Shown piece by piece: positions 1-64,000 of a stretch of DNA of 64,000 nucleotides. The DNA is from Rhizodiscina lignyota (lineage: Eukaryota): NCBI GenBank assembly GCA_010015805.1, contig ML978131.1, positions 372,001 to 436,000 on the forward strand. The letters run 5' to 3'. Below the pieces are notes generated by a model that ran no database searches, had not been told where the DNA came from, and was given only the letters and a program-made list of their open reading frames with translations. Made by a program: the position numbers and the translations under genes. Positions within the stretch are counted from its first letter, which is position 1; every line of letters starts with the position of its first letter.

Positions 1-1845
1 CTTCGTACTTTTAACGCCGGTCTTCCGAAAACGCCACCGTGACGGTGAAAGAGTGGGCTCAGGTAAGTGGCGTCCGGGGAGCAAGTCAGACCTTGCCAGC
101 GCCTTGACATTTGATCATGCCACACGAGTCAAACTCGGCGGATGGCTGTTTTCGAGAATCTCCGTGTTTCCATCGCAACATTCTGATGCCGCCGCCAGTA
201 TCGTGATATAGATTCACCGCAGCAAGGGTTCCCTTCATCACGGTGCGGGACGTTGTCCAGTACCAGGGCTTGGCCTAGCACGTCTTAAGTGCCGCCCTAT
301 TAAGGCGATGAGCTGTCACACGATGGTCAGCTTGCCGATCGACAAATTCAAGCGTTTGGCGTTTGGCGTTTGTGCATGATGTTGAGATGTTGCTGCATTT
401 GTCGTCTGGAGTTGCACTTATCGTCTGGACAGATTGCAGAAAGCGGTGAATTACGTCGTCACTTGGCAGCGGCACACCCGCAACTGGATTCCATTCGGGA
501 AGCACTCTGGAGACACTCAGGAGTCGTATCAGTCATGAAGACTTGGGCCCATAATAGTGACTTTGGTACGTATCCTTCACAGGCTAGGGACGCGTCTCGC
601 GTCTCTTGAGAACGACGCTAAACATCTTGGTATGGAGAGCAGTTCAAGAATGCGATACGGAGCACTGTGAGTGGCTGCTTCACTGTCGGATAAAAGAACG
701 AGAGTGGTCAGGAAATCTCCATTGAGCATCGAATTAGGTCTGGTTGTTTGCCGCTAATCTGAGGGGATAAGGTTCGGCACGAGAATGTCGTAGGGACGCG
801 GAAGCACGGGAGCGTACCAGTGTAGAGCGTAAGCCAGTAATTGGTCCGAGAGGATCGTGAGCTGCTCCTTCAGGAGGCGGTAATCAGCGGGGAGAGAGGC
901 CCGAAGTGGTGACAAGTTGATCAAAGTGGTAGGGTAGATGGTCCGGGCTGAGGTGGTGGGCATCCCGTGTGCGTACGAACGAGCGGCAGTAACGTTTGAC
1001 TGAGGCTATCAAAAAATATCTCGTACATCCTTATGGCTGACCACGAGACTGCGATCGGCAAAGATCGTCGAAATCATAGGTGCCCGATATACTGCCGCCG
1101 TAGTAATGGCCAGCACATCTTTTTGGGGCCGCTCGAGCAGGAAGCCCTCGGTCTCGACGCTGTCTTGCATGGCGCCATGTGCAGAGATGCGGGCGACTGT
1201 ACGGTACTGACTCTGTATCTCTGAGAACAAACAGCGAGTTTCATCTTTAAGTACTCAAAGCACAGCAGACTTATGATGAGTTGTATGAGGCGCGAAGCTG
1301 TACAGCAATCTATCCGCATGATGGCCTGACGGTAGAAACCGCACAAATCGGTGTGACCGGTTCCTGAATTGTGTGCACCAGTAGGGTGGTCGAATTATTT
1401 TGATTCGCTATTCGCTCCAGTACCTTGCGTAGCAGTGACGATGGGTGTAGGGGGAATTGATAATACACGCTGCCTGAGGAAGGTGGTTGGGCCTTCGTTG
1501 GGCGAGTCGTGAAAGTGAGGCGGGCAGCAATGCGGATGATTGACGAGGGCATCCATGGCCTTGGGAGAATGCTGCACGCCATGGTGCCTATTGCTGCAGG
1601 GAAACCGCCGCTGTGAGCCTCGTGGGTTCGTTTTGCTACAGACGCCCGTGAGAGAGCTCTGAGAATATTTAATCCCAAAGATGGTCGAGTGTGCACGAGT
1701 ACCTTCGATGATCATCGGGGACGACTAGACTTTTGACTTCTTCGGACCGGTTGAGCTGTGTCCTAAAGCTCTCATCTGATCCATCAGAATAGAGAAGCTT
1801 CTTTTAACTTTTGTTTAAAGCTTGGACAATTCTTTGAGTCATAAA

Positions 1846-2243
1846 ATGGCAGACCCGAATACGTACTTCCTGCCTGGCTACGGCATCTCGCGATCGGTCA
1901 TCCAGAGCGAAATACGTTACTTCTGCGGTCCAGATGCGATCGTGAGGCCCTTTACGCACAAGGTAATACAGTTGATCATGAGCTTTTAAGGAAAGATGTA
2001 CTCAGCCTCGAACAGGGTCGCGATGGTTTCCTTGTCACCAGCACCGCGCCGCCTTTGACCGAGGTTCGTCCTTGATCTGCCTTGGAAATGGGTTTGATGG
2101 GCGCTGATATTAGCCAGCAACAAATCCAAGATCTAAAAATCGCCTCCAAGGTCTTCGAAGAACGACAAGCCAGTCAAAACGGCAACGCTGGATCGGTGAA
2201 CAAGCCCATCGCAATGGGAAGCCACACCCGCCGCCGACACTGA
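1846..2243 (+). CDS. Small 96-aa spliced protein resembling the fungal RfeG-like family (absent from ORF track)
   Basis: Exons 1846-1962, 2016-2063 and 2118-2243 joined by two GT-AG introns give MADPNTYFLPGYGISRSVIQSEIRYFCGPDAIVRPFTHK-GRDGFLVTSTAPPLTE-QQIQDLKIASKVFEE...RRRH*. The YFLPGYGISR..I..FCGPDA.VRP..GRDGFL pattern matches the RfeG-like family as recalled. Confidence 0.8.
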
Positions 2244-2771
2244 CGAAAATCCATTCTGAAATCCCCGATTTAATGCTGGCATTGGAGTTGGCATTCCATG
2301 ATCGTTCAGCGCTGGCGTACGGTGTTTTTCTGGTGTTCGAGTATTGGGTGGCGTTTGAAAGATTTCATTAGGCGGAGAGCTCTGGGAAAAATGAATGCGC
2401 CATGATGTACGATGTTCGAAAGCACGTGATTTGGGCGGGACAGCTTTTTTATAATTCTGGCGGCTTCCTTCTTACCTAGCGCCCTTCTCTTTCACGTCCG
2501 TCTTATACGTCTTGGACGTCAAGGCTGCGTTGCGATGTCTGACGGCGACGACATCTCCCTAGATGTCGTTGACGATCACGACTTTGTAAAAGTCATGACA
2601 CTCACTCGAATTTGTCTCACATCTACGAAAAGAGAATGCATCGGGATCGTCCAGAGCAATGTGTTTCCATTATTAGATGGAGCCTTATATGGTTGAATTG
2701 CGTCTTCCACTCTTGTTCACTCATGACTGCCAGAGCGCACAACTCCAAGAATGAAAATTGATCTCAGAAAA

Positions 2772-4866
2772 TTATAGGCGGCACTCCAGTGCTCCATTCC
2801 TCCAATCATGCGTCGTCAGGTTGGGATACATGTAGGCCGTTATCTCCAGAAGCTCAGTCAATGGCGTCGGGATCCCGTGTGCTGGGACGACACTGGCGAG
2901 CAATCCATTAGTGCTGCGACAGCATCACCTCTTGCAGAGTTGGGCGTAAACGTACAGAGCACTTTTGCTGAGGCCATCATACAGCATTTGATCCAACCAC
3001 TGCCTCGCGAACCCGATGTCGAACTGTATCGCGTCCGTTCCGGGAGACCAAGCGTCTGCATTGAAGACAGCCACGCCGTCATTTTTATCCGGACACGTGG
3101 AAGTGACCATCATGTATGACCAATCAGAAGCATGGACGGCCTCTTCCCTCCACATGAACCATGCTTGCATATTTCGGTCTTTGTGAACATACGGTCGTTC
3201 CTCTCTATGGCAAGTCCGATTAGCGCCCAACCACCCACGCGAGCTATCAGGGATTGCGAACGTACGTGAAGATCACGAACTCGGCGCCAGGAATGCTGGA
3301 CCAATATCTCGTTGCCATCTCAGGAATGATCAACTTTGCTCCGAGCTTTACATACTTAGCCGCTTCGCCTGCATGGTCTCTATGATGGTGTGAGGGCTGA
3401 GGCAATGAGGCCACGGTGTCAGCGTTGGGCTCGAACTGCATTTCTTTTTGACCTTACCCAAACATGTGTAATCGGCTTGTTGATGTTCTCCTGAATCCAT
3501 TCAATGACTTGTGAACTTTGGTGTTCCGGCGCATCCGCAACAATTACACCATCCTCGAACTCCATGACCAACTGAGAGTATGCCGAATTCTCAAACATCA
3601 CATTCCAGAGTTTGGGCACGTTACTCAGAAAACGAGTTGCTGACAGATTCCCTAGAGGTTCTGTGTCGAATCCCCATATCATGTTTGAAAAGCCTTCCAG
3701 AATCTCTGCGTGAGAGAGGTCGGGGTCCGCCTTCGGCGCGACTTTGGGTGCATCGCTCTCGTTTGCTGGCAGGCCAGTAAAGAAATCGGAATCGAATTCT
3801 GGATTCATATCAATGTGTTCGACAAGGAAATCTTCGAGGACCGCATCACTACCGAGCTCGTTATCGTAGACAGACTGAAAGCGCCGAGGAATCTTGACGC
3901 CATCAACGATTGTATAATTGGATACCTGGAGATCGTATGTGCAAGGCCCGTAAACGGGATGAGTTTGATAGGAGCGGATAACGTGCGGGAGCCCCGTCGT
4001 AGGGTCGAAGACGACAGTCAGGTTCAACTTCGCGTCGGTCACTATGCTTCGGATCAGTTTTATACTACCGCTAATACGAAAATCAATGTATACCCGCAGG
4101 AAGTTGGATGCCTTTCCGCAATTGGACGAGTGATGATGAAGCAGCATTATTGGACTTGATCTGCCCCGCGTTAGCCTCAACGTGTACCTACGAACGGCTA
4201 TGAAAACTCACCATTGTCATCAACAACGGCGACATCATCGTCTCCAATTGCACGAGATACTCTGCAAGAGCGGCTATTTCCCTCATTGTCAGCCTCACCC
4301 CGAGGATGGCAACCCAAGCGAAGGACCTACCATCTGTATAGCCCGCAGTGTATGTTGGCTCCATATATATCAGATTATTCCCTCGAACATAACATGCGAA
4401 TCCATTTTCACCACTCTTTACCACCAAGGAATAGTCAATTGGATCAAGGTTGCCCTTTCCCCATATCCAATAATCTGAAGGGACAAAATGTCGATCGATA
4501 CGTTGCTCCAGCGCCGTGCCCCCAAAGGAGAATGAGATGTTCTGGTGACCTTCAATGGAAACGAATTGATCCGCCTTGATGAGATCGTAGTTCTGCATAA
4601 GCGTTTGAGTGCGGTAGACGCTGACTTAAGTTAGGCAAGGAAGAGACTTGATATCTTTCACGATGTATTTTGACGTACCTGGGCGAGCGATAAGTGATGC
4701 CCTTGACCGTATTCAGAACCTTCTCTCCACCAAGCGCCCCCAGTGACCGCTCAATAAGTTCCTCAGCTGACGACACATTGCTCAAAGACGGAGGGGATAG
4801 TGAGGTGGCAACGCTCGCTCCTGAAGCCCACGATAATAGGGATAGTAGACAGAGCAGGTAGGACAT
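2772..4866 (-). CDS. Secreted metallo-beta-lactamase-fold hydrolase, multi-exon
   Basis: Signal peptide MSYLLCLLSLLSWASGA. ORF-track fragments at 4552-4866, 4188-4598, 3419-4180, 3247-3441 and 2925-3230 join via introns. Motifs THVWPSHHHRDH (HxHxDH, 3373-3390), VHASD, FNAD and last-exon VVPAHG. Stop TAA at 2772-2774. Confidence 0.8.
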
Positions 4867-5696
4867 ATTTGAGATTAATGCTACACAAAAGGCAGAGGTT
4901 TCGATTAAGGACTATGATTGAGACCGGGAGGAGTACGATACTCTTTCATACTGTACCCTTTATATTCCGCGGTTTTCATCCTCGATCCTTGGAGAGTCGG
5001 TAAATTGCTCAGCCTTGTCATCTACGTCAATGCCTATTAATTCAGTATCTTTGGAGTCTTGTGCGGAGAGGGACGTATGCCATCTTCCGGCAAGGCTACG
5101 ATGCCAAAGACGGATCCGGGTCAGGAAGGCTTGCTGGCTTGTTCACGCGGGAGGCCGCTCTCTACGTACCGCCGCGCAACATGCATTACACCGCGTAAGA
5201 ACCTAAGGACACCTTCTCTTTGGACTTCAGCGACAATCTGAAGACTGAAGTAAGTCGGATTATGCTTGTAACGGCAAGGCGGTCGATGGAAGACAGGAGG
5301 CTGTGAGCATTCGGAAGGTGAAATGCAGATCAGCGGAAGACCGAAAATCCCGCGATGCCCCTTTTTGCATGCCAAACGCGCAAAACTCTACGAAACGAGC
5401 TAGGAGCGACGACAGACAATGTTGACGATACTCCGTACAGCGGTACGAGTATGTTCCGCACTATTCAGATGTCGAACTACATCGGGGCTGAGGCTCCTAA
5501 AATATTTTGGAATATCCAAATTACTTGGAAGCATAAAGAGTGAGGATAATACCAAAGACGAACGATCTAAATAGCAGAAATTGACCGGGACAAATTGATC
5601 AGTTTAAATTAACTGATTCATTATTCTTGTACTCTCCTTCGTTCTATATAGCTCACTCACTATACATTCTCCCACAACCCTCCAGAACCAGCAATC

Positions 5697-6656
5697 ATGA
5701 CAAGAGCAGGATACATTGACCCTAATTGGCCGAATCCAAACGGCCCTCACGATGCTCGCATCATAATCTACGGGTAACTCAATCCAAGTCTGGCAGGGCT
5801 CATGCTGCTGATATCAAGAACTGACATCGGAACAAACAGCTACGTCCCAAGTTTCGCTCTCTGCATTATCGCTGTCGTCCTCTTCGTCCTTGCCTTTCTT
5901 GTCCATGCCGGCCAAATCGCGAAATATCGAACATGGTACTTCATTCCGTTAGTGGTTGGACTCGGATTCGAAGTCGTCGGCTACGTCTCGCGCTCCCTTT
6001 CCGCAAAGAAAGACCCATACAACATCACCTTCTTCGTCCTACAGTACTTCTTCATTGTAACGGCACCCATCTTTATCACTGCGAGCATATACGTCTGTCT
6101 TAACAAGCTCATAGCTTGGGCTCAACAATCGGGCTATGACGCAGAGCAAAGGCATTGGTTGCACCCAAGGATTTTCCTGTGGGGCTTCGTGACCTGTGAT
6201 GTCGTGACCACAATCGTCCAGATTGTTGGCGCGGCGCTCATCGGGAATCGTACGTCCGACGGGAAAGACCCAACGACCGCGAACAACATCCTCCTCGTGG
6301 GTTTGGCAATCCAGACATTCGCATTCACAACATTTCTCGTTATTCTGGTCATCTTTGTCTTATTTGTCCAGAGCGACAGGGGATTCGGTCCGAGCATTGG
6401 TGCGAAGAGCCCATTCGTCGCGGCTCTGATCTGCGCCTCGGTTTTGGTTCTTCTCCGCATCGTGTTTCGACTGGCAGAGACTTCTCAGGGCGTTTTCGGA
6501 TATTTGATGGTGCATGAGGCATTCTTCGGAGTATTGGAGTTTGCCCCTGTTGTCGTCGCTGTGTGGATTCTAGCTATCTGGCATCCGGGAAGATGTATAC
6601 AAGTCGCTCTATCAGCTGAAGGCAAAAGTGCCTCCCAAATACGATACGTCGCATAG
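5697..6656 (+). CDS. RTA1-like 7-TM protein (lipid-translocating exporter family)
   Basis: Exon 1 MTRAGYIDPNWPNPNGPHDARIIIYG, an intron ending at about 5839, then YVPS...GFEVVGY..R...QYFFIVTAPIFITASIY...FVTCDV...Q...RIVFRLAE...HE.FF..LE, typical RTA1 motifs with seven hydrophobic segments. Confidence 0.9.
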
Positions 6657-6820
6657 GTTTTTGGAGATGCGAATGGCTCTGGGGTGCCAATGGAAGGGTC
6701 TGGTAACTTGGTCGAGCCGCGTCTAGGTGGTGACTTGGTATCAGTTCTAAGGTTTATTATGGTTGTTATCTAGAGGTGGGATGGTTTTAATATTTCGATA
6801 GACGTCGTTTTCAGTTCTAA

Positions 6821-9024
6821 TTATGTAGGCATGTAGTATGTGTCCGTCCTATTCGATTCGTCTGTCGCAAATGCCAGCAATGCTGAGCTCTCGAAATTGG
6901 TCATCGTGAAGACTGGATCGAAAGCCGAGAATCCTTGTGGATCACCAAAATTCCATTGCTGGAAGTCTGCTGAGGACCACGGCACCGATTGGGATACGTC
7001 AGAAACGAATGGTTCCTGTAGACTTTGCTGATTCTGGTGCGGTAACCCTGCTTCAGCATTGAATGTGTACAACAGGCCACCCTCCACTGATGTCGCTGGA
7101 GTCCTTCGGAGCGATGCGTTGCTAGTTTCGGGGGGCTCCTCTGAGTGGTTCGCTGCTTCGTTGGAGTTATCAGTACTGCCGGTCTCGACCTCGACCGAGC
7201 CATCTGCAGACTTCATATACTTCATCGGCTCCAGGAGATCGTCGTCTTTTCCGGAACCATGGTCCGCACGAGATTGCCGAGCGTACCATGCGCTGAGTTT
7301 AGTCACAATGGTGTAGAAGGTCGCTGGTATATTGAAGTTCTCAACTCCGGCGGCCCGTTTCAGCGCAGCCATTGTCCGGTATAAGTAGTCAATGAGCTTG
7401 AGACTTTCGAAATCAATCATAGTCCCAATACTACTATCTTGAGACCGGGCGCTCACTGCGAGCTTGCTGAGAACAACAATAGCGTAGAACATCCGGGTGT
7501 AGACAATGACTGGAATGAATCGATGCGTGTCGGTATCCATCTCTAGGAAGATGTCCAAAATGGCGTGGGCAGACTCAGCAATTGCTAAAAGTGACGAAGT
7601 GTACACAGGACTAAGCAAGGATGCTACGCTGAAATGCAGTGGCCGGGGACGCATAAGATATGGCGGTCTGAATTCATCTGGGTCGTAATCGTGATGAAGG
7701 CATATCTCGTGAATGGCGCTCCGAACGTAATGGAAGTGGATTTTTAATGAACCTTGATGGAGTTAGTCTGCTGTGTGAGATGAACTCAATTCAACATGCC
7801 ATACCGTTAGTTTTATCCCAATTCGTCAGCTTCCAAGCTATAAGCTGCTTTTCGAAAGCTTTCAGGCTGGCTTGGGTTGTTGTTTCGCGAAGGTCCAGCG
7901 GGCTACGAGTTCGGTCAAAGCCAAGCACCGTCGCGGATTCTTCAGCAATATGCTGCAAGATTGCCCAGGCCGCCAGTGTTCTATCACTTGTAAGCTCACT
8001 CGTCTGCAGTCTGTCGATACAGTACTCCATCCAGTCGGAAAATTTCAGCATCGACGGACGGCGCAGTGCTAAAGCCATACTAGCTATTCCATGAGAACTC
8101 AACTCGTGGATCGTTCAATTGAGTTGATCATACATACCTTGAGCACAGAATATAACACGCGATGAAAGCCCTCCAGCCATGCATGGTCTCTGGTTTATCT
8201 GGATAGCTAGGATGGTTTCTCCGATGCTCCCTTCCCATCCGGAGGTCAAGAGCCATGTTCGCCGCCATGTGAGCATATTGCGTAAATTTCAACGCTGCAA
8301 ATCGGAACGGTGGATGGTAGAATATAGCAGTGATGATCAGCGCTTGCACAAGGTCGAGTGATTTCTCTCCATTGACGACGACCTTCTCGGCGTACAGTCC
8401 GTCCAATCTGTGCGCAAGTGACTGCGCTAGAGATGGACTCACGCTTGCTGCCGAAGCTGCTAAAATTGCTGCAAACAGTGCTGGTTGATTTCTGCGCATG
8501 TCCTGGACGGTTGGCATATTCGAGAAGACGATGAATGGCAGGTGAGGGAGGAGATTGTGGATGAAGTTGTCGAGGAGCTGTTGCTCTGAGGAGTCGTCCA
8601 ATTCGTCCATGTCGATCTCTGCCCAAGCCATTGTACTCAGCGACGGAGGCATTGGAAGATGGAGTTGGGCCACTTGTTCTTCTGCCGAAAAAGATTGAAC
8701 GTCCTCGTCCATCCCAGAATGAGGAGACCCGCTCTGGCTATCTCCCTCTGCCCCATCGATGCGATGCTTGAGCTGGCGCAGTTCCTTCTCGAGTTCCGCA
8801 ACTCTTGCATCCGTCCGTTTCCGCTTCTTCTTCGCCTGTGGTGCAATGTATACGCAGGCGAGTTTCTGCCTCTCGCAACGTGCACACTTCCCACTTGTAG
8901 GATTCTTGCCTTGGATACATCGTATTTTACGCCCTCGGCAGGGCTCGCAGGAGCGATTGAGATTATCGGCATACCGGCCTTCCTGAACAGATTCTGGTAA
9001 TTGTGTCATTTCTGTAGGTGCCAT
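6821..9024 (-). CDS. Zn(II)2Cys6 fungal transcription factor (3 exons)
   Basis: CEPCRGRKIRC...CARCERQKLAC binuclear cluster, basic KKKRKR stretch, coiled coil and middle homology region. ORF pieces 8128-9024, 7791-8102 and 6821-7654 are separated by GT-AG introns. Confidence 0.92.
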
Positions 9025-9725
9025 GCTGTTGAGCTGGACTCGCTGCTATGAACTCCTGAAAGATCGCTCGCCCCTTGTCTCCGTTGAAGTTAGGGTCGTA
9101 AAACAAGAGCAAGCACTCCTCTCTCATAATGAAGAGATACATCATGGCATTCGAAAGCGAGAACTCTAGCGATTCGAGTTACGTCCTCCTCGTGGCTAAG
9201 TTCGAGCTGAGGCCAGGGCTGGTCGGCGGTTCACAACGCCGCCACGGAGTAGGTAATTCACCCATCTCACCCCTGGATATCCTGTCCGAATTTGGTATTC
9301 GTAGCGAAATCTCAGGGAAAGTTACCAGTCCATTGGAACTTGGCATCGCAACCCACATGTTGACCGGTCTTAGATCCGCGGTAAGGCTGATAATTTGGAA
9401 TTCCTTATGTCATCTTCATCCTGTGTTCATCAATATTCTGGAAAGCGCTGGCTGAAAATTAGGCCGAGCCAATTGAAGCAGACCGGCATACCCGAGCGCG
9501 AGCAACTGAACTTTTGGAATAAGCAGCAACAACATATAGCATTGTGCTGAATAAGCTCTTACAGAGAGGAGCTTAGATACTTTTTTCTTTCTATCCTAGT
9601 GGACACGTGCTGGTATCGCTTTATGATCGTCGGGGAAATGCACCGCACTAGGAAAGACATCGATCGTAGCTCCCCATCGCTCATCAATCGTCACCCAATA
9701 AAACCAATCAGCCATGAACCTCATC

Positions 9726-12700
9726 TCATCCTCCAGGTCCACCGCCGCGATCCAGGAAGCTAACCAAGAAGCCTCTAAAGCCCGTCATGGCACCCTTTAC
9801 ACCCTTGTTATCTTCCTGCTGTCCATATCTCTTACCACTCCTCACCTGTTCGACAAGTGCCGCAACGTATCTCTCAATATCCGCATCGTTCGCGCCCATG
9901 CCGCTGAGCTGACGCCTCAGCTCATCAATGTACAACTGGCCCGTCTTGCGCAAGGTGGTTTCTTGTAGCGCCGCAATCTGCGTGATGAAGGTTCGAGCCT
10001 GGGGATCCTTTGCCTTGAAACTAGTGCTTGACGGGATTATCCATACAAGAGGGGAGAAGCGGGAAACTGCGAAACTGTCGAAGCCTGGAAAAACAGGCTG
10101 TGGTGCGTCAACCACGCCATTTTGCTGCTGTTGTCCGGGCATGGTCCCATTAGGAACCTGAGGCAGCACGACGTCTGGTCCACCCCAGGCAACTGTCATC
10201 TTTGTGAAGACATCCAGTGCAACTCTCGCATTCGCCACGTCGGAAACGTCGCTAGCGTAGTGCGTTACAACATTAACGATGGTGTCGAACGTAGCCTGGT
10301 TGGTGGTCGAGACGAGAACGGATGCTAGGTCATGGTTCAACACCACGAGTATGAAACTCAGAAACTCGAACTTCAAGCCAGCCTGCTCTCTTGCATCGTC
10401 GGTGCCGTTTGTCTGAGCAGCCAGACCTGCGAAAACCCGTTGGAGCAGAGTTCCGAGTATGGTGTCGAGAATGTTTGCAATCTCTGTCTTGAAGCCGAAG
10501 ATAATCTGATCAAGGAGTCGCAAGAATGTGCTCATCTCGTCATTTGTAGATGAATCAGACAGCAAGCCATCAATCCAACGGGGCAACTGCCCCAAGACTC
10601 GTGATCCAAGAACACCGATCATCCTAGACAGGGAAAAGCGAGCAGCAGTGCGGATCTTATCAGAAGCTTTCAACGATTGGAGCGCCACCAGAATTGCTTC
10701 AGATGCACGCGTGAACTCGTCTCCGACTTCGCTAGGTGGAGGCACGCCAGAAGACGCTCCAGGCATCCAGTCAGAGAAGCCACGGGCCAGAGTACCAAGA
10801 GCCATAATGTCGTGATGTAGCTGAAGGACTGAGCTCTCGTCGCCGCTTTTAGCCGATCCAAGGTATTGCTCCATATCGCCGAAGATTGGATTTGTGATTG
10901 ACTGAGCGAAGATGATCTTCTGGTCCACTGGTACCGAAGGGGCTGAAGATAGGCAGCCCACAGTCTCGAAGAGGTTGAGCTGGCTGTCGAACAGTGCTTC
11001 TGCGGAGTCGCCTTTGTCGTCCGAATCCATATCGTCTTCATCCTCCTCATTTCTTGGCAGCTCTGCCTTGATTTTAAGGAGGTCTGCGATCGCTTGGATA
11101 ACAGTTTGCGAGACATTGCCCAACTGGGCTCGGAGAGGTTTAACGAACCGCAGGAAGAGGTACCAAGAGCGCGTCTTGACGCGTAATACGTCGAGATGAA
11201 TAGTCTGGACAAATGATTCCAGCACTTGCGGGATGTACTGAGGGTTCTGCTCGAAGAACTGACTGTAGCGGACGCAGATCTCCATGAATTGAAGCTGTAT
11301 GGACGGAAACGCGTGCGATCCAACACCTGACGAAGTTAGAGCTGAACTGAAATATTGAGGGCCGATTTTGCCCACCAGTCTGCACCATCTTCGACATCAT
11401 CTCCACCAGTGTTTGTGCAGCTGCCGAAGATGGCTCCCTTTTCGCATACAAGCCTCCGTTCTTGACGGCTAATTCCCCAAATTGATACATCTCGTGCAAA
11501 GCCAGGTCAAGGTCGCGCCAGTTCATCGAGTTTGGATTGCTCTCAAACTTTGTGAACGTGTCTGCAACTACTCTGCTCACTGTCTGGATGTAAAGCGGCT
11601 CGTCGATGACTGAGATTGTCTGTTGGAGTACATACAACCTCTTCCTGAGCTCTTGAAATTCTGCCTCTTCTGTCTGTTCGCTTTCATCGCCCCATGGTAA
11701 GGACTCGTCGATCTTCATCTTTCGAATAACCACCTCAAGAATCGGAAGAAGCATGCCGTGGTACAGAGGCGCAAGGCCCCCTTTGGCTTTCGCGATTTTC
11801 CGGAAGAAAGTGAGGAGGTCCGTCAGCGAAGGAATAACCGTCGAACAGATCTCGTCAAACTCGTCACTAAAGAACCGTAATAAGTATGGGACAAACACCT
11901 GAAGAAGCTCGTCCCCTTGTTGTCGAGTCTCGCCCGGAACGCCATCGTTCTCTACTACTTTGACGATATCGGTCATGACGGTATTCACCAATTTCGCAAC
12001 GGTTTCCGCAAGATCTGTGTCGTACTCTGAAGATAACTGATCTGCTAGAGCAGGGCTCGCGCTCAGTTGGCTCACGACAGTCCCGATATTCAAGACTCGC
12101 ATGAGCTGAACTTTCTCTGCCGCCTGCATCTTCTTGGCAATAATCTCCGTGAACGTGTCGATCGCCGCATCGCGTGTCTGCGCCTGAGCCTGAGCCTGAG
12201 TCTGCTGCCGTGATATTTCGAAGAGCGCGTTGATGATGGTTTCGTTGACTACAAGCGATATGTCGATCCACATGACCCAGCGGCTAATGGTACGGAGGCA
12301 CATCTCGACGATGGACGCGTCCATCTGCTGCCACTGCCACTTCGCGAGAATCTCTTGCCAGGAAGCCGCAATCTTCTGCGCGTCTCTTGCTCGGATCAAG
12401 TCTTTCAGCTCGCCATGCTTCTTCTGCATTTGAGGCTCCTTTGGCTGCAATGTATCCGCGATCTCATCGTGCACTGAGCCAAGAAACCTCAGATAAAGTG
12501 CAGTTGCCCGTGGATTCTGTATGCCTAGCTGCTGGCCGTCTCCAGCCAGCGCCCGAAAATCGTCAAAGCATCCTGGCCACTCAGACGCGTAAAGTGAGAT
12601 GAAGAGGTAAGTGAACGTCTGCGTCAGCTTGTTCTGGATGTGTGGTGTATCCACCAGTTGCGAACCCAGGCCATACGTCTGCCGCGCATAGTCCATCAAC

Positions 12701-13048
12701 GAGCCGCGGAGGTAATTAAGCGTCTCGGGTGATTGTCCCGGCAGCTGTACCGTGTAGTTCAACACCTCCATACAATAGTGCCGTGTGAAGTCGGACGCTC
12801 GAGGCTCGCGGGTGAAGATAGCTAAGCAGACCTGCCATGCTGAGGGTTCGGATTTGAAGGACTCGAGGAAAGTGAGGGCTTGAGGTTTGAGGTCGGCTTG
12901 GACCGTGGGATTCCAGGCGATTTCGATGGCCTTTTCGACCTGGTGGAGCATGCGAAGTTAGCGGGTGTTTCAAAACTTCCATGCTTCCTAGATGGATAGG
13001 TGGTGTGAGGTCGCGGCGAATGAAGCATACCTGCGCCTGAGCATCCAT
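9726..13048 (-). CDS. LOS1: Exportin-T (tRNA exportin)
   Basis: Exon 1 MDAQAQ, intron, then VEKAIEIAWNP..LKPQALTFL; HIQNKLTQ; SVHDEIAD; DLIRARD; WIDISLV; EAEFQELRKRL; RSWYLFLRFVK. Second intron GTGGGC...CTAACTTCGTCAG near 11327-11375 joins the 603-aa and 549-aa ORFs. Confidence 0.93.
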
Positions 13049-14104
13049 GGTCACCGATCCACCGAGAGATTTTCAGAAGTCGTGAAAGTCATTCGAGAGT
13101 TTGAGAGCGACGTGGAGTGTGTATACGCGAATGTTGGTATTCACGGTGTTGTTCGTGGATGGAGCGGTTCGTAATTTATCGAGTCATTTGTGATGTTGAT
13201 ATGGCGCACGTAGGATGTTTTTGCCTGATGTTGGCGAGAGAGGGAGGAACACCGTTGCGTAGGACACGAGCACAGATGGAAATTGAGGGCAGCTCCAAGA
13301 GGTGTAACTGTGAAGTACAAAGCAGAGCAGCTTCGAGGCTGGGGCAACACAATTTCTTTGAGGTTGTTGCGGTCAAACTTTCTTTCTGGCTCGCGTGCGC
13401 TGGCTGGCGGGGTCTAAAGTGCAATGCAAGGATCTGCCCTTTCTCGCCCCAGTTCCCGACGTTGTACCGAAAATCGGGTGCTTATCCAACGACAATCTCC
13501 GGTACTCACGTACTGATTTCTTCGAAATGTTCACTCCGCAGCAGCGATCCAATTTCATATTTCTCTGTACGACAACATCATTTTGACACCAAGAATAGAT
13601 GTAATGCTCTTTCATGACGTTACTGAATGCTGTGCATCACTTTAGTACAAATATTCCGAACATGTGACCACGTCCAATAGTTACACTCCGTCAACCCGAT
13701 GCCCGTCTACCGAACGCTAGACAAAGTTGGATGGTTGAGGAGTCTACTCAATACTAGCACAAGTATTTAACAGCCGTCCAATTAATACAGGAAACCAACC
13801 GAAAGGACTATCTACTCGCTATCTAGGTATCGCAGAAAGGGAAAGCCATTGTATCCGCCCAATATCTACCCGAGCAAGACGATTTATATGTGAAAAGGTA
13901 CCTGCAGACAAAAGAAAGGCACACTTCTGTTGAATCTTCCAACTCGCAAGCGCAAAGCACAAATGACCGAAACCAGTTCTCCAATTCCCATCTTCAACCC
14001 GCTCATAACGCATACCCTGAGTACCAATTCATTCAACACATACCACTGCCATACGCCGTCACACATGTCAACTGCTCATTATCTCTGATATGCCGGAACA
14101 GCTG

Positions 14105-15673
14105 TCACAAAACGCCATGTATCTGCTTCCACTTCTTCTTGCACGTCGCGTAAGCGAAGTGGTATGATCCTCCGTTCTCGGCGATGTACGCAGAGACCCT
14201 CTTCCAAGAGACCTTCGAGATGTCAATGTCTGTCGGCCGGCGTGTTCTGGTGCTCCCGTGGTGGCGCTCACTTGCTCCGATCATCGAGTTCACAGCGTCG
14301 TTCAGAAGGCCGATCTGTGATAAAGGGTTTAGCACTCTGTGATAAGTATGTATTAGCGAACAATGCAGTGGCTGACTCACATCGCGCGATCTCCAAACCG
14401 GTTTCCTCACCCTCTCTTGCTTCGGCTTTGTCAAGTCTCGAAAGCGGCCGCGAAGCGTCGACTCTGCCTCACGGAAATTGCCCTGCTCACGTATCTCTCT
14501 GTATGACATACCAGAACGTCGGCATTGGATCAGGAACATGTTCTGCTCATCTCTGCCTTCCTGGTCTTGCGTCTCAAGGAAGGGATCATCACATCGATCA
14601 GAATGGAGGGTATCTTCTCCCATACCATCAATGACTTGAGGTATGCCCATTGTCTGAGACATATCGTCATATCCTCCGAAGCCTCTGACCGATGCGGGAT
14701 AATTCCAGCCCCACTGACTTTGTGTGGTACCGTACTGTGGTTGTACTTCTGCGACAGGGTGAGTGCCCCAACCTTGTTCGAGACCGAGCCCATAGTTTCT
14801 AGTCTGGCCATACTGGGCGTGATCAACACGGGGATGAAGATCCAAAGGGTTGGTTTCATCCGGCGTGTTATATGCCGCGGTATAGGACTCAAAGGGCGAT
14901 TGACTACCCTCACCAAGGGAATATTCATCGGGGCTGGGACTGCTCGAGAAGTAGGCTTGATCATCATTGAATACTTCGCGCGGCGACACAGGCAGGGAAG
15001 GCTCGTAAGTAGTTGATGGTGAACTTGTCTCAGGTACAAGGCCAGGAATGTTGACCGGAGCAGAGGGAGCGAAAGACGCTGCATATCCGCTGAAGTTGTC
15101 TTCTTCTTTGAGGTAATTGTTGAAATGTCCACCGTTATTGTTGAGAGAAGTACCAGAATCCGACGGCGTAGATCGGGAGTATGATGAACCGTTAGAGGCG
15201 ATTATATAGCCCCAGGTATCGTTAATGTGCGAAGAAGGAACACAATCAGCTGTGTAGTTGTTGTGGTCGATTGCGCTCCTGGCAGACTGAATCATATGCC
15301 ATTCATCCGCAAATGCTCCAGCAATTGGACTATGACCATCTTGTTCGAGATCTGACATCGTACAAGCCGAAGCCACCCAATAGACAGGCTGCTTCCGCAC
15401 GAGAGCGTAAGGATGACGTGCTCTGGGAACCGGAAAGGAGTGAAGCGACTTATGAGAAGGCACCTGTTACGCGTGTCCAAGTCAGGATACACCGAAAGAC
15501 ATTACAGGGCTATGACTTACAGTAGGTTGACAGTTATATGCAAGCGAAATTGATCCCCTTTGCGCGCCAACGTGATCTTCAGGCCAGGTGGGCAGATGAA
15601 CAGGATGGCCGTGATATGATATAACTCCCCGCGGATACGCAGAATGCGCCTCATAACGACCCCATATAGCCAT
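14105..15673 (-). CDS. Fungal protein with C-terminal Myb/homeodomain-like helical domain (putative DNA-binding)
   Basis: C-terminus has FLIQCRRSGMSYREIREQGNFREAESTLRGRFRDLTKPKQERVRKPVW and VSWKRVSAYIAENGGSYHFAYATCKKKW, a conserved fungal pattern. A 57-nt GTAAGT...CTGAC...AG intron (15464-15520) joins the 15482-15673 ORF in frame. Alternative start at ATG 15358. Confidence 0.75.
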
Positions 15674-18137
15674 CTTGACTTATACCTATCGCGGTAGGCG
15701 CGATCTCAGTGCCGCTTGCGATTGAGAGTCGCGCAGATGCTTCCTGTTGAAATCCGTTTAACCAAGAATTACCTTGGATTAAATGCAAGCCGCCACCAAT
15801 AAGATCAAAATGGTTGAAGAAAATGCTGCTAGATCTGCATGCAGCCCCTCAAAATTTACTGGGACGCATGCAGCAGAAACTTGAGCTATTGTCGTTCGTC
15901 GGATCTGCGGATTGCTTCTTCGGAACTGCAGCTAGGTAGACCGCTTGTTGATTGTTGATGGTCGGTGAGGGTATAAACAAAGTGTTGTACGCAAAGATGC
16001 AGCGCTCTAGATGTGAAGCAGGAAAGGACAGCAATATTGAGTCGCTGTCAGGAGAGCCGCAGATAACCGAAGCGAGCAGTAGACTGGTAGTGAAGGGGGT
16101 CCCGCAGGGAGTATTGAGAAGGTTGCTCCACCCAGAGAGCGACTCTGAGTGCGATGTTGAAAAGCTTCCATTTGTATTAGCTTTGAATGCTCCAAGCACC
16201 ACTCTGGCTGCAGAACGTACAGGTCACAAGTCTGAAGTAGCAACCTCACGCCACGCGAAAGATGCCAGTCCACTTTACTATGGACGAGACGCAAGCGGTA
16301 TCGAGGGCGACCAGCAATGAGATATCAGAGACAAACAATGCCAACGAAGACGGAAGGATCTAAAACAGAAATCCACGCCTAGCAAGGAGATTGATCTTAG
16401 GGGAAACAATTGGTGAGCTTTCAGTGATATGGTCTCCGGTATGTCCTGGGCTGCCCCAGGACGGCGCTGGCTCTATTGCGAGCCATGATCAGCTGAGAGT
16501 CAATCCTCGCAATCGTTTGCATAGTGGACCGCTCTTCCCCTTCCCCGCTTATTGCTTAGGACGGGGTAATGCTGCCAGATGCGAGCAATCTTGCTGGGCT
16601 TGTTCGGCAGCGAGCCGAGTAGATGGAGCTACAGCGATTTGGTTGAGAAAAAGTGAGACATCTCCATAGACATGAGCAAATGAAGTAAATTAGATGCGAC
16701 CCACTGCGGGACGGGCCTCAGCTGGGGTGAGGATCTCACAAATTGGCCCTGGCATTAGTAAGTACTGCTACGGGGCTTTCGCTGGAATCTACTTAAGCAA
16801 TCTGCACAGCGTGCAGGTGCGGTGCGACACCGTGCAAGGAGGCTCAACTGACATATACGACCAATGGTGTGTGTGTGTATGGAAGTTGCATAGAAGGAGC
16901 GCGTGCCTCTGCGTGATTGCGGGAGTGGGATGTTCTGCCATCTGCAGTCGTCTTCAAAAGGGGAAGTAGCTTGAGGCTCTTCCCGATGCAAAGCTTAACG
17001 GCTGTCAAAAGGCATCCAATGAAATTGTAGCACTAATTGTGGCTCCTGTACGATCAACGTGCGCAGTGCTAGGTGGCATGCTGCATTAAAGCTCTTCTCG
17101 GAGAGGCGCATAAGGGCTGCTGGAGCGTTCGGACGATCGAAAATGACGGAGATGGAGAGGTGTCATTCATTCATACGATACAATCGATGGCGTCTCATCT
17201 TGATCTGGGCCGGGAATGGGTGAGTGATGTACCGGGAACGGGCGGTAGAAAAGATGGATGTTTTCAAACGCTCGCCCATCTCATCCGAGATTGTCAGGAA
17301 AGAGGATTGGAAGGCCGTAGACAGTGGAGCTGCAAGGCGCAAGAGTCAGCTACTGAATGTGATCAGTCGGAGGATTTAATGCTTTGAGATGCATGCCATA
17401 TGCAAGACATACTGAAGAAATTCCGGACGTGTAGTTGACAGGCCACAGCTGCGGCCAATAACATCAACACACAAGTGTGTCAATTCCTCTTACAGAATGC
17501 GCATGCGATCGCCAGCCCTCCCCATCCGTAACGTCAGGATGCAGTAGTCTCTTCGCCGCAGGTATCCGAGAAGACCAGGTCAAGGATCTGGCTGGATTGC
17601 TGCACAGTCAAAGCACCTGTAGCACCAACAACAACCGTCTTCAGGCATTAGGACTGGGGAGAGGTCGAACTATGATGTTGGGAAGAGTACTTGAAGAGTC
17701 AGCAAAGAAGTGCAAGTTTGTCAAGAGCTCAAGGGCGACGAAATAGCTGGCCGCCGCCCGGCAAGCTACAAGTCAATTTGGGACGAACGAGAGGAAATGA
17801 CACTATCACGTGAGCGACTACCAAAATTCAAGTAGCAAAACTTGCATATTAGCACTTCCAACAGTTTCAGTGATGTGATATTTTCATTAGTTTTTCTATA
17901 CTGAGTTCATCCAGCATAGTGGTCTTTTAGGAATAGTTATTTTAGCCATTCCCATCCCGCAGTGAGGATCCTCCTGCAAACTAGCACCAGCAGGATACAA
18001 AGTATGTCGATACCGATCATAAATCTCAAATTGGAGATGATGGTATACATGTCTTTGGATTTGAGAGGTATTGCCGCACATCGCGAACCAGCCCAGCGCA
18101 TACCGAACCCTTTGTTTGCCACCGGGCCGATCTCATG

Positions 18138-21100
18138 TCATGCCTGCATACACTCCTCCATGTCCTTCAATTGCTGACGAAGTTTGACGACAGCGCCAGC
18201 AGAGATGACATTGACGCCATCTCTTGCGGATGAAGTGGCATTTGTGCCTTCGCTGCGCTCAACCACGCCTTTCGCTGCATCTATCGCTCGCTGGAGAAGC
18301 TTCGGCGTACCTTCTTCTGGTGCAGTGTACAACCAGTTGACGACATCTGCCAAACCGTCGACTGGATACTTCAGCGCATGACTGATAAAGCCTCTTGAGA
18401 GGAAATAAGAACGCTCCGAATAATGCATAGAAGAAATCTTTGTTTCCGCCGAGCCAATGCGGACCTCGTACCCGGCCTCATTGTAGTATGGTTCTTTCAC
18501 CAGCACAAGGCCGAGGATGCTGACAAGCACCTGCAGCACAGTCGATTTTTCCGGATTCCAGTTCTCTGTTCGCTCGCCTGTATGCCATGTTCCAAGGAGA
18601 CTCAGGCATACCTTGCCATCCTCGTAGAGGTTGGGATTGATGGGGCCGCCGCTGTGTGTCCACGAGTGGAAGAACACTTTGGGTGGATAATTCGGGAAGT
18701 CGCTGTCTAATTGAATATCAAAAACAAAAGGGGCCAATGCATATGGGGTATCTAGCGGGCCAACAATGAGAATGCGAAGAAGATCAAGGCGGGCTTCCCA
18801 TGTTCGTACGAAAACACCTTCTGGCAATGATGAGCCGAGAATTTGGTGCTCTTTGCTGATTCGGCGAAGGACGCTTCGTGCCTGTGGCTGTGAAGCGCTA
18901 AGATAGTGATGTGATGCTGGAGGAGATGAATCAAGGATATCAAAATTAGACGGAGCATTCGGCCGACCGGCTAAGTTCAGTGGTTCAGGCGCGGCGGCTT
19001 CTGTCGATGCTGGTAGCGTAACATCTCGCTTCGTAACTGTAGGCTGCGTTGGCGGACTATTGTTGATTGAAGGTGGCTCATCGGTCATCGGGGTGTCGCT
19101 GTCATCGACATCACCATTGACATCCTCCATATCAACAGAGTCCTCTGATTCCGTCGACCACGCATCTTCTCCGTCCTCCTCATCCATCCTTTCACCATCG
19201 TTGCCTTGATAATCAAATTCTTCACGGACGGCCACGCGTAGAAAGTGATCTAAGAGGCTAGTAGAGCCCCAGACACGGGGGTCGAGATCGTAAGCCATGT
19301 CATCATCCATCCCACCATCCTCGAGATCGTCGTCCGAATCATCTGCAGCATTACCCCATCCATCGTCAAGGTCGTCGTCAAAATCACTGCTGTAGACAAG
19401 TACGAGCTTCTCCGGAGAGACTCTGAGATCTCGGACCTTATCTAAAGCTGCCAGTCTGACCGTGATGTAGCCATCCAGCCCAAGGTCAACGACTTCACCA
19501 AACCAGTTAAGCGCTTCCGTCTCAGTCTGGTCGGGTGATCGCGGTGGCACTGCTTCAGGCTTGATTATCACAAAGTCTCCTCGCCGCTTTTGGAGGCCTT
19601 TTGCCACTTTTATATCATATAAGCTGGTGGACTCAACAGTTGATGAGAGCTCGCCAAGCGACGAATCTGGCATCAAGCCGCCACTCGGATCGCCCGAAAC
19701 ATCTAGACCGAAATCCTCAGCGGAATTATAGTATCGGATGTTGGCATCGCGCCACCAGCGTACGGTTGCCATACGATCAGAAGACTGAACTGCTTGGATG
19801 ACGCCGACCTTCGTGGGATGAAACTCCCATGATGGCGCACCAGATTTGCCTTCATTCGTGATGATGACCTCTCCAGGCCAAACTTCTTCGTCATTGTCCA
19901 CGTTGAGGTCGGGAACCAAGGCGGTCGCAGCGTGGGTGCTGGTAGTCATATCTTGCCACTGCACAGTAACGTCTGTGCGGGTTGAGAGCACACAAAATGT
20001 GTTCAAGTCATAGCCTAGGGTTTCAGTGCGAGGCCTTCGCTCTAATACGCCATGTGAAAGACCACTGGGGCCGATGAGGGGACCACTGTATTTTACGGCA
20101 GCTCCAGCAATGTCTTTGAATCGAACACAGTCTCCAACGGTCACGTCAGGGGCTGTTGGATTTGACAATGAGCTGCTCTCTGCTTGAGAAAGACTTTTAG
20201 GTACCCGTGTCCTGTCGTAGACATGTATTGCGCCTGAGGAGATGACGTCTATATCAAGTTCCTCTGGAGGCATCGGCGTCGAAGATTCAATATGTCGTTC
20301 AAGCCATACGACCCCGATAAGCACAGGGCGCACCTCAACGACTTGTCCTCTTGGCTGGACGCTGGGGACATAGCTGCCGAAGACCCATCGTCCTCTCCGG
20401 AGATTGGCTTTCTTAGTTGAGACGATATCACCAACGTCAATGAGGTCGCCCCTTGCCTCAGCTTCAAGTTCGTCAGAGCTTTCCACGACCACAACGGTTC
20501 CATTCGAGAGCCGAACAGCAATCTCTTCCTCGATGTACTCTACACGCCCAATCCAGTTCCGGTATATGATGAGCGCACCCTCACTGTACGTCTGTGCATG
20601 CTTCAGCTCCTCGCCTGGTATATCGAGCAGTATGCTTCGCATCGGTCTTGAAGGCATCGAATGGCTGCCGCCAGCTGCAATATAGTCGTCCCATTCTCGA
20701 CTACTCATGTGCAGCAGCGTGCACCGCGTAGTAGTGTTCGTCACGGTCCCACTGAGTGTGCTTTGCGCGTCTCGCTTCACAACATCTCCTACGAGCAGCG
20801 ATCGGTCGACCAACAGTAAGTTTGACGTGAGGATGAGCTCTGCCTTAGGCGACCCATGCCATCTTGCCAGGACCGTGTCTTTTGGCGGGATGCCATCACG
20901 CAAGAACCGCTCAAAAGCAGGCTTCGAAACGTGCTTCCCTCTCTTGATATCCGGGAACTCTGATCGAGGGTTCGGAATATGACTGTCTACATCACTGTGT
21001 GTCCGCAGAACGAACCCCAGGCCTCGAGATGCCTTCTTGGAACGGTCGAGGACCAAGTCTTCGGGATAGAAGTGGGAGACCGGGACAGGCTGGAGGGCTT

Positions 21101-21140
21101 CGAGCATCGACAGTGGCGTCCGAGGAGCCACGGCAGCCAT
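18138..21140 (-). CDS. UBE2O-like large ubiquitin-conjugating enzyme (E2/E3 hybrid type)
   Basis: Intronless 1000-aa ORF. C-terminal UBC domain LPEGVFVRTWEARLDLLRILIVGPLDTPY...PPKVFF...NPNLYEDGKVCLSLLGTW...LQVLVSILGLVLVKEPYYNEAGY. Long N-terminal region with VTVQWQD and an acidic tract. Confidence 0.93.
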   Translation of the reverse strand: MAAVAPRTPLSMLEALQPVPVSHFYPEDLVLDRSKKASRGLGFVLRTHSDVDSHIPNPRSEFPDIKRGKHVSKPAFERFLRDGIPPKDTVLARWHGSPKAELILTSNLLLVDRSLLVGDVVKRDAQSTLSGTVTNTTTRCTLLHMSSREWDDYIAAGGSHSMPSRPMRSILLDIPGEELKHAQTYSEGALIIYRNWIGRVEYIEEEIAVRLSNGTVVVVESSDELEAEARGDLIDVGDIVSTKKANLRRGRWVFGSYVPSVQPRGQVVEVRPVLIGVVWLERHIESSTPMPPEELDIDVISSGAIHVYDRTRVPKSLSQAESSSLSNPTAPDVTVGDCVRFKDIAGAAVKYSGPLIGPSGLSHGVLERRPRTETLGYDLNTFCVLSTRTDVTVQWQDMTTSTHAATALVPDLNVDNDEEVWPGEVIITNEGKSGAPSWEFHPTKVGVIQAVQSSDRMATVRWWRDANIRYYNSAEDFGLDVSGDPSGGLMPDSSLGELSSTVESTSLYDIKVAKGLQKRRGDFVIIKPEAVPPRSPDQTETEALNWFGEVVDLGLDGYITVRLAALDKVRDLRVSPEKLVLVYSSDFDDDLDDGWGNAADDSDDDLEDGGMDDDMAYDLDPRVWGSTSLLDHFLRVAVREEFDYQGNDGERMDEEDGEDAWSTESEDSVDMEDVNGDVDDSDTPMTDEPPSINNSPPTQPTVTKRDVTLPASTEAAAPEPLNLAGRPNAPSNFDILDSSPPASHHYLSASQPQARSVLRRISKEHQILGSSLPEGVFVRTWEARLDLLRILIVGPLDTPYALAPFVFDIQLDSDFPNYPPKVFFHSWTHSGGPINPNLYEDGKVCLSLLGTWHTGERTENWNPEKSTVLQVLVSILGLVLVKEPYYNEAGYEVRIGSAETKISSMHYSERSYFLSRGFISHALKYPVDGLADVVNWLYTAPEEGTPKLLQRAIDAAKGVVERSEGTNATSSARDGVNVISAGAVVKLRQQLKDMEECMQA

Positions 21141-22102
21141 GGTCTCCGCGAACAGTACGCGGACTCAGTGCGACGTCGACTCGTTCGAAGCGTGTCGCGT
21201 CACTGATACTGATACCAAGCTGCAGTCATGCTCAGCCGAACGACCGGAGAAGCTTGCAAAAGCGAGGGCGAATTTGGCGCGATTGGCGGGGGTTGGGTAT
21301 TCTCCCGAGGCTGCGATAGCTGGGCCGATAAATTTGAGGGTAAGAGTGAGGTGTCGGGGTGTGTCGTCGGCGTGGTGAAGTTCTAGGCAGTGTTCAGCGG
21401 GGCGTGGTGTGAGAGGCGGACATCTCCAAAGAGAACAGGACGCGAAGCGAAGAGCAGGGGCTGCTTAGCTGCGTCCTCAGCATTACTCGCGAAGACGCCG
21501 CTTTAGGCCCGCTTTGGCACCGCTTTAGGGTCTTACGTTGCGGGCTCGGGTGGCGAAAGATATTTTGACGGTGAGCCTCCATGCCGAATGATGCAACACG
21601 CGACGACCAGAGCACGCCGGCCTGAACATGCTCCCGGGCCCGTAGAGCGCGTCGCGTCGTCCGAATGGCTTCAACTTCTCCTTCTGTGCCTCCCTACGGA
21701 GCGACTGGTCGTCCGCTTTGCGGTCTTGCTCCCAGATGGACTCCCTGGGGTCGGCCGCCGTAGCTGAGCACTAACTTATGTCCGATTTACTCATCACCTC
21801 ACCATTGCAGGCGGTCACCTATTATCCCTTTCTGGCATTAATAATCTGGCATGAGGCTTGTAATGCACATAGACGCTGGACTCTACCACGTTTGGAACAG
21901 TCACTGCGGTCTCAATCGCAATTATCTCTTTCCTCCTTCCGAGACGCCTGTTCTCTCAGCTTCGCGTCCTTCGGTCTCCCTGTCGTCAGTATTTCTGTAC
22001 AATTTTCGCCACTGTCTATCTATAAATCGCAATTGAAACACTCTCGTCATGGCGTTCATCCAGTTCGTACTGTCTCATCCATACTCGAAATCATTTAGAA
22101 AG

Positions 22103-23613
22103 ATGTCTGAGCAAGCGCCGTCTGCCGAAGGATCTGGGGGAGGAAAGCGGCCTCGCGGTCGTCCACTGAAGAGCACCGTTGATGAGGACGAGTCTGCTAT
22201 TGTAAGTCAAGTTGATTGAAAGACGCTCGATAGCATCTTTTCACGAATTTGAAGTCCTCGATTGTGAGCATTACGCTTATCGTGACATAGAGAAGAAGAG
22301 CGCGTGTTCGAAAAGCCCAACAGGCCTTCCAGAAACGCAAGGAGGCTGCCGTTCAATCACTCGAAGACCGCCTCGGCGCAGTACAGAATGGCCTGGAGGA
22401 ATTCAGCAACCTGTTCTCCGACTTCACCACTTCCATAACGGAAGCTGGCATAGCGGATTCGCACCCCGACATTCTACGTCAGCTGCATAATCTTACGGAA
22501 AGGTTACTCGCTTTGGCTAACGCTGCGTCGCCACAATCGCCCATGGATATCGATCCAGCCCCCGGCGGTCCAAGTGGCGGTGGAGGGTCTGGGGGTCCTA
22601 GTGGATCGGAAGATCGAGGGGGACCATCCGGTGCGCAAAGCAGAGGTCGTGGCTCGATGTCTGGTGCCCCTGGACTAGGTGTAGAACACCTCTTTTTGTC
22701 AGACGCAGATCCTTCTGGAACTCCGTACACGTCTGCGGATGACCAATCGGGCTTTCCAGATAGTATGCAGACGATGGAGATGACGCTTGCTCTGCAATCG
22801 GTAAATGCCTCGTCTGTTGACCCATGGTCTGACGCTCATGCATTCAGTGCCTTGTGGAGTTCTGGCACCTGGTACAGCGAACCGACAGGACTATCGAGCT
22901 ACCTGTCCGGTAAACCATTCTCGTTCATCGATACGCTGTTTGTCAACTCTCTCAGTATCGCCTTTCACGACATCCTACGTTCTGACAGGAATTGGTCAAA
23001 CCCAATAGCACGCGAGAAGTTTCAGTATTGTCTGAACAGCAGGTCAAGAGATGAGCTGCTCTTGCTGGTACGCCTCGGCTCCGATGCGTTCTTGCAGCGG
23101 TACAGCGCAGGCGAGCCTCCTGAAGGACTCCTTGGTTTCTTCATAAGAAACACTGCTTCACTTGGACACAGTGTTCGCACGAAGATGGCTGAGGATGGCA
23201 CACATGGAGACCACTTGATTGACAACCAAGATATGGAGAATTATTTTCGAGAGAAAGGCGGGTTCCATTTCGATTCTGATACTATACGCATGTCATTACC
23301 TATCCCCTCGAAGGACTCTGCTGAAGCTATCACATCTTCCGGTGACGTTGATAAGAAGTCGCCAACGGCAGCCAAAGAGGCGGCTGAGGAGCTTCTTCAA
23401 ACGTCACAACACTCTGGATCTAGCAGTCCGAACCCGGCCCGGCAAGGCGAAATGCAATCCGCTCAGGCAGCGGTTATCATCACGCTGAACTGTCAGGCAT
23501 TACTTACAGGCTTGGCCGCTATTGGAATCTGCACAGGGAGTGGTGTTGGCTATCGCAAGAGTCGCATCGACGAGGCAATAGTTAAGTCCACCGTCGACAT
23601 GTCTATTCAATAG
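22103..23613 (+). CDS. bZIP transcription factor with AT-hook-like KRPRGRP motif
   Basis: Exon 1 22103-22201 (MSEQ...GKRPRGRPLKS...SAI), intron 22202-22290, then RRRARVRKAQQAFQKRKEAAVQSLEDRLGAVQNGLEEF, in frame with the 22513-23613 ORF. C-terminal ICTGSGVGYRKSRID motif is typical of these fungal bZIPs. Confidence 0.85.
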
Positions 23614-24784
23614 ATTTCTAGCGTTCAATGAGATAGATACCATTTCAATGAGATACATGTAAGTTCGATAACTTCTAGTTCAATTGCTAAATCAGCTCCG
23701 CCCATAGCTGGAGTCGCCCATTGGCACTAAATTTAGAGTACTGTTCATAGAATACCTGCGGTCGTAGAAAACCGGGTGGCAATATGCATGAAATTTGCGA
23801 AGCTGGAGCGAGCCGTACGAGATCCGGCAGACCGTTGCAAAGACGGAACCGGAACCATTGAGTCAAAAAGTGATTGCGCAGCACCCATAACCTTCCGTTC
23901 TTCTGCATATCCCTCACCGTCGAATCTATCTTTACCGGCCGGCCCGGCCGTGCTCGATGTTGGGACATACTGCAGCGGGAGAAGGACTATCCGATGATAT
24001 CGTATCTGTCGGCTTCAATTCTACCTCCTAACAACCCGACAGATGCATGACGTCAACTTAGAACATCAACATCAATCACCTCAACATCCGAGGTACAGAT
24101 CTAATCTTCTTTCTGAGGTGAACACTCCAGGCTCTAGATGTTGACAATTCAGATCGTGTGCCGCGCTAAAGAAGTTCGTCCACGAGATATGTATGCGCAC
24201 GACAGGCACTGACGCTGCCGAACCTAATCCTCCACACTGCTGTTCGGAGAACTAACTGCATTGGTATATACTTTATTTCCCTGCCAATTGGGGTTCGTAA
24301 GCCATGCCAGAAAGGAGGCCACAACGAAGAACAATATCAATGGCCAAAACCACACACTTTAGACTCCTCTATGGCTGACAGAACTACGGCGATTCCTCAT
24401 CGCGATACAGAGCTGTGTACCGTGAACACCAAATCCTCTTTTTGGACGTGTTTCGACTGGATCGTAGATCTCAATACGCTATATACGAATTCTGGAGACG
24501 ACATTGCAATGAAGTCCGCCGCATTATGGAGCAGAGCCGCAGCAATCATCTAAAATTTGTCCGCGAGCCTTCCATAGAAAGCAGCTGCACCAGATGTGCT
24601 TGCTAATTCAAAGGATCAAGAGCAAAACCAGCCCCTTCGAAATAGTATATATATCGCTTTGGTTTGAGACTTTCTTTCTGTCCCTCAACACGCGTTCAAT
24701 TTCATATCAACCGCGCTCAGAGGATCTCTTCAATCACTCAAGATTTATATTGCATATCTAAACTCGTCGAGGTTCATCACAACC

Positions 24785-25701
24785 ATGGCAGAAGGATTCA
24801 CGTCTCAGTTCCACTACAGCACCTACCCTTCGGTCTCGCCCACTCGCCCGGAGCTGTCACTGAAAGGCAAATCAGTCTTGGTGACGGGCGGTGGCTATGG
24901 CATCGGTCCAGCGATCGTGGAGTCTTTTGCACAGGCTGGAGCTTCGAAGATTGCACTCAGTGGCCGAACGGAATCGAAGCTCAAAGGCACCGCAGAGAAC
25001 TTCGGGAGGAAGTACCGCTCGACAGAGTTCCACCCATTTGTGGCCGATGTCACCGACGCTAAAGCTGTGAAGGAGATATTCGACACGTTCGGTGTGCCTG
25101 ATGTTCTTGTGCGTTGCAACTGTTTGTACGCCATCCAGAGCAAGGAGCTGACTTAACGTAACAGGTCAACAATGCCGGGTACATGGCCGAGATCAAGCCC
25201 ATCGTAGAGTTCGACAATCTCCGCGACGACTGGTGGAAGGCCTTCGAGCCTAACATTCTCGTTACGGCCACTGTGACGCAAGCCTACCTACTTGCTCGAA
25301 AGGCCGCCGGAACAACATCTCCAGGAACGGTCCTGACCATCTCCACCCTTGGCGTCCATTGGGGGACTCAACTCATTGGAGTATCCAATTATTCGGCAAG
25401 CAAAGCTGGCCAACTCCGCATGATGGAATTGTTCGCGGCGGAGGTGGGCGACGAGGTCAGGTTTGTGACCGTGCATCCAGGAGCGGTTGACACGGCGATG
25501 AGCATGAAATCCGGCCTGAAGGGTAAGCTCGTGGAGACGGACCTCGATATGGTCGGCAACTGGATGGTGTGGGCGACCGCCAATGCCGATTGGATGGACG
25601 GCAGGTTCTTCTGGCTCGGATGGGACGTTGACGAGCTGTTGAAGAAGAAAGACGAGATTCTGGAGAAGAATTTGCTGACGTACACTATTGTTGGCCTGTG
25701 A
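24785..25701 (+). CDS. Short-chain dehydrogenase/reductase
   Basis: VLVTGGGYGIG Rossmann motif; intron 25109-25164 restores DVLVNNAG; catalytic YSASK; VHPGAVDT. Confidence 0.92.
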
Positions 25702-25923
25702 TGGTTTGGCCTCCGATTAACATCGATGGCTTCATATGAAAATTTTATTATGATTGATGGAGCGAATCCTATGAAATACATCGGAGTCGATTAAACTGTA
25801 ATCGCCAATTCCATCCTATAAAACAAGTTCCGTCTGCTTTCTATACGAATTGAGTCGTTGGTTTCCAACTACATGCGCTTATCCACTTGATCAAGTGCTC
25901 AATGCAGCGGTGGCTGCTGGGGT

Positions 25924-26929
25924 TCAGCTACCAGTGGGGGCAGAACGCTGCATTCTTCGGTCCTCCATTAATTGTTTGAATACGTCCATGGACTGGGGAT
26001 GATTGAACATCATGGCGTTATTTTCGGCAGTGTTGCCCGTAATTTCAAGGTGATCGATGTGCCTTGACAGGTCATCTCCGATCGCTTCATTGACCATAAG
26101 TGATTGGTGTTTTGCCAAGTTGCGGGTGATGATGCGCGTCAAGTGCTTCGGAGAACCACCTGAGCTGCTTGACAGTGTCCTCGATAGTTCCGAACCCTCT
26201 GTGGAAAGGCAGTCATCACTTGATAATGACAGGACATCGAGATCGCTCGGTAGCACTTTCTCGTCACCTACTATTAAGTAAGCTCTTCCTCGTCGTTTGT
26301 CTCATATTAGCAAGCTTGCCTTGACTTGACAGATCTTTAACTCGCGAATCAATCTTGAGTTCACTCCCCTGGCCCTTGCCTGACATCAGCACAAGCCTCC
26401 GATCGATTCGACGTATTACTTTTCTGTTTTCTCTAACTCCGTGTTCAATGCTACGTGTCATAGCCACATGCTCGACATGTATGTCCATCCGAAGGTCGTC
26501 CTTAACACGTCTGAGCTCGCCCATGATATTCGTAAGGTCCTTCTGGTCGTTTGAACCATGTATCAATTGGTGTGAGAACTGACGAAGGGAGGAGCTTTTG
26601 TCGCCCGGATGTACCCGTTTAAGCCAACCAAGCAGCTTGTGCTCAGTAGATTCGAGTTTTTCCAACGTCGCGACGACGCTCGGCACTGTCTGTAGTGCTT
26701 CCTCATCTTTAATGACTTGGATAATTGATCTGATGCTCTTGAGCTCTTCTAAATGACTCTCAAGCAGTTCCGCAAGCTCCTTCTGACGTTCATAAGCTCG
26801 TCGAAGGCGCTTGATTAGCTCGATTGCCGCCTCAAGCAGTTGGACAACTGCTGAGACCGTTCCAAGTACTTCGGCCTAACCACCAAGTCAGCAATGCTCG
26901 GACGAAAGGAGTCGCGGAGAAATGACCAT
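25924..26929 (-). CDS. HeLo-like/SesA-like N-terminal helical domain protein with C-terminal two-repeat amyloid-like motif (300 aa)
   Basis: ATG-only exon 26927-26929, intron 26876-26926, exon 26320-26875 (AEVLGTVSAVVQLLEAAIELIKRLRRAYERQKEL...), GC-AG intron 26268-26319, exon 25924-26267 with repeats ITRNLAKHQSLMVNEAIG and ITGNTAENNAMMFNHPQS. All splices keep frame. Confidence 0.75.
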
Positions 26930-27467
26930 TAACTACCAGAGCAGAGGGTTTCCCTTAAGTGTTCAATGTCCTGAGATAGGTATTACAGAGGAGGGGTTCG
27001 TTCGACCTGAACCGCGACTCTGCCGTCTAACTACGCGATCCGCTCCTCCTCTTGTACTGATTGAGTCATCCTTGAGCCTCAATCGATTTACTCCAATTAT
27101 CTTCAGACACATATTGATCACTTTGCGCATGGAAACCTGCAGCTGGAAAGCAGGGAGGGCTTATGCGCTTATCATCTCATTGGAGTCGAACGGGCTCGGC
27201 TGGCGAAACTTCAAACCGCAAACCCCAGTCACGAGCTTGACCGGTTGCCCCAGGCATCAAATCGAGTATAGCACCGTCGGGCGTCCATGAATGAGATGCG
27301 ATCATGCGGGGGCGCAGCACGAGCTGCGCGACGGACTACATGAAGTGCCCTTAAGACCGTTACTCGGACTTCAGTTCGCATGTTTTGATGCGCGTCATCC
27401 CTATCCTTCAACCCCACGCGTTCTCCTGAGGTTGCTTTCGGAAATGCATCTACGTTCGCTCTGAACG

Positions 27468-28255
27468 ATGACCACATTGCCTTTGGGTCTTTCGCTGCCG
27501 TTTTCAATTGCGACTCCAGTCGAAAAGGGCGACAAAACCAAACCTGTCGTATCGTCAGCGGTTTGCAGAAACAAGGCGACAGAGAACGCTCAACAGTTTA
27601 ACGCTCCAGTGGGCGGGAAGCATACCTATAAAGTCAGAGCGGTAACCAATCAGTATGTTCCTGGGAGTCCGGGACTTCCTTTTCTTCGTCAAAGAGCTCT
27701 TTTGAGCTAAGCCGAGTCGCAGCTACCACATCTCAGGCGACATTTACTTGTATCGTCCTGTGAACACGCGTGCGGATTCCAGTTCATTATATGTTGATAC
27801 ACCATATCCGTACCCAGTCATTTCAAATACGACGAAAGTCATAGCTGCCGAGGTTGTTCACAAGTATCATTATGGATCAATTGAAATAGTGAATAGCTGA
27901 TCCTGGATAGATCAAAGATACTCAAACGCCAACTGCTCGGAAGCAGTACGTGCGATTAGAGGGCTCCAAGGGCGAGTGGGGGACAGTCTGCGCTCAAGCC
28001 TCCCCAGACGCCGAAACTAATTGGATCTCTGGGAGGATAGTCAGACGACATGGTCTCAAAACTTGCCAGAATAAACAATCGAAGACGATCTCGTATCAGG
28101 GAAGACGTATAACATCAAACACCCAAGTAAAGGCCCTCGTCCTATTCGACAGATCTTGCAATGGGCCTTGTCGACATCGGTTTTACATTGTCGAGCATGT
28201 GGGATTCGACGTTCTTTTCGGGGATTTTAAAGAAATGAAAACCGCTACCTGCTAA
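27468..28255 (+). CDS. Spliced protein (about 219 aa) with N-terminal amyloid-like motif and C-terminal degenerate retropepsin-like domain
   Basis: Exon 27468-27652, GTATGT intron 27653-27722, exon 27723-27852, intron 27853-27910 (weak GTTGTT donor), exon 27911-28255. Contains VCRNKATENAQQFNAPVG and AQASPDAETNWIS...RFYIVEHVGFDVLFG. Confidence 0.6.
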
Positions 28256-28808
28256 TAAAATTTTGAGGCGTCCAGCGATTCGGAGGAGGAGTTTCACGAG
28301 GTACAGCAATAGCTCGCGCGGTGAAGGGACAACAGGATCTAGCTTTCGGCGCCGGTTCATGGTCATCGTGAAGAACTTCACAGGTTTTCAAATGCGTCTC
28401 TTAGGCGCAAAGACGGTCGCTGGTTTCTTTTGGTAGATATTTTCCGAGAGGAAGCACGGTGTCAGGTTGTCTGGATATACGGAGGAACCAACTGCTGTGC
28501 AACCCGAATGTGTAACCTGGCAACACTGTAACGGAACGGAATGTCCTAATAACATTTAGATTTAAACAAATGATTTTGATTGATATCTTATTATGTTAGT
28601 GATTCATCCGCTCTCTCTGAAGCTGGGACAAGCTCATTACGAACATTACTGTATCATTATTTCGCCTTTCAAAAACCGAGAAGCACGAGGCCACGAGGAT
28701 CGAGGCTCGAGCTAACAACAATGCGCACGAGCCAACAGACCTGATTTTTCTATAGATCTACTCAGTACTCAGCTTGCAAGTAAGCTTAAGCCAAGTGGCC
28801 TTATACAA

Positions 28809-29497
28809 TCAAGCGCTTGTGTGCCAAGATTTCAAGACTCTCCCATTATCCTCGACTTTATCGCCGTCTTCGCCGTTTTCCTCAGCAGGCAGCGCCCTCT
28901 TCATCCCCTTCCACTTCTCATTCTCGTTATAAGAGCACTCAGGGCCTGTGTTGTTTATTCGACAATTACCGCAGACGCCGTCAAAGCGTCCGGGAATGCG
29001 AATGCAGTCCTGATCACACTATAAGAAAAACAAATCAAAATTTAGATAAGTTGACATACTATATATATACGATAACGTGGGTCTACACGCGCTTTAGCAC
29101 ACCCAACACATTCCCTATCCATGGTCTTACCACTATAGTTAAGTATCAGTGATATATTAGTATAGTAGTAAGTTAAAGAAATATACCGTGACTGGATTAG
29201 TAGCGATTCTAGCTTTCGCGTCTGATCCTGGGTATGCCTCGGGATGGCCTTGCCTTCCTGGATATGGACAAGCTCGCCCTTTTGAGCCAGTAAAGTCTCC
29301 CATTCTGGTCTGATGAAGAAGCCCGCCTTTCGCAACTATCGTATTATCAGTAGCCGGTCTCGAAAATGTATGATTCTGCCATTTAGCCATACATTATCAC
29401 CCCGAACGTCATACGTCTTCTGGAGCCCATCAGCAGCCTTCAGCCATCTAATCCTATATAATGGCTGAATAAGACCTTTCTTCGGTGCATCTGCCAT
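28809..29497 (-). CDS. DUF3716-like Cys-rich protein (178 aa, 4 exons)
   Basis: Exons 29393-29497, 29187-29335, 29060-29132 and 28809-29018 give LESLLIQSRGKTMDRECVGC...CDQDCIRIPGRFDGVCGNCRINNTGPECSY, matching the recalled DUF3716 pattern (Q.RG...CxxC...C....G...G.CxNC......CS). The last intron is only 41 nt. Confidence 0.7.
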
Positions 29498-29891
29498 GTT
29501 CATGTTATTAGCACCCGATCGGCTTCGGTGTCCTCGGCATCTTTGGTGTCCAGCGTGAACGCCGTAGCAATGCAAGGCGGCGTGGATGGAGCGGAGAGGA
29601 GGATGTTGAGCTCTGGATCTGAGAGAGATATGCCCGCAATCAAGTTTTGTGCTAGTTAAGATCTCACCGGTCGATCCGAAACATAAATTGGGTTTAGGCA
29701 CTTCTTAGCGCGTCCGAGGTGTCGGAAGTTTAACTTGCCGCACCATCGAACTTGACTTCGAAGCATATCGGCTTCTAATGACATCTCGCCAATGCACTCA
29801 ATTCCGGTTGTCGTCCGATTAATCGTCGTTCCCGGCTCCTGCGATCATGCGTGACATGTAAGATGTCTCCAAGGCCGAGGATTAGTCCCCA

Positions 29892-31379
29892 ATGAGCCTC
29901 CATCATCCATTCTCACCTCACCAAACGCCTCTACCTCAGTCTAATAATCCGGTGATGTCAGAGGTCTATAGAATAGCGGAAAGGCTGGTCCAGAGATTTC
30001 CAGATAAGGCCATCGAACTTCTTGCCCATCACTGCGACGTCAACACTTTAGCGCAATATCTCCAAGAGGCTTGCGACAGGAGACCGCTGGACTTTCATAC
30101 GGTACTGAGCTCAGGAGGAAGTGACTCAAGTTCTCAATCATCGTATTCTCGAACGCCGCGGGATGCTCTTCAACACCGCCAATCTGTCGTGCCTGATAGA
30201 CGCTACAGTCCTACACCATCCTCGCAGGCCTCATCACCAATTCTTACTTCGCCGTCGAGTCAACAGCATCCGCTTACCAAAGGTGTTGAATTTGTAGATG
30301 CACTCGATTCTGACCCAGAACCGAAGAGATTGAGTATGAGAAGCGATGCTCAGTCCTACAGTTTAATTAGTGAGGACACCGTCCGCGAAAGGTTGCACCT
30401 AAAGGTAGAAGACATTGGAAGTCCGCGATCGGTCCCATATAATGATGCACAGTTAGAGATCTTTCAGACCGTCTCGCTCACCTGGAAGAAGCTGAACTCG
30501 TGGCGGACGCATGGAGCTACGTGCTTTCTAGTTCAGTCAGACCTGCTAGACGTCGACGTTATTGTCGGAAAGTTGAGAGCTGAAGACCTCATAAGACAAA
30601 CAGGTAACCGTGCGTATCCTGAACTATATGCCAAAAGTACTGAGACTTCCAAAGGCTGACCTTGCATAGCTTTTGCGGCGCAATCTCCTCAACAGGGCAG
30701 TCGTGGGGTTTTCCATCCGCAGCCACAAAAAGCTAGCAACCAAGGGCCGAGAGGCGAGGATTTGTCAATTGCGTACTCGTCTATTGAAGATTTCCCCGAT
30801 GCGACCCCACCACATGTGATGGTTAGGCAAGTTTCTCAGCGGTCATCGACAAATAGAACTAGCAACGTTCTCAGAGAGAGACAGCATCCTATTGTCACAG
30901 ATAGGACGAGGACATCGAATATGCCGCAGTCGTCAAAGTCGTCCAAGATTCCGCGGCGACAAAATTCTCCTGCTAGAAGTTCTGGATCCGCTTCGTCTCG
31001 TGTATCCGGCCGCCATCCGCATGGCCACTCTTCCATGGCTCCTTCTCACACCCAAAGGACTTCACAACCGGAATCAGCTCGGGTCAGGATTGTATGGGAA
31101 GGCATTCAAGTTACAGCGAGATTTAGGCTCAGCGCCTCAGGGGAAGCCTTTCTTGAAGATTTAAACCAAGCGATTGGCCCAATGACTCGTGTAGATCGAC
31201 ACGTGCACTACGTTCGGTTCTCTACAGAGAAGGGAGAGAGTGTGACGAACTCCTGCGAAGTAAATCTGTTGGAAGACGACGTGGCTCTTGATTGGGAAGA
31301 TGCTGTGGAATGGATAAAATCTAAAATGGAAATCGCGCCTCGGCTCTATGCCATGATCGAGCAACGCGATGCGGGTTGA
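29892..31379 (+). CDS. Hypothetical 473-aa protein with degenerate retropepsin-like domain and C-terminal alpha/beta (possibly ubiquitin/PB1-like) domain
   Basis: The 255-aa and 205-aa ORFs join in frame via intron 30604-30669 (GTAACC...CTGAC...TAG). Central MRSDAQSYSLISED...VSLTW...CFLVQSDLLDVDVIVG follows the retropepsin pattern without DTG. Confidence 0.7.
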
Positions 31380-32839
31380 GACATAGCACTCATCGAAGCA
31401 ATACATTCCAATTAAGCTACATATGTAGCATTCCGAGCAGACCAGCAGACACGTCCCGGCGAGGTATGCCATATACCTGTCTGTACATATGATGGTAATC
31501 ATAATGGCCTTTTTTGGAACTGGAACACGAAAGATTGTGAGTAAGCACTATCCTCGCTGTATGATTGTGTAGATGCTAAGTGCTGTTACTAATACGAAGG
31601 AGCTAGTTTGCAGCGAGCGAACAGTCTGCGGAGCCACTCTTCTAAAGTTGGCCCTGGCACTTCTAAGAAGCTTCCTCGCGTTGGTGAAGTCGCACTCGAG
31701 ATTGTCAGAGAGTAACTTACCCAGCCTGCCTTGGAATATTTGCTTCCCGTTGTCACTGAAAAGGCACGCTGTTGCTTATCTTGTTCGACCGTCGGAAACT
31801 GGCACTTTAATAGTCCAGCTTCAGCGACAATGCCACATACAACTCGTTTATGCAGGACTAGAAGTGGGTAGTCTCCCCACTATATAATGGAACCGGCCAA
31901 TCTCACCAGACACTGATGGGGACTTACCAATCCTTTCCGTTCGTCACAGCAGTCTTGGCAAATGACAACCATACGCTTAATGCTTCTTTTTCATCTCGCG
32001 TGCAGTCAATAGAACGTGCGGAGGCTGAGAATGTGGTCGCGTGGGCCTTAGCATTTTTAGTGTCGGAGAGCAGCCCCAAAACATGTCAAGCAAGCAGGAA
32101 AAACGGACGTAGTGTCGAATGAGGTGAGAGTATGATGAAGTATAAGGAATCATTGTAGATAGGAGGCTAATTTTCGGCCAATCGGGTTAGCGCTAACACA
32201 CCCTGGTGTGGATCCATTCCTTCGCACGATACTACGCGTCTCTTCAGCCTCCTCAGGCATCCGTTTCACATACTGTAAACTAGGTATAACTATTTCTAAA
32301 ATTATCCAGGCAGCTTTCATTCGCTCGTGCTAAATTCCCGATGATCGACATACGGCCACGTACCTCGATGGAGGCATATCTCATACGCTGGCTACGCCTC
32401 TCCTTGACGCGCGCGTCAAACCATCTAGTAATGGCCTATTCAGGGCAACGCATTCTCCATTTTCACGTTCAGGTGATTATTCAACTACTAGAAGATCTGC
32501 GAGGCTCATCCCCGGGTTGTCGATGGAAGCACGATCTTCAAGTTCTACCTCGTATTCTACTACGTGTATTCCCGGAGTGCCGACAACAGCGCCGGTGGAC
32601 ACAAGGTACAGAATCCAATGTCTCACCTTTTGTCTCCGTCTATCCGTCTTCTCAAGCTTAACTTTTGGCTCTCTAAGCATCAAGAGAATACGAGTGAGGC
32701 ATTGCATAGGGAAATGATTCCCTTCGACGTCACACTTAATTTGGGGTCCTCTGCGTTGCGCGTATTTAAGTGCTTGACGTCTAGGCACTTAGAAAGTCTC
32801 TCATAATATGGTTTGAATTCTTGTATACATACAGTGACC

Positions 32840-34099
32840 ATGTTTCTTTCAGAGCTCGTGGCGTTATCTGCATTGTTTTCTTTCGTTCTGGGTAGTCATC
32901 CCAAGATTTCGTTGAGAGCAAAGAGCAAAAGCGAAAAGGTTGCTCGCCGCGATGTGAACGGGGCTGGCAACGTTACTCTTGCCAATTACTTCAATGGAAC
33001 AGACCTTCAGTGGTATGGGGCAATTGGTGTGGGCACGCCTCCACAGAATCTGTTCGTACACCCGTCAAACATGCAACTCTCGTCCTAATATATTCACAGG
33101 ACTGTGGTATTTGACAGCGCATCCACTGATTTGCTAATCCCTTCGGTCGCCTGCTCGCCCTCGAACGGCTGCCCGTCGGAGGGCATTGAGGGGCCGCTCC
33201 ACAAGTTCAATCAAAACAGCTCGTCGACGTTCCACACTCAGAACAAAGGCTTCTATGCTCCCTTCGGCACCGGGATCGGTGTCGCTCCCTCTGATTTTGA
33301 GTCCCAAACCGGTATCATCGCCACCGACACTGTCTGTGTATCGGGGCTCTGTGCCAAAAATCAGACAATGGGACTTGTGATGAATGAGACGGCAGGATTC
33401 GCAAATGATCCATTTGATGGCATCCTCGGCTTGGCTTTCCCAGCCTTGGGAGTTACCGGCAACGGATCTTTTTTCAATTCGCTGGTGCAGGCGAAGGCTG
33501 TCGCTGAAGCACTCTACGGCTTCTATCTCACCCCGAATGTGGTCGGCGGCGCGGAACTGACTCTGGGCGGCATTGACGAGTCGAAAATCGAAAGCAACAT
33601 CACATACGCCAAAGTCGCGCCACCGTTCTGGAACGTGACATTCGACGACTTGACCGTGAACGGCGTATCCGTTAATCTTACCTACAAACAAGCTCTCTTC
33701 GACACCGGCACATCCAACGTCGTTGGAGGTGATATCTCACAACTGCAGGAAATTTATGGAATAATCTCGCCCAAGATCAAGCTCATCGACAAGAATGGCG
33801 CGTTTGGCATGCCATGCTCCGAGATCCAGGAGATCGTGGAGGCGAACGTCAAATTTACAATCTCTGGAAAGACGTTCATGATCCCCACACCGGAGTTGTT
33901 TGTCGGCGAATATCCGAGCCTGCCAGGGGTATGTCAGGCGTTCTGGAATGCGGACGTGACGAATTCGTATGGTGGTGCTTTCATTGTGGGTGCCAGCTTG
34001 CTCAAGTACTACTACTCGGTTTGGGACTTTGGCAACTCGAGATTCGGGCTCGCGGACACGGATATCTCGCCGCCGAGAGTGTCCGACGCAGACCAATAA
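32840..34099 (+). CDS. Secreted pepsin-like aspartic protease (family A1)
   Basis: Signal peptide MFLSELVALSALFSFVLG; WYGAIGVGTPPQ; intron ending at 33099; VVFDSAS, FDGILGLAF, GAELTLGGID, ALFDTGTS, FIVGASLLKYYYSVWDFGNSRFGLA. Confidence 0.92.
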
Positions 34100-35412
34100 A
34101 CGAATTGAATTGCGAAGAGGTTGCGATAGCGAGGAAGGGACTGAGGACGAAAGCGGTGCCGATGCGTGCGTCGAAGCGCCCTTTTGCTATCGCTACCATC
34201 TCTATTCAATTAATGAATTGTATGATAGATATGAAAGATAGTTGCGCGCATAGTCTGTCGAGAGTATGATACTCAATATTGAGATACGTTCTCTCGGGCT
34301 GCTATCCTAGGTTGAGCTCGTATTGTTGTATCATTGAACATGGGACTGCGTTTCGCTTTATCTGCCGATTCGTTCTTGTCATCTTTCTATATTGTTCCTG
34401 CGCGTAAGGCTCTACTCAGCCAATAGTAGACGCTTTGGCTTCCGCAAAGGATGCTCGCGTCTCCGAGCTCTTGTAGACTGAAATTGTGAACTATGAATCG
34501 GGACTGAATCAAGACTCTTCGAGAGCCTTTGGCGGGTAGGGAGAAGTTTCGGATAACTACTTCATCACGTAGTTTCTAATCGTTGGCTCAGCATCGACTC
34601 GTCGCGAAGCCAGTAGAGTTCGTGCGATCACAGCTATTCTCGATCTCACCAGCGTCATTCGACACACTGTCCGGTGGTTACTCGGACGATTCAGATCCTC
34701 GATTGTCTGATGCAGTAGTCGTGCAGTGGCCCAAAACGGGAGATCAACCATGATCAGCTTTTTCAAACACGTGCGGACGAAGTCCATTTTTAGCAGTACA
34801 TACGAACGCTCATCAGCTTCAAACCCCGCCATACGGTTCATAGCAGACAAGGTGTCTCTCACCGACGCATTACAACCGGCATAGCCAACTGCCCTCCGCT
34901 CGGTGAGCGAAGGTAACGTCCGCCAGCACGCCTTCTTGGACAGGCTGTTTCGCCGAGATGCCACCACCCCGGAACTCTCATCCCTCCCAATCGCACGCCA
35001 GCAAGTTTCTGGCATGGTCGCACGCACGGCAGCAGTGGAGAAGCTTCCCGCAAGCTCGGGCCTCAGCCAATTCCCGCCCTGATTCCCCAGCGCTCGAAGC
35101 GATCGAGCAACCCCCTGTCTCTGGCCTATCTGCCAGCGCCAGCGATGAGCAGTCGCCGTGTACAGCTAAGAGGACTAGGTACATATTATGGGCTCTTAAT
35201 TAACTGCGAGTCCCCAGGTCTCGTTGCTTTTCGATATCTCTGACTTATCTCTCGCTGTCTCGCTGTCTTTTTTTCTGCCTTTAACTGTCTTTTTTGAGGT
35301 CGATAGCTCGTTGAGAGAGCTCGAGAGCATCACCGCCATTTTATGGGCCCCTTTCGTCACCGAATATTGATGCCAGTGCAATTGTCGGCGAAACGTTTCT
35401 CTATTCGAGAAG

Positions 35413-36449
35413 ATGGCGGGTAGCGATATGGAATCACCTTTCGTCTTATCAGAATATGCCCAACAGTCATTGCTAGAGAACGCAACATTGCGTTCTGTCC
35501 GCAATCTACTATCAGAGGATCCAGTGAATAAGTACGTCCAGTGTACAAACATCCTACAGAACAGTCGGCTAACTACAACCCATACAGCTTCTGCACACTA
35601 CACTCAACCCTCCCATCTCCAACCCAAGACACCTGGCTCCTCCACCGGGACGTCCTCCACGCCCTAATCGTCCCAGTCGTCGCCCTCTACCACCGCACCG
35701 CCCTCCTCGCCGAAGCAGCACTCTGCTCCTCCCGCCCCGAAGACTTCGAAATCGCATACCGTGCCGACGCGCGCAGCGCCTTCATCTCGCTGCAATGCTT
35801 CGTCCACGAGGAAGAGCAGTGGTGCTACTCGCGCGGCTGCCCCGCATGCACGACCCTGCACACGCTGGAAACGGAGTCGACCATCCGTCTCGCGATAACG
35901 GCCGCTCTGCTGGCGGAGTCGAGTGAGTCTCCTGAGGGCACAGGCGTGCCGTCGCTGGCGTCGTTCCTGCCTGCGCTGCAGTGCGCGACGGAAGCGGATC
36001 CCTTCTGGGGCCCGCAGTTTTGGGAGCATCACCACGGCAAGGCGTCTGCCCTCCGAGACTCCATCCACGCCCTCATCCAGCAAGCCTCCGAGCTCGAAGC
36101 CCTCGTGCTCTCGCCCCGACCAGGCCGAAGCCCCGTCCAGTCTCCGGACCGCTCGCCGACGAAGTCGAAAACGCTCAACTTCGAACTGCGCACTGCGTCC
36201 TCGCCCACAAATACACGGAGCAGCGACTGTGAGGACGGAAAATCGCTGCCGCGGCTCAGTCCCTCACCGCTGGCGAAGCAGCAACTCCGCCTCGATCGAG
36301 AGCAGCGCGCGCTGGTGAGCCGCGCGGTGTGGCAGGTGTACAGCGCGGTTGCGATGCCCGCGGCGGAGAGGATAGCGCTGAGGGGGCGGTTACGGCGGGG
36401 GCTGGAGGATGCGGAGGAGCTGGGGAGGGTGAGGAGTATGACGAGTTGA
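35413..36449 (+). CDS. Conserved-looking fungal hypothetical protein
   Basis: Exon 1 MAGSDMESPF...EDPVN, then GTACGT...CTAAC...CAG intron joining in frame to FCTLHS...WCYSRGCPAC...DPFWGP. GC-rich codon usage. Confidence 0.75.
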
Positions 36450-37510
36450 TATAATGATGCGCGGGGTTGTAAATAGAGATGGACGAAAAGACGGCGATGA
36501 TGGAAATTTGAGAGAAAGGATGCGCGATAGGGCATACATACAGAGATACCATAGATGACCGGGGGAGTGCGGTGGAGGAACTGCACCGGCTGTAAATACC
36601 AATAGTCGTAATGTCTAGCAAATCAAATACATATATGTGAAATAACACTTGCATATTCGCGCAAGCTGGCAATATGACCAAGGTGGCTGTCGCTCTATCT
36701 GTGACGACGACTCCAATGCGGCCTGAATCGGATTCACCGCTCTTCGGCCGTAAGTTGGATGGGAAGTGGAAAAAGGACAAGGAGCTCTAGTCAGATATGA
36801 CGACAATTCTGATAAGGTCTTCCTGGGACGACGTTGACGTGGGTTGAGTTGAACTGGAGCGAGAGTGCGACCGTGAGCAGGAGCATGTCCAGTGGGGCAA
36901 CCAAGAATGCTGGGCTCCAGGATTAAAGGTCGTGCGAGCACCTCGAAGTAGTTGGAGGGGCGGGTGAGGTGGATCCTGTTATGCCCAAACACATTGCTGC
37001 GCTGCAGTCCGAACAGAGTGGTGCGTTCGTCGGACTGAGCGAGAATAGCGATGCAGGCGGACGGGGCGAGATTACTCTGGGAGGACAATTGCACGGTCAA
37101 CACAGGATATTTCAGTACGATAACATCGATGAAAAATAATCTTTACAATCACTTTTGATTCTTGATTGATTTGTTCTTCTCGCGTTATTGGGCGAAATAA
37201 AGCGTCAGCCAGTGAGGTGTATCAGCCCCTCGTTGCAAGAATACAATTCGCGAAACCGAAGAAGCCCATCCCAGCGGCGACGACCAGTGACCAACTCCGA
37301 ACCCAGACCTCTTCCACTTCTTCCTCCACTACCACAACCTCGAAGACTGCCGAGAAAAGCCGAAAAGCCAAATTGAAGTCAACGCAATACCAATGCCGTT
37401 CCGATGCAAAAGCAGGCCGTAAAATACACGAGATAAAAAGCGATTAAAGAATTATGTTGCGGGATAATGCGTTTGCATAGTCGCGTAATGATGAGAGCCG
37501 TAAAGACGTA

Positions 37511-38617
37511 TCACATTTCCATTTCGACGTCGCCATTGCCAGAAGCCGCGACAGGGACGGCCATGGGCATGTGGGACACAGCCACCTGTTCTGTTCCATT
37601 AAGAGTTGCATGCCTCGATACCGGCTTCGCCGGGATGGTTGGACCCATAGTCTCGCCCTTTTGGAGGTTTCGGATGGCATCCGCTTCGCAGAAGCCGACG
37701 AGACGGCAGACGCTTAGATCGTCCTGGAAGACCCACCAGCACTCTTGTGTGTCGGAAGCGGTTGAGAGGGTGCGGACGAGATAGGCGCGCAAGCCCTCGT
37801 TATGAAGGAGGATGGCTGGATCGAGGATGTTCTCGTAATGATTGAGGATGTACTTCTCCCAACCTTTGGCAGCAGGAGCTTGCGAACAGGGGATGCGCTT
37901 CCAACCAACGCCGAGGACGAGGCTAAGATGGTCGATGGGTCCGTCTGTCGACGGCGAGTTGCCATTAACGTGATTGATCGAAGTACCGTTCAATGGGGTG
38001 ATGGCTATGTCGATGGCGATACCGGAGGGCTCAATGAGGCGTTGCGATTTGCGCGAGATGACTGGTGGACGCGACATGGCTTCGATCGCTGCGGTCTCGA
38101 CGTGCTCGTTCTTCTCCTCCGCCCATGTGCCAGTTTGCGACTCGGCGGCGATGGAGAAGCCCGGGTCATCCGGGTAGATGAGAGTCATGCCAGGGCCATA
38201 GACGGGCTCGCCGCGAGGCTTTGGAGGCGATGGCGGCTGAGAGGTAGGACTGACATAGGAGCCATCGGCATCGGCGTGAGGCTCATCCGCATTGACGTCG
38301 GCAATGGAACGCTTTCGGCCTGAGAGAGGCGCTGATGCTGATGCACTTGCGAGGTAGTTCATGGACGGCGGCTTTGGAAAGCGAGGCCGCATTGGCTTTC
38401 GGTTGGTAGTCGTGGAGGTTGTGGTAGCAGCTAAGGAGGTAGACGAGGTGGACAGGTCGGTCATGGTCGTCGACGAGGGGAGGCCGGCAAAGGCCGCGGC
38501 GTTCGTGATTGTATCGTTGGGTTGATGATCTTGATAGTGATTGCCGAAGTAGGTGGTCTGTTGGCTGGGCGTAAGGACTAGAGTCGGCGCTGATGAGGCA
38601 TAGTAGTTCAAGCCCAT
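37511..38617 (-). CDS. Fungal hypothetical protein (368 aa)
   Basis: Intronless ATG ORF with coding-like bias; PVYGPGMTLIYP, AESQTGTWAEE and LGVGW...KGWEKYILNHY motifs. Confidence 0.8.
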   Translation of the reverse strand: MGLNYYASSAPTLVLTPSQQTTYFGNHYQDHQPNDTITNAAAFAGLPSSTTMTDLSTSSTSLAATTTSTTTNRKPMRPRFPKPPSMNYLASASASAPLSGRKRSIADVNADEPHADADGSYVSPTSQPPSPPKPRGEPVYGPGMTLIYPDDPGFSIAAESQTGTWAEEKNEHVETAAIEAMSRPPVISRKSQRLIEPSGIAIDIAITPLNGTSINHVNGNSPSTDGPIDHLSLVLGVGWKRIPCSQAPAAKGWEKYILNHYENILDPAILLHNEGLRAYLVRTLSTASDTQECWWVFQDDLSVCRLVGFCEADAIRNLQKGETMGPTIPAKPVSRHATLNGTEQVAVSHMPMAVPVAASGNGDVEMEM

Positions 38618-39757
38618 GGTTCTTTCACTGTGTGTTTAGTAGACAAGACAATGGATGATGATATTTGCTATGAGATGATGTGCTATAGATCCCTTTAGCA
38701 GATCTTGACCCAGCCTGATTGCCGTGAGCAGCGAGAATGGCAGGCTCTTCTCTGTACCGGTGTACGAGAATCAATTGACAGGTATTGGGGGAAGGACAGC
38801 GAGGTAGGTAGTGAAAGAAGATGGAAAGGTGGTGAAGGGAAGGTAATAAGACAGAGGTAAGTGAAGGAAGGAAAGAAGTAAAGAAGAGGTAGGGCGGGAG
38901 AACGGAGGTACAAGGTAAGTGACTTTGTGTGGAGGAGGGAAAGTCGGGTGCAGTGAGATGCAGGAGTGAAAGTGTTTTGGTCGGGCGAGGCTCTCTTAAG
39001 AAGATGCAAAGGCGGCGGCGGGCTGATTGGTGGTTGCATGAAGCTGGGATTCGCCGTAATCCTGGGCAGAAGGTCGACGAAAGCGAGCAGCCAGAAGGTG
39101 GAGCACCGGGCCGCTAAAGAGAAAAGGCGCGTAGGATGCTATGGGCGCTGGTAAGTTAAGAATCCTTCGTCACAATCCGTTAACTCCGGGCGTTTGCGTT
39201 TCCGACGAGCGAGCTAAGCTGTTATAGGGAGAACGGTTTCTCGAACAAGGCGTAAGAGCGACTAGCGTTGTTGGCGGAACGGCTGGCTGAAAGTTACGCG
39301 AACGCGAATGTCCCAACCTCTCTGCCAAGCCTGTTTGACGGAAACGCAAATGGCGGCATTTTCCTCAGCTGTGCATCTTTCCCTTTCCGGCCTAGTGTAC
39401 AAGCCCTTCGGAAGCCCGCGGTGCAACTCCGGCGGATCCTGGTGTTCCAACTGCCGTGTTTGCTCGACGTGCAAACAGCTCCCGAGGTCTTGGCAATACT
39501 ATCACGTGATTTTATGCGGCGCCTACTTCTCACGTGCTAGAATTCCTTACTCATCCGCCAAGTGTCTTGGCATGTTTGTACAGAGCGCAAACATCTGAAA
39601 AGATCGCGACCTTGGACGCGACTTGAGAGGCTTTGAGGGAAAGCTAGCAAAGCTCTACAACACATACAACACACCTTCTCACACCGAATCAGACCTTCTC
39701 AGAACGACCTGCGCCTCTTCTTTCTCTATAGTCTGTGGTTCAAACGCGCATTTCGAC

Positions 39758-41593
39758 ATGCAGGCGCCCGTGGTGGTGCTCAGTACGACTTCCAACTATT
39801 GATTCGAGCATTTGTAGAAGCTAATAATGTGAATAGATACCCAGTCTGGGGAGCGACAGTTCGGCCGAAAAGCCCAAATATCGAATATCACCGCAGCTAA
39901 AACGTGAGTCTAAATTTGCAGGGTTCTTTACGACTCGTCTCACACCATTCCAGTGTCGCCGATATCATTCGATCATGTCTAGGACCGAAGGCGATGTTGA
40001 AGATGCTCCTCGACCCGATGGGTGGCATAGTGTTAACGAATGACGGCCATGCTATCCTTCGAGAAATCGAGGTCTCACATCCAGCGGCGAAGAGCATGAT
40101 CGAGCTGAGCCGGACACAAGACGAGGAGGTTGGAGATGGCACTACAACAGTGATAATATTAGGTCAGGCAGCGCAATTTCAGCAAAAATATCGTGCATCA
40201 GACTGACTTGTCTACAGCTGGCGAAATTCTGGCACAAGCCCTTCCACAACTCGAGCGCAACATCCACCCTGTAGTCATTATATCTGCCTTCAAGCGCGCC
40301 CTCTCCGACGCCATCTCCATCATCGAGGAAATCTCCGAGCCTGTAAATATCAACGACGACAAGGCCATGTACACCCTCATCTCCTCCTCCATCGGCACGA
40401 AGTTTGTTGCGCGCTGGTCAGAACTCATGTGCAATCTCGCGCTCAAGGCGGTTCGCACGGTTATGTTTGACCAAGACACAGGACGGAGAGAAGTGGACGT
40501 CAAGCGATACGCGAGGATCGAGAAGATCCCCGGAGGTGAGATTGAGGATAGTAAGGTACTGGACGGTGTGATGTTGAACAAGGATATTACACACCCGAAG
40601 ATGAGGAGACACATCGAGAATCCAAGAGTGATTCTTTTGGATTGTCCGCTAGAGTACAAGAAGGGCGAGTCGCAAACGAACATCGAGGTCAGCAAAGAAG
40701 AGGACTGGAATCGCATATTACAAATCGAGGAGGAGCAAGTCAAGCAGATGTGCGATGCCATTATCGCACTGAAGCCTGATCTTGTCATCACCGAGAAGGG
40801 TGTGAGCGACCTTGCGCAGCACTTCCTGCTCAAACACAATATCACCGCTCTCCGTCGTGTCCGTAAGACAGATAACAACCGCATCGCCCGCGCGGTCGGA
40901 GCTACCATCGTCAACGATGTCCGGTCTCTCCAGCCGTCCGACGTCGGTACCTCCTGTGGCCTCTTCGACATTGAGAAGATTGGCGACGAATATTTCACCT
41001 TCCTTACGAAATGCAAGGACCCCAAGGCATGTACGATATTACTGCGCGGACCTTCCAAAGACATCTTGAACGAAATCGAGCGCAATCTGCACGACGCAAT
41101 GGGCGTAGCAAGGAACGTGGTCTTCCATCCCCGCCTGTGTCCCGGTGGAGGCGCAACAGAGATGTGTGTGAGCGTAGGACTGGAGAGAAGAGCAAAGGCT
41201 GTCGAGGGTGTCGCTCAGTGGCCGTACAGAGCTGTGGCGGAAGCCATGGAAGTCATCCCCCGCACGCTCATTCAAAATGCTGGCGCAAGTCCAATCCGTA
41301 TCCTGACACAGTTGCGCGCGAAGCACGCCGCATTCTGGGACAGCAAAGAGGAGCAAAATGGCGCTACGAATGGCGACGCTGCAGTTAGCAGTGCGTGGGG
41401 TATTGATGGTGATAAGGGAGCCGTTGTGGACATGCACACGTACGGAGTTTGGGAGCCGATGGCAGTCAAGCTGCAGAGCATCAAGACGGCTGTCGAGAGT
41501 GCGTGTCTATTGCTGAGAGTCGACGATATTGTCGCCGCGAAACAGGCTAAGCAAGCTGGAGGGCCAATCGGTGGTGGCGGAGAAGAAGAGTAG
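39758..41593 (+). CDS. CCT3: T-complex protein 1 subunit gamma (CCT/TRiC chaperonin)
   Basis: MQAPVVVL...[82 protein letters not shown]; three introns. Confidence 0.97.
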
Positions 41594-41711
41594 AGCGGTT
41601 TGTAGACGTTCTGCTTCTGCCCAGCGCACTCGGACATGGCATTTGCAAAGGCGTTCAAAGAAAAAGAGATGAATGTATGTATAGCAACTCCGATACCAAA
41701 ACCTGAATTGT

Positions 41712-42453
41712 CTACAGCCGAGCAGCCTTGTTCCGATACAGCCACCCCTTCCCGTTGTGCAAGTATGCCCTGCTTTCCATCTTAGCGACCTCGTCCTTCG
41801 TCGACATCCAGAAATCCGTCCACTCTTTCCTCCGCAGGAACTTCTCCATCGCGTCTCGGTCCCTGAATCGCGCGTATATCCTCCCGTCGACGTCATTGTC
41901 GATGCTCTCAAATGTCATGAATGTGTACACCCCGCCGTCGGGATCCGCCTTGTCCACATCGCTCGCCAGCTTCTTCAGCTTCGGGTTCAGCGACTTCCGC
42001 GCGGCCGCCGAGCCGGCAGTGAGCTTGACGTCGAGCATGATGCCGCACTCTGTCTTGTCGCCCGGCTTGTCTAGGTAGCCTGCCACGAGGGAGTAGTGGT
42101 TCAGGTCGAGGCCAGTCGCCGACGCGGCAGGGATCTTCTTGAGGAAGGCGCCCATGGAGGGAGAGTTGAGATGCGTTTTGTAGAGGTCATCTCTGCTTCC
42201 GTAGACTTCGAACGCCAGCATGGATGTTGTTGCCGAGAAATCATGCGCGTAGTCCATGGGGATGCCAAAGTAATACGTCTCTGTCGTGGGCTCGCTTGCC
42301 CACACGTATTTGGCTAGTTCATCGTACGCTGCTTGCCACTGTTGCCTCGCTTATGTTAGTGTAAGTATGTGGGGGTTGATCTGGCTGCCGTACGTCTTCG
42401 TATCTATCCGGAATGAAGTTGCAGTTGGCGAAGAGATAGAACAAGCCTGCCAT
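41712..42453 (-). CDS. Dimeric alpha/beta-barrel (ABM/monooxygenase-like) protein
   Basis: Exon 1 MAGLFYLFANCNFIPDRYED, intron, then WQAAYDELAKYVWASEPTTETYYF...AFEVYGSRDDLYKTHLNS, an ABM-like E.Y....H pattern repeated in two halves. Confidence 0.75.
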
Positions 42454-43281
42454 GACGACTGAAAGGAATGGGATTATACAGGGAAGATCGACAGGCAAAG
42501 AATGAGAGATGCGGAGTAGTTTCAGCTGTACTTGGTACTCGGTCTCACGGTGAAGAGCCGCATCTTATAATCAGCTCTAAAACCCCTACCTACTTGGTCA
42601 AGGGACCGTCCATTTGCTCGGGCGGAACCCCAGAATCGGTTGTTGGACTTGTACTAGACTTGCATGTGCTAGATAGAGTCTCCACTATGGTCTGAAGAGC
42701 ACGCTGTGCCCAGCATCGTTGCTTGTAAGTTACCGTTGCGATTTCGGCTCATATTTTCCGCAGCCGGTTTTTGGTGTTGAACTCGTCAGCCGGTATCAAG
42801 CTTTCCGCATACTTATAAAGGACAGCCATTGAGATAAATTCGGAAGCAGCGGCACCAATTCTTGACGAGTAAGTGAAATCTCGAACTGTGGCACGTCTGG
42901 GTGTGTCGTCGGCCGCGATACGTCTTCCGCTTTCCATCATCCAACGGTAAGGTTCTCGCTCGGTAGTGCGCAATGCGGGGCTCCGCTACAATTGGCCTGG
43001 CGTACCTGGGGAATGCTATTCTCAGCCTTCTGAATGGCTAACTAGCTGTACGCCAGTTCTCCTGGCGCTTGGAAATGCTCCTGCTGAGAGTAGTTTGGAA
43101 GCCCGGCAGAGAATATCCGCAAGGGAAGGGAGAGAGTCACGACACCTCAAGCCTCAAAACAAAGTATCCTGTGACCCTCTATCATGGAGGCTCAACGAAA
43201 GGGGTGCTTCGGAATTCAGGTTTTGAAAGTGTCCTTCATCACAACTGCCAAAGGCATAGTGAACATTAACACAAATCCAAC

Positions 43282-44417
43282 ATGTCTGGGCGCATTGCAA
43301 TAGTTACTGGGGCCTCGGTGAGCAAGCGATATCACAAAACCTTGAAGGCGAATAGCAAACTGATTGTTTAAGTCTGGTATGGGCGAGGCACTCTCGCGTC
43401 ATCTAGTATCCAAGGGATGGAAGGTTGGAATGGCGGATATTCAAGCAAACGAGAAATTATCAAAAGAGCTTGGTGATAGTGCAGCTTTCTTTCAGACAAA
43501 TGTCGCAGATTACGACAGTCAGGCGAAGACTTTCCAGGCAGTTTTCGATAAGTGGGGAAGAATTGACGCTCTCTGCGCTAATGCTGGTATCGTGGATAAG
43601 AGGCATGGCTCCAGAAGTGGTCGCTTGGAGCCTGTTCTGACGAGGCATGCAGTTCAATCTACATCTTGGGCCATCGAAACTCGGATACGTGAGTATTAGC
43701 CAGAGTTGTATATGAGAGAACAGATATTAATAACAGAACAGTATCCCGCCTAAACCGAACTTGCTGTGCACCGACGTCGACTACAAAGGAGTAGTATACG
43801 GCACCCAGCTCGCCATACATTTCATGCGCAAGAATAAAACGCCAGGTGGAAAGATTGTCGCTACCGTTTCCGCCGCAGCTTTGTATCCCCACGAGACGTA
43901 TCCGGAGTATGATGGAGCTAAAGCAGCAGTACTAAATTTTATTCACGCCACCGGACGCGTGCTCCACATTGTACGTGACTGCAAAGTTGAGACATGAGAC
44001 TTTCAGACTGAGTAGACAATAGAAAGATAACGTCGATATCAACGGTGTACTTCCAGGCATTGTTCATACCAGTATTATTCCGCAGGCAATGGTCGACGCT
44101 GTTTCAGCTGAAGCGTACGTTGTGGGCAAGATTTCCATCCCCATGGGACAGTTGCGCTGATGCCCTTTAGCATGACCCCGGTCTCCAATATCATCTCGGC
44201 GTACGAGAAGTTGCTCAACGACACAACCGGCATCCATGGCCAAGGTCTAGAGTGCCAAGCAAAAGAACAGTATTGGGTCAAGTTTCCTGAGTATGCGGGA
44301 GGAAAGATCTCGCAGCGATCATGTACTGTCTGGGATCCGCTCTTCAAAATGTACCATGGAGAGGACTCGGACCTGCCAGATGCAATCAAGACAGGCACAC
44401 AGGACGTGAAATTCTGA
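43282..44417 (+). CDS. Short-chain dehydrogenase (15-hydroxyprostaglandin dehydrogenase-like)
   Basis: IAIVTGAS|SGMG, GRIDALCANAGI, catalytic YDGAK, GVLPGIVHT. Five introns, one of them GC-AG (43603-43652). Confidence 0.9.
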
Positions 44418-44687
44418 TCTGCTATGATCAAAATTGTGGACCGGAAAAGTGTTCAAGGGAGTCTCTAAAGCAACTTGGTCATGTCTGCAATTTGAATGAT
44501 TGCAGGACTGAGACGCAAGTTGGGTGAACTCTGATTTATAGCTTTAAATTAGCCGTTCCTCGTCAATCACACCCGTCCGCAAATATTCCGCTATCCATCG
44601 TACCACCTTTTGAGCAGTAGCTTTGCAGAGCGCTTGAGTCATTTCATCTGCACGAGCTAGATGCAGAAAATCTTAACCGAGGCTTGC

Positions 44688-45719
44688 TCAAGTCAATTCA
44701 TGAACAAGAGCTTCTCGCCTTTCGCCAAGGAAGAGCCCTCCGAGATTCCAGAGGTTCCCAGATATTGCTTCATCCCGAACCCACTCCTGATAAGCATTCG
44801 TGACTTCGTCGACACCTTCGCTCCGCATCGTCATCCCAATTGGTAAGTCGATGCCAACAAGATCAATCGGCGGCTCATCTGAGATTGCACGAATTGAGTG
44901 TTCATTGAATGAGTTCAACGCATTGCGATGTTCGGTGATCGTCGACTCATCGATGATGAGGATTCGTAGCTTCCGCGATGTGCGCGCCATGAGCAGCTCC
45001 TGATATCCGGGGTTCGTTGATACTGACGGGCAAGTGAGAACCATGTGAGTGAGGCTCTGTGGCATTCGAAAGTTATTGTGCATCATCCAGATACCACAGG
45101 GTGCTCCGTATAATGAGACCTTGCGAAGTCGTTGCCATTTTGTCCATAGGGGCGATCCTATAGACTCTACGTTCGGCAAAAAGTGGTCAAGGGAAAGCTC
45201 GTCTCTTGTGCTTGTAAACTCTTCCAAGTCCTCGAGTTGCTCAAATGCAGCTCTCAGCTTAGGTCGGACGTAAAGGTGATCTTGCCAGGGCATGATTGAC
45301 CGTAGGTCCATGTCGATGACCAAACGTTTTAACGATGAACGAAGGATACACATGAGTTCATAAACCCATATCGCCACAGGTAGATCGTCGATGGAACTTG
45401 GAGGGAATGGCGCAAGATACAGAGAGGTTAACAACGGCCTGATATCAAGCTGTTTCTGCGAAATTCCGTCGGTAAACTCATCGCTTCCGACTCCAAGAGC
45501 GAGGAGTAGGAGCCTGAGACGTCTGGAAGAGTCTATGTACAGGCAACGCGTGTACAAATGTCGGCGTGCCCTAGAATGAGTTGCTCTGCAGACAGTCGTG
45601 AAGGAGAGCAGTGTTTTTGTTATGGGATGATAAGCTGGCAACGCGACAGGCGCATCATGCTCATCAGGCGCCAGAGCATCAATAATGTCAAGGATGAGTT
45701 CGATTGGAAGAGAAGCCAT
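44688..45719 (-). CDS. F-box-like domain protein
   Basis: 343-aa intronless ORF beginning SLPIELILDII...LLSFTTVCR...ARRHLY, followed by LRR-like segments. Confidence 0.75.
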   Translation of the reverse strand: MASLPIELILDIIDALAPDEHDAPVALPAYHPITKTLLSFTTVCRATHSRARRHLYTRCLYIDSSRRLRLLLLALGVGSDEFTDGISQKQLDIRPLLTSLYLAPFPPSSIDDLPVAIWVYELMCILRSSLKRLVIDMDLRSIMPWQDHLYVRPKLRAAFEQLEDLEEFTSTRDELSLDHFLPNVESIGSPLWTKWQRLRKVSLYGAPCGIWMMHNNFRMPQSLTHMVLTCPSVSTNPGYQELLMARTSRKLRILIIDESTITEHRNALNSFNEHSIRAISDEPPIDLVGIDLPIGMTMRSEGVDEVTNAYQEWVRDEAISGNLWNLGGLFLGERREALVHELT

Positions 45720-47683
45720 ATCGTATCATATAGCTGATTTGAGTTAATCTAGCAGAAAGGACTCACTTCGATGTTGATGCGCATCCTGGAAGGGTGAAGG
45801 TTGGCCTGTGAACGCCCGAAGTTCCAACCCGGTAGCCGTGCCTTCCAAAACGAAGCAACATCACGTGCGACGTAGAGTTCCAACACGTCTCGAGGTCGCT
45901 CAAGGACTTCCATCACTGAGAGTTATTTACGGAACTTGCTGTATATTTGCGACCATTATTTGGAACGGTCTAGAAAGGTACCCGAATCTCCGCCCTTATA
46001 TCGAGACTAGCCAAGATGTCCGCACGGGTTCACGACGCAAGACTATCGAAGCCCAATTTGGCGTCTAAGCCGGCGTCTCTGGACAATTTACCCAATATTA
46101 TTTCGATCAAGAAAGTTTTGATTGTGAATGTTCTGACTTCAACGCTCCCATATCCATTCCCCCGAGCGCTCATCCTTTAAACTTTGCTCCTCCTTTCGTC
46201 CAATTCGTCCGTCATTTAACCGGCGCCACTCTTGCGAACGGTGAAGCCCACACCTCCATTGGCTGACATACGCGTTCAGTTATTCGGGAATGAACTAATT
46301 ACGAGCGGCGGACAACGTGCGGTTGTAGAAAATTGCGCCGCAAGATGTCCATATGAGAATGATACGTTGTCATGGAAGCTTCCAACTTTCTTCCATAGCC
46401 TCTCTTCCCCAACCGGGGATGCCAGGCATTGTGGCAACTGTTACCGAAAAAGCCGTCCGTGCTGGCGGTTCCTATGGTCTAGTAGGTGGCTTATTGATTT
46501 TAGAGGCCGTTGAAGCGAGCGTTGAACGGCGTGCTTCCGCTCATCGTTCATTGGCCATATATCTCTACGAGCGGGAGATAGGCACTGGCGATTAGATACG
46601 AATCTTCGACAAGAGAACAATTCTCCTTCGCTGGAGGATATGTCTCACATATCGGCACAAGTTCGCTTGCAGTGTTGCACGCACAACCACTTACGATCGC
46701 ACGACCGCCTTCTACGTCTTTGGAGCTCTTAGGGCAACAGACGCAAGAAATTGTGACCCAAGGGAGCTTCAATTCCGGGCCTGGTCGTGATTCTGCACCA
46801 ATCGACCGCCGCCGTTGAAGGGGGTGGAAGCCACCGCCTAAATGGCATACGTACCTCAATCTGAGCAACTGCACCATTCTCCAGTCAGACGTCTGAGCTG
46901 ACTATGGTAGCACAAAAATGGGTCGTAGCCTGAATGGTGGGCCATTGTCACCCCCCCATCCCAAAGAATTTCCGCCTTCCTTTTGCGAGTGTTATACGAG
47001 AGAAGATGAAGTTGTTGATTATGGCATTTGGACCCTCGCGCATTCATCTGACCACACCAGGATTGCATGCAGCGGGGTCTGCGAGATGATTGGCATGCAC
47101 AACAGAAATTGTGCTTAATTGACAGCTCGGAGCTCACTGTTTTCGGGACCACGTTCAGGGATGCGGACAAGGGGTTGGCATTCGAGAACTCAATAGCTCG
47201 GTTGGCGCCCGCAGGGTGGAGCATATGGCGACCGCTGCCCTTCTTCTGGAGCTTTCCCTTTTACGTCCAGGAACAGCGCGCGTGGCTGTTCATGCGAGCC
47301 ACTTTCTCTTGGTGGTTGAAGCACGCGTTGACGTTTAAAGGTCGTAGGGAGACTCAGACGCCTTGTGAGACACTTCAGCTTCCGCACGAAATCTACTATT
47401 TGTACCTGCGTTTCGCGACACCCGCTAGGCGTTCCAGTAGCCTTGGTATCACCTCTCACATATATCTGCCGTGCGTTCACGCAAGCTCCTGCAAGGGTCG
47501 ACATTTGAAAAAGCTACCGGAACGGACGCCGGAGTCGGGACGACACGAGATAAAAAGCTTTTATTTCCAGCATCTCAACAACTCGCAAGGTGCTTTGGTT
47601 GAAGAAACATTTGGGGCGACGCACAGAAGGTTGTAGTCTTTGGTCATGCACTGTCCGTGCAGCGGGCTGCTGCTGCTGCGATA

Positions 47684-49096
47684 ATGGAGTCGCTAGGGAC
47701 TCCTCGACTTGCTGACTGCTCGTTCTCGCCGTGCAGCCGCAATTTCCATTTGCCATTGAGAGCAGCATCTCGAGAACAAAGGCACAGCCCTTCCGGCAAA
47801 CGGCTCGATCACAGTCCCAGATGTGACGACCCTGGCTCGGCCGCGCATTTCTGGAATGCAGTGTCTCACCATGGACAAACGTTGCGTGTCAAGCGAAGGC
47901 CCGAGAAACGAAAAAGTACATCTATAGCTTATCTGCGTCCAACCTCCAACAGCCTGTGCCTCGCGCTGCTTGTACTGTCCTTGCTATTTGATATAGCAGC
48001 TGGAGCCTACATTGTAGACGTCTCGAAGATCAGCGAAGAACGACGATCTGTGGTCGACACGCTTACTCGGAACGGAGAACTGCTCGTTGATCGCAGCGAG
48101 CCTCCACTCCCACGCATGCGCCTCGCGCGAAGGGATGAAGCATCCATCCCGTCTTTCAGTATAGCAGACGTCTCAACGAGCAAACCTGCGTCCTCAACGT
48201 CGCGTGGAAATGCGACAACAACAACTACGACTTCGTCTTCAACAGCAACTCAGACCGGGTCTCCGACCAACTCTCCTCTCCCTCAGCCATTCGACACTAA
48301 TTTGGGCAACAACTTCACTTCAACATGTCCCCAATTCTTCAACAGCTTTCTCAAGAACTCGACCTTCCAAAATTGTGTTCCATTCTCCCTGCTCCTTCAA
48401 GTAAGCCTACTCTCATTGCCCATGGATATGCTTGAGCTAAAGGCGCTGCAACAGACGTCCCAAGCATTCTTCCAAGCGTCCAAGTCCTTGGTCCGCATAA
48501 CTCAGGTTCTTGACGCCTCTTGCGATGTCTCATTCAACACTTGCAATTCGATAATGTCCGATCTCGCCGTACAACTGAAGGATCCTAACAACTGTGGGAC
48601 GGATTTCACGAACAACAACCCAATTGTTTTGCAAGCTTATGACGGATTCATTGCTTATCAGCCTATGTTTCAGGCGGCCTGCCAGAAAGACAAGAAGGGC
48701 ACGTACTGTAAGACTTCACGAACCACTGTGACATGTAACAAACCGTTGTTAATGAATACAGGCTTTGCGGATGCAATCACCAATACATCCTCCGCCGCCG
48801 ACTCCTACCCTTACTATTTGCCTCTCAACATCGAACTCCCTGGAGGTGCACGTCCAACATGTGATACGTGTCTGCAGGAAACGATGAGCATATTCGCTAA
48901 TGCTGCCTCCAATGCGTCACAACCAATCAGCAATACATACAAAGATGCTGCCCAGCAAATCAACATTGGGTGTGGGCCAGACTTTGTGAACAGCACTATA
49001 TCAGTGCGTACTGGCGGTGCTTCCGCAATGGATGGGATGGTAGCATTTGCTCCCATCATCACATTATTTGTCGCTCTTTTCACTCTTCTTTTCTAA
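47684..49096 (+). CDS. Cys-rich membrane/GPI-anchored-like protein (DUF7729-like)
   Basis: Hydrophobic segment, Ser/Thr tract, PLPQPFD...CPQFFNSFL...C.PFSLLLQ, YCFADA after splicing, and a hydrophobic C-terminus. Two in-frame introns. Start codon uncertain. Confidence 0.75.
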   Translation: MESLGTPRLADCSFSPCSRNFHLPLRAASREQRHSPSGKRLDHSPRCDDPGSAAHFWNAVSHHGQTLRVKRRPEKRKSTSIAYLRPTSNSLCLALLVLSLLFDIAAGAYIVDVSKISEERRSVVDTLTRNGELLVDRSEPPLPRMRLARRDEASIPSFSIADVSTSKPASSTSRGNATTTTTTSSSTATQTGSPTNSPLPQPFDTNLGNNFTSTCPQFFNSFLKNSTFQNCVPFSLLLQVSLLSLPMDMLELKALQQTSQAFFQASKSLVRITQVLDASCDVSFNTCNSIMSDLAVQLKDPNNCGTDFTNNNPIVLQAYDGFIAYQPMFQAACQKDKKGTYCKTSRTTVTCNKPLLMNTGFADAITNTSSAADSYPYYLPLNIELPGGARPTCDTCLQETMSIFANAASNASQPISNTYKDAAQQINIGCGPDFVNSTISVRTGGASAMDGMVAFAPIITLFVALFTLLF

Positions 49097-50960
49097 TCTG
49101 ATATACCCGTTTGGATCGCAAGTCGGCATCTACTCACGTTTAATTCACGAAGAGACGAATTTCTTTTATATTTGCTTTTAGATCACAGCGATGGCGCATC
49201 TCAGTTTACTTTGTGATATAGGAGCATTTCCGACCAGATTGGCTTGGGTTGTTGCTTTACCTTAACATTGACTGGGGGCATCGATGTGCCGATTTGGAGT
49301 CTCACGACTTCATTCACACATCAAGTTCTCAACTAAATCTTAGCAATAGACTATGATTCGCATCCTTGCCGTCTTGGAATTGCAACCGTTTATCCCTGCA
49401 ACTAATATAAAGGCGGAAATGACCGCCCCACGTGATTCTTTGTGGATTGCCTTCCGCCAAAGGAAGCTCGAATTCCTTTTTTTCCCAGAAGGGCTTCGAT
49501 CTGAATACGTCAGATCCTTCCTAGTGATGGTGTCAGTGCAATCATATAATTTTTCACGGGGTGAAAGGCGTTTTGTAAACGAGATTGACATTCATCCAAA
49601 GATCGGCGCAAGGGTCGAGAAGGATTTGAAGTCATCGAGACCCTCCACCTTTGCAGTATTTTGTAGACATCAATCTCATAGGAAATGCCTGATCCATGCG
49701 AGCAAAATCTCTTATCTATAATTTAAACTGCCTGCAAATTGCCCTCAATGTCGTCAAAATGTAGAAAATTCTCCGCGTGACCTGCAGGTACTCGGGCTCT
49801 AATGTCCAACTCATCCGAAACGCCCCTTCCGTCCAATCTCTGACACGTTCCAAGTTCTCCCTCCGTGCCACGCTTCTTTGGGCACAGAGCAACAGAGCAG
49901 TCGGCCTACGTCCCGGCCAGGATATTGCTTGCCAAGTGTCGAATCCTGAGACGCTGAGCCAAAGATGATGGCCGCACTCCCGCTTGCGGAGGACGGGTTC
50001 CTGAGTCGTCTGGACGTTTCTCGCAGGTGACGGCAGCAAGGATGACAAGGCTTCTGAGGCGACAGTGTTTCTGTGCTTAAATGTAACTGCGACGACCCTC
50101 GCCATGCTCTCCTTTAAGGCCTGCCTCCTCTGGAGGCTGGGTCCCAAGTTTTGCGCATGCATTCGTCACGCATCGGTTCGATCCGTTCCTTCTGCAGTAC
50201 TGTCAATGTAGACGTCGTCAGCGGCGCGTGGACGCAATTCTACAGTAATCATGGACGGGGGCTATGGTTCTCTTCGGCAGACGGAGAGTCTGAAGAGTCG
50301 GAATGCAAAGGCGTTGAGAGCAGATGCATTGAGGAGAGATGGCTTGGAGAAGGGCGAAGGTAGCGCGTGCACTCTTTCCCATTTCGGCCTGTTTGTCACT
50401 TCGTCCTTCCTCAATCTCGTCTTCCTGGCAAGAATTGAAAAAGTTACACGGTGACGCAGCTCTGAAGGCATTCTAGCTCGACTGGAGCCCTGCGTCACCA
50501 TCCATCACAGTTCTCTGTCCCGTCTTCAGCAAGCGCCAGACGCACTTCTTGGGCCTCGCAACGTTTTTGGGGATGGAAATACCAGCGCTGATTGCCCTGT
50601 GGCTTCGCAGACCCATCCGCGGAATATGTACCTTCCCGGTTTTCTGGTGAGAAAGAAGCAGCAGTGCAGCTACCTCCTGCGTCGCCGGCCAGTCTTATTA
50701 AGAGTTCCATTTCCCGGAGCTCCAGGCCGCCAAAACTAAAGCTGCAAACGAGCAACGGCTCTACAGCTGCATCAACACATGTATCCTCCTCCGTGTGGTC
50801 GAAGTCGCTCCCCCCAAATCCTACTGCATTCCGCTCGAACGCGACCCTCCCACGGTCGTTGACCTCGACCAATCTTCCTGCCCGTCCGGCCCCTCCTCTT
50901 GACAGACCACTACCCCCTATTCCTCCCGATCAGATAGTCAAGTCACAGTCAAACTTCGCC

Positions 50961-52822
50961 ATGGGTAACACTCCTTCTAAGAGCGAATCTGACCCCCCCG
51001 TGCCCGGGAACGCGAGACCAAGAGCGGCGACCAATACTGTTAGACGGCGGCCAGTGGGCTCAACGTCAACATGGAGAGGGGTAACAGCAACGGCAAAGGA
51101 CGAAGGCCGCAAAAAGCTGCCTTCGCCGTTGGGAGGGATGCGCGAGCTGTATTCGAAGCACGTTCGGAGCCAGTCGAATGACCTACGCGGCATGCCGACG
51201 AGTCCTGATATTGGGGATGGGGCTAACGATCCGCCACCAAAACAATCCAAACACCCACCCCCCGCCGAGTCCAGGCGGTTACCGCCCACGCCCCCTAACG
51301 AGGACTCTTCCATTGACGTGAGCGGGGTATCTTCGGCGTCAACAAATCAACAACAAAAACCTCAAAAATCGCGGGAGCTTTCAACACCTCCTCTCAATTC
51401 TCCACAACTACCACCAACCGCACATATCCCTGAGGAGACACCCTCCAAATACGGGATCACGCAGGCCGGTGGTGCAGAAGAGTCGGACGAGAACGACAAT
51501 CAGCTACAGGTGACGCGCAGCAGGCACTTCCGTGGGAAGAGCAGCACAGGCTTCGACATTTTCAAGGTAAAACACGCGTCACAGAAATTGCTGCCGCCTA
51601 GATCTTTGCTAATCATTGTTTGCAGGCCACGGCAGCTCTTCAAAAAGCTCATTCGTATTTGAACACAATCTCTCCACCAACGTCTCGTCCTGAAACCCCC
51701 ATCACGTCTCCTAAATCAACCATGGGTTCAGGTGGCTCCCAGGCAAACGAATCGCCCGAGCCGCGCCAATCTCAGAACGATTCTGTCGCGTCGAAGGAGT
51801 CCAAGAAGATGTCGAAGAAGAAGCTGAAGGCTATGTTGAAGAAGAAGAAGTCGGAGGGCATTTCGCAGGAGCCAGAAGCCATGTCAAAGGAGCCGGAGGC
51901 TATTATGCAGGAGTCGAAGGTCATGTCGAAGGAGCCGGAGGCCACTACGCAGGAGTCGAAGGCCATTTCGCAGAAGCCGAAGGTCATGTCGAAGGAGGAG
52001 TCCCTCCAGGCGGACCTCGACTTGTTGCAGGCACGTGACCCAACAATCTCTCCATTCCCCGCATATATCAACGTTCATCAGGACCAACTCAGGAAGCATC
52101 TGCAACTTGCACCCTCAGTCATACCCCCTTCTTTCGCTTCCTCCACCGTCAAGGATATCACTCCTCTCATTCAGACGCGCCCTGAAGAAGTGAGGGCATC
52201 GTATCTCTCTGTCATCCAAACGAAGTGCAAGGTGGAACACCGTCGCTGGCGCCAGAGCAACAACGCCGTCCATCCCGTTGCGTGTGCCTTGTGCTTCACC
52301 AACAAAGATGAGCTGACCGGCGAGAACGGCGAGTGGGAGCGCTGGTCCTGTATCTGGTGTGCGCTTCGTGTATGCCTGCCGTGCCGCAACAAGGTCGAGG
52401 TGTTCATGGGACGCGATCCGGAGAAGGTGCTCATTGGAAGCGAAATCGAGCAGATTCGAGCAGCGCAAGCGGCCGCGGCTCGTCAAGCTGGACCACCATC
52501 CGCCTCGAGCAGCACCGGCGAGTTTGGTGCAGGAAGTGGTCGCGGCTCTGCCATGAGCACCCGCAGAGGAAGCCCGAGCCCTGTGGCCGGTAGGTACACT
52601 CCAACTGTCGATATGAACCGTACTCCTATGTCAACGCAGAGACGGCCCACACAGATGTCGAAGGTGATGAATATTGACGACGATGTCACGCCGCGGAATT
52701 CCCCCGATCTGAGGGGAAAAGCTGGTAAAGCCAGCGCGGATGTTGACAGTCTTGGTGAGCAGATTGGCGAGATGAGCGTTGCGGATACGGCGAGTCCGAC
52801 GGAATTCAAAGAGGGTGGTTGA
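50961..52822 (+). CDS. Pro/Ser-rich protein with heptad repeat insert and C-terminal Cys-rich putative zinc finger
   Basis: ORFs 50592-51662 and 51620-52822 join via intron 51567-51625. First in-frame ATG gives MGNTPS (N-myristoylation-like). CALC...CIWCALRVCLPC near the C-terminus. The frame is open upstream to 50592, so the start is uncertain. Confidence 0.7.
51791..52000 (+). repeat. Degenerate 21-bp coding tandem repeat (7-aa SKEPEAM/QESKVM units)
   Basis: Units such as tcgcaggagccagaagccatg, tcaaaggagccggaggctatt, atgcaggagtcgaaggtcatg and tcgaaggagccggaggccact. Confidence 0.85.
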
Positions 52823-53108
52823 TGGTGCTTTCCCCAAGGGGGGGATCAAGTTAAGGTTGCAGAACGAAGGACTCTTTTTGGTTGGGCATCACGAGGTTGC
52901 ATAACGAGGGCATGATTGTTTCAAAATTTGACGAGCACGACGAGGTATGACTTGGGGAAGCACGTAGAAAAGTCCAATAAAAGCCATATGTGCACTCTCC
53001 CGATCCCATATGAAGTGAAGCATGGCAAAGAAACCAGCACTATAACATGAACAATATACTTTTGTCGCTTAACGGTATTTATTGCTCGGCTGTCATTAAG
53101 ATTTTGAG

Positions 53109-55217
53109 TTATATGATGGATATCTCAGTCTTTGTTTCGTTTTGAAAACATTCATTTCTCCCCCTCTCGAAGAGCCCAATCCTCCTGTATATATTGTTTT
53201 GGCCATTGACCTCGCTCGGCAGCAGAAGTAGCCCCTCCACTCCATCATCCCCTTCTTTGCCCTGAGTAATTGCCGCGCATAAGACCACAACAACGTTGTG
53301 GTCTCCAGTCTCGTCATATGTACCGCACATATTGCGAGAATCAGTTCCGTACGCAGCCTCTGGCTCATCACCAAGGTCCACATCGGGATATTTTGCTATG
53401 AAGTCCTCGATATGTCTTGTCGAAGCCTCCGCAATAGTGATTACCTCTTCATTATATGGGAGCGTTGTTCTGGATCCTACAGAGGCGGATACAGGAAACA
53501 AGAATATATTAGAAGTCGAAGGATTGAACCAGGTCCTCTAACGGCAGCTCTCACTTTCAGCCTTGCCGACAATACTTCTCCAAACGGGTTGAGCTCGGGA
53601 GATCTCAATGTTGTCGAACAATCTATGATATCGCAGATAACGTCGGGAGCAGCTTCGTATTCATCGTCGAAAGAAAAATTGAAATGAATGACCCCTCCCT
53701 CGAGACTCGCCCAGGACCAAGAAGGCGCCCTGTATCTAACTGGCCTGTAAAATATGAAGGGTTCGTTCTCGGGCTGTGTTCTGTGCCAGCGCGAAGTGTG
53801 CCATGTGAGTTGTCGCGCGAGACCGTATTGCCACAGTCCGGCGAAGTAGCCGGGCCCGAGGGCGCGAGAAAACGAAGGATGAGAGGCAATTCCGGCCAGC
53901 GCGTTCAACTTGTCGCGGTCAACTTGTCGCGTTCAAGGCTCGCAAAGCGGAGAGAGTATGCCGTCACGAGGCGCAGCCAACAGCTCAAGGCTTTGTCTCT
54001 CCGAACGCGCGCTTCTTCTTCACTGAGAAGCAGAGAGTGCAGATTTAGGCTGTACTTGTCATTATCATCGTTATACCCCGCGTCGAGGTCGTGTGGAAAG
54101 TAGAGAGAGTCGCCAAAGTTTCTTGTACCGGCATGGCATCTCCACATCATGGTGTGGGTGGTGAATGTGAGCGTCCGCTGTGCCAGCAGCTGCTCTTGCA
54201 TCGTCCAGGCTCTCTTCGCGAGGGGCTCGAGCCACTCGTCGTAGCATGCGGCATCTAGTTCATTGACAGACATCGTGCCGAAAACGCCGGGTCGAATCCG
54301 GACAGGTATCGTGTGGAAAGGCTCTGAGTGGACACGGGGGTGGAGGAATCCTTCGAAGACGCTCTTCGCGGATGCAGCGACTATTGTCAAGGCTGATGAA
54401 GCGTAGTTATGTCTCATGAATGCAATTTCCCTAATTTTGTCCTCTTCAGAATCCTGGATGGTGCACAGGGCGTCAATCCACAAGTACGGGATTGACAAGT
54501 TGCGCGTGGTCGAGATGGCGTGACGGATGGTGGGCGGCAGAGTCAATGGATCTAGCTCTTCCATGAATTTAGCATAATTGGACCGAGTGAGAGTCGGAAA
54601 GGGCGATTTCCCCCAACAGTACGAGAGCGTTGCGTAAACGCCACGCGAGTTCCCAGATTCCACGAGTCGTGGATGTTGTCGTCCCGGTGGGCAGACCTCG
54701 ATGACTCTCGTGGGTAGAATAGAGTCTCGGCGTGAAGCGCTACAGTACTCGTGCCCCTTACACTCCTCCGACCATGCCCTAAGCTGCATCCTTGCTGCCT
54801 CGCTGTCGACGTCGGTCTGCAAGGGCCTCGCAGTCACATACCCTGAGGCGCTTCGTCTGATGCCGTCAAGGCGTGGAGAAAAAGCGCAGCCCCTCCGATC
54901 CACTTCCCCGTGGCAGAGTGGCACGAGATGCTCAGATAGAAGACGTTGCCGCCCCTAGGCGTGCAAGAATCGATCAGGACCGGGGCAAGATACGTAGTAA
55001 CCCTATCTTCTGGCATCCACGAGTCGCAACTAAAGCTTCTTATGTAGGCACACCAGGTGCAGTCAGCGTCTTTGATCTCGCTGTTGGCAGCGACTGTTTC
55101 GATGCTTCTGTGCTTGTGGCCATCACGGAGGTGATCGCAAGTGCAGCACTTCTCAAAACTCTCGGTGTTGAAGAAATCGCGCCAGCATCTGGCACAGACG
55201 AGGTCCCGGGGGCTCAT
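53109..55217 (-). pseudogene. HET-domain (heterokaryon incompatibility) gene disrupted by three frameshifts
   Basis: LPTRVIEV, YATLSYCWG, YLWIDALCTIQDSEEDK, LAKRAWTMQEQLLA, YFAGLW and YRAPSWSWAS motifs lie across four frames. Frameshifts at about 54850, about 53905-53931 (14-bp duplication) and about 53530. Confidence 0.85.
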
Positions 55218-55663
55218 CTCGAGCGACAGCTTGTAAAGAAACAATGTTTTAAGTAGGACAGAATTCTTTTGATGTAACAGACGTGCGAGGTGCTAAAGGT
55301 GGTTGCGCTGAGTGAGGATTGTTGCACGTGTTATGTGCTAGCAACAGCAGATGTTGCTTGATTCTGTGACAGGAAACTTATCTGGAATCTGCCAGAACAT
55401 AGACTTGATCCGCTCGTCGGCTTTTGATGCCACGGGCTCGACTTGGGCAACCTGTTGTCGGGTTCGACGAGCATGCATTAACCAGTCCGACACGGACGAG
55501 GGTGATCGAGTGCTATGGCAGTGATGAATTGACTACACAATATCTAACCCCAAAGGGATCTCGCGATCCTGTAAGTAGATCCCTGGCTGGCATAGCATGA
55601 GAAACGTTTGTGAGTCTACCATAACGTGTAGCGCGTTCAGGATCCACCAGGAGCCCATTGCTT

Positions 55664-55891
55664 GTAGGTTTTGCTCGCCTATACGTGGTTAAACCTCGCC
55701 TAAGGCTTGGCTCTATAGGCTAAACATCGGTAATTAGATGCTGTAGCTTGGAGCCTAGTGAAGTATATCTTTTTATTACGCTGCACCTCCTTTAGACGTA
55801 TAGCCGAGCTTCAGTGATGTTTAGGCCAGCTATAAATACTCGCCAAAGGACTTTGGCGAGGTTTAGCCACGTATAGCCGAGCAGAACCCAC
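55664..55891. mobile_element. MITE-like non-coding element with about 40-bp terminal inverted repeats
   Basis: Left arm gtaggttttgctcgcctatacgtggttaaacctcgcc versus reverse complement of right arm gtgggttctgctcggctatacgtggctaaacctcgcc: 4 mismatches in 37 nt. Internal copy of acgtatagccgagc near 55797. No clear target-site duplication. Confidence 0.6.
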
Positions 55892-57061
55892 GGTCTGGCC
55901 TGTCTCACTTAAAGTTCTCGCAAGATCAAATCACTGATGGTTCATGTTTGTGCTATGCTGCTCCCTTCAGCTAAATTGACGCGTTTTCGAAGCAAAGTGG
56001 GTGTAAGGTAGACTGCTGAAGGCCGGAGAGAAAGCCGGACCAAACTGCTGTACGAACCTGAATCTTACGCAGCAAGTTCTCCAGGACACGGCTATGGAAG
56101 GCAATTCTGCCATACAAGTAGAAGAAGGCGCTTGACTCCTGGGTTTTGGCCCCATGGTTTGTTGTGGAGAGTAGCAAGGAAGCGAAGGAGCCGTTCTTCG
56201 GAAGCGATATGTTTCATTACATGTGGGAATTTCTGGAGCTTCCTTTGGAGTGATATTGCGTAACAGCCAGCTTCAGCATCGAAGTAAGAGCCATAGACTA
56301 GGCGTCCTTGAAATATTTAGTATAGCTGTGAAGTCTAAATTAAGAGAACTGACCAAAACGCATGTCGCTGCTCACATTGTGGGCAGCATGAGCTGAAGAT
56401 AACCAGTCCAGACTCAGACTCTCTCTCCAGACATATAAACGGAACGGGCCAGAGTTAGTATTAGGAGTTGTTCCTGTCTACGGCTCGATTATTGCGTCAT
56501 ATTCTCGCATGAACCTTTCATGTTAGTTGGGAACAGATATCGTTAAATTTGCGATCACGGAAGATCGCTTGTAAGCAAGCAAATGGCATGTCGTACTAAA
56601 GGTTTTAAGAGTCGATTTGCCTACGTGCTGGTGACTCGGGTCAGTTAGATTATTGTTAGATTATTGATTTTTACGCTAAATCCTAGCGTTAAAATTTTTA
56701 ATTTGTGAATTCTAAATAATTTTGCTGATAGAACGCCAGTGGTTGGCCCTCTGTCTCGAGCTTCCAAAGTGCAAAGTTGGACTGGTGGGGGTTCACGAGA
56801 CCCCCGAGGACACCTGCAAGAGCTGGAGCACAGTGCACTTTCATATCACTAATCGCGGACAACTGCCGCATTTCCATCCTTACAACGCGTCTTGCTTATG
56901 ATTGTATGGACGCGATCTGCAAGCCGAGGTGTCTCATCGAAGGGTGAAGATGGCCAACTATCGCGCAATTGATAACGGTGCCGTGTGAGAGGGGAACAAA
57001 ATGCACTTGGAGCTCTCTCTCTCACATTCAACATCGTTCCTCTCAAATTCAACCTGGAAGC

Positions 57062-58146
57062 ATGGGTACATCGAAGCAGGTAGCAGTGGTCGTTGGCGCC
57101 AGCCGTGGCATTGGCAGACAGGTTGCAATTGATCTTGCAAGGTGAGTATCAGCTTTGTCTATGCAAACCATCGGGCAGTGAGGGCTGATATGACACGCTC
57201 TGCAGAAACGGATATGCAGGTTAGCAGGCCATTGAACCCGCTCTATTAAGCATTCTTATCAAAGTCAAGTGGTCATCGCTGCGAAGAGCACGTCCGATGC
57301 TTCGAAAGTAGTCCCATTCCCTCCCGATCCCAACTCGCCGCAATCCACGATCAGTACTGTCGAGCGCGAGATTCGAGAAGCGGGCGGAGAGGCCACCGCC
57401 ATTCCAGTCGATACCCGTGATTTTGAGAGCGTGAAAAAGATGGTGGACGGCACCGTGAACGTGTATGGGAGGCTAGATGTGTTGGTCTACAACTCCGGTG
57501 CGATATGGTGGAGCTCAATAGAAGGCACGCCCATGAAGCGATTTCAGCTCATGCAGCGTGTCAATCCGGAAGGGCTGTATGGCACGATCCAAGCTGCGTT
57601 GCCACACTTCAAGAACAACAACTGGAAGGGCAGGATCATTGTCGTATCGCCGCCTATATACAGCCGTTTCTTCAGAGGCAAGACGGCGTATGCCATGGGT
57701 AAGGTTGGCATGTCTGTTCTCACGAAGGGTCTCGCTATGGATTTTGAGAGGCAAGGCCATACCGACATGGCGGTCACCAGTATCTGGCCTGCAGTAGTAC
57801 GTTTCACCCTTCGCCACGAGCCAGTCCAGGCTGACCCATACAGTCAATCCAATCTGGAGCTACCAGAGATCCATCCTACAGATCCGACTTGCGGAAGCCA
57901 ACGATATACTCTGATGCCATACTGGCGATGATCCGCGCTCCTACTAGCATGGTAAACGGCCAACTCGAGCTCGACGAGGATTTCCTTCGCAAAACTGGCG
58001 CGACAGACTTCTCCAAATACTCGGTTGTCCCTGGCAGCAACCCCCGCAGGATCATGCCGGCAAAGATGCCTGACCTGATCGTAGCGGAGCAGGATGATGA
58101 GGGCCGACGAATGGACAGCAATGCGACTAGGGCATCAAGAATGTAA
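57062..58146 (+). CDS. SDR of the HSDL2-like (hydroxysteroid dehydrogenase-like 2) type
   Basis: VAVVVGASRGIG, a 14-nt micro-exon (NGYA), VVIAAKS, LDVLVYNSGAIWW, catalytic YAMGK, SIWPA, LRKPTIYSDA, LDEDFLR. Confidence 0.9.
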
Positions 58147-58916
58147 GCGCGCGCTATTCTCAAGCATTCACAGACTTGGCTGCACGCCGTTCTTCCGAAA
58201 GGAAGCCTTTGGAAAGCAAATTGAGGCATCGCGCAATTAGGAGTGTTCAATATTCATTTCTGGACTATGTTTGAAGCCTGGACGCCTAACTGGTACGACG
58301 AGAGAATTGCCAACAGATCGTAGCCGTTGTAATAAACACGAAGCGTGTTTTTCCAGCCTCCTCTGGCTTGCGAAAAGAGGGTCCTCTGCCCCTTGCGAGA
58401 GGCGAAGTCTATACTAAGTTGGAGTGATGTGACTGCGTCCAGCCACCTCGACACCTCGGAGATTTCAGAGACGTCGAACAGTAACTCACATCGACTAAAA
58501 TCCAAATGCGAGCTCAATTGGATTGTATATTGTCATAGATTTATTTCCAATTCTCGAATCTCTCAATTTGGCATTCCAAGTTTGCTTTTTCATTGTCCTT
58601 CCGCACATTCCAGGCGCGTCCTTGGTGACGCTTAAGGCGCGTAAACAGTCCTCTTAGGGCCATTCCACAGGATTAAATGCAATAACAGGCGATTCACACC
58701 CTCATTTACACTCTTCAACTTCCAGACTCACTCCATCAATTGTGCATCGAACCTTTTACACTCGTTTGTACTTGTTTTTTTCTCCTGAGACACTCTTTTA
58801 AAAGTGTTGCATCGGTCTCAAGTCTATAACGAGAACAGATCATTCCCTTGTTGGAGTATCACAAAGTCAACAACTTCCCCTTGAATCGAGATTGATTTTA
58901 GGAGCGAGTCGCTACG

Positions 58917-61900
58917 ATGGGGAGGTTATCGGGCTTGCGGCTCGAACTTTTCCTCCTCTCCACTCTTCTCACGGTTTTCACAATTGCACAGGATTGTCCT
59001 GCGGGCGACTTTACGATATTCACCGCTTCCAATGCTTCGGCGACTGAGTACTGGATTGCTTGCGAACAAGAATTGAGTGGCGGTGGTATACAGATCGGTA
59101 CTTCATCAACATTCGCAGGCTGTCTCGACGACTGTGCGAACAATGTTGGTAATTTCAGCACGCCGTGCGATTCAGCGGTCTTTACTGGCGGCGCCTGTTA
59201 CGGCAAATCGGCATGGGGCACCAGCGATTATAACGCCGGCCACGAAATGGGATTGCAACTGCTCGAAGCCACTGAGGCTGCGCCCTGTACCGCCGCAAAT
59301 CAGGACCTGGCGGACAACGGGTACTTCGTCTACGGAACGACACAAATAACCAAGCGATACGTTCTCCAATGCTCTGCCCTCAGGCCCGGCTACAACATCG
59401 ACGGATCTGCGGTTTCTGTGGCCGATTTCCCCACCTGCATCCAGAATTGCGACCGCGATTATGCCGGTGGCTGCATTGGTGTGCAGTACGATCCTTCGAC
59501 ACTTACCTGCACTTACAAGTATGGCATGAACAATACTGCAAGTATACAGTTTGGTTCAACTATTTACTCTGCCTACTGCATCGACTGTGGCGTCGTCCCA
59601 GGAGCGGCAATAAGCCCGCCTGGAAGTAGCAGCGCTTCGAGCGTCGTTGCTTCTTCAGCTGCGGCTTCGAGTGACGTTGCATCCTCAGTGGAGGCGTCCT
59701 CGATTGTGGCCTCTTCACCTGCAGTCTCCTCCGATGTAGCTTCCTCCGTCGAAGCCTCTTCCGTCGTGGCTTCGTCTGCCGACATTTCTTCTCCCGCGGT
59801 ATCATCCGTTGAAGCTTCCTCTGCTGCTGCTTCGTCTGTTGAGGTGTCGTCTCCCGCAATCTCATCGCCTGCAGTTTCATCGGTTGAAGCTTCATCTGTC
59901 GCTGCGTCATCGGCTGAAATATCGTCTCCCGTAGTCTCCTCGGTCGAAGCTTCCTCTGCTGCTGCTTCATCTGCTGAGGTGTCGTCCCCCGCAGTCTCAT
60001 CGCCTGAGGTTTCGTCTGTTGCTGCTTCATCTGGAGAAGTATCATCTCCCGCAGTCTCATCGCCTGCAGTCTCATCAGTCCAGGCTTCTTCGGCTGGCGA
60101 GTCTTCTGTTGCGGCATCATCCTTAGAAGCTTCTTCTGCTGCCGCGTCCTCTGCTGGGGAGTCATCAGCCGCTCTATCTTCGCCAGCTATTTCCTCAGTT
60201 CCGGTATCCAGCCCAAGCGTAGCGGGCCAATCTTCAGTTGTTGCATCTCCATCAGTGCAGTCTTCGGCTGCAGTGTCGAGTGCAGCACAAGCATCGTCCG
60301 GAGCCGAATCACCATCTAGTGTGCAAGTATCATCAAATGCTGTCTCAAGTACGGCACCAAGCAGCTCTGCTTCCGCAGGATTAGCACCGGTATGTCCAGG
60401 CGGTGACGGCTCATCCTATACAAGCGAAGCGAGCGCAGATAACTATCTATTCGAATGCACAGGCTACCGTACTGGTTGGATCATCCAAGGTGCCCAGACC
60501 TATACGTCCGATCTCGGTAGCTGCGTCTACGCTTGCGACATTTACAACGGCTCGCAGCCTTGCGTTGCTGTATCTTATAATACGACATCAGGACGGTGCG
60601 TCCTTAAAGCTGGCATCAATACGCAATTCATCACATCCGATCGCGTCCAAGGTGCCTATTGCACAAACTGCAATGTCCAACCGGCGGCCCTTGATCCGGT
60701 TTGCACCAGCAGCAACAACTGGGCAGCAAATCAGACCCAATACACCTCACCGGCTGGCTCTGGCACCGCAGTGTTCGTTCTCGACTGCGAAACTGTCTAC
60801 TCCAACCAAGTCAGTCCTGCATCTGCCCAGGCGCAAGTCTTCGGGAATAATGCGTGCTTCACCAACGACCAAACCGTTGCATCTCTCACTGCTTGCATGG
60901 ATTTCTGTGCTGGTACTCAGGGATGCGTTGGCGCAAGCTGGATTTCAGGTGCCCAAGATTGTAACATCAAATGGTTGATCCCGGCGGGCTATCCACCGCA
61001 AGGGTGCTTCGTAACTCAAGCAGGGGCAGAGAGTGGACGTCTTATCGCGGGAGCAGCAAGTGGTCCTGCGGCAAGTTGCGTGAGCTCGATCGCTGGGGAA
61101 TCGTCGTCGGCTACTGTCGCATCAAGCGTTGCCGCGTCGAGTGCTGTTGTAGCAAGCCCTGCCGTTTCGAGCGCGGGTGCTGCTATATCAAGCGTAGAAG
61201 TTGTCTCTTCGGCAGGTGCTGGATCATCGACACCAGCCATATCATCAGAAGGCGTGTCCTCTGCACCGGTTCAGTCATCCGCTCCAGGTGGATCGTCCGC
61301 ACCAGCAGGCCAGTCCTCTGCTCCTGCAGGTCAATCGAGCGCACCGGGTGCAAGCTCAGCGCCAGCTCCCCCAAGCTCAGCACCAGCTGAAAGCTCGGCA
61401 CCAGCACCCCCAAGCTCAGCACCAGCTGAAAGCTCGGCACCAGCTCCTCCAAGTTCAGCACCAGCTCAGAGCTCTGCTCCAGTGGGTGCAAGCAGCGTAC
61501 CGCCAGCTCCATCATCGGCCCCGCCACCACCAAGTTCCGCGGTCGTGCTTCCTGTCAGCAGCAACGCTCCGCCTGTCAGTAGTGCTGCAGCTGGAGGAAG
61601 CTCTGCACCTGCAGCCCAATCTTCTGCACAACCACCACCTCAATCTTCTAATACTCCTCCTGCTCAGTCTTCCAGTGGAGCGCCAGCCCAATCTTCGAAT
61701 GCTGCACCAATTCAGTCTTCTGCGGCAGCTCCGTCCTCCGGTGCTCCACCAGCACAGTCATCTGTTGCCCCGCCGGCTCAATCCTCTGTTGCCGCGGCCT
61801 CGAGCGGTGGCGCACCACCAGCACAATCTTCCGCCGCTCCCCCAGTGTCTAGCGGCGCAGTTGGTGTATCGTCAGGTCCAGCTGCACCTTCTTCGAACGC

Positions 61901-63463
61901 TGCTCCTGTGAGCAGCAATGCAGCACCGCAAAGCAGCGCTTCGAGTGCGCCGGTTGCCGGTTCAAGTCCTCCAGCCGCAGTGTCGAGTGCGCCGGTTGCA
62001 CCATCTAGCGCTCAGGGTGGCATCTCCAGTGCACCTGCATCAGTGCCAGGCGCGAGTACTGTTGCTGTCAGTACGAATGGAGTGCCTTCAACGGAAGCAG
62101 CTGCAGCTTCGAGTCCCAGCGTCTCTGAAGGCCCTGCTACTCTTCCTACCATCACGCTCGTCACTTCGTCGACCACTCCATTCACTCCAACTACCCAGTC
62201 GCTTGCCGCAACCGATGTTTCGGCGGGACCCGGTGTTGCGGTCACCACGGGTGATAACGGCCAGGCTGTTGTGTAAGTATTTCTATCTCGAGCCCTCAGA
62301 TTGACACTAAAGTCCGCCACAGCTCGTTCGTTCCAGATCCTTCACAACCAACAGCCGAAGCTGTACAACCACTTCCTCCTATTCCAGCTCCCACAAACAG
62401 CGACCAGCCGCAGCCATATGTCATCAGTGGAACAATCACCCTTCCGCCGCTTAACGGGACAGGTAGTAAGGCTAAGCGCGATGAGCCCGAAGTGAAGGGC
62501 CGTGAGGTCCAAGTCGAGGGCAAGAAAGCGCAAGAAAATGTTCCTCGCTTTGTCCAGGATCGCAGACAGATTGCCGCGTTCCAGAGGATGATGATCAAAC
62601 GACAGGGTACAGCTTATGCTGGCTGCATCTTCCAGGTTCTAGCAGATGGCGTTCCTGTATACAACACATCTCTTGCTGGGCTTAGCGGCACTATCCCCTT
62701 CACGACTGACAATTTCACTCCGACTAATACTACGCTCATCACATATCGTGAGGTCTGCCCAGATGGCACTGCGCCGCCGGCTATTGGTCTCAGCGACCTC
62801 GCGCTCGTGACGTCTCCACCTCCTCCGCCACCGGTGGTATGTTCTCCCTTTGCGCATAGCGGTTGTAGATATCTAACATTGCCCCAGGTCTCTTCAAGCA
62901 TACCGGGAGCCTCTAGTATACCAGGCGTCATATCTGTGCCACCAGGCTCTATTGAATACATAACCGTCACGCAGCCTGGAAGCGTCATCACGGTCAATGG
63001 AACAATCACAATTACGCAGCCTGGAGCGACAATAGTGTCAACAGTGGCGGGTCCGACAGTCTTCGAGCCAACCACGGTTATCAGCACCTACGTTCTGACG
63101 CAGGTATCTACCGTGACGGTGACGACGACACAGATATCTGGCGCAGCAACTGTGACGGTGACGACTACCTCTGTTTCGACGTCCTACATTACTACCACGG
63201 CGTACGTTACAGGGATCCCACCAAGCTCCGGAGTTGGATACTCGATGGGAGGAGGTTCAATGGGTGGTGGTTCAATGGGTGGAGGCTCGATGGGCGGAGG
63301 CTCATATGGTCACTCTTATCCCCCAATAACGAGTCCAGCAGTATGCCCTGGTCCAAGAACAACAACTGGTATGTTTCATTTGATGACATGTCTTGAACTG
63401 AAATGAGCTAACGGGTTTGCTCTAGTTACCATTACACCTGTGGTTACGGTCTATCCACAATGA
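58917..63463 (+). CDS. Large secreted PAN/apple-domain, Ser/Ala/Pro-rich (mucin-like) protein
   Basis: Signal peptide; four CxxxC...C apple-like modules (CLDDC, CIQNC, CVYAC, CMDFC) flanking S/A-rich repeats. Intron after 62272 leads in frame into the 62492-63406 ORF. Last exon VTITPVVTVYPQ* with stop at 63461-63463. Confidence 0.85.
59626..60190 (+). repeat. Coding tandem repeats (SSVEASSAAASSAEVSSPAV units)
   Basis: Recurrent 15-nt-based degenerate units such as gttgaagcttcctctgctgctgcttc and tcatcgcctgcagt. Confidence 0.85.
61372..61467 (+). repeat. Near-perfect 39-bp coding tandem repeat (SSAPAESSAPAPP)
   Basis: caagctcagcaccagctgaaagctcggcaccagc occurs twice at 39-nt spacing, plus a partial third copy. 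Confidence 0.85.
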
Positions 63464-64000
63464 AGAATTTGATAAAGGTGAATGTAGGGCTTGACGTTGT
63501 ATTTCTGTTTGGGGATGGATTGGGGAGATGGTAAAAGTGTAATGAGCCAGCGATTGATGAAGATGGGCATGGCTGGATTTGAGTTCTCCCTCTACTTGCA
63601 TAGTTTGGAGATATTGGCGGTTTGGATTCGCGCATTTGTCGGATTAACGAGGGGAGCTATCGTAATTGTGATTGGGGCATAGTGTAATGCAGTATTGTTT
63701 ACTCCGTATAGCATCTGTGATTATGAGACTTCTCGCTGTATCCCCTTCCATGTTAATTCAGCCTTCACAATGGGCGTTCATCTCGTCGTTCACATGAAGC
63801 AACTCATACACGGGCACATGTGGTGGAGTTAAGCATCCCTGCAGAGAATCGCCGGCTGACTGGTCGAGCGGAACTGGCTTGGCGAGTGATTCGCGCTAGA
63901 GCTCGCCCTCCCTCCGCCGCCATCATTTGCATCTCGTCGCTTCTCCTCCTCAAGCAACACCGCGTGCACCAAATACACTCAAAAGCTTCGCGTCTTATCT

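What the first reader, a model, noticed from the sequence alone, without database searches (positions are those of the whole stretch)
25924..26929. HeLo-like/SesA-like protein with a two-rung prion-forming-domain-like tail, hidden by an ATG-only exon and a GC-AG intron
Seen: hydrophobic N-terminal helix MAEVLGTVSAVVQLLEAAIELIKRL, a helical body, a Ser-rich linker, then two pseudo-repeats 29 aa apart (11-aa spacer). Asn aligns at two positions, which would form Asn ladders in a beta-solenoid. Established: HET-S and HELL-type effectors use an N-terminal hydrophobic helix to permeabilise membranes after their C-terminal domain adopts an amyloid fold. Inference: a regulated cell-death executor or prion, perhaps with a distinct motif variant. 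Automated annotation could easily split this gene.
Basis: partly seen in the sequence, partly recalled or inferred. Interest (0 to 1): 0.75.

Follow-up and report, generated by a model that had tools for sequence, protein, structure and literature searches.

The report
Fungal death-effector-like protein with stacking tail
This fungal gene encodes a protein that pairs a probable membrane-attacking helical bundle with a conserved two-layer stacking tail, and a third copy of the layer lies in a small neighbouring reading frame, the layout of fungal self-templating cell-death switches but with an undescribed motif.

Summary
The gene (minus strand, 25924-26929) is deposited as a partial hypothetical protein of Rhizodiscina lignyota. 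HMMER finds 312 relatives, and 66 of 170 stored proteins carry exactly two tail repeats.

- **Tail.** It has two rungs with a 29-residue period, Asn at 95/97% and 79/82% of members, and a Q/M ladder. AlphaFold2 models it confidently (pLDDT 90.8). A three-copy model stacks repeat 2 on repeat 1 in register.
- **New finding.** A single third rung (21.2 bits; best of 100 shuffles 11.7) lies in an unannotated 80-codon reading frame. It is divergently oriented, 538 nt from the start codon, as in nwd2/het-S.
- **Gaps.** That frame has no recognisable NLR body, no homologues and no RNA evidence.
- **Gene structure.** The ATG-only exon is supported by homologue N-termini and by the same layout in a metagenome homologue. 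The GC-AG intron is the best of 26 candidates but unproven.

Verdict: probably an amyloid-signalling effector with a new motif variant. Function is untested.

The parts
26927..26929 (-). Exon 1: the start codon ATG alone
   Evidence: Sequence. An in-frame TAG at 26876-26878 blocks upstream extension of exon 2. Homologues start MAEVLG/MAE... L004 has the same ATG|GT..AG|GCC layout.
26876..26926 (-). Intron 1, 51 nt: GTCATT...CTGAC...TTAG
   Evidence: Sequence. No RNA evidence was available.
26320..26875 (-). Exon 2: four-helix-bundle domain (MLKL/HeLo-like/SesA-like) with a hydrophobic N-terminal helix (26801-26875), plus the start of the linker
26268..26319 (-). Intron 2 candidate, 52 nt, AAG|GCAAGC...TAG (GC-AG). 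Alternatives: GT-AG 26268-26325 (58 nt); the deposited model uses 26219-26330 (112 nt)
   Evidence: Best of 26 candidates by family-HMM score: 292.0 vs 287.3 vs 275.6 bits. Unverified by RNA.
25924..26267 (-). Exon 3: Ser-rich linker, two-rung tail, C-terminal helix, stop codon TGA at 25924-25926
   Evidence: Translation. Family HMM positions 182-282.
26077..26136 (-). Rung 1 (RIITRNLAKHQSLMVNEAIG)
   Evidence: Rung HMM 22.1 bits. AlphaFold2 strands.
26050..26076 (-). 9-residue connector between the rungs. The family consensus is GEDxW with W in 92% of members; this copy has S at that position
25990..26049 (-). Rung 2 (LEITGNTAENNAMMFNHPQS)
   Evidence: Rung HMM 24.5 bits. AlphaFold2 strands.
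25948..25989 (-). Conserved C-terminal amphipathic helix (family pattern F-x-x-L-L)
   Evidence: AlphaFold2 helix at residues 258-273 of the whole protein and 60-75 of the tail. Conservation.
26930..27467 (.). 538-nt divergent intergenic region between the two start codons
   Evidence: Sequence.
27468..27710 (+). Unannotated 80-codon reading frame (ATG 27468, TAA 27708-27710) that carries a single rung
   Evidence: Not in the protein collection. No longer protein shares it. Codon-usage score 0.088 per codon, the same as the effector's exons, inconclusive.
27561..27614 (+). r0-like single rung (VCRNKATENAQQFNAPVG), about 30 codons after the ATG
   Evidence: Rung HMM 21.2 bits, E 9.8e-6, next hit 4.3 bits. 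Tail HMM E 7.8e-5 and family HMM without self E 0.001. 0 of 60 and 0 of 40 shuffled windows reached 21.2 bits; maxima 10.1 and 11.7.

Best explanation
The locus encodes a roughly 300-residue protein of a conserved Pezizomycotina family. It has three parts: (i) an N-terminal four-helix bundle of the MLKL/HeLo-like/SesA kind that begins with a hydrophobic helix, (ii) a Ser-rich linker, and (iii) a 60-residue tail.

The tail is made of two rungs with a 29-residue period. Each rung follows the pattern phi-x-phi-x-x-N-x-[A/T]-x-x-x-[A/S]-x-[Q/M]-phi-N. An amphipathic helix follows the second rung.

A single third rung is encoded about 30 codons into a small reading frame transcribed divergently, 538 nt away.

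Proposed mechanism, by analogy with NWD2/HET-S and inferred rather than shown: the partner's single rung nucleates in-register stacking of the effector's two rungs. Repeat 2 of one molecule then stacks on repeat 1 of the next, building a beta-solenoid-like polymer. This conversion frees the N-terminal bundle, whose first helix inserts into membranes and kills the cell.

Shown here: the motif, its family-wide conservation, the third copy and its position, and the predicted folds and stacking. Inferred: amyloid or prion behaviour, membrane attack, cell death, and what activates the partner.
For: Family. HMMER found 312 relatives at E<=1e-3, 137 at E<=1e-10 and 23 at E<=1e-30. They come from Dothideomycetes, Sordariomycetes and Eurotiomycetes. 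Of 170 stored proteins, 66 carry exactly two rungs and 14 carry one. Spacing runs 25-34 residues with a mode of 29.

Two-fold repeat. Offset 29 is the only positive profile self-match. Asn is at 95/97% and 79/82%, Q/M at 91/97%.

Predicted structure. AlphaFold2 gives the tail alone pLDDT 90.8 and pTM 0.72, with the same strand pattern twice. In the whole-protein model the tail has pLDDT above 90.

Self-stacking (three copies of the 80-aa tail; the model supports binding but does not show it):
- ipSAE 0.49 (runs 0.49, 0.40, 0.49) against a best control of 0.02.
- The runs agree in at least 79% of contacts, and the partner pLDDT is at least 65.
- In the microbial calibration the mark was reached by 21 of 30 proteins solved as same-chain pairs and by 0 of 23 solved as single chains. 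In eukaryotes the figures were 17 of 29 and 0 of 30.
- The calibration used two copies, not three.
- Contacts pair residues at offset 29 (45-16, 42-13, 43-14, 47-18, 53-24, 55-26), so repeat 2 of one copy sits on repeat 1 of the next.

N-terminal domain.
- Pfam SesA matches end to end but weakly.
- SesA hits 4 of 36 members (best E 4.8e-5) and PigL_N hits 4 of 36.
- ESM Atlas neighbours are PigL_N/SesA clusters.

Third rung. It scores 21.2 bits and matches every conserved position of the rung. It is divergent and 538 nt from the effector's ATG. None of 100 shuffled controls exceeded 11.7 bits. It is as far from rungs 1 and 2 (5/19 and 7/19 aa) as they are from each other (6/19), so it is not a recent duplicate.

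Published architecture. [quoted passage not shown]
Against: No NACHT or NB-ARC domain was found in any of the 31 larger frames scanned across the 64-kb window, nor in the 10 further plus-strand frames at 27468-29656 beyond the r0 frame.

The r0 frame is weakly supported as a gene.
- It is unannotated.
- Nothing was found among proteins over 140 aa (0 of 207 candidates at E<=10); shorter proteins were not searched by similarity.
- Its codon-usage score is inconclusive.
- No RNA data exist for it.
- It can be extended only by introns of 212-323 nt, which is unusual next to this gene's own 51-58-nt introns.

Metagenome homologue L001 has no third rung within 4.4 kb upstream.

The connector between the rungs is conserved in length and sequence (W in 92%), and a conserved helix follows rung 2. 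These look like parts of a stable fold rather than the flexible loop of HET-s. AlphaFold2 is also confident for the monomer.

This copy has S in place of the conserved W, and E/A in place of G/P in rung 1.

Confidence: 0.55

Rival explanations
1. The tail is a natively folded, capped two-coil beta module. It would act as a regulatory or interaction domain that holds the helical bundle in check or binds a partner. It does not form amyloid or prions. The upstream rung is then a non-functional relic or unrelated to signalling.
For: AlphaFold2 is confident for the monomer. The 9-residue connector (W in 92%) and the C-terminal helix are conserved in sequence and length, unlike the variable 6-18-residue loops described for HET-s-related motifs (PMC4518210 section 4). 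No NLR was found. No rung was found at the N-terminus of any of the 170 stored proteins.
Confidence: 0.2
2. The effector is of the amyloid-signalling kind, but the neighbouring rung is the dead stump of a lost NLR gene. The effector is now an orphan, or it answers to an unlinked receptor elsewhere in the genome.
For: There is no reading frame over 122 aa and no Pfam domain in the 2.2 kb downstream of r0. The r0 frame is unannotated and nothing was found for it among proteins over 140 aa or by exact match. Signalling between non-adjacent genes is suspected for known motifs (PMC9815663 section 24).
Against: The rung keeps all consensus positions although it is as diverged from rungs 1 and 2 as they are from each other, which suggests it is still under selection. 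It sits in an intact ATG-to-stop frame with effector-like codon usage. The flanking DNA shows no RIP signature or repeats.
Confidence: 0.17
3. The protein is not a death effector at all. It would be a generic helical protein of the PigL_N kind with another role, and its tail is a family-specific appendage.
For: Pfam now names PF17111 after a pigment-cluster protein. All family members are deposited as hypothetical proteins. The four-helix-bundle similarity is not discriminating, since Cbl ties with MLKL.
Against: SesA and HeLo-like relatives are characteristically N-terminal domains of NLRs or carriers of prion motifs (PMC4518210). The combined architecture of bundle, two rungs and a neighbouring single rung matches that system point for point.
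Confidence: 0.08

Closest known systems
[quoted passage not shown]
   Same: An N-terminal helical death domain is followed by two pseudo-repeats that stack as two rungs with Asn ladders. A single copy of the repeat sits at the N-terminus of the neighbouring, divergently transcribed gene (PMC3321046 and PMC5485727 passages).
   Different: - The period is 29 residues with a conserved 9-residue connector. HET-s has 21-residue repeats joined by a 15-residue flexible loop.
- The two Asn of a rung are 10 residues apart, not 17.
- No glycine is conserved in both repeats.
- Pfam HET-s_218-289 and HeLo do not hit.
- The tail model does not superpose on 2rnm (TM 0.21).
- The neighbour shows no NOD or repeat domain.
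HRAM2-5 families and HELLF (HeLo-like plus two-repeat motif; fibril structure 6eka)
   Same: These are HeLo-like/sesA-type proteins of 310 aa or fewer with two C-terminal repeats (PMC4518210 section 4). 6eka ranks 6th among Foldseek hits for the tail.
   Different: The defining HRAM features are not met: an invariant G at position 19 in both repeats, and hydrophobic residues at positions 5, 8, 10, 16 and 18 of a 21-residue unit. Four tail substrings were absent from the 2 supplementary files held for the HRAM paper. The Foldseek match is not significant (E 5.2).
SesA / SesB / HET-eN sigma locus of Nectria haematococca
   Same: The closest Pfam family for the N-terminal domain is SesA. That domain also carries a C-terminal prion-like motif shared with a neighbouring gene (PMC3321046).
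   Different: The sigma motif is about 40 residues, built from three repeats of GxGxQFNxx or GGTQNINT units. Here there are two 20-residue rungs of another pattern, sharing only a Q-phi-N core. The SesA score is below the Pfam threshold.
MLKL executioner domain, plant CC/CC-R domains, and fungal HELLP
   Different: Sequence identity is 8-10%. The match ties with the unrelated Cbl bundle. Activation here would be by a stacking tail, not by a pseudokinase or a NOD.

Membership tests
SesA (Pfam PF17107) | Score at or above the Pfam gathering threshold (26.3 bits) | tested here: not met
   16.2 bits, E 0.012, although residues 7-121 align to profile positions 1-115 of 122. 4 of 36 family members hit at E<=0.1, best 4.8e-5.
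HeLo-like / PigL_N (Pfam PF17111) | Score at or above the gathering threshold (27.2 bits) | tested here: not met
   11.7 bits, E 0.17. 4 of 36 members hit, best E 0.0015. The nearest ESM Atlas clusters carry PF17111 in 94-100% of members.
HeLo / MLKL-type four-helix-bundle executioner fold | Structural match that stands clear of unrelated bundles | tested here: inconclusive
HET-s-related amyloid motifs (HRAM) | Two imperfect repeats in the C-terminal 80 residues of a HeLo-related protein of 310 aa or fewer | tested here: met
HET-s-related amyloid motifs (HRAM) | Perfectly conserved glycine at position 19 of both 21-residue repeats, and hydrophobic residues at positions 5, 8, 10, 16 and 18 (PMC4518210) | tested here: not met
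   Rung 1 has G at 47% and 79% of two columns. The equivalent rung 2 columns are Y/H (G 5%) and S. The rung is 20 residues long with Asn 10 apart. Pfam PF11558 gave no hit at E<=10 on the tail. I could not see the HRAM logos, because figures are not held.
HET-s beta-solenoid fold | Tail model superposes on 2rnm, 2kj3 or 6eka | tested here: inconclusive
Sigma motif | Three-fold GxGxQFNxx / GGTQNINT units, about 40 residues | tested here: not met
   The pattern is absent from the tail sequence. No Pfam hit on the tail.
PP motif | Pseudo-palindrome centred on Q with a GxQxG segment, about 20 residues | tested here: not met
   No GxQxG occurs in the tail.
NLR-effector amyloid-signalling gene pair | The same motif at the effector's C-terminus and at the N-terminus of an adjacent gene | tested here: met
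   The r0 rung is at 27561-27614, about 30 codons after an ATG, divergent and 538 nt away.
NLR-effector amyloid-signalling gene pair | The adjacent gene encodes a NOD (NACHT or NB-ARC) with ANK, TPR or WD repeats | tested here: not met
   No Pfam domain in the plus-strand frames at 27468-31376 or in the larger frames of the window. No longer protein shares the r0 frame.
Prion / functional amyloid | Cross-beta fibrils, self-propagation, foci in vivo | not testable with these tools
   There is only a predicted in-register three-copy stack.

The most novel reading that the evidence does not exclude
A new amyloid-signalling motif family: a two-coil, 29-residue-period solenoid on SesA/HeLo-like bundles. 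In at least this genome, its trigger or governor would not be an NLR. It would be an 80-residue mini-protein that carries a single rung. That makes a minimal two-gene templating switch, in which the small protein either nucleates or caps the effector's polymer.
Probability: 0.12. Interest if true: 0.85.

Novelty: new variant of a known kind. Interest (0 to 1): 0.68.

Why it matters
Fungal amyloid signalling is the model for prion-like signal transduction in immunity, and only a handful of motif families are described: HRAM, sigma, PP, PUASM and GDQN.

This family spans three classes of Pezizomycotina and is deposited as hypothetical proteins. It adds a motif with a different rung geometry and a conserved connector. 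That gives a new test case for what makes a sequence stack and what sets cross-seeding barriers.

The neighbouring single rung without an NLR body raises two possibilities: non-NLR nucleators or caps may exist, or effectors may outlive their receptors.

The locus also shows how a start-codon-only exon and a doubtful splice leave such genes partial in public annotation.

Tried and rejected
**RNA evidence.** No RNA holder was listed. The one run laid was DNA contigs with no joints.

**Whole genome.** Not held.

**Sequence searches.**
- The word-based homologue search found only the protein itself.
- The search for long proteins carrying the tail motif (P0022 residues 205-270, 'longer') found 0 of 140 candidates at E<=10. 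A single 20-residue rung cannot reach significance in that database, so this has low power.
- The same search for the r0 frame found 0 of 207.
- The exact look-up of the r0 frame found nothing.
- The ESM Atlas search on r0 gave no usable hit.
- PDB sequence searches returned designed helical proteins only or nothing.

**Pfam and other libraries.**
- Pfam on the plus-strand frames downstream of r0 found nothing.
- NCBIfam found nothing relevant.

**The r0 region.**
- Extending the r0 frame by splicing reaches only a 114-aa frame through introns of 212-323 nt. I rejected this as unsupported.
- RIP indices and repeats in 26.9-30 kb are unremarkable.
- The codon-usage score for r0 is inconclusive: 0.088, against 0.19 for true frames and -0.04 for wrong frames.
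- A decayed whole-gene duplicate was rejected. The family HMM finds no N-domain remnant, and the tail HMM aligns only to rung 1.

**Related loci.**
A 9-sequence alignment then worked.
- The five loci show no third rung in their short flanks.

**Literature.**
- The substring search of papers was swamped by unrelated words.
- Four tail substrings gave 0 hits in the 2 supplementary files held for PMC4518210 and in 11 files held for PMC9815663.
- Files 9 and 10 of PMC9815663 could not be read. I cannot exclude that the motif is listed there.

**Earlier-findings look-ups.** By sequence and by words, nothing.
Full report
**1. What is in the sequence**

The gene lies on the minus strand. Its layout is:
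- ATG at 26929-26927.
- A 51-nt intron at 26926-26876 (GTCATT...CTGAC...TTAG).
- Exon 2, starting at 26875 with GCC GAA GTA CTT GGA.
- A second short intron near 26268-26325.
- Exon 3, ending with TGA at 25926-25924.

An in-frame TAG (26878-26876) sits directly before exon 2. The reading frame therefore cannot start upstream without splicing.

Exon 2 gives 185 residues, beginning AEVLGTVSAVVQLLEAAIELIKRL. Exon 3 gives 113 residues that hold the Ser-rich linker and the tail.

The locus is deposited as 'hypothetical protein NA57DRAFT_44289, partial [Rhizodiscina lignyota]', 278 aa. That model lacks the Met-Ala start. It splices KDL|DDCLS, using a 112-nt GT-AG intron at 26330-26219.

**2. Gene structure**

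No RNA evidence was available. The only run found is DNA, and it covers the stretch without joints.

Homology supports the ATG-only exon in three ways.
- The closest homologue starts MAEVLG, and many others start MAE or MAD.
- Metagenome homologue L004 reads ATG|GTAGAGT...ACTAAT...CCAG|GCC GAG GTA CTC, with an in-frame TAA just before the acceptor.
- L002 has a 6-nt first exon at the same place.

For the second intron I scored all 26 frame-compatible GT/GC...AG candidates against a family HMM built without this protein.
- A canonical GT-AG alternative (26325-26268, 58 nt) scores 287.3 bits.
- The deposited splice scores 275.6 bits and ranks 22nd of 26.

The deposited splice removes a stretch that aligns to family HMM positions from about 182 onward.

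The few-bit gap between the GC and GT donors cannot decide between them. Every candidate attaches the tail.

**3. The family**

HMMER against 1.84 billion representatives found 312 proteins at E<=1e-3, 137 at E<=1e-10 and 23 at E<=1e-30. Many are 275-330 aa long and align end to end.

Named members come from three classes:
- Dothideomycetes: Bathelium, Trypethelium, Pyrenophora and Bipolaris.
- Sordariomycetes: Fusarium poae and Magnaporthiopsis.
- Eurotiomycetes: Aspergillus and Penicillium.

All are labelled hypothetical, 'Fungal N-terminal domain-containing' or 'NACHT-NTPase and P-loop NTPases N-terminal domain-containing'.

**4. The N-terminal domain**

- Pfam SesA aligns nearly end to end (profile positions 1-115 of 122) but at 16.2 bits, under the 26.3-bit threshold. 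PigL_N (PF17111) gives 11.7 bits.
- Among 36 full-length members, SesA hits 4 (best E 4.8e-5) and PigL_N hits 4.
- The AlphaFold2 model built from 146 aligned sequences has mean pLDDT 84.4 and is helical through residue 185.
- Foldseek itself found nothing at E<=1e-3.
- ESM Atlas neighbours are PigL_N/SesA clusters, plus an MLKL_N cluster by structure.

My reading is that this is a remote member of the HeLo-like/SesA/MLKL-type bundle superfamily, outside current Pfam models.

**5. The tail**

In this protein alone the repeat is modest. The best internal match has score 33 at offset 29. Shuffles reached that score in 16 of 500 trials for the whole exon and in 1 of 500 for the last 75 residues.

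In the family it is unambiguous.
- Across 61 aligned tails, the only positive profile self-match among offsets 8-39 is at 29 (+11.0, and +17.7 for the best 18 columns). All other offsets are negative.
- Rung 1 has the consensus R-I-I-x-x-N-x-[A/T]-x-D-x-A-L-Q-I-N-G-P-V-G.
- Rung 2 has the consensus L-x-I-x-x-N-x-A-x-G-x-S-x-Q-V-N-[Y/H]-P-x-S.
- The first Asn is conserved at 95% and 97%, the second at 79% and 82%, and Q/M at 91% and 97%.
- The connector (G-E-D-x-W, W in 92% of members) and a following F-x-x-L-L helix are also conserved.
- Of 170 stored proteins, 66 have exactly two rungs and 14 have one detectable rung.
- No Pfam family hits the tail of this protein at E<=10.

**6. Predicted structure of the tail**

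AlphaFold2 on the 80-residue tail, with 60 aligned sequences, gives pLDDT 90.8 and pTM 0.72. The same strand pattern appears twice (residues 10-14, 17-18, 23-25, 29, and then 39-43, 46-47, 52-54, 58). A helix follows at residues 60-75.

Comparison with solved structures:
- Foldseek's top row is the HET-s(218-289) fibril and row 6 is the HELLF fibril.
- These rows have E 4-5 and TM 0.21-0.34, so they are not significant.

The tail is therefore two-rung like HET-s, but it does not have the same geometry.

A three-copy prediction with ESMFold2 (which did not use the alignment) scored ipSAE 0.49, 0.40 and 0.49 against 0.02 for the best of three controls.
- The runs agree in at least 79% of contacts, and the partner pLDDT is at least 65.
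- The mark was reached by 21 of 30 same-chain pairs and by 0 of 23 single chains in the microbial calibration.
- In eukaryotes the figures were 17 of 29 and 0 of 30.
- The calibration used two copies.

The model supports binding but does not show it. The confident contacts pair residues 29 apart (45-16, 42-13, 43-14, 47-18, 53-24, 55-26). Rung 2 of one copy therefore lies on rung 1 of the next, as in a continuous solenoid.

**7. A third rung next door**

I built a 20-column single-rung HMM from both rungs of 61 family tails and scanned the window's six-frame segments (1934 segments, 103,846 residues).

- The gene's own rungs scored 22.1 and 24.5 bits.
- One further hit scored 21.2 bits (E 9.8e-6): VCRNKATENAQQFNAPVG at 27561-27614 on the plus strand.
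- The next best hit scored 4.3 bits.
- The 63-column tail HMM also finds it (E 7.8e-5, aligned to the rung 1 part only). So does the whole-family HMM built without this protein (E 0.001).
- In 60 dinucleotide-preserving resamplings of the window the best score was 10.1 bits. In 40 residue shuffles it was 11.7 bits. None of the 100 reached 21.2.

The rung lies about 30 codons into an ATG-to-TAA frame of 80 codons (27468-27710). This frame is divergent from the effector, with 538 nt between the two ATGs.

The rung matches every conserved rung position (N, A, E, A, Q, F, N, A, P, V, G). It is as diverged from rungs 1 and 2 (5/19 and 7/19 residues; 24/57 and 27/57 bases) as they are from each other (6/19; 27/57). 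It is therefore not a recent copy.

This is the layout described for nwd2/het-S and other effector-receptor pairs (PMC3321046 passages; PMC4518210 section 4; PMC5485727 passages).

**8. What is missing**

- The r0 frame is not followed by anything recognisable.
 - No Pfam hit at E<=1 occurs in the plus-strand frames out to 31376, apart from noise.
 - No frame longer than 122 aa lies in 27.7-29.9 kb.
 - RIP indices and repeats are unremarkable.
- No protein over 140 aa shares the frame: 0 of 207 candidates.
- The exact frame is not in the collection.
- The ESM Atlas gave nothing for it.
- Its codon-usage score (0.088 per codon) equals that of the effector's exons (0.087 and 0.083). It lies between true frames (mean 0.19) and wrong frames (mean -0.04), so it is inconclusive.
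- No NACHT or NB-ARC domain was found in the 31 larger frames scanned across the window.
- Metagenome homologue L001 has no third rung in 4.4 kb upstream. Its neighbour encodes a ubiquitin-like domain plus ankyrin repeats.

**9. Comparison with known motifs**

From the papers read:
- HET-s repeats are 21 residues joined by a 15-residue flexible loop (PMC5485727 passages).
- HRAMs have an invariant Gly at position 19 and loops of 6-18 non-conserved residues (PMC4518210 section 4).
- The sigma motif is three GxGxQFNxx or GGTQNINT units (PMC3321046 passages).
- The PP motif is a pseudo-palindrome with GxQxG (PMC5485727 passages).
- PUASM is FxGxGxQxxGxGxF (PMC9815663 section 24).
- GDQN is NxxxGxQYxxxGxGDQNxVSxxxxQxN (PMC12261475 passage).

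The present rung fits none of these. Its Asn are 10 residues apart, no Gly is shared by both rungs, and the connector is conserved.

Four tail substrings were absent from the 2 supplementary files held for PMC4518210 and from 11 of the files held for PMC9815663. Two archives could not be read, and figures are not held. 'Undescribed' therefore holds only as far as these searches reach.

**10. Verdict**

It gains an unexpected piece of support in the neighbouring single rung.

Open points:
- Whether the tail is an amyloid switch or a stable capped domain.
- Whether the r0 frame is expressed, and what, if anything, it is attached to.
- Which donor the second intron uses.

I rate this a new variant of a known kind, with interest 0.68.

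Noticed in passing
window 25924-26929 (-): The deposited model (KAF2095504.1, 278 aa, partial) lacks the Met-Ala start. It also uses a 112-nt intron that removes about 20 residues aligning to the family. By family-HMM score it ranks 22nd of 26 candidate splices.
   Followed up: yes
window 53908-54954 (-): A HET (heterokaryon incompatibility) domain gene lies about 27 kb from the effector (Pfam HET, E 5.7e-25).
   Followed up: no
window 29886-31379 (+): Two open frames of 257 and 239 aa lie in the same frame, separated by one stop codon, which is probably a short intron. The product is Ser-rich with no Pfam family, only a weak SOG2 hit at E 0.018.
   Followed up: partly
L001 661-2670 (+), next to the homologue at 4427-5401: In a metagenome contig the family member is intronless. 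Its upstream neighbour encodes a ubiquitin-like domain (ULD_2) plus ankyrin repeats, without a NOD.
   Followed up: partly
P0097 (Pyrenophora teres, 651 aa; 9 members listed for the 90% cluster) and P0107 (Bipolaris oryzae, 998 aa): These are longer proteins in which the bundle and tail are followed by more sequence. In P0097 this is TPR_12 repeats; in P0107 it is about 700 residues with no Pfam family. They may be real fusions or merged gene models. In P0097 only one rung is detectable.
   Followed up: partly
window 26050-26076 (-): The tryptophan of the inter-rung connector is conserved in 92% of 61 tails but is serine in this copy. Rung 1 also has E and A where the family has G and P. The neighbouring r0 keeps the consensus A-P-V-G.
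   Followed up: partly
window 27700-29900: This 2.2-kb stretch has no open frame over 122 aa in any frame and the lowest GC of the window (0.44-0.47). It shows no RIP signature and no repeats.
   Followed up: partly
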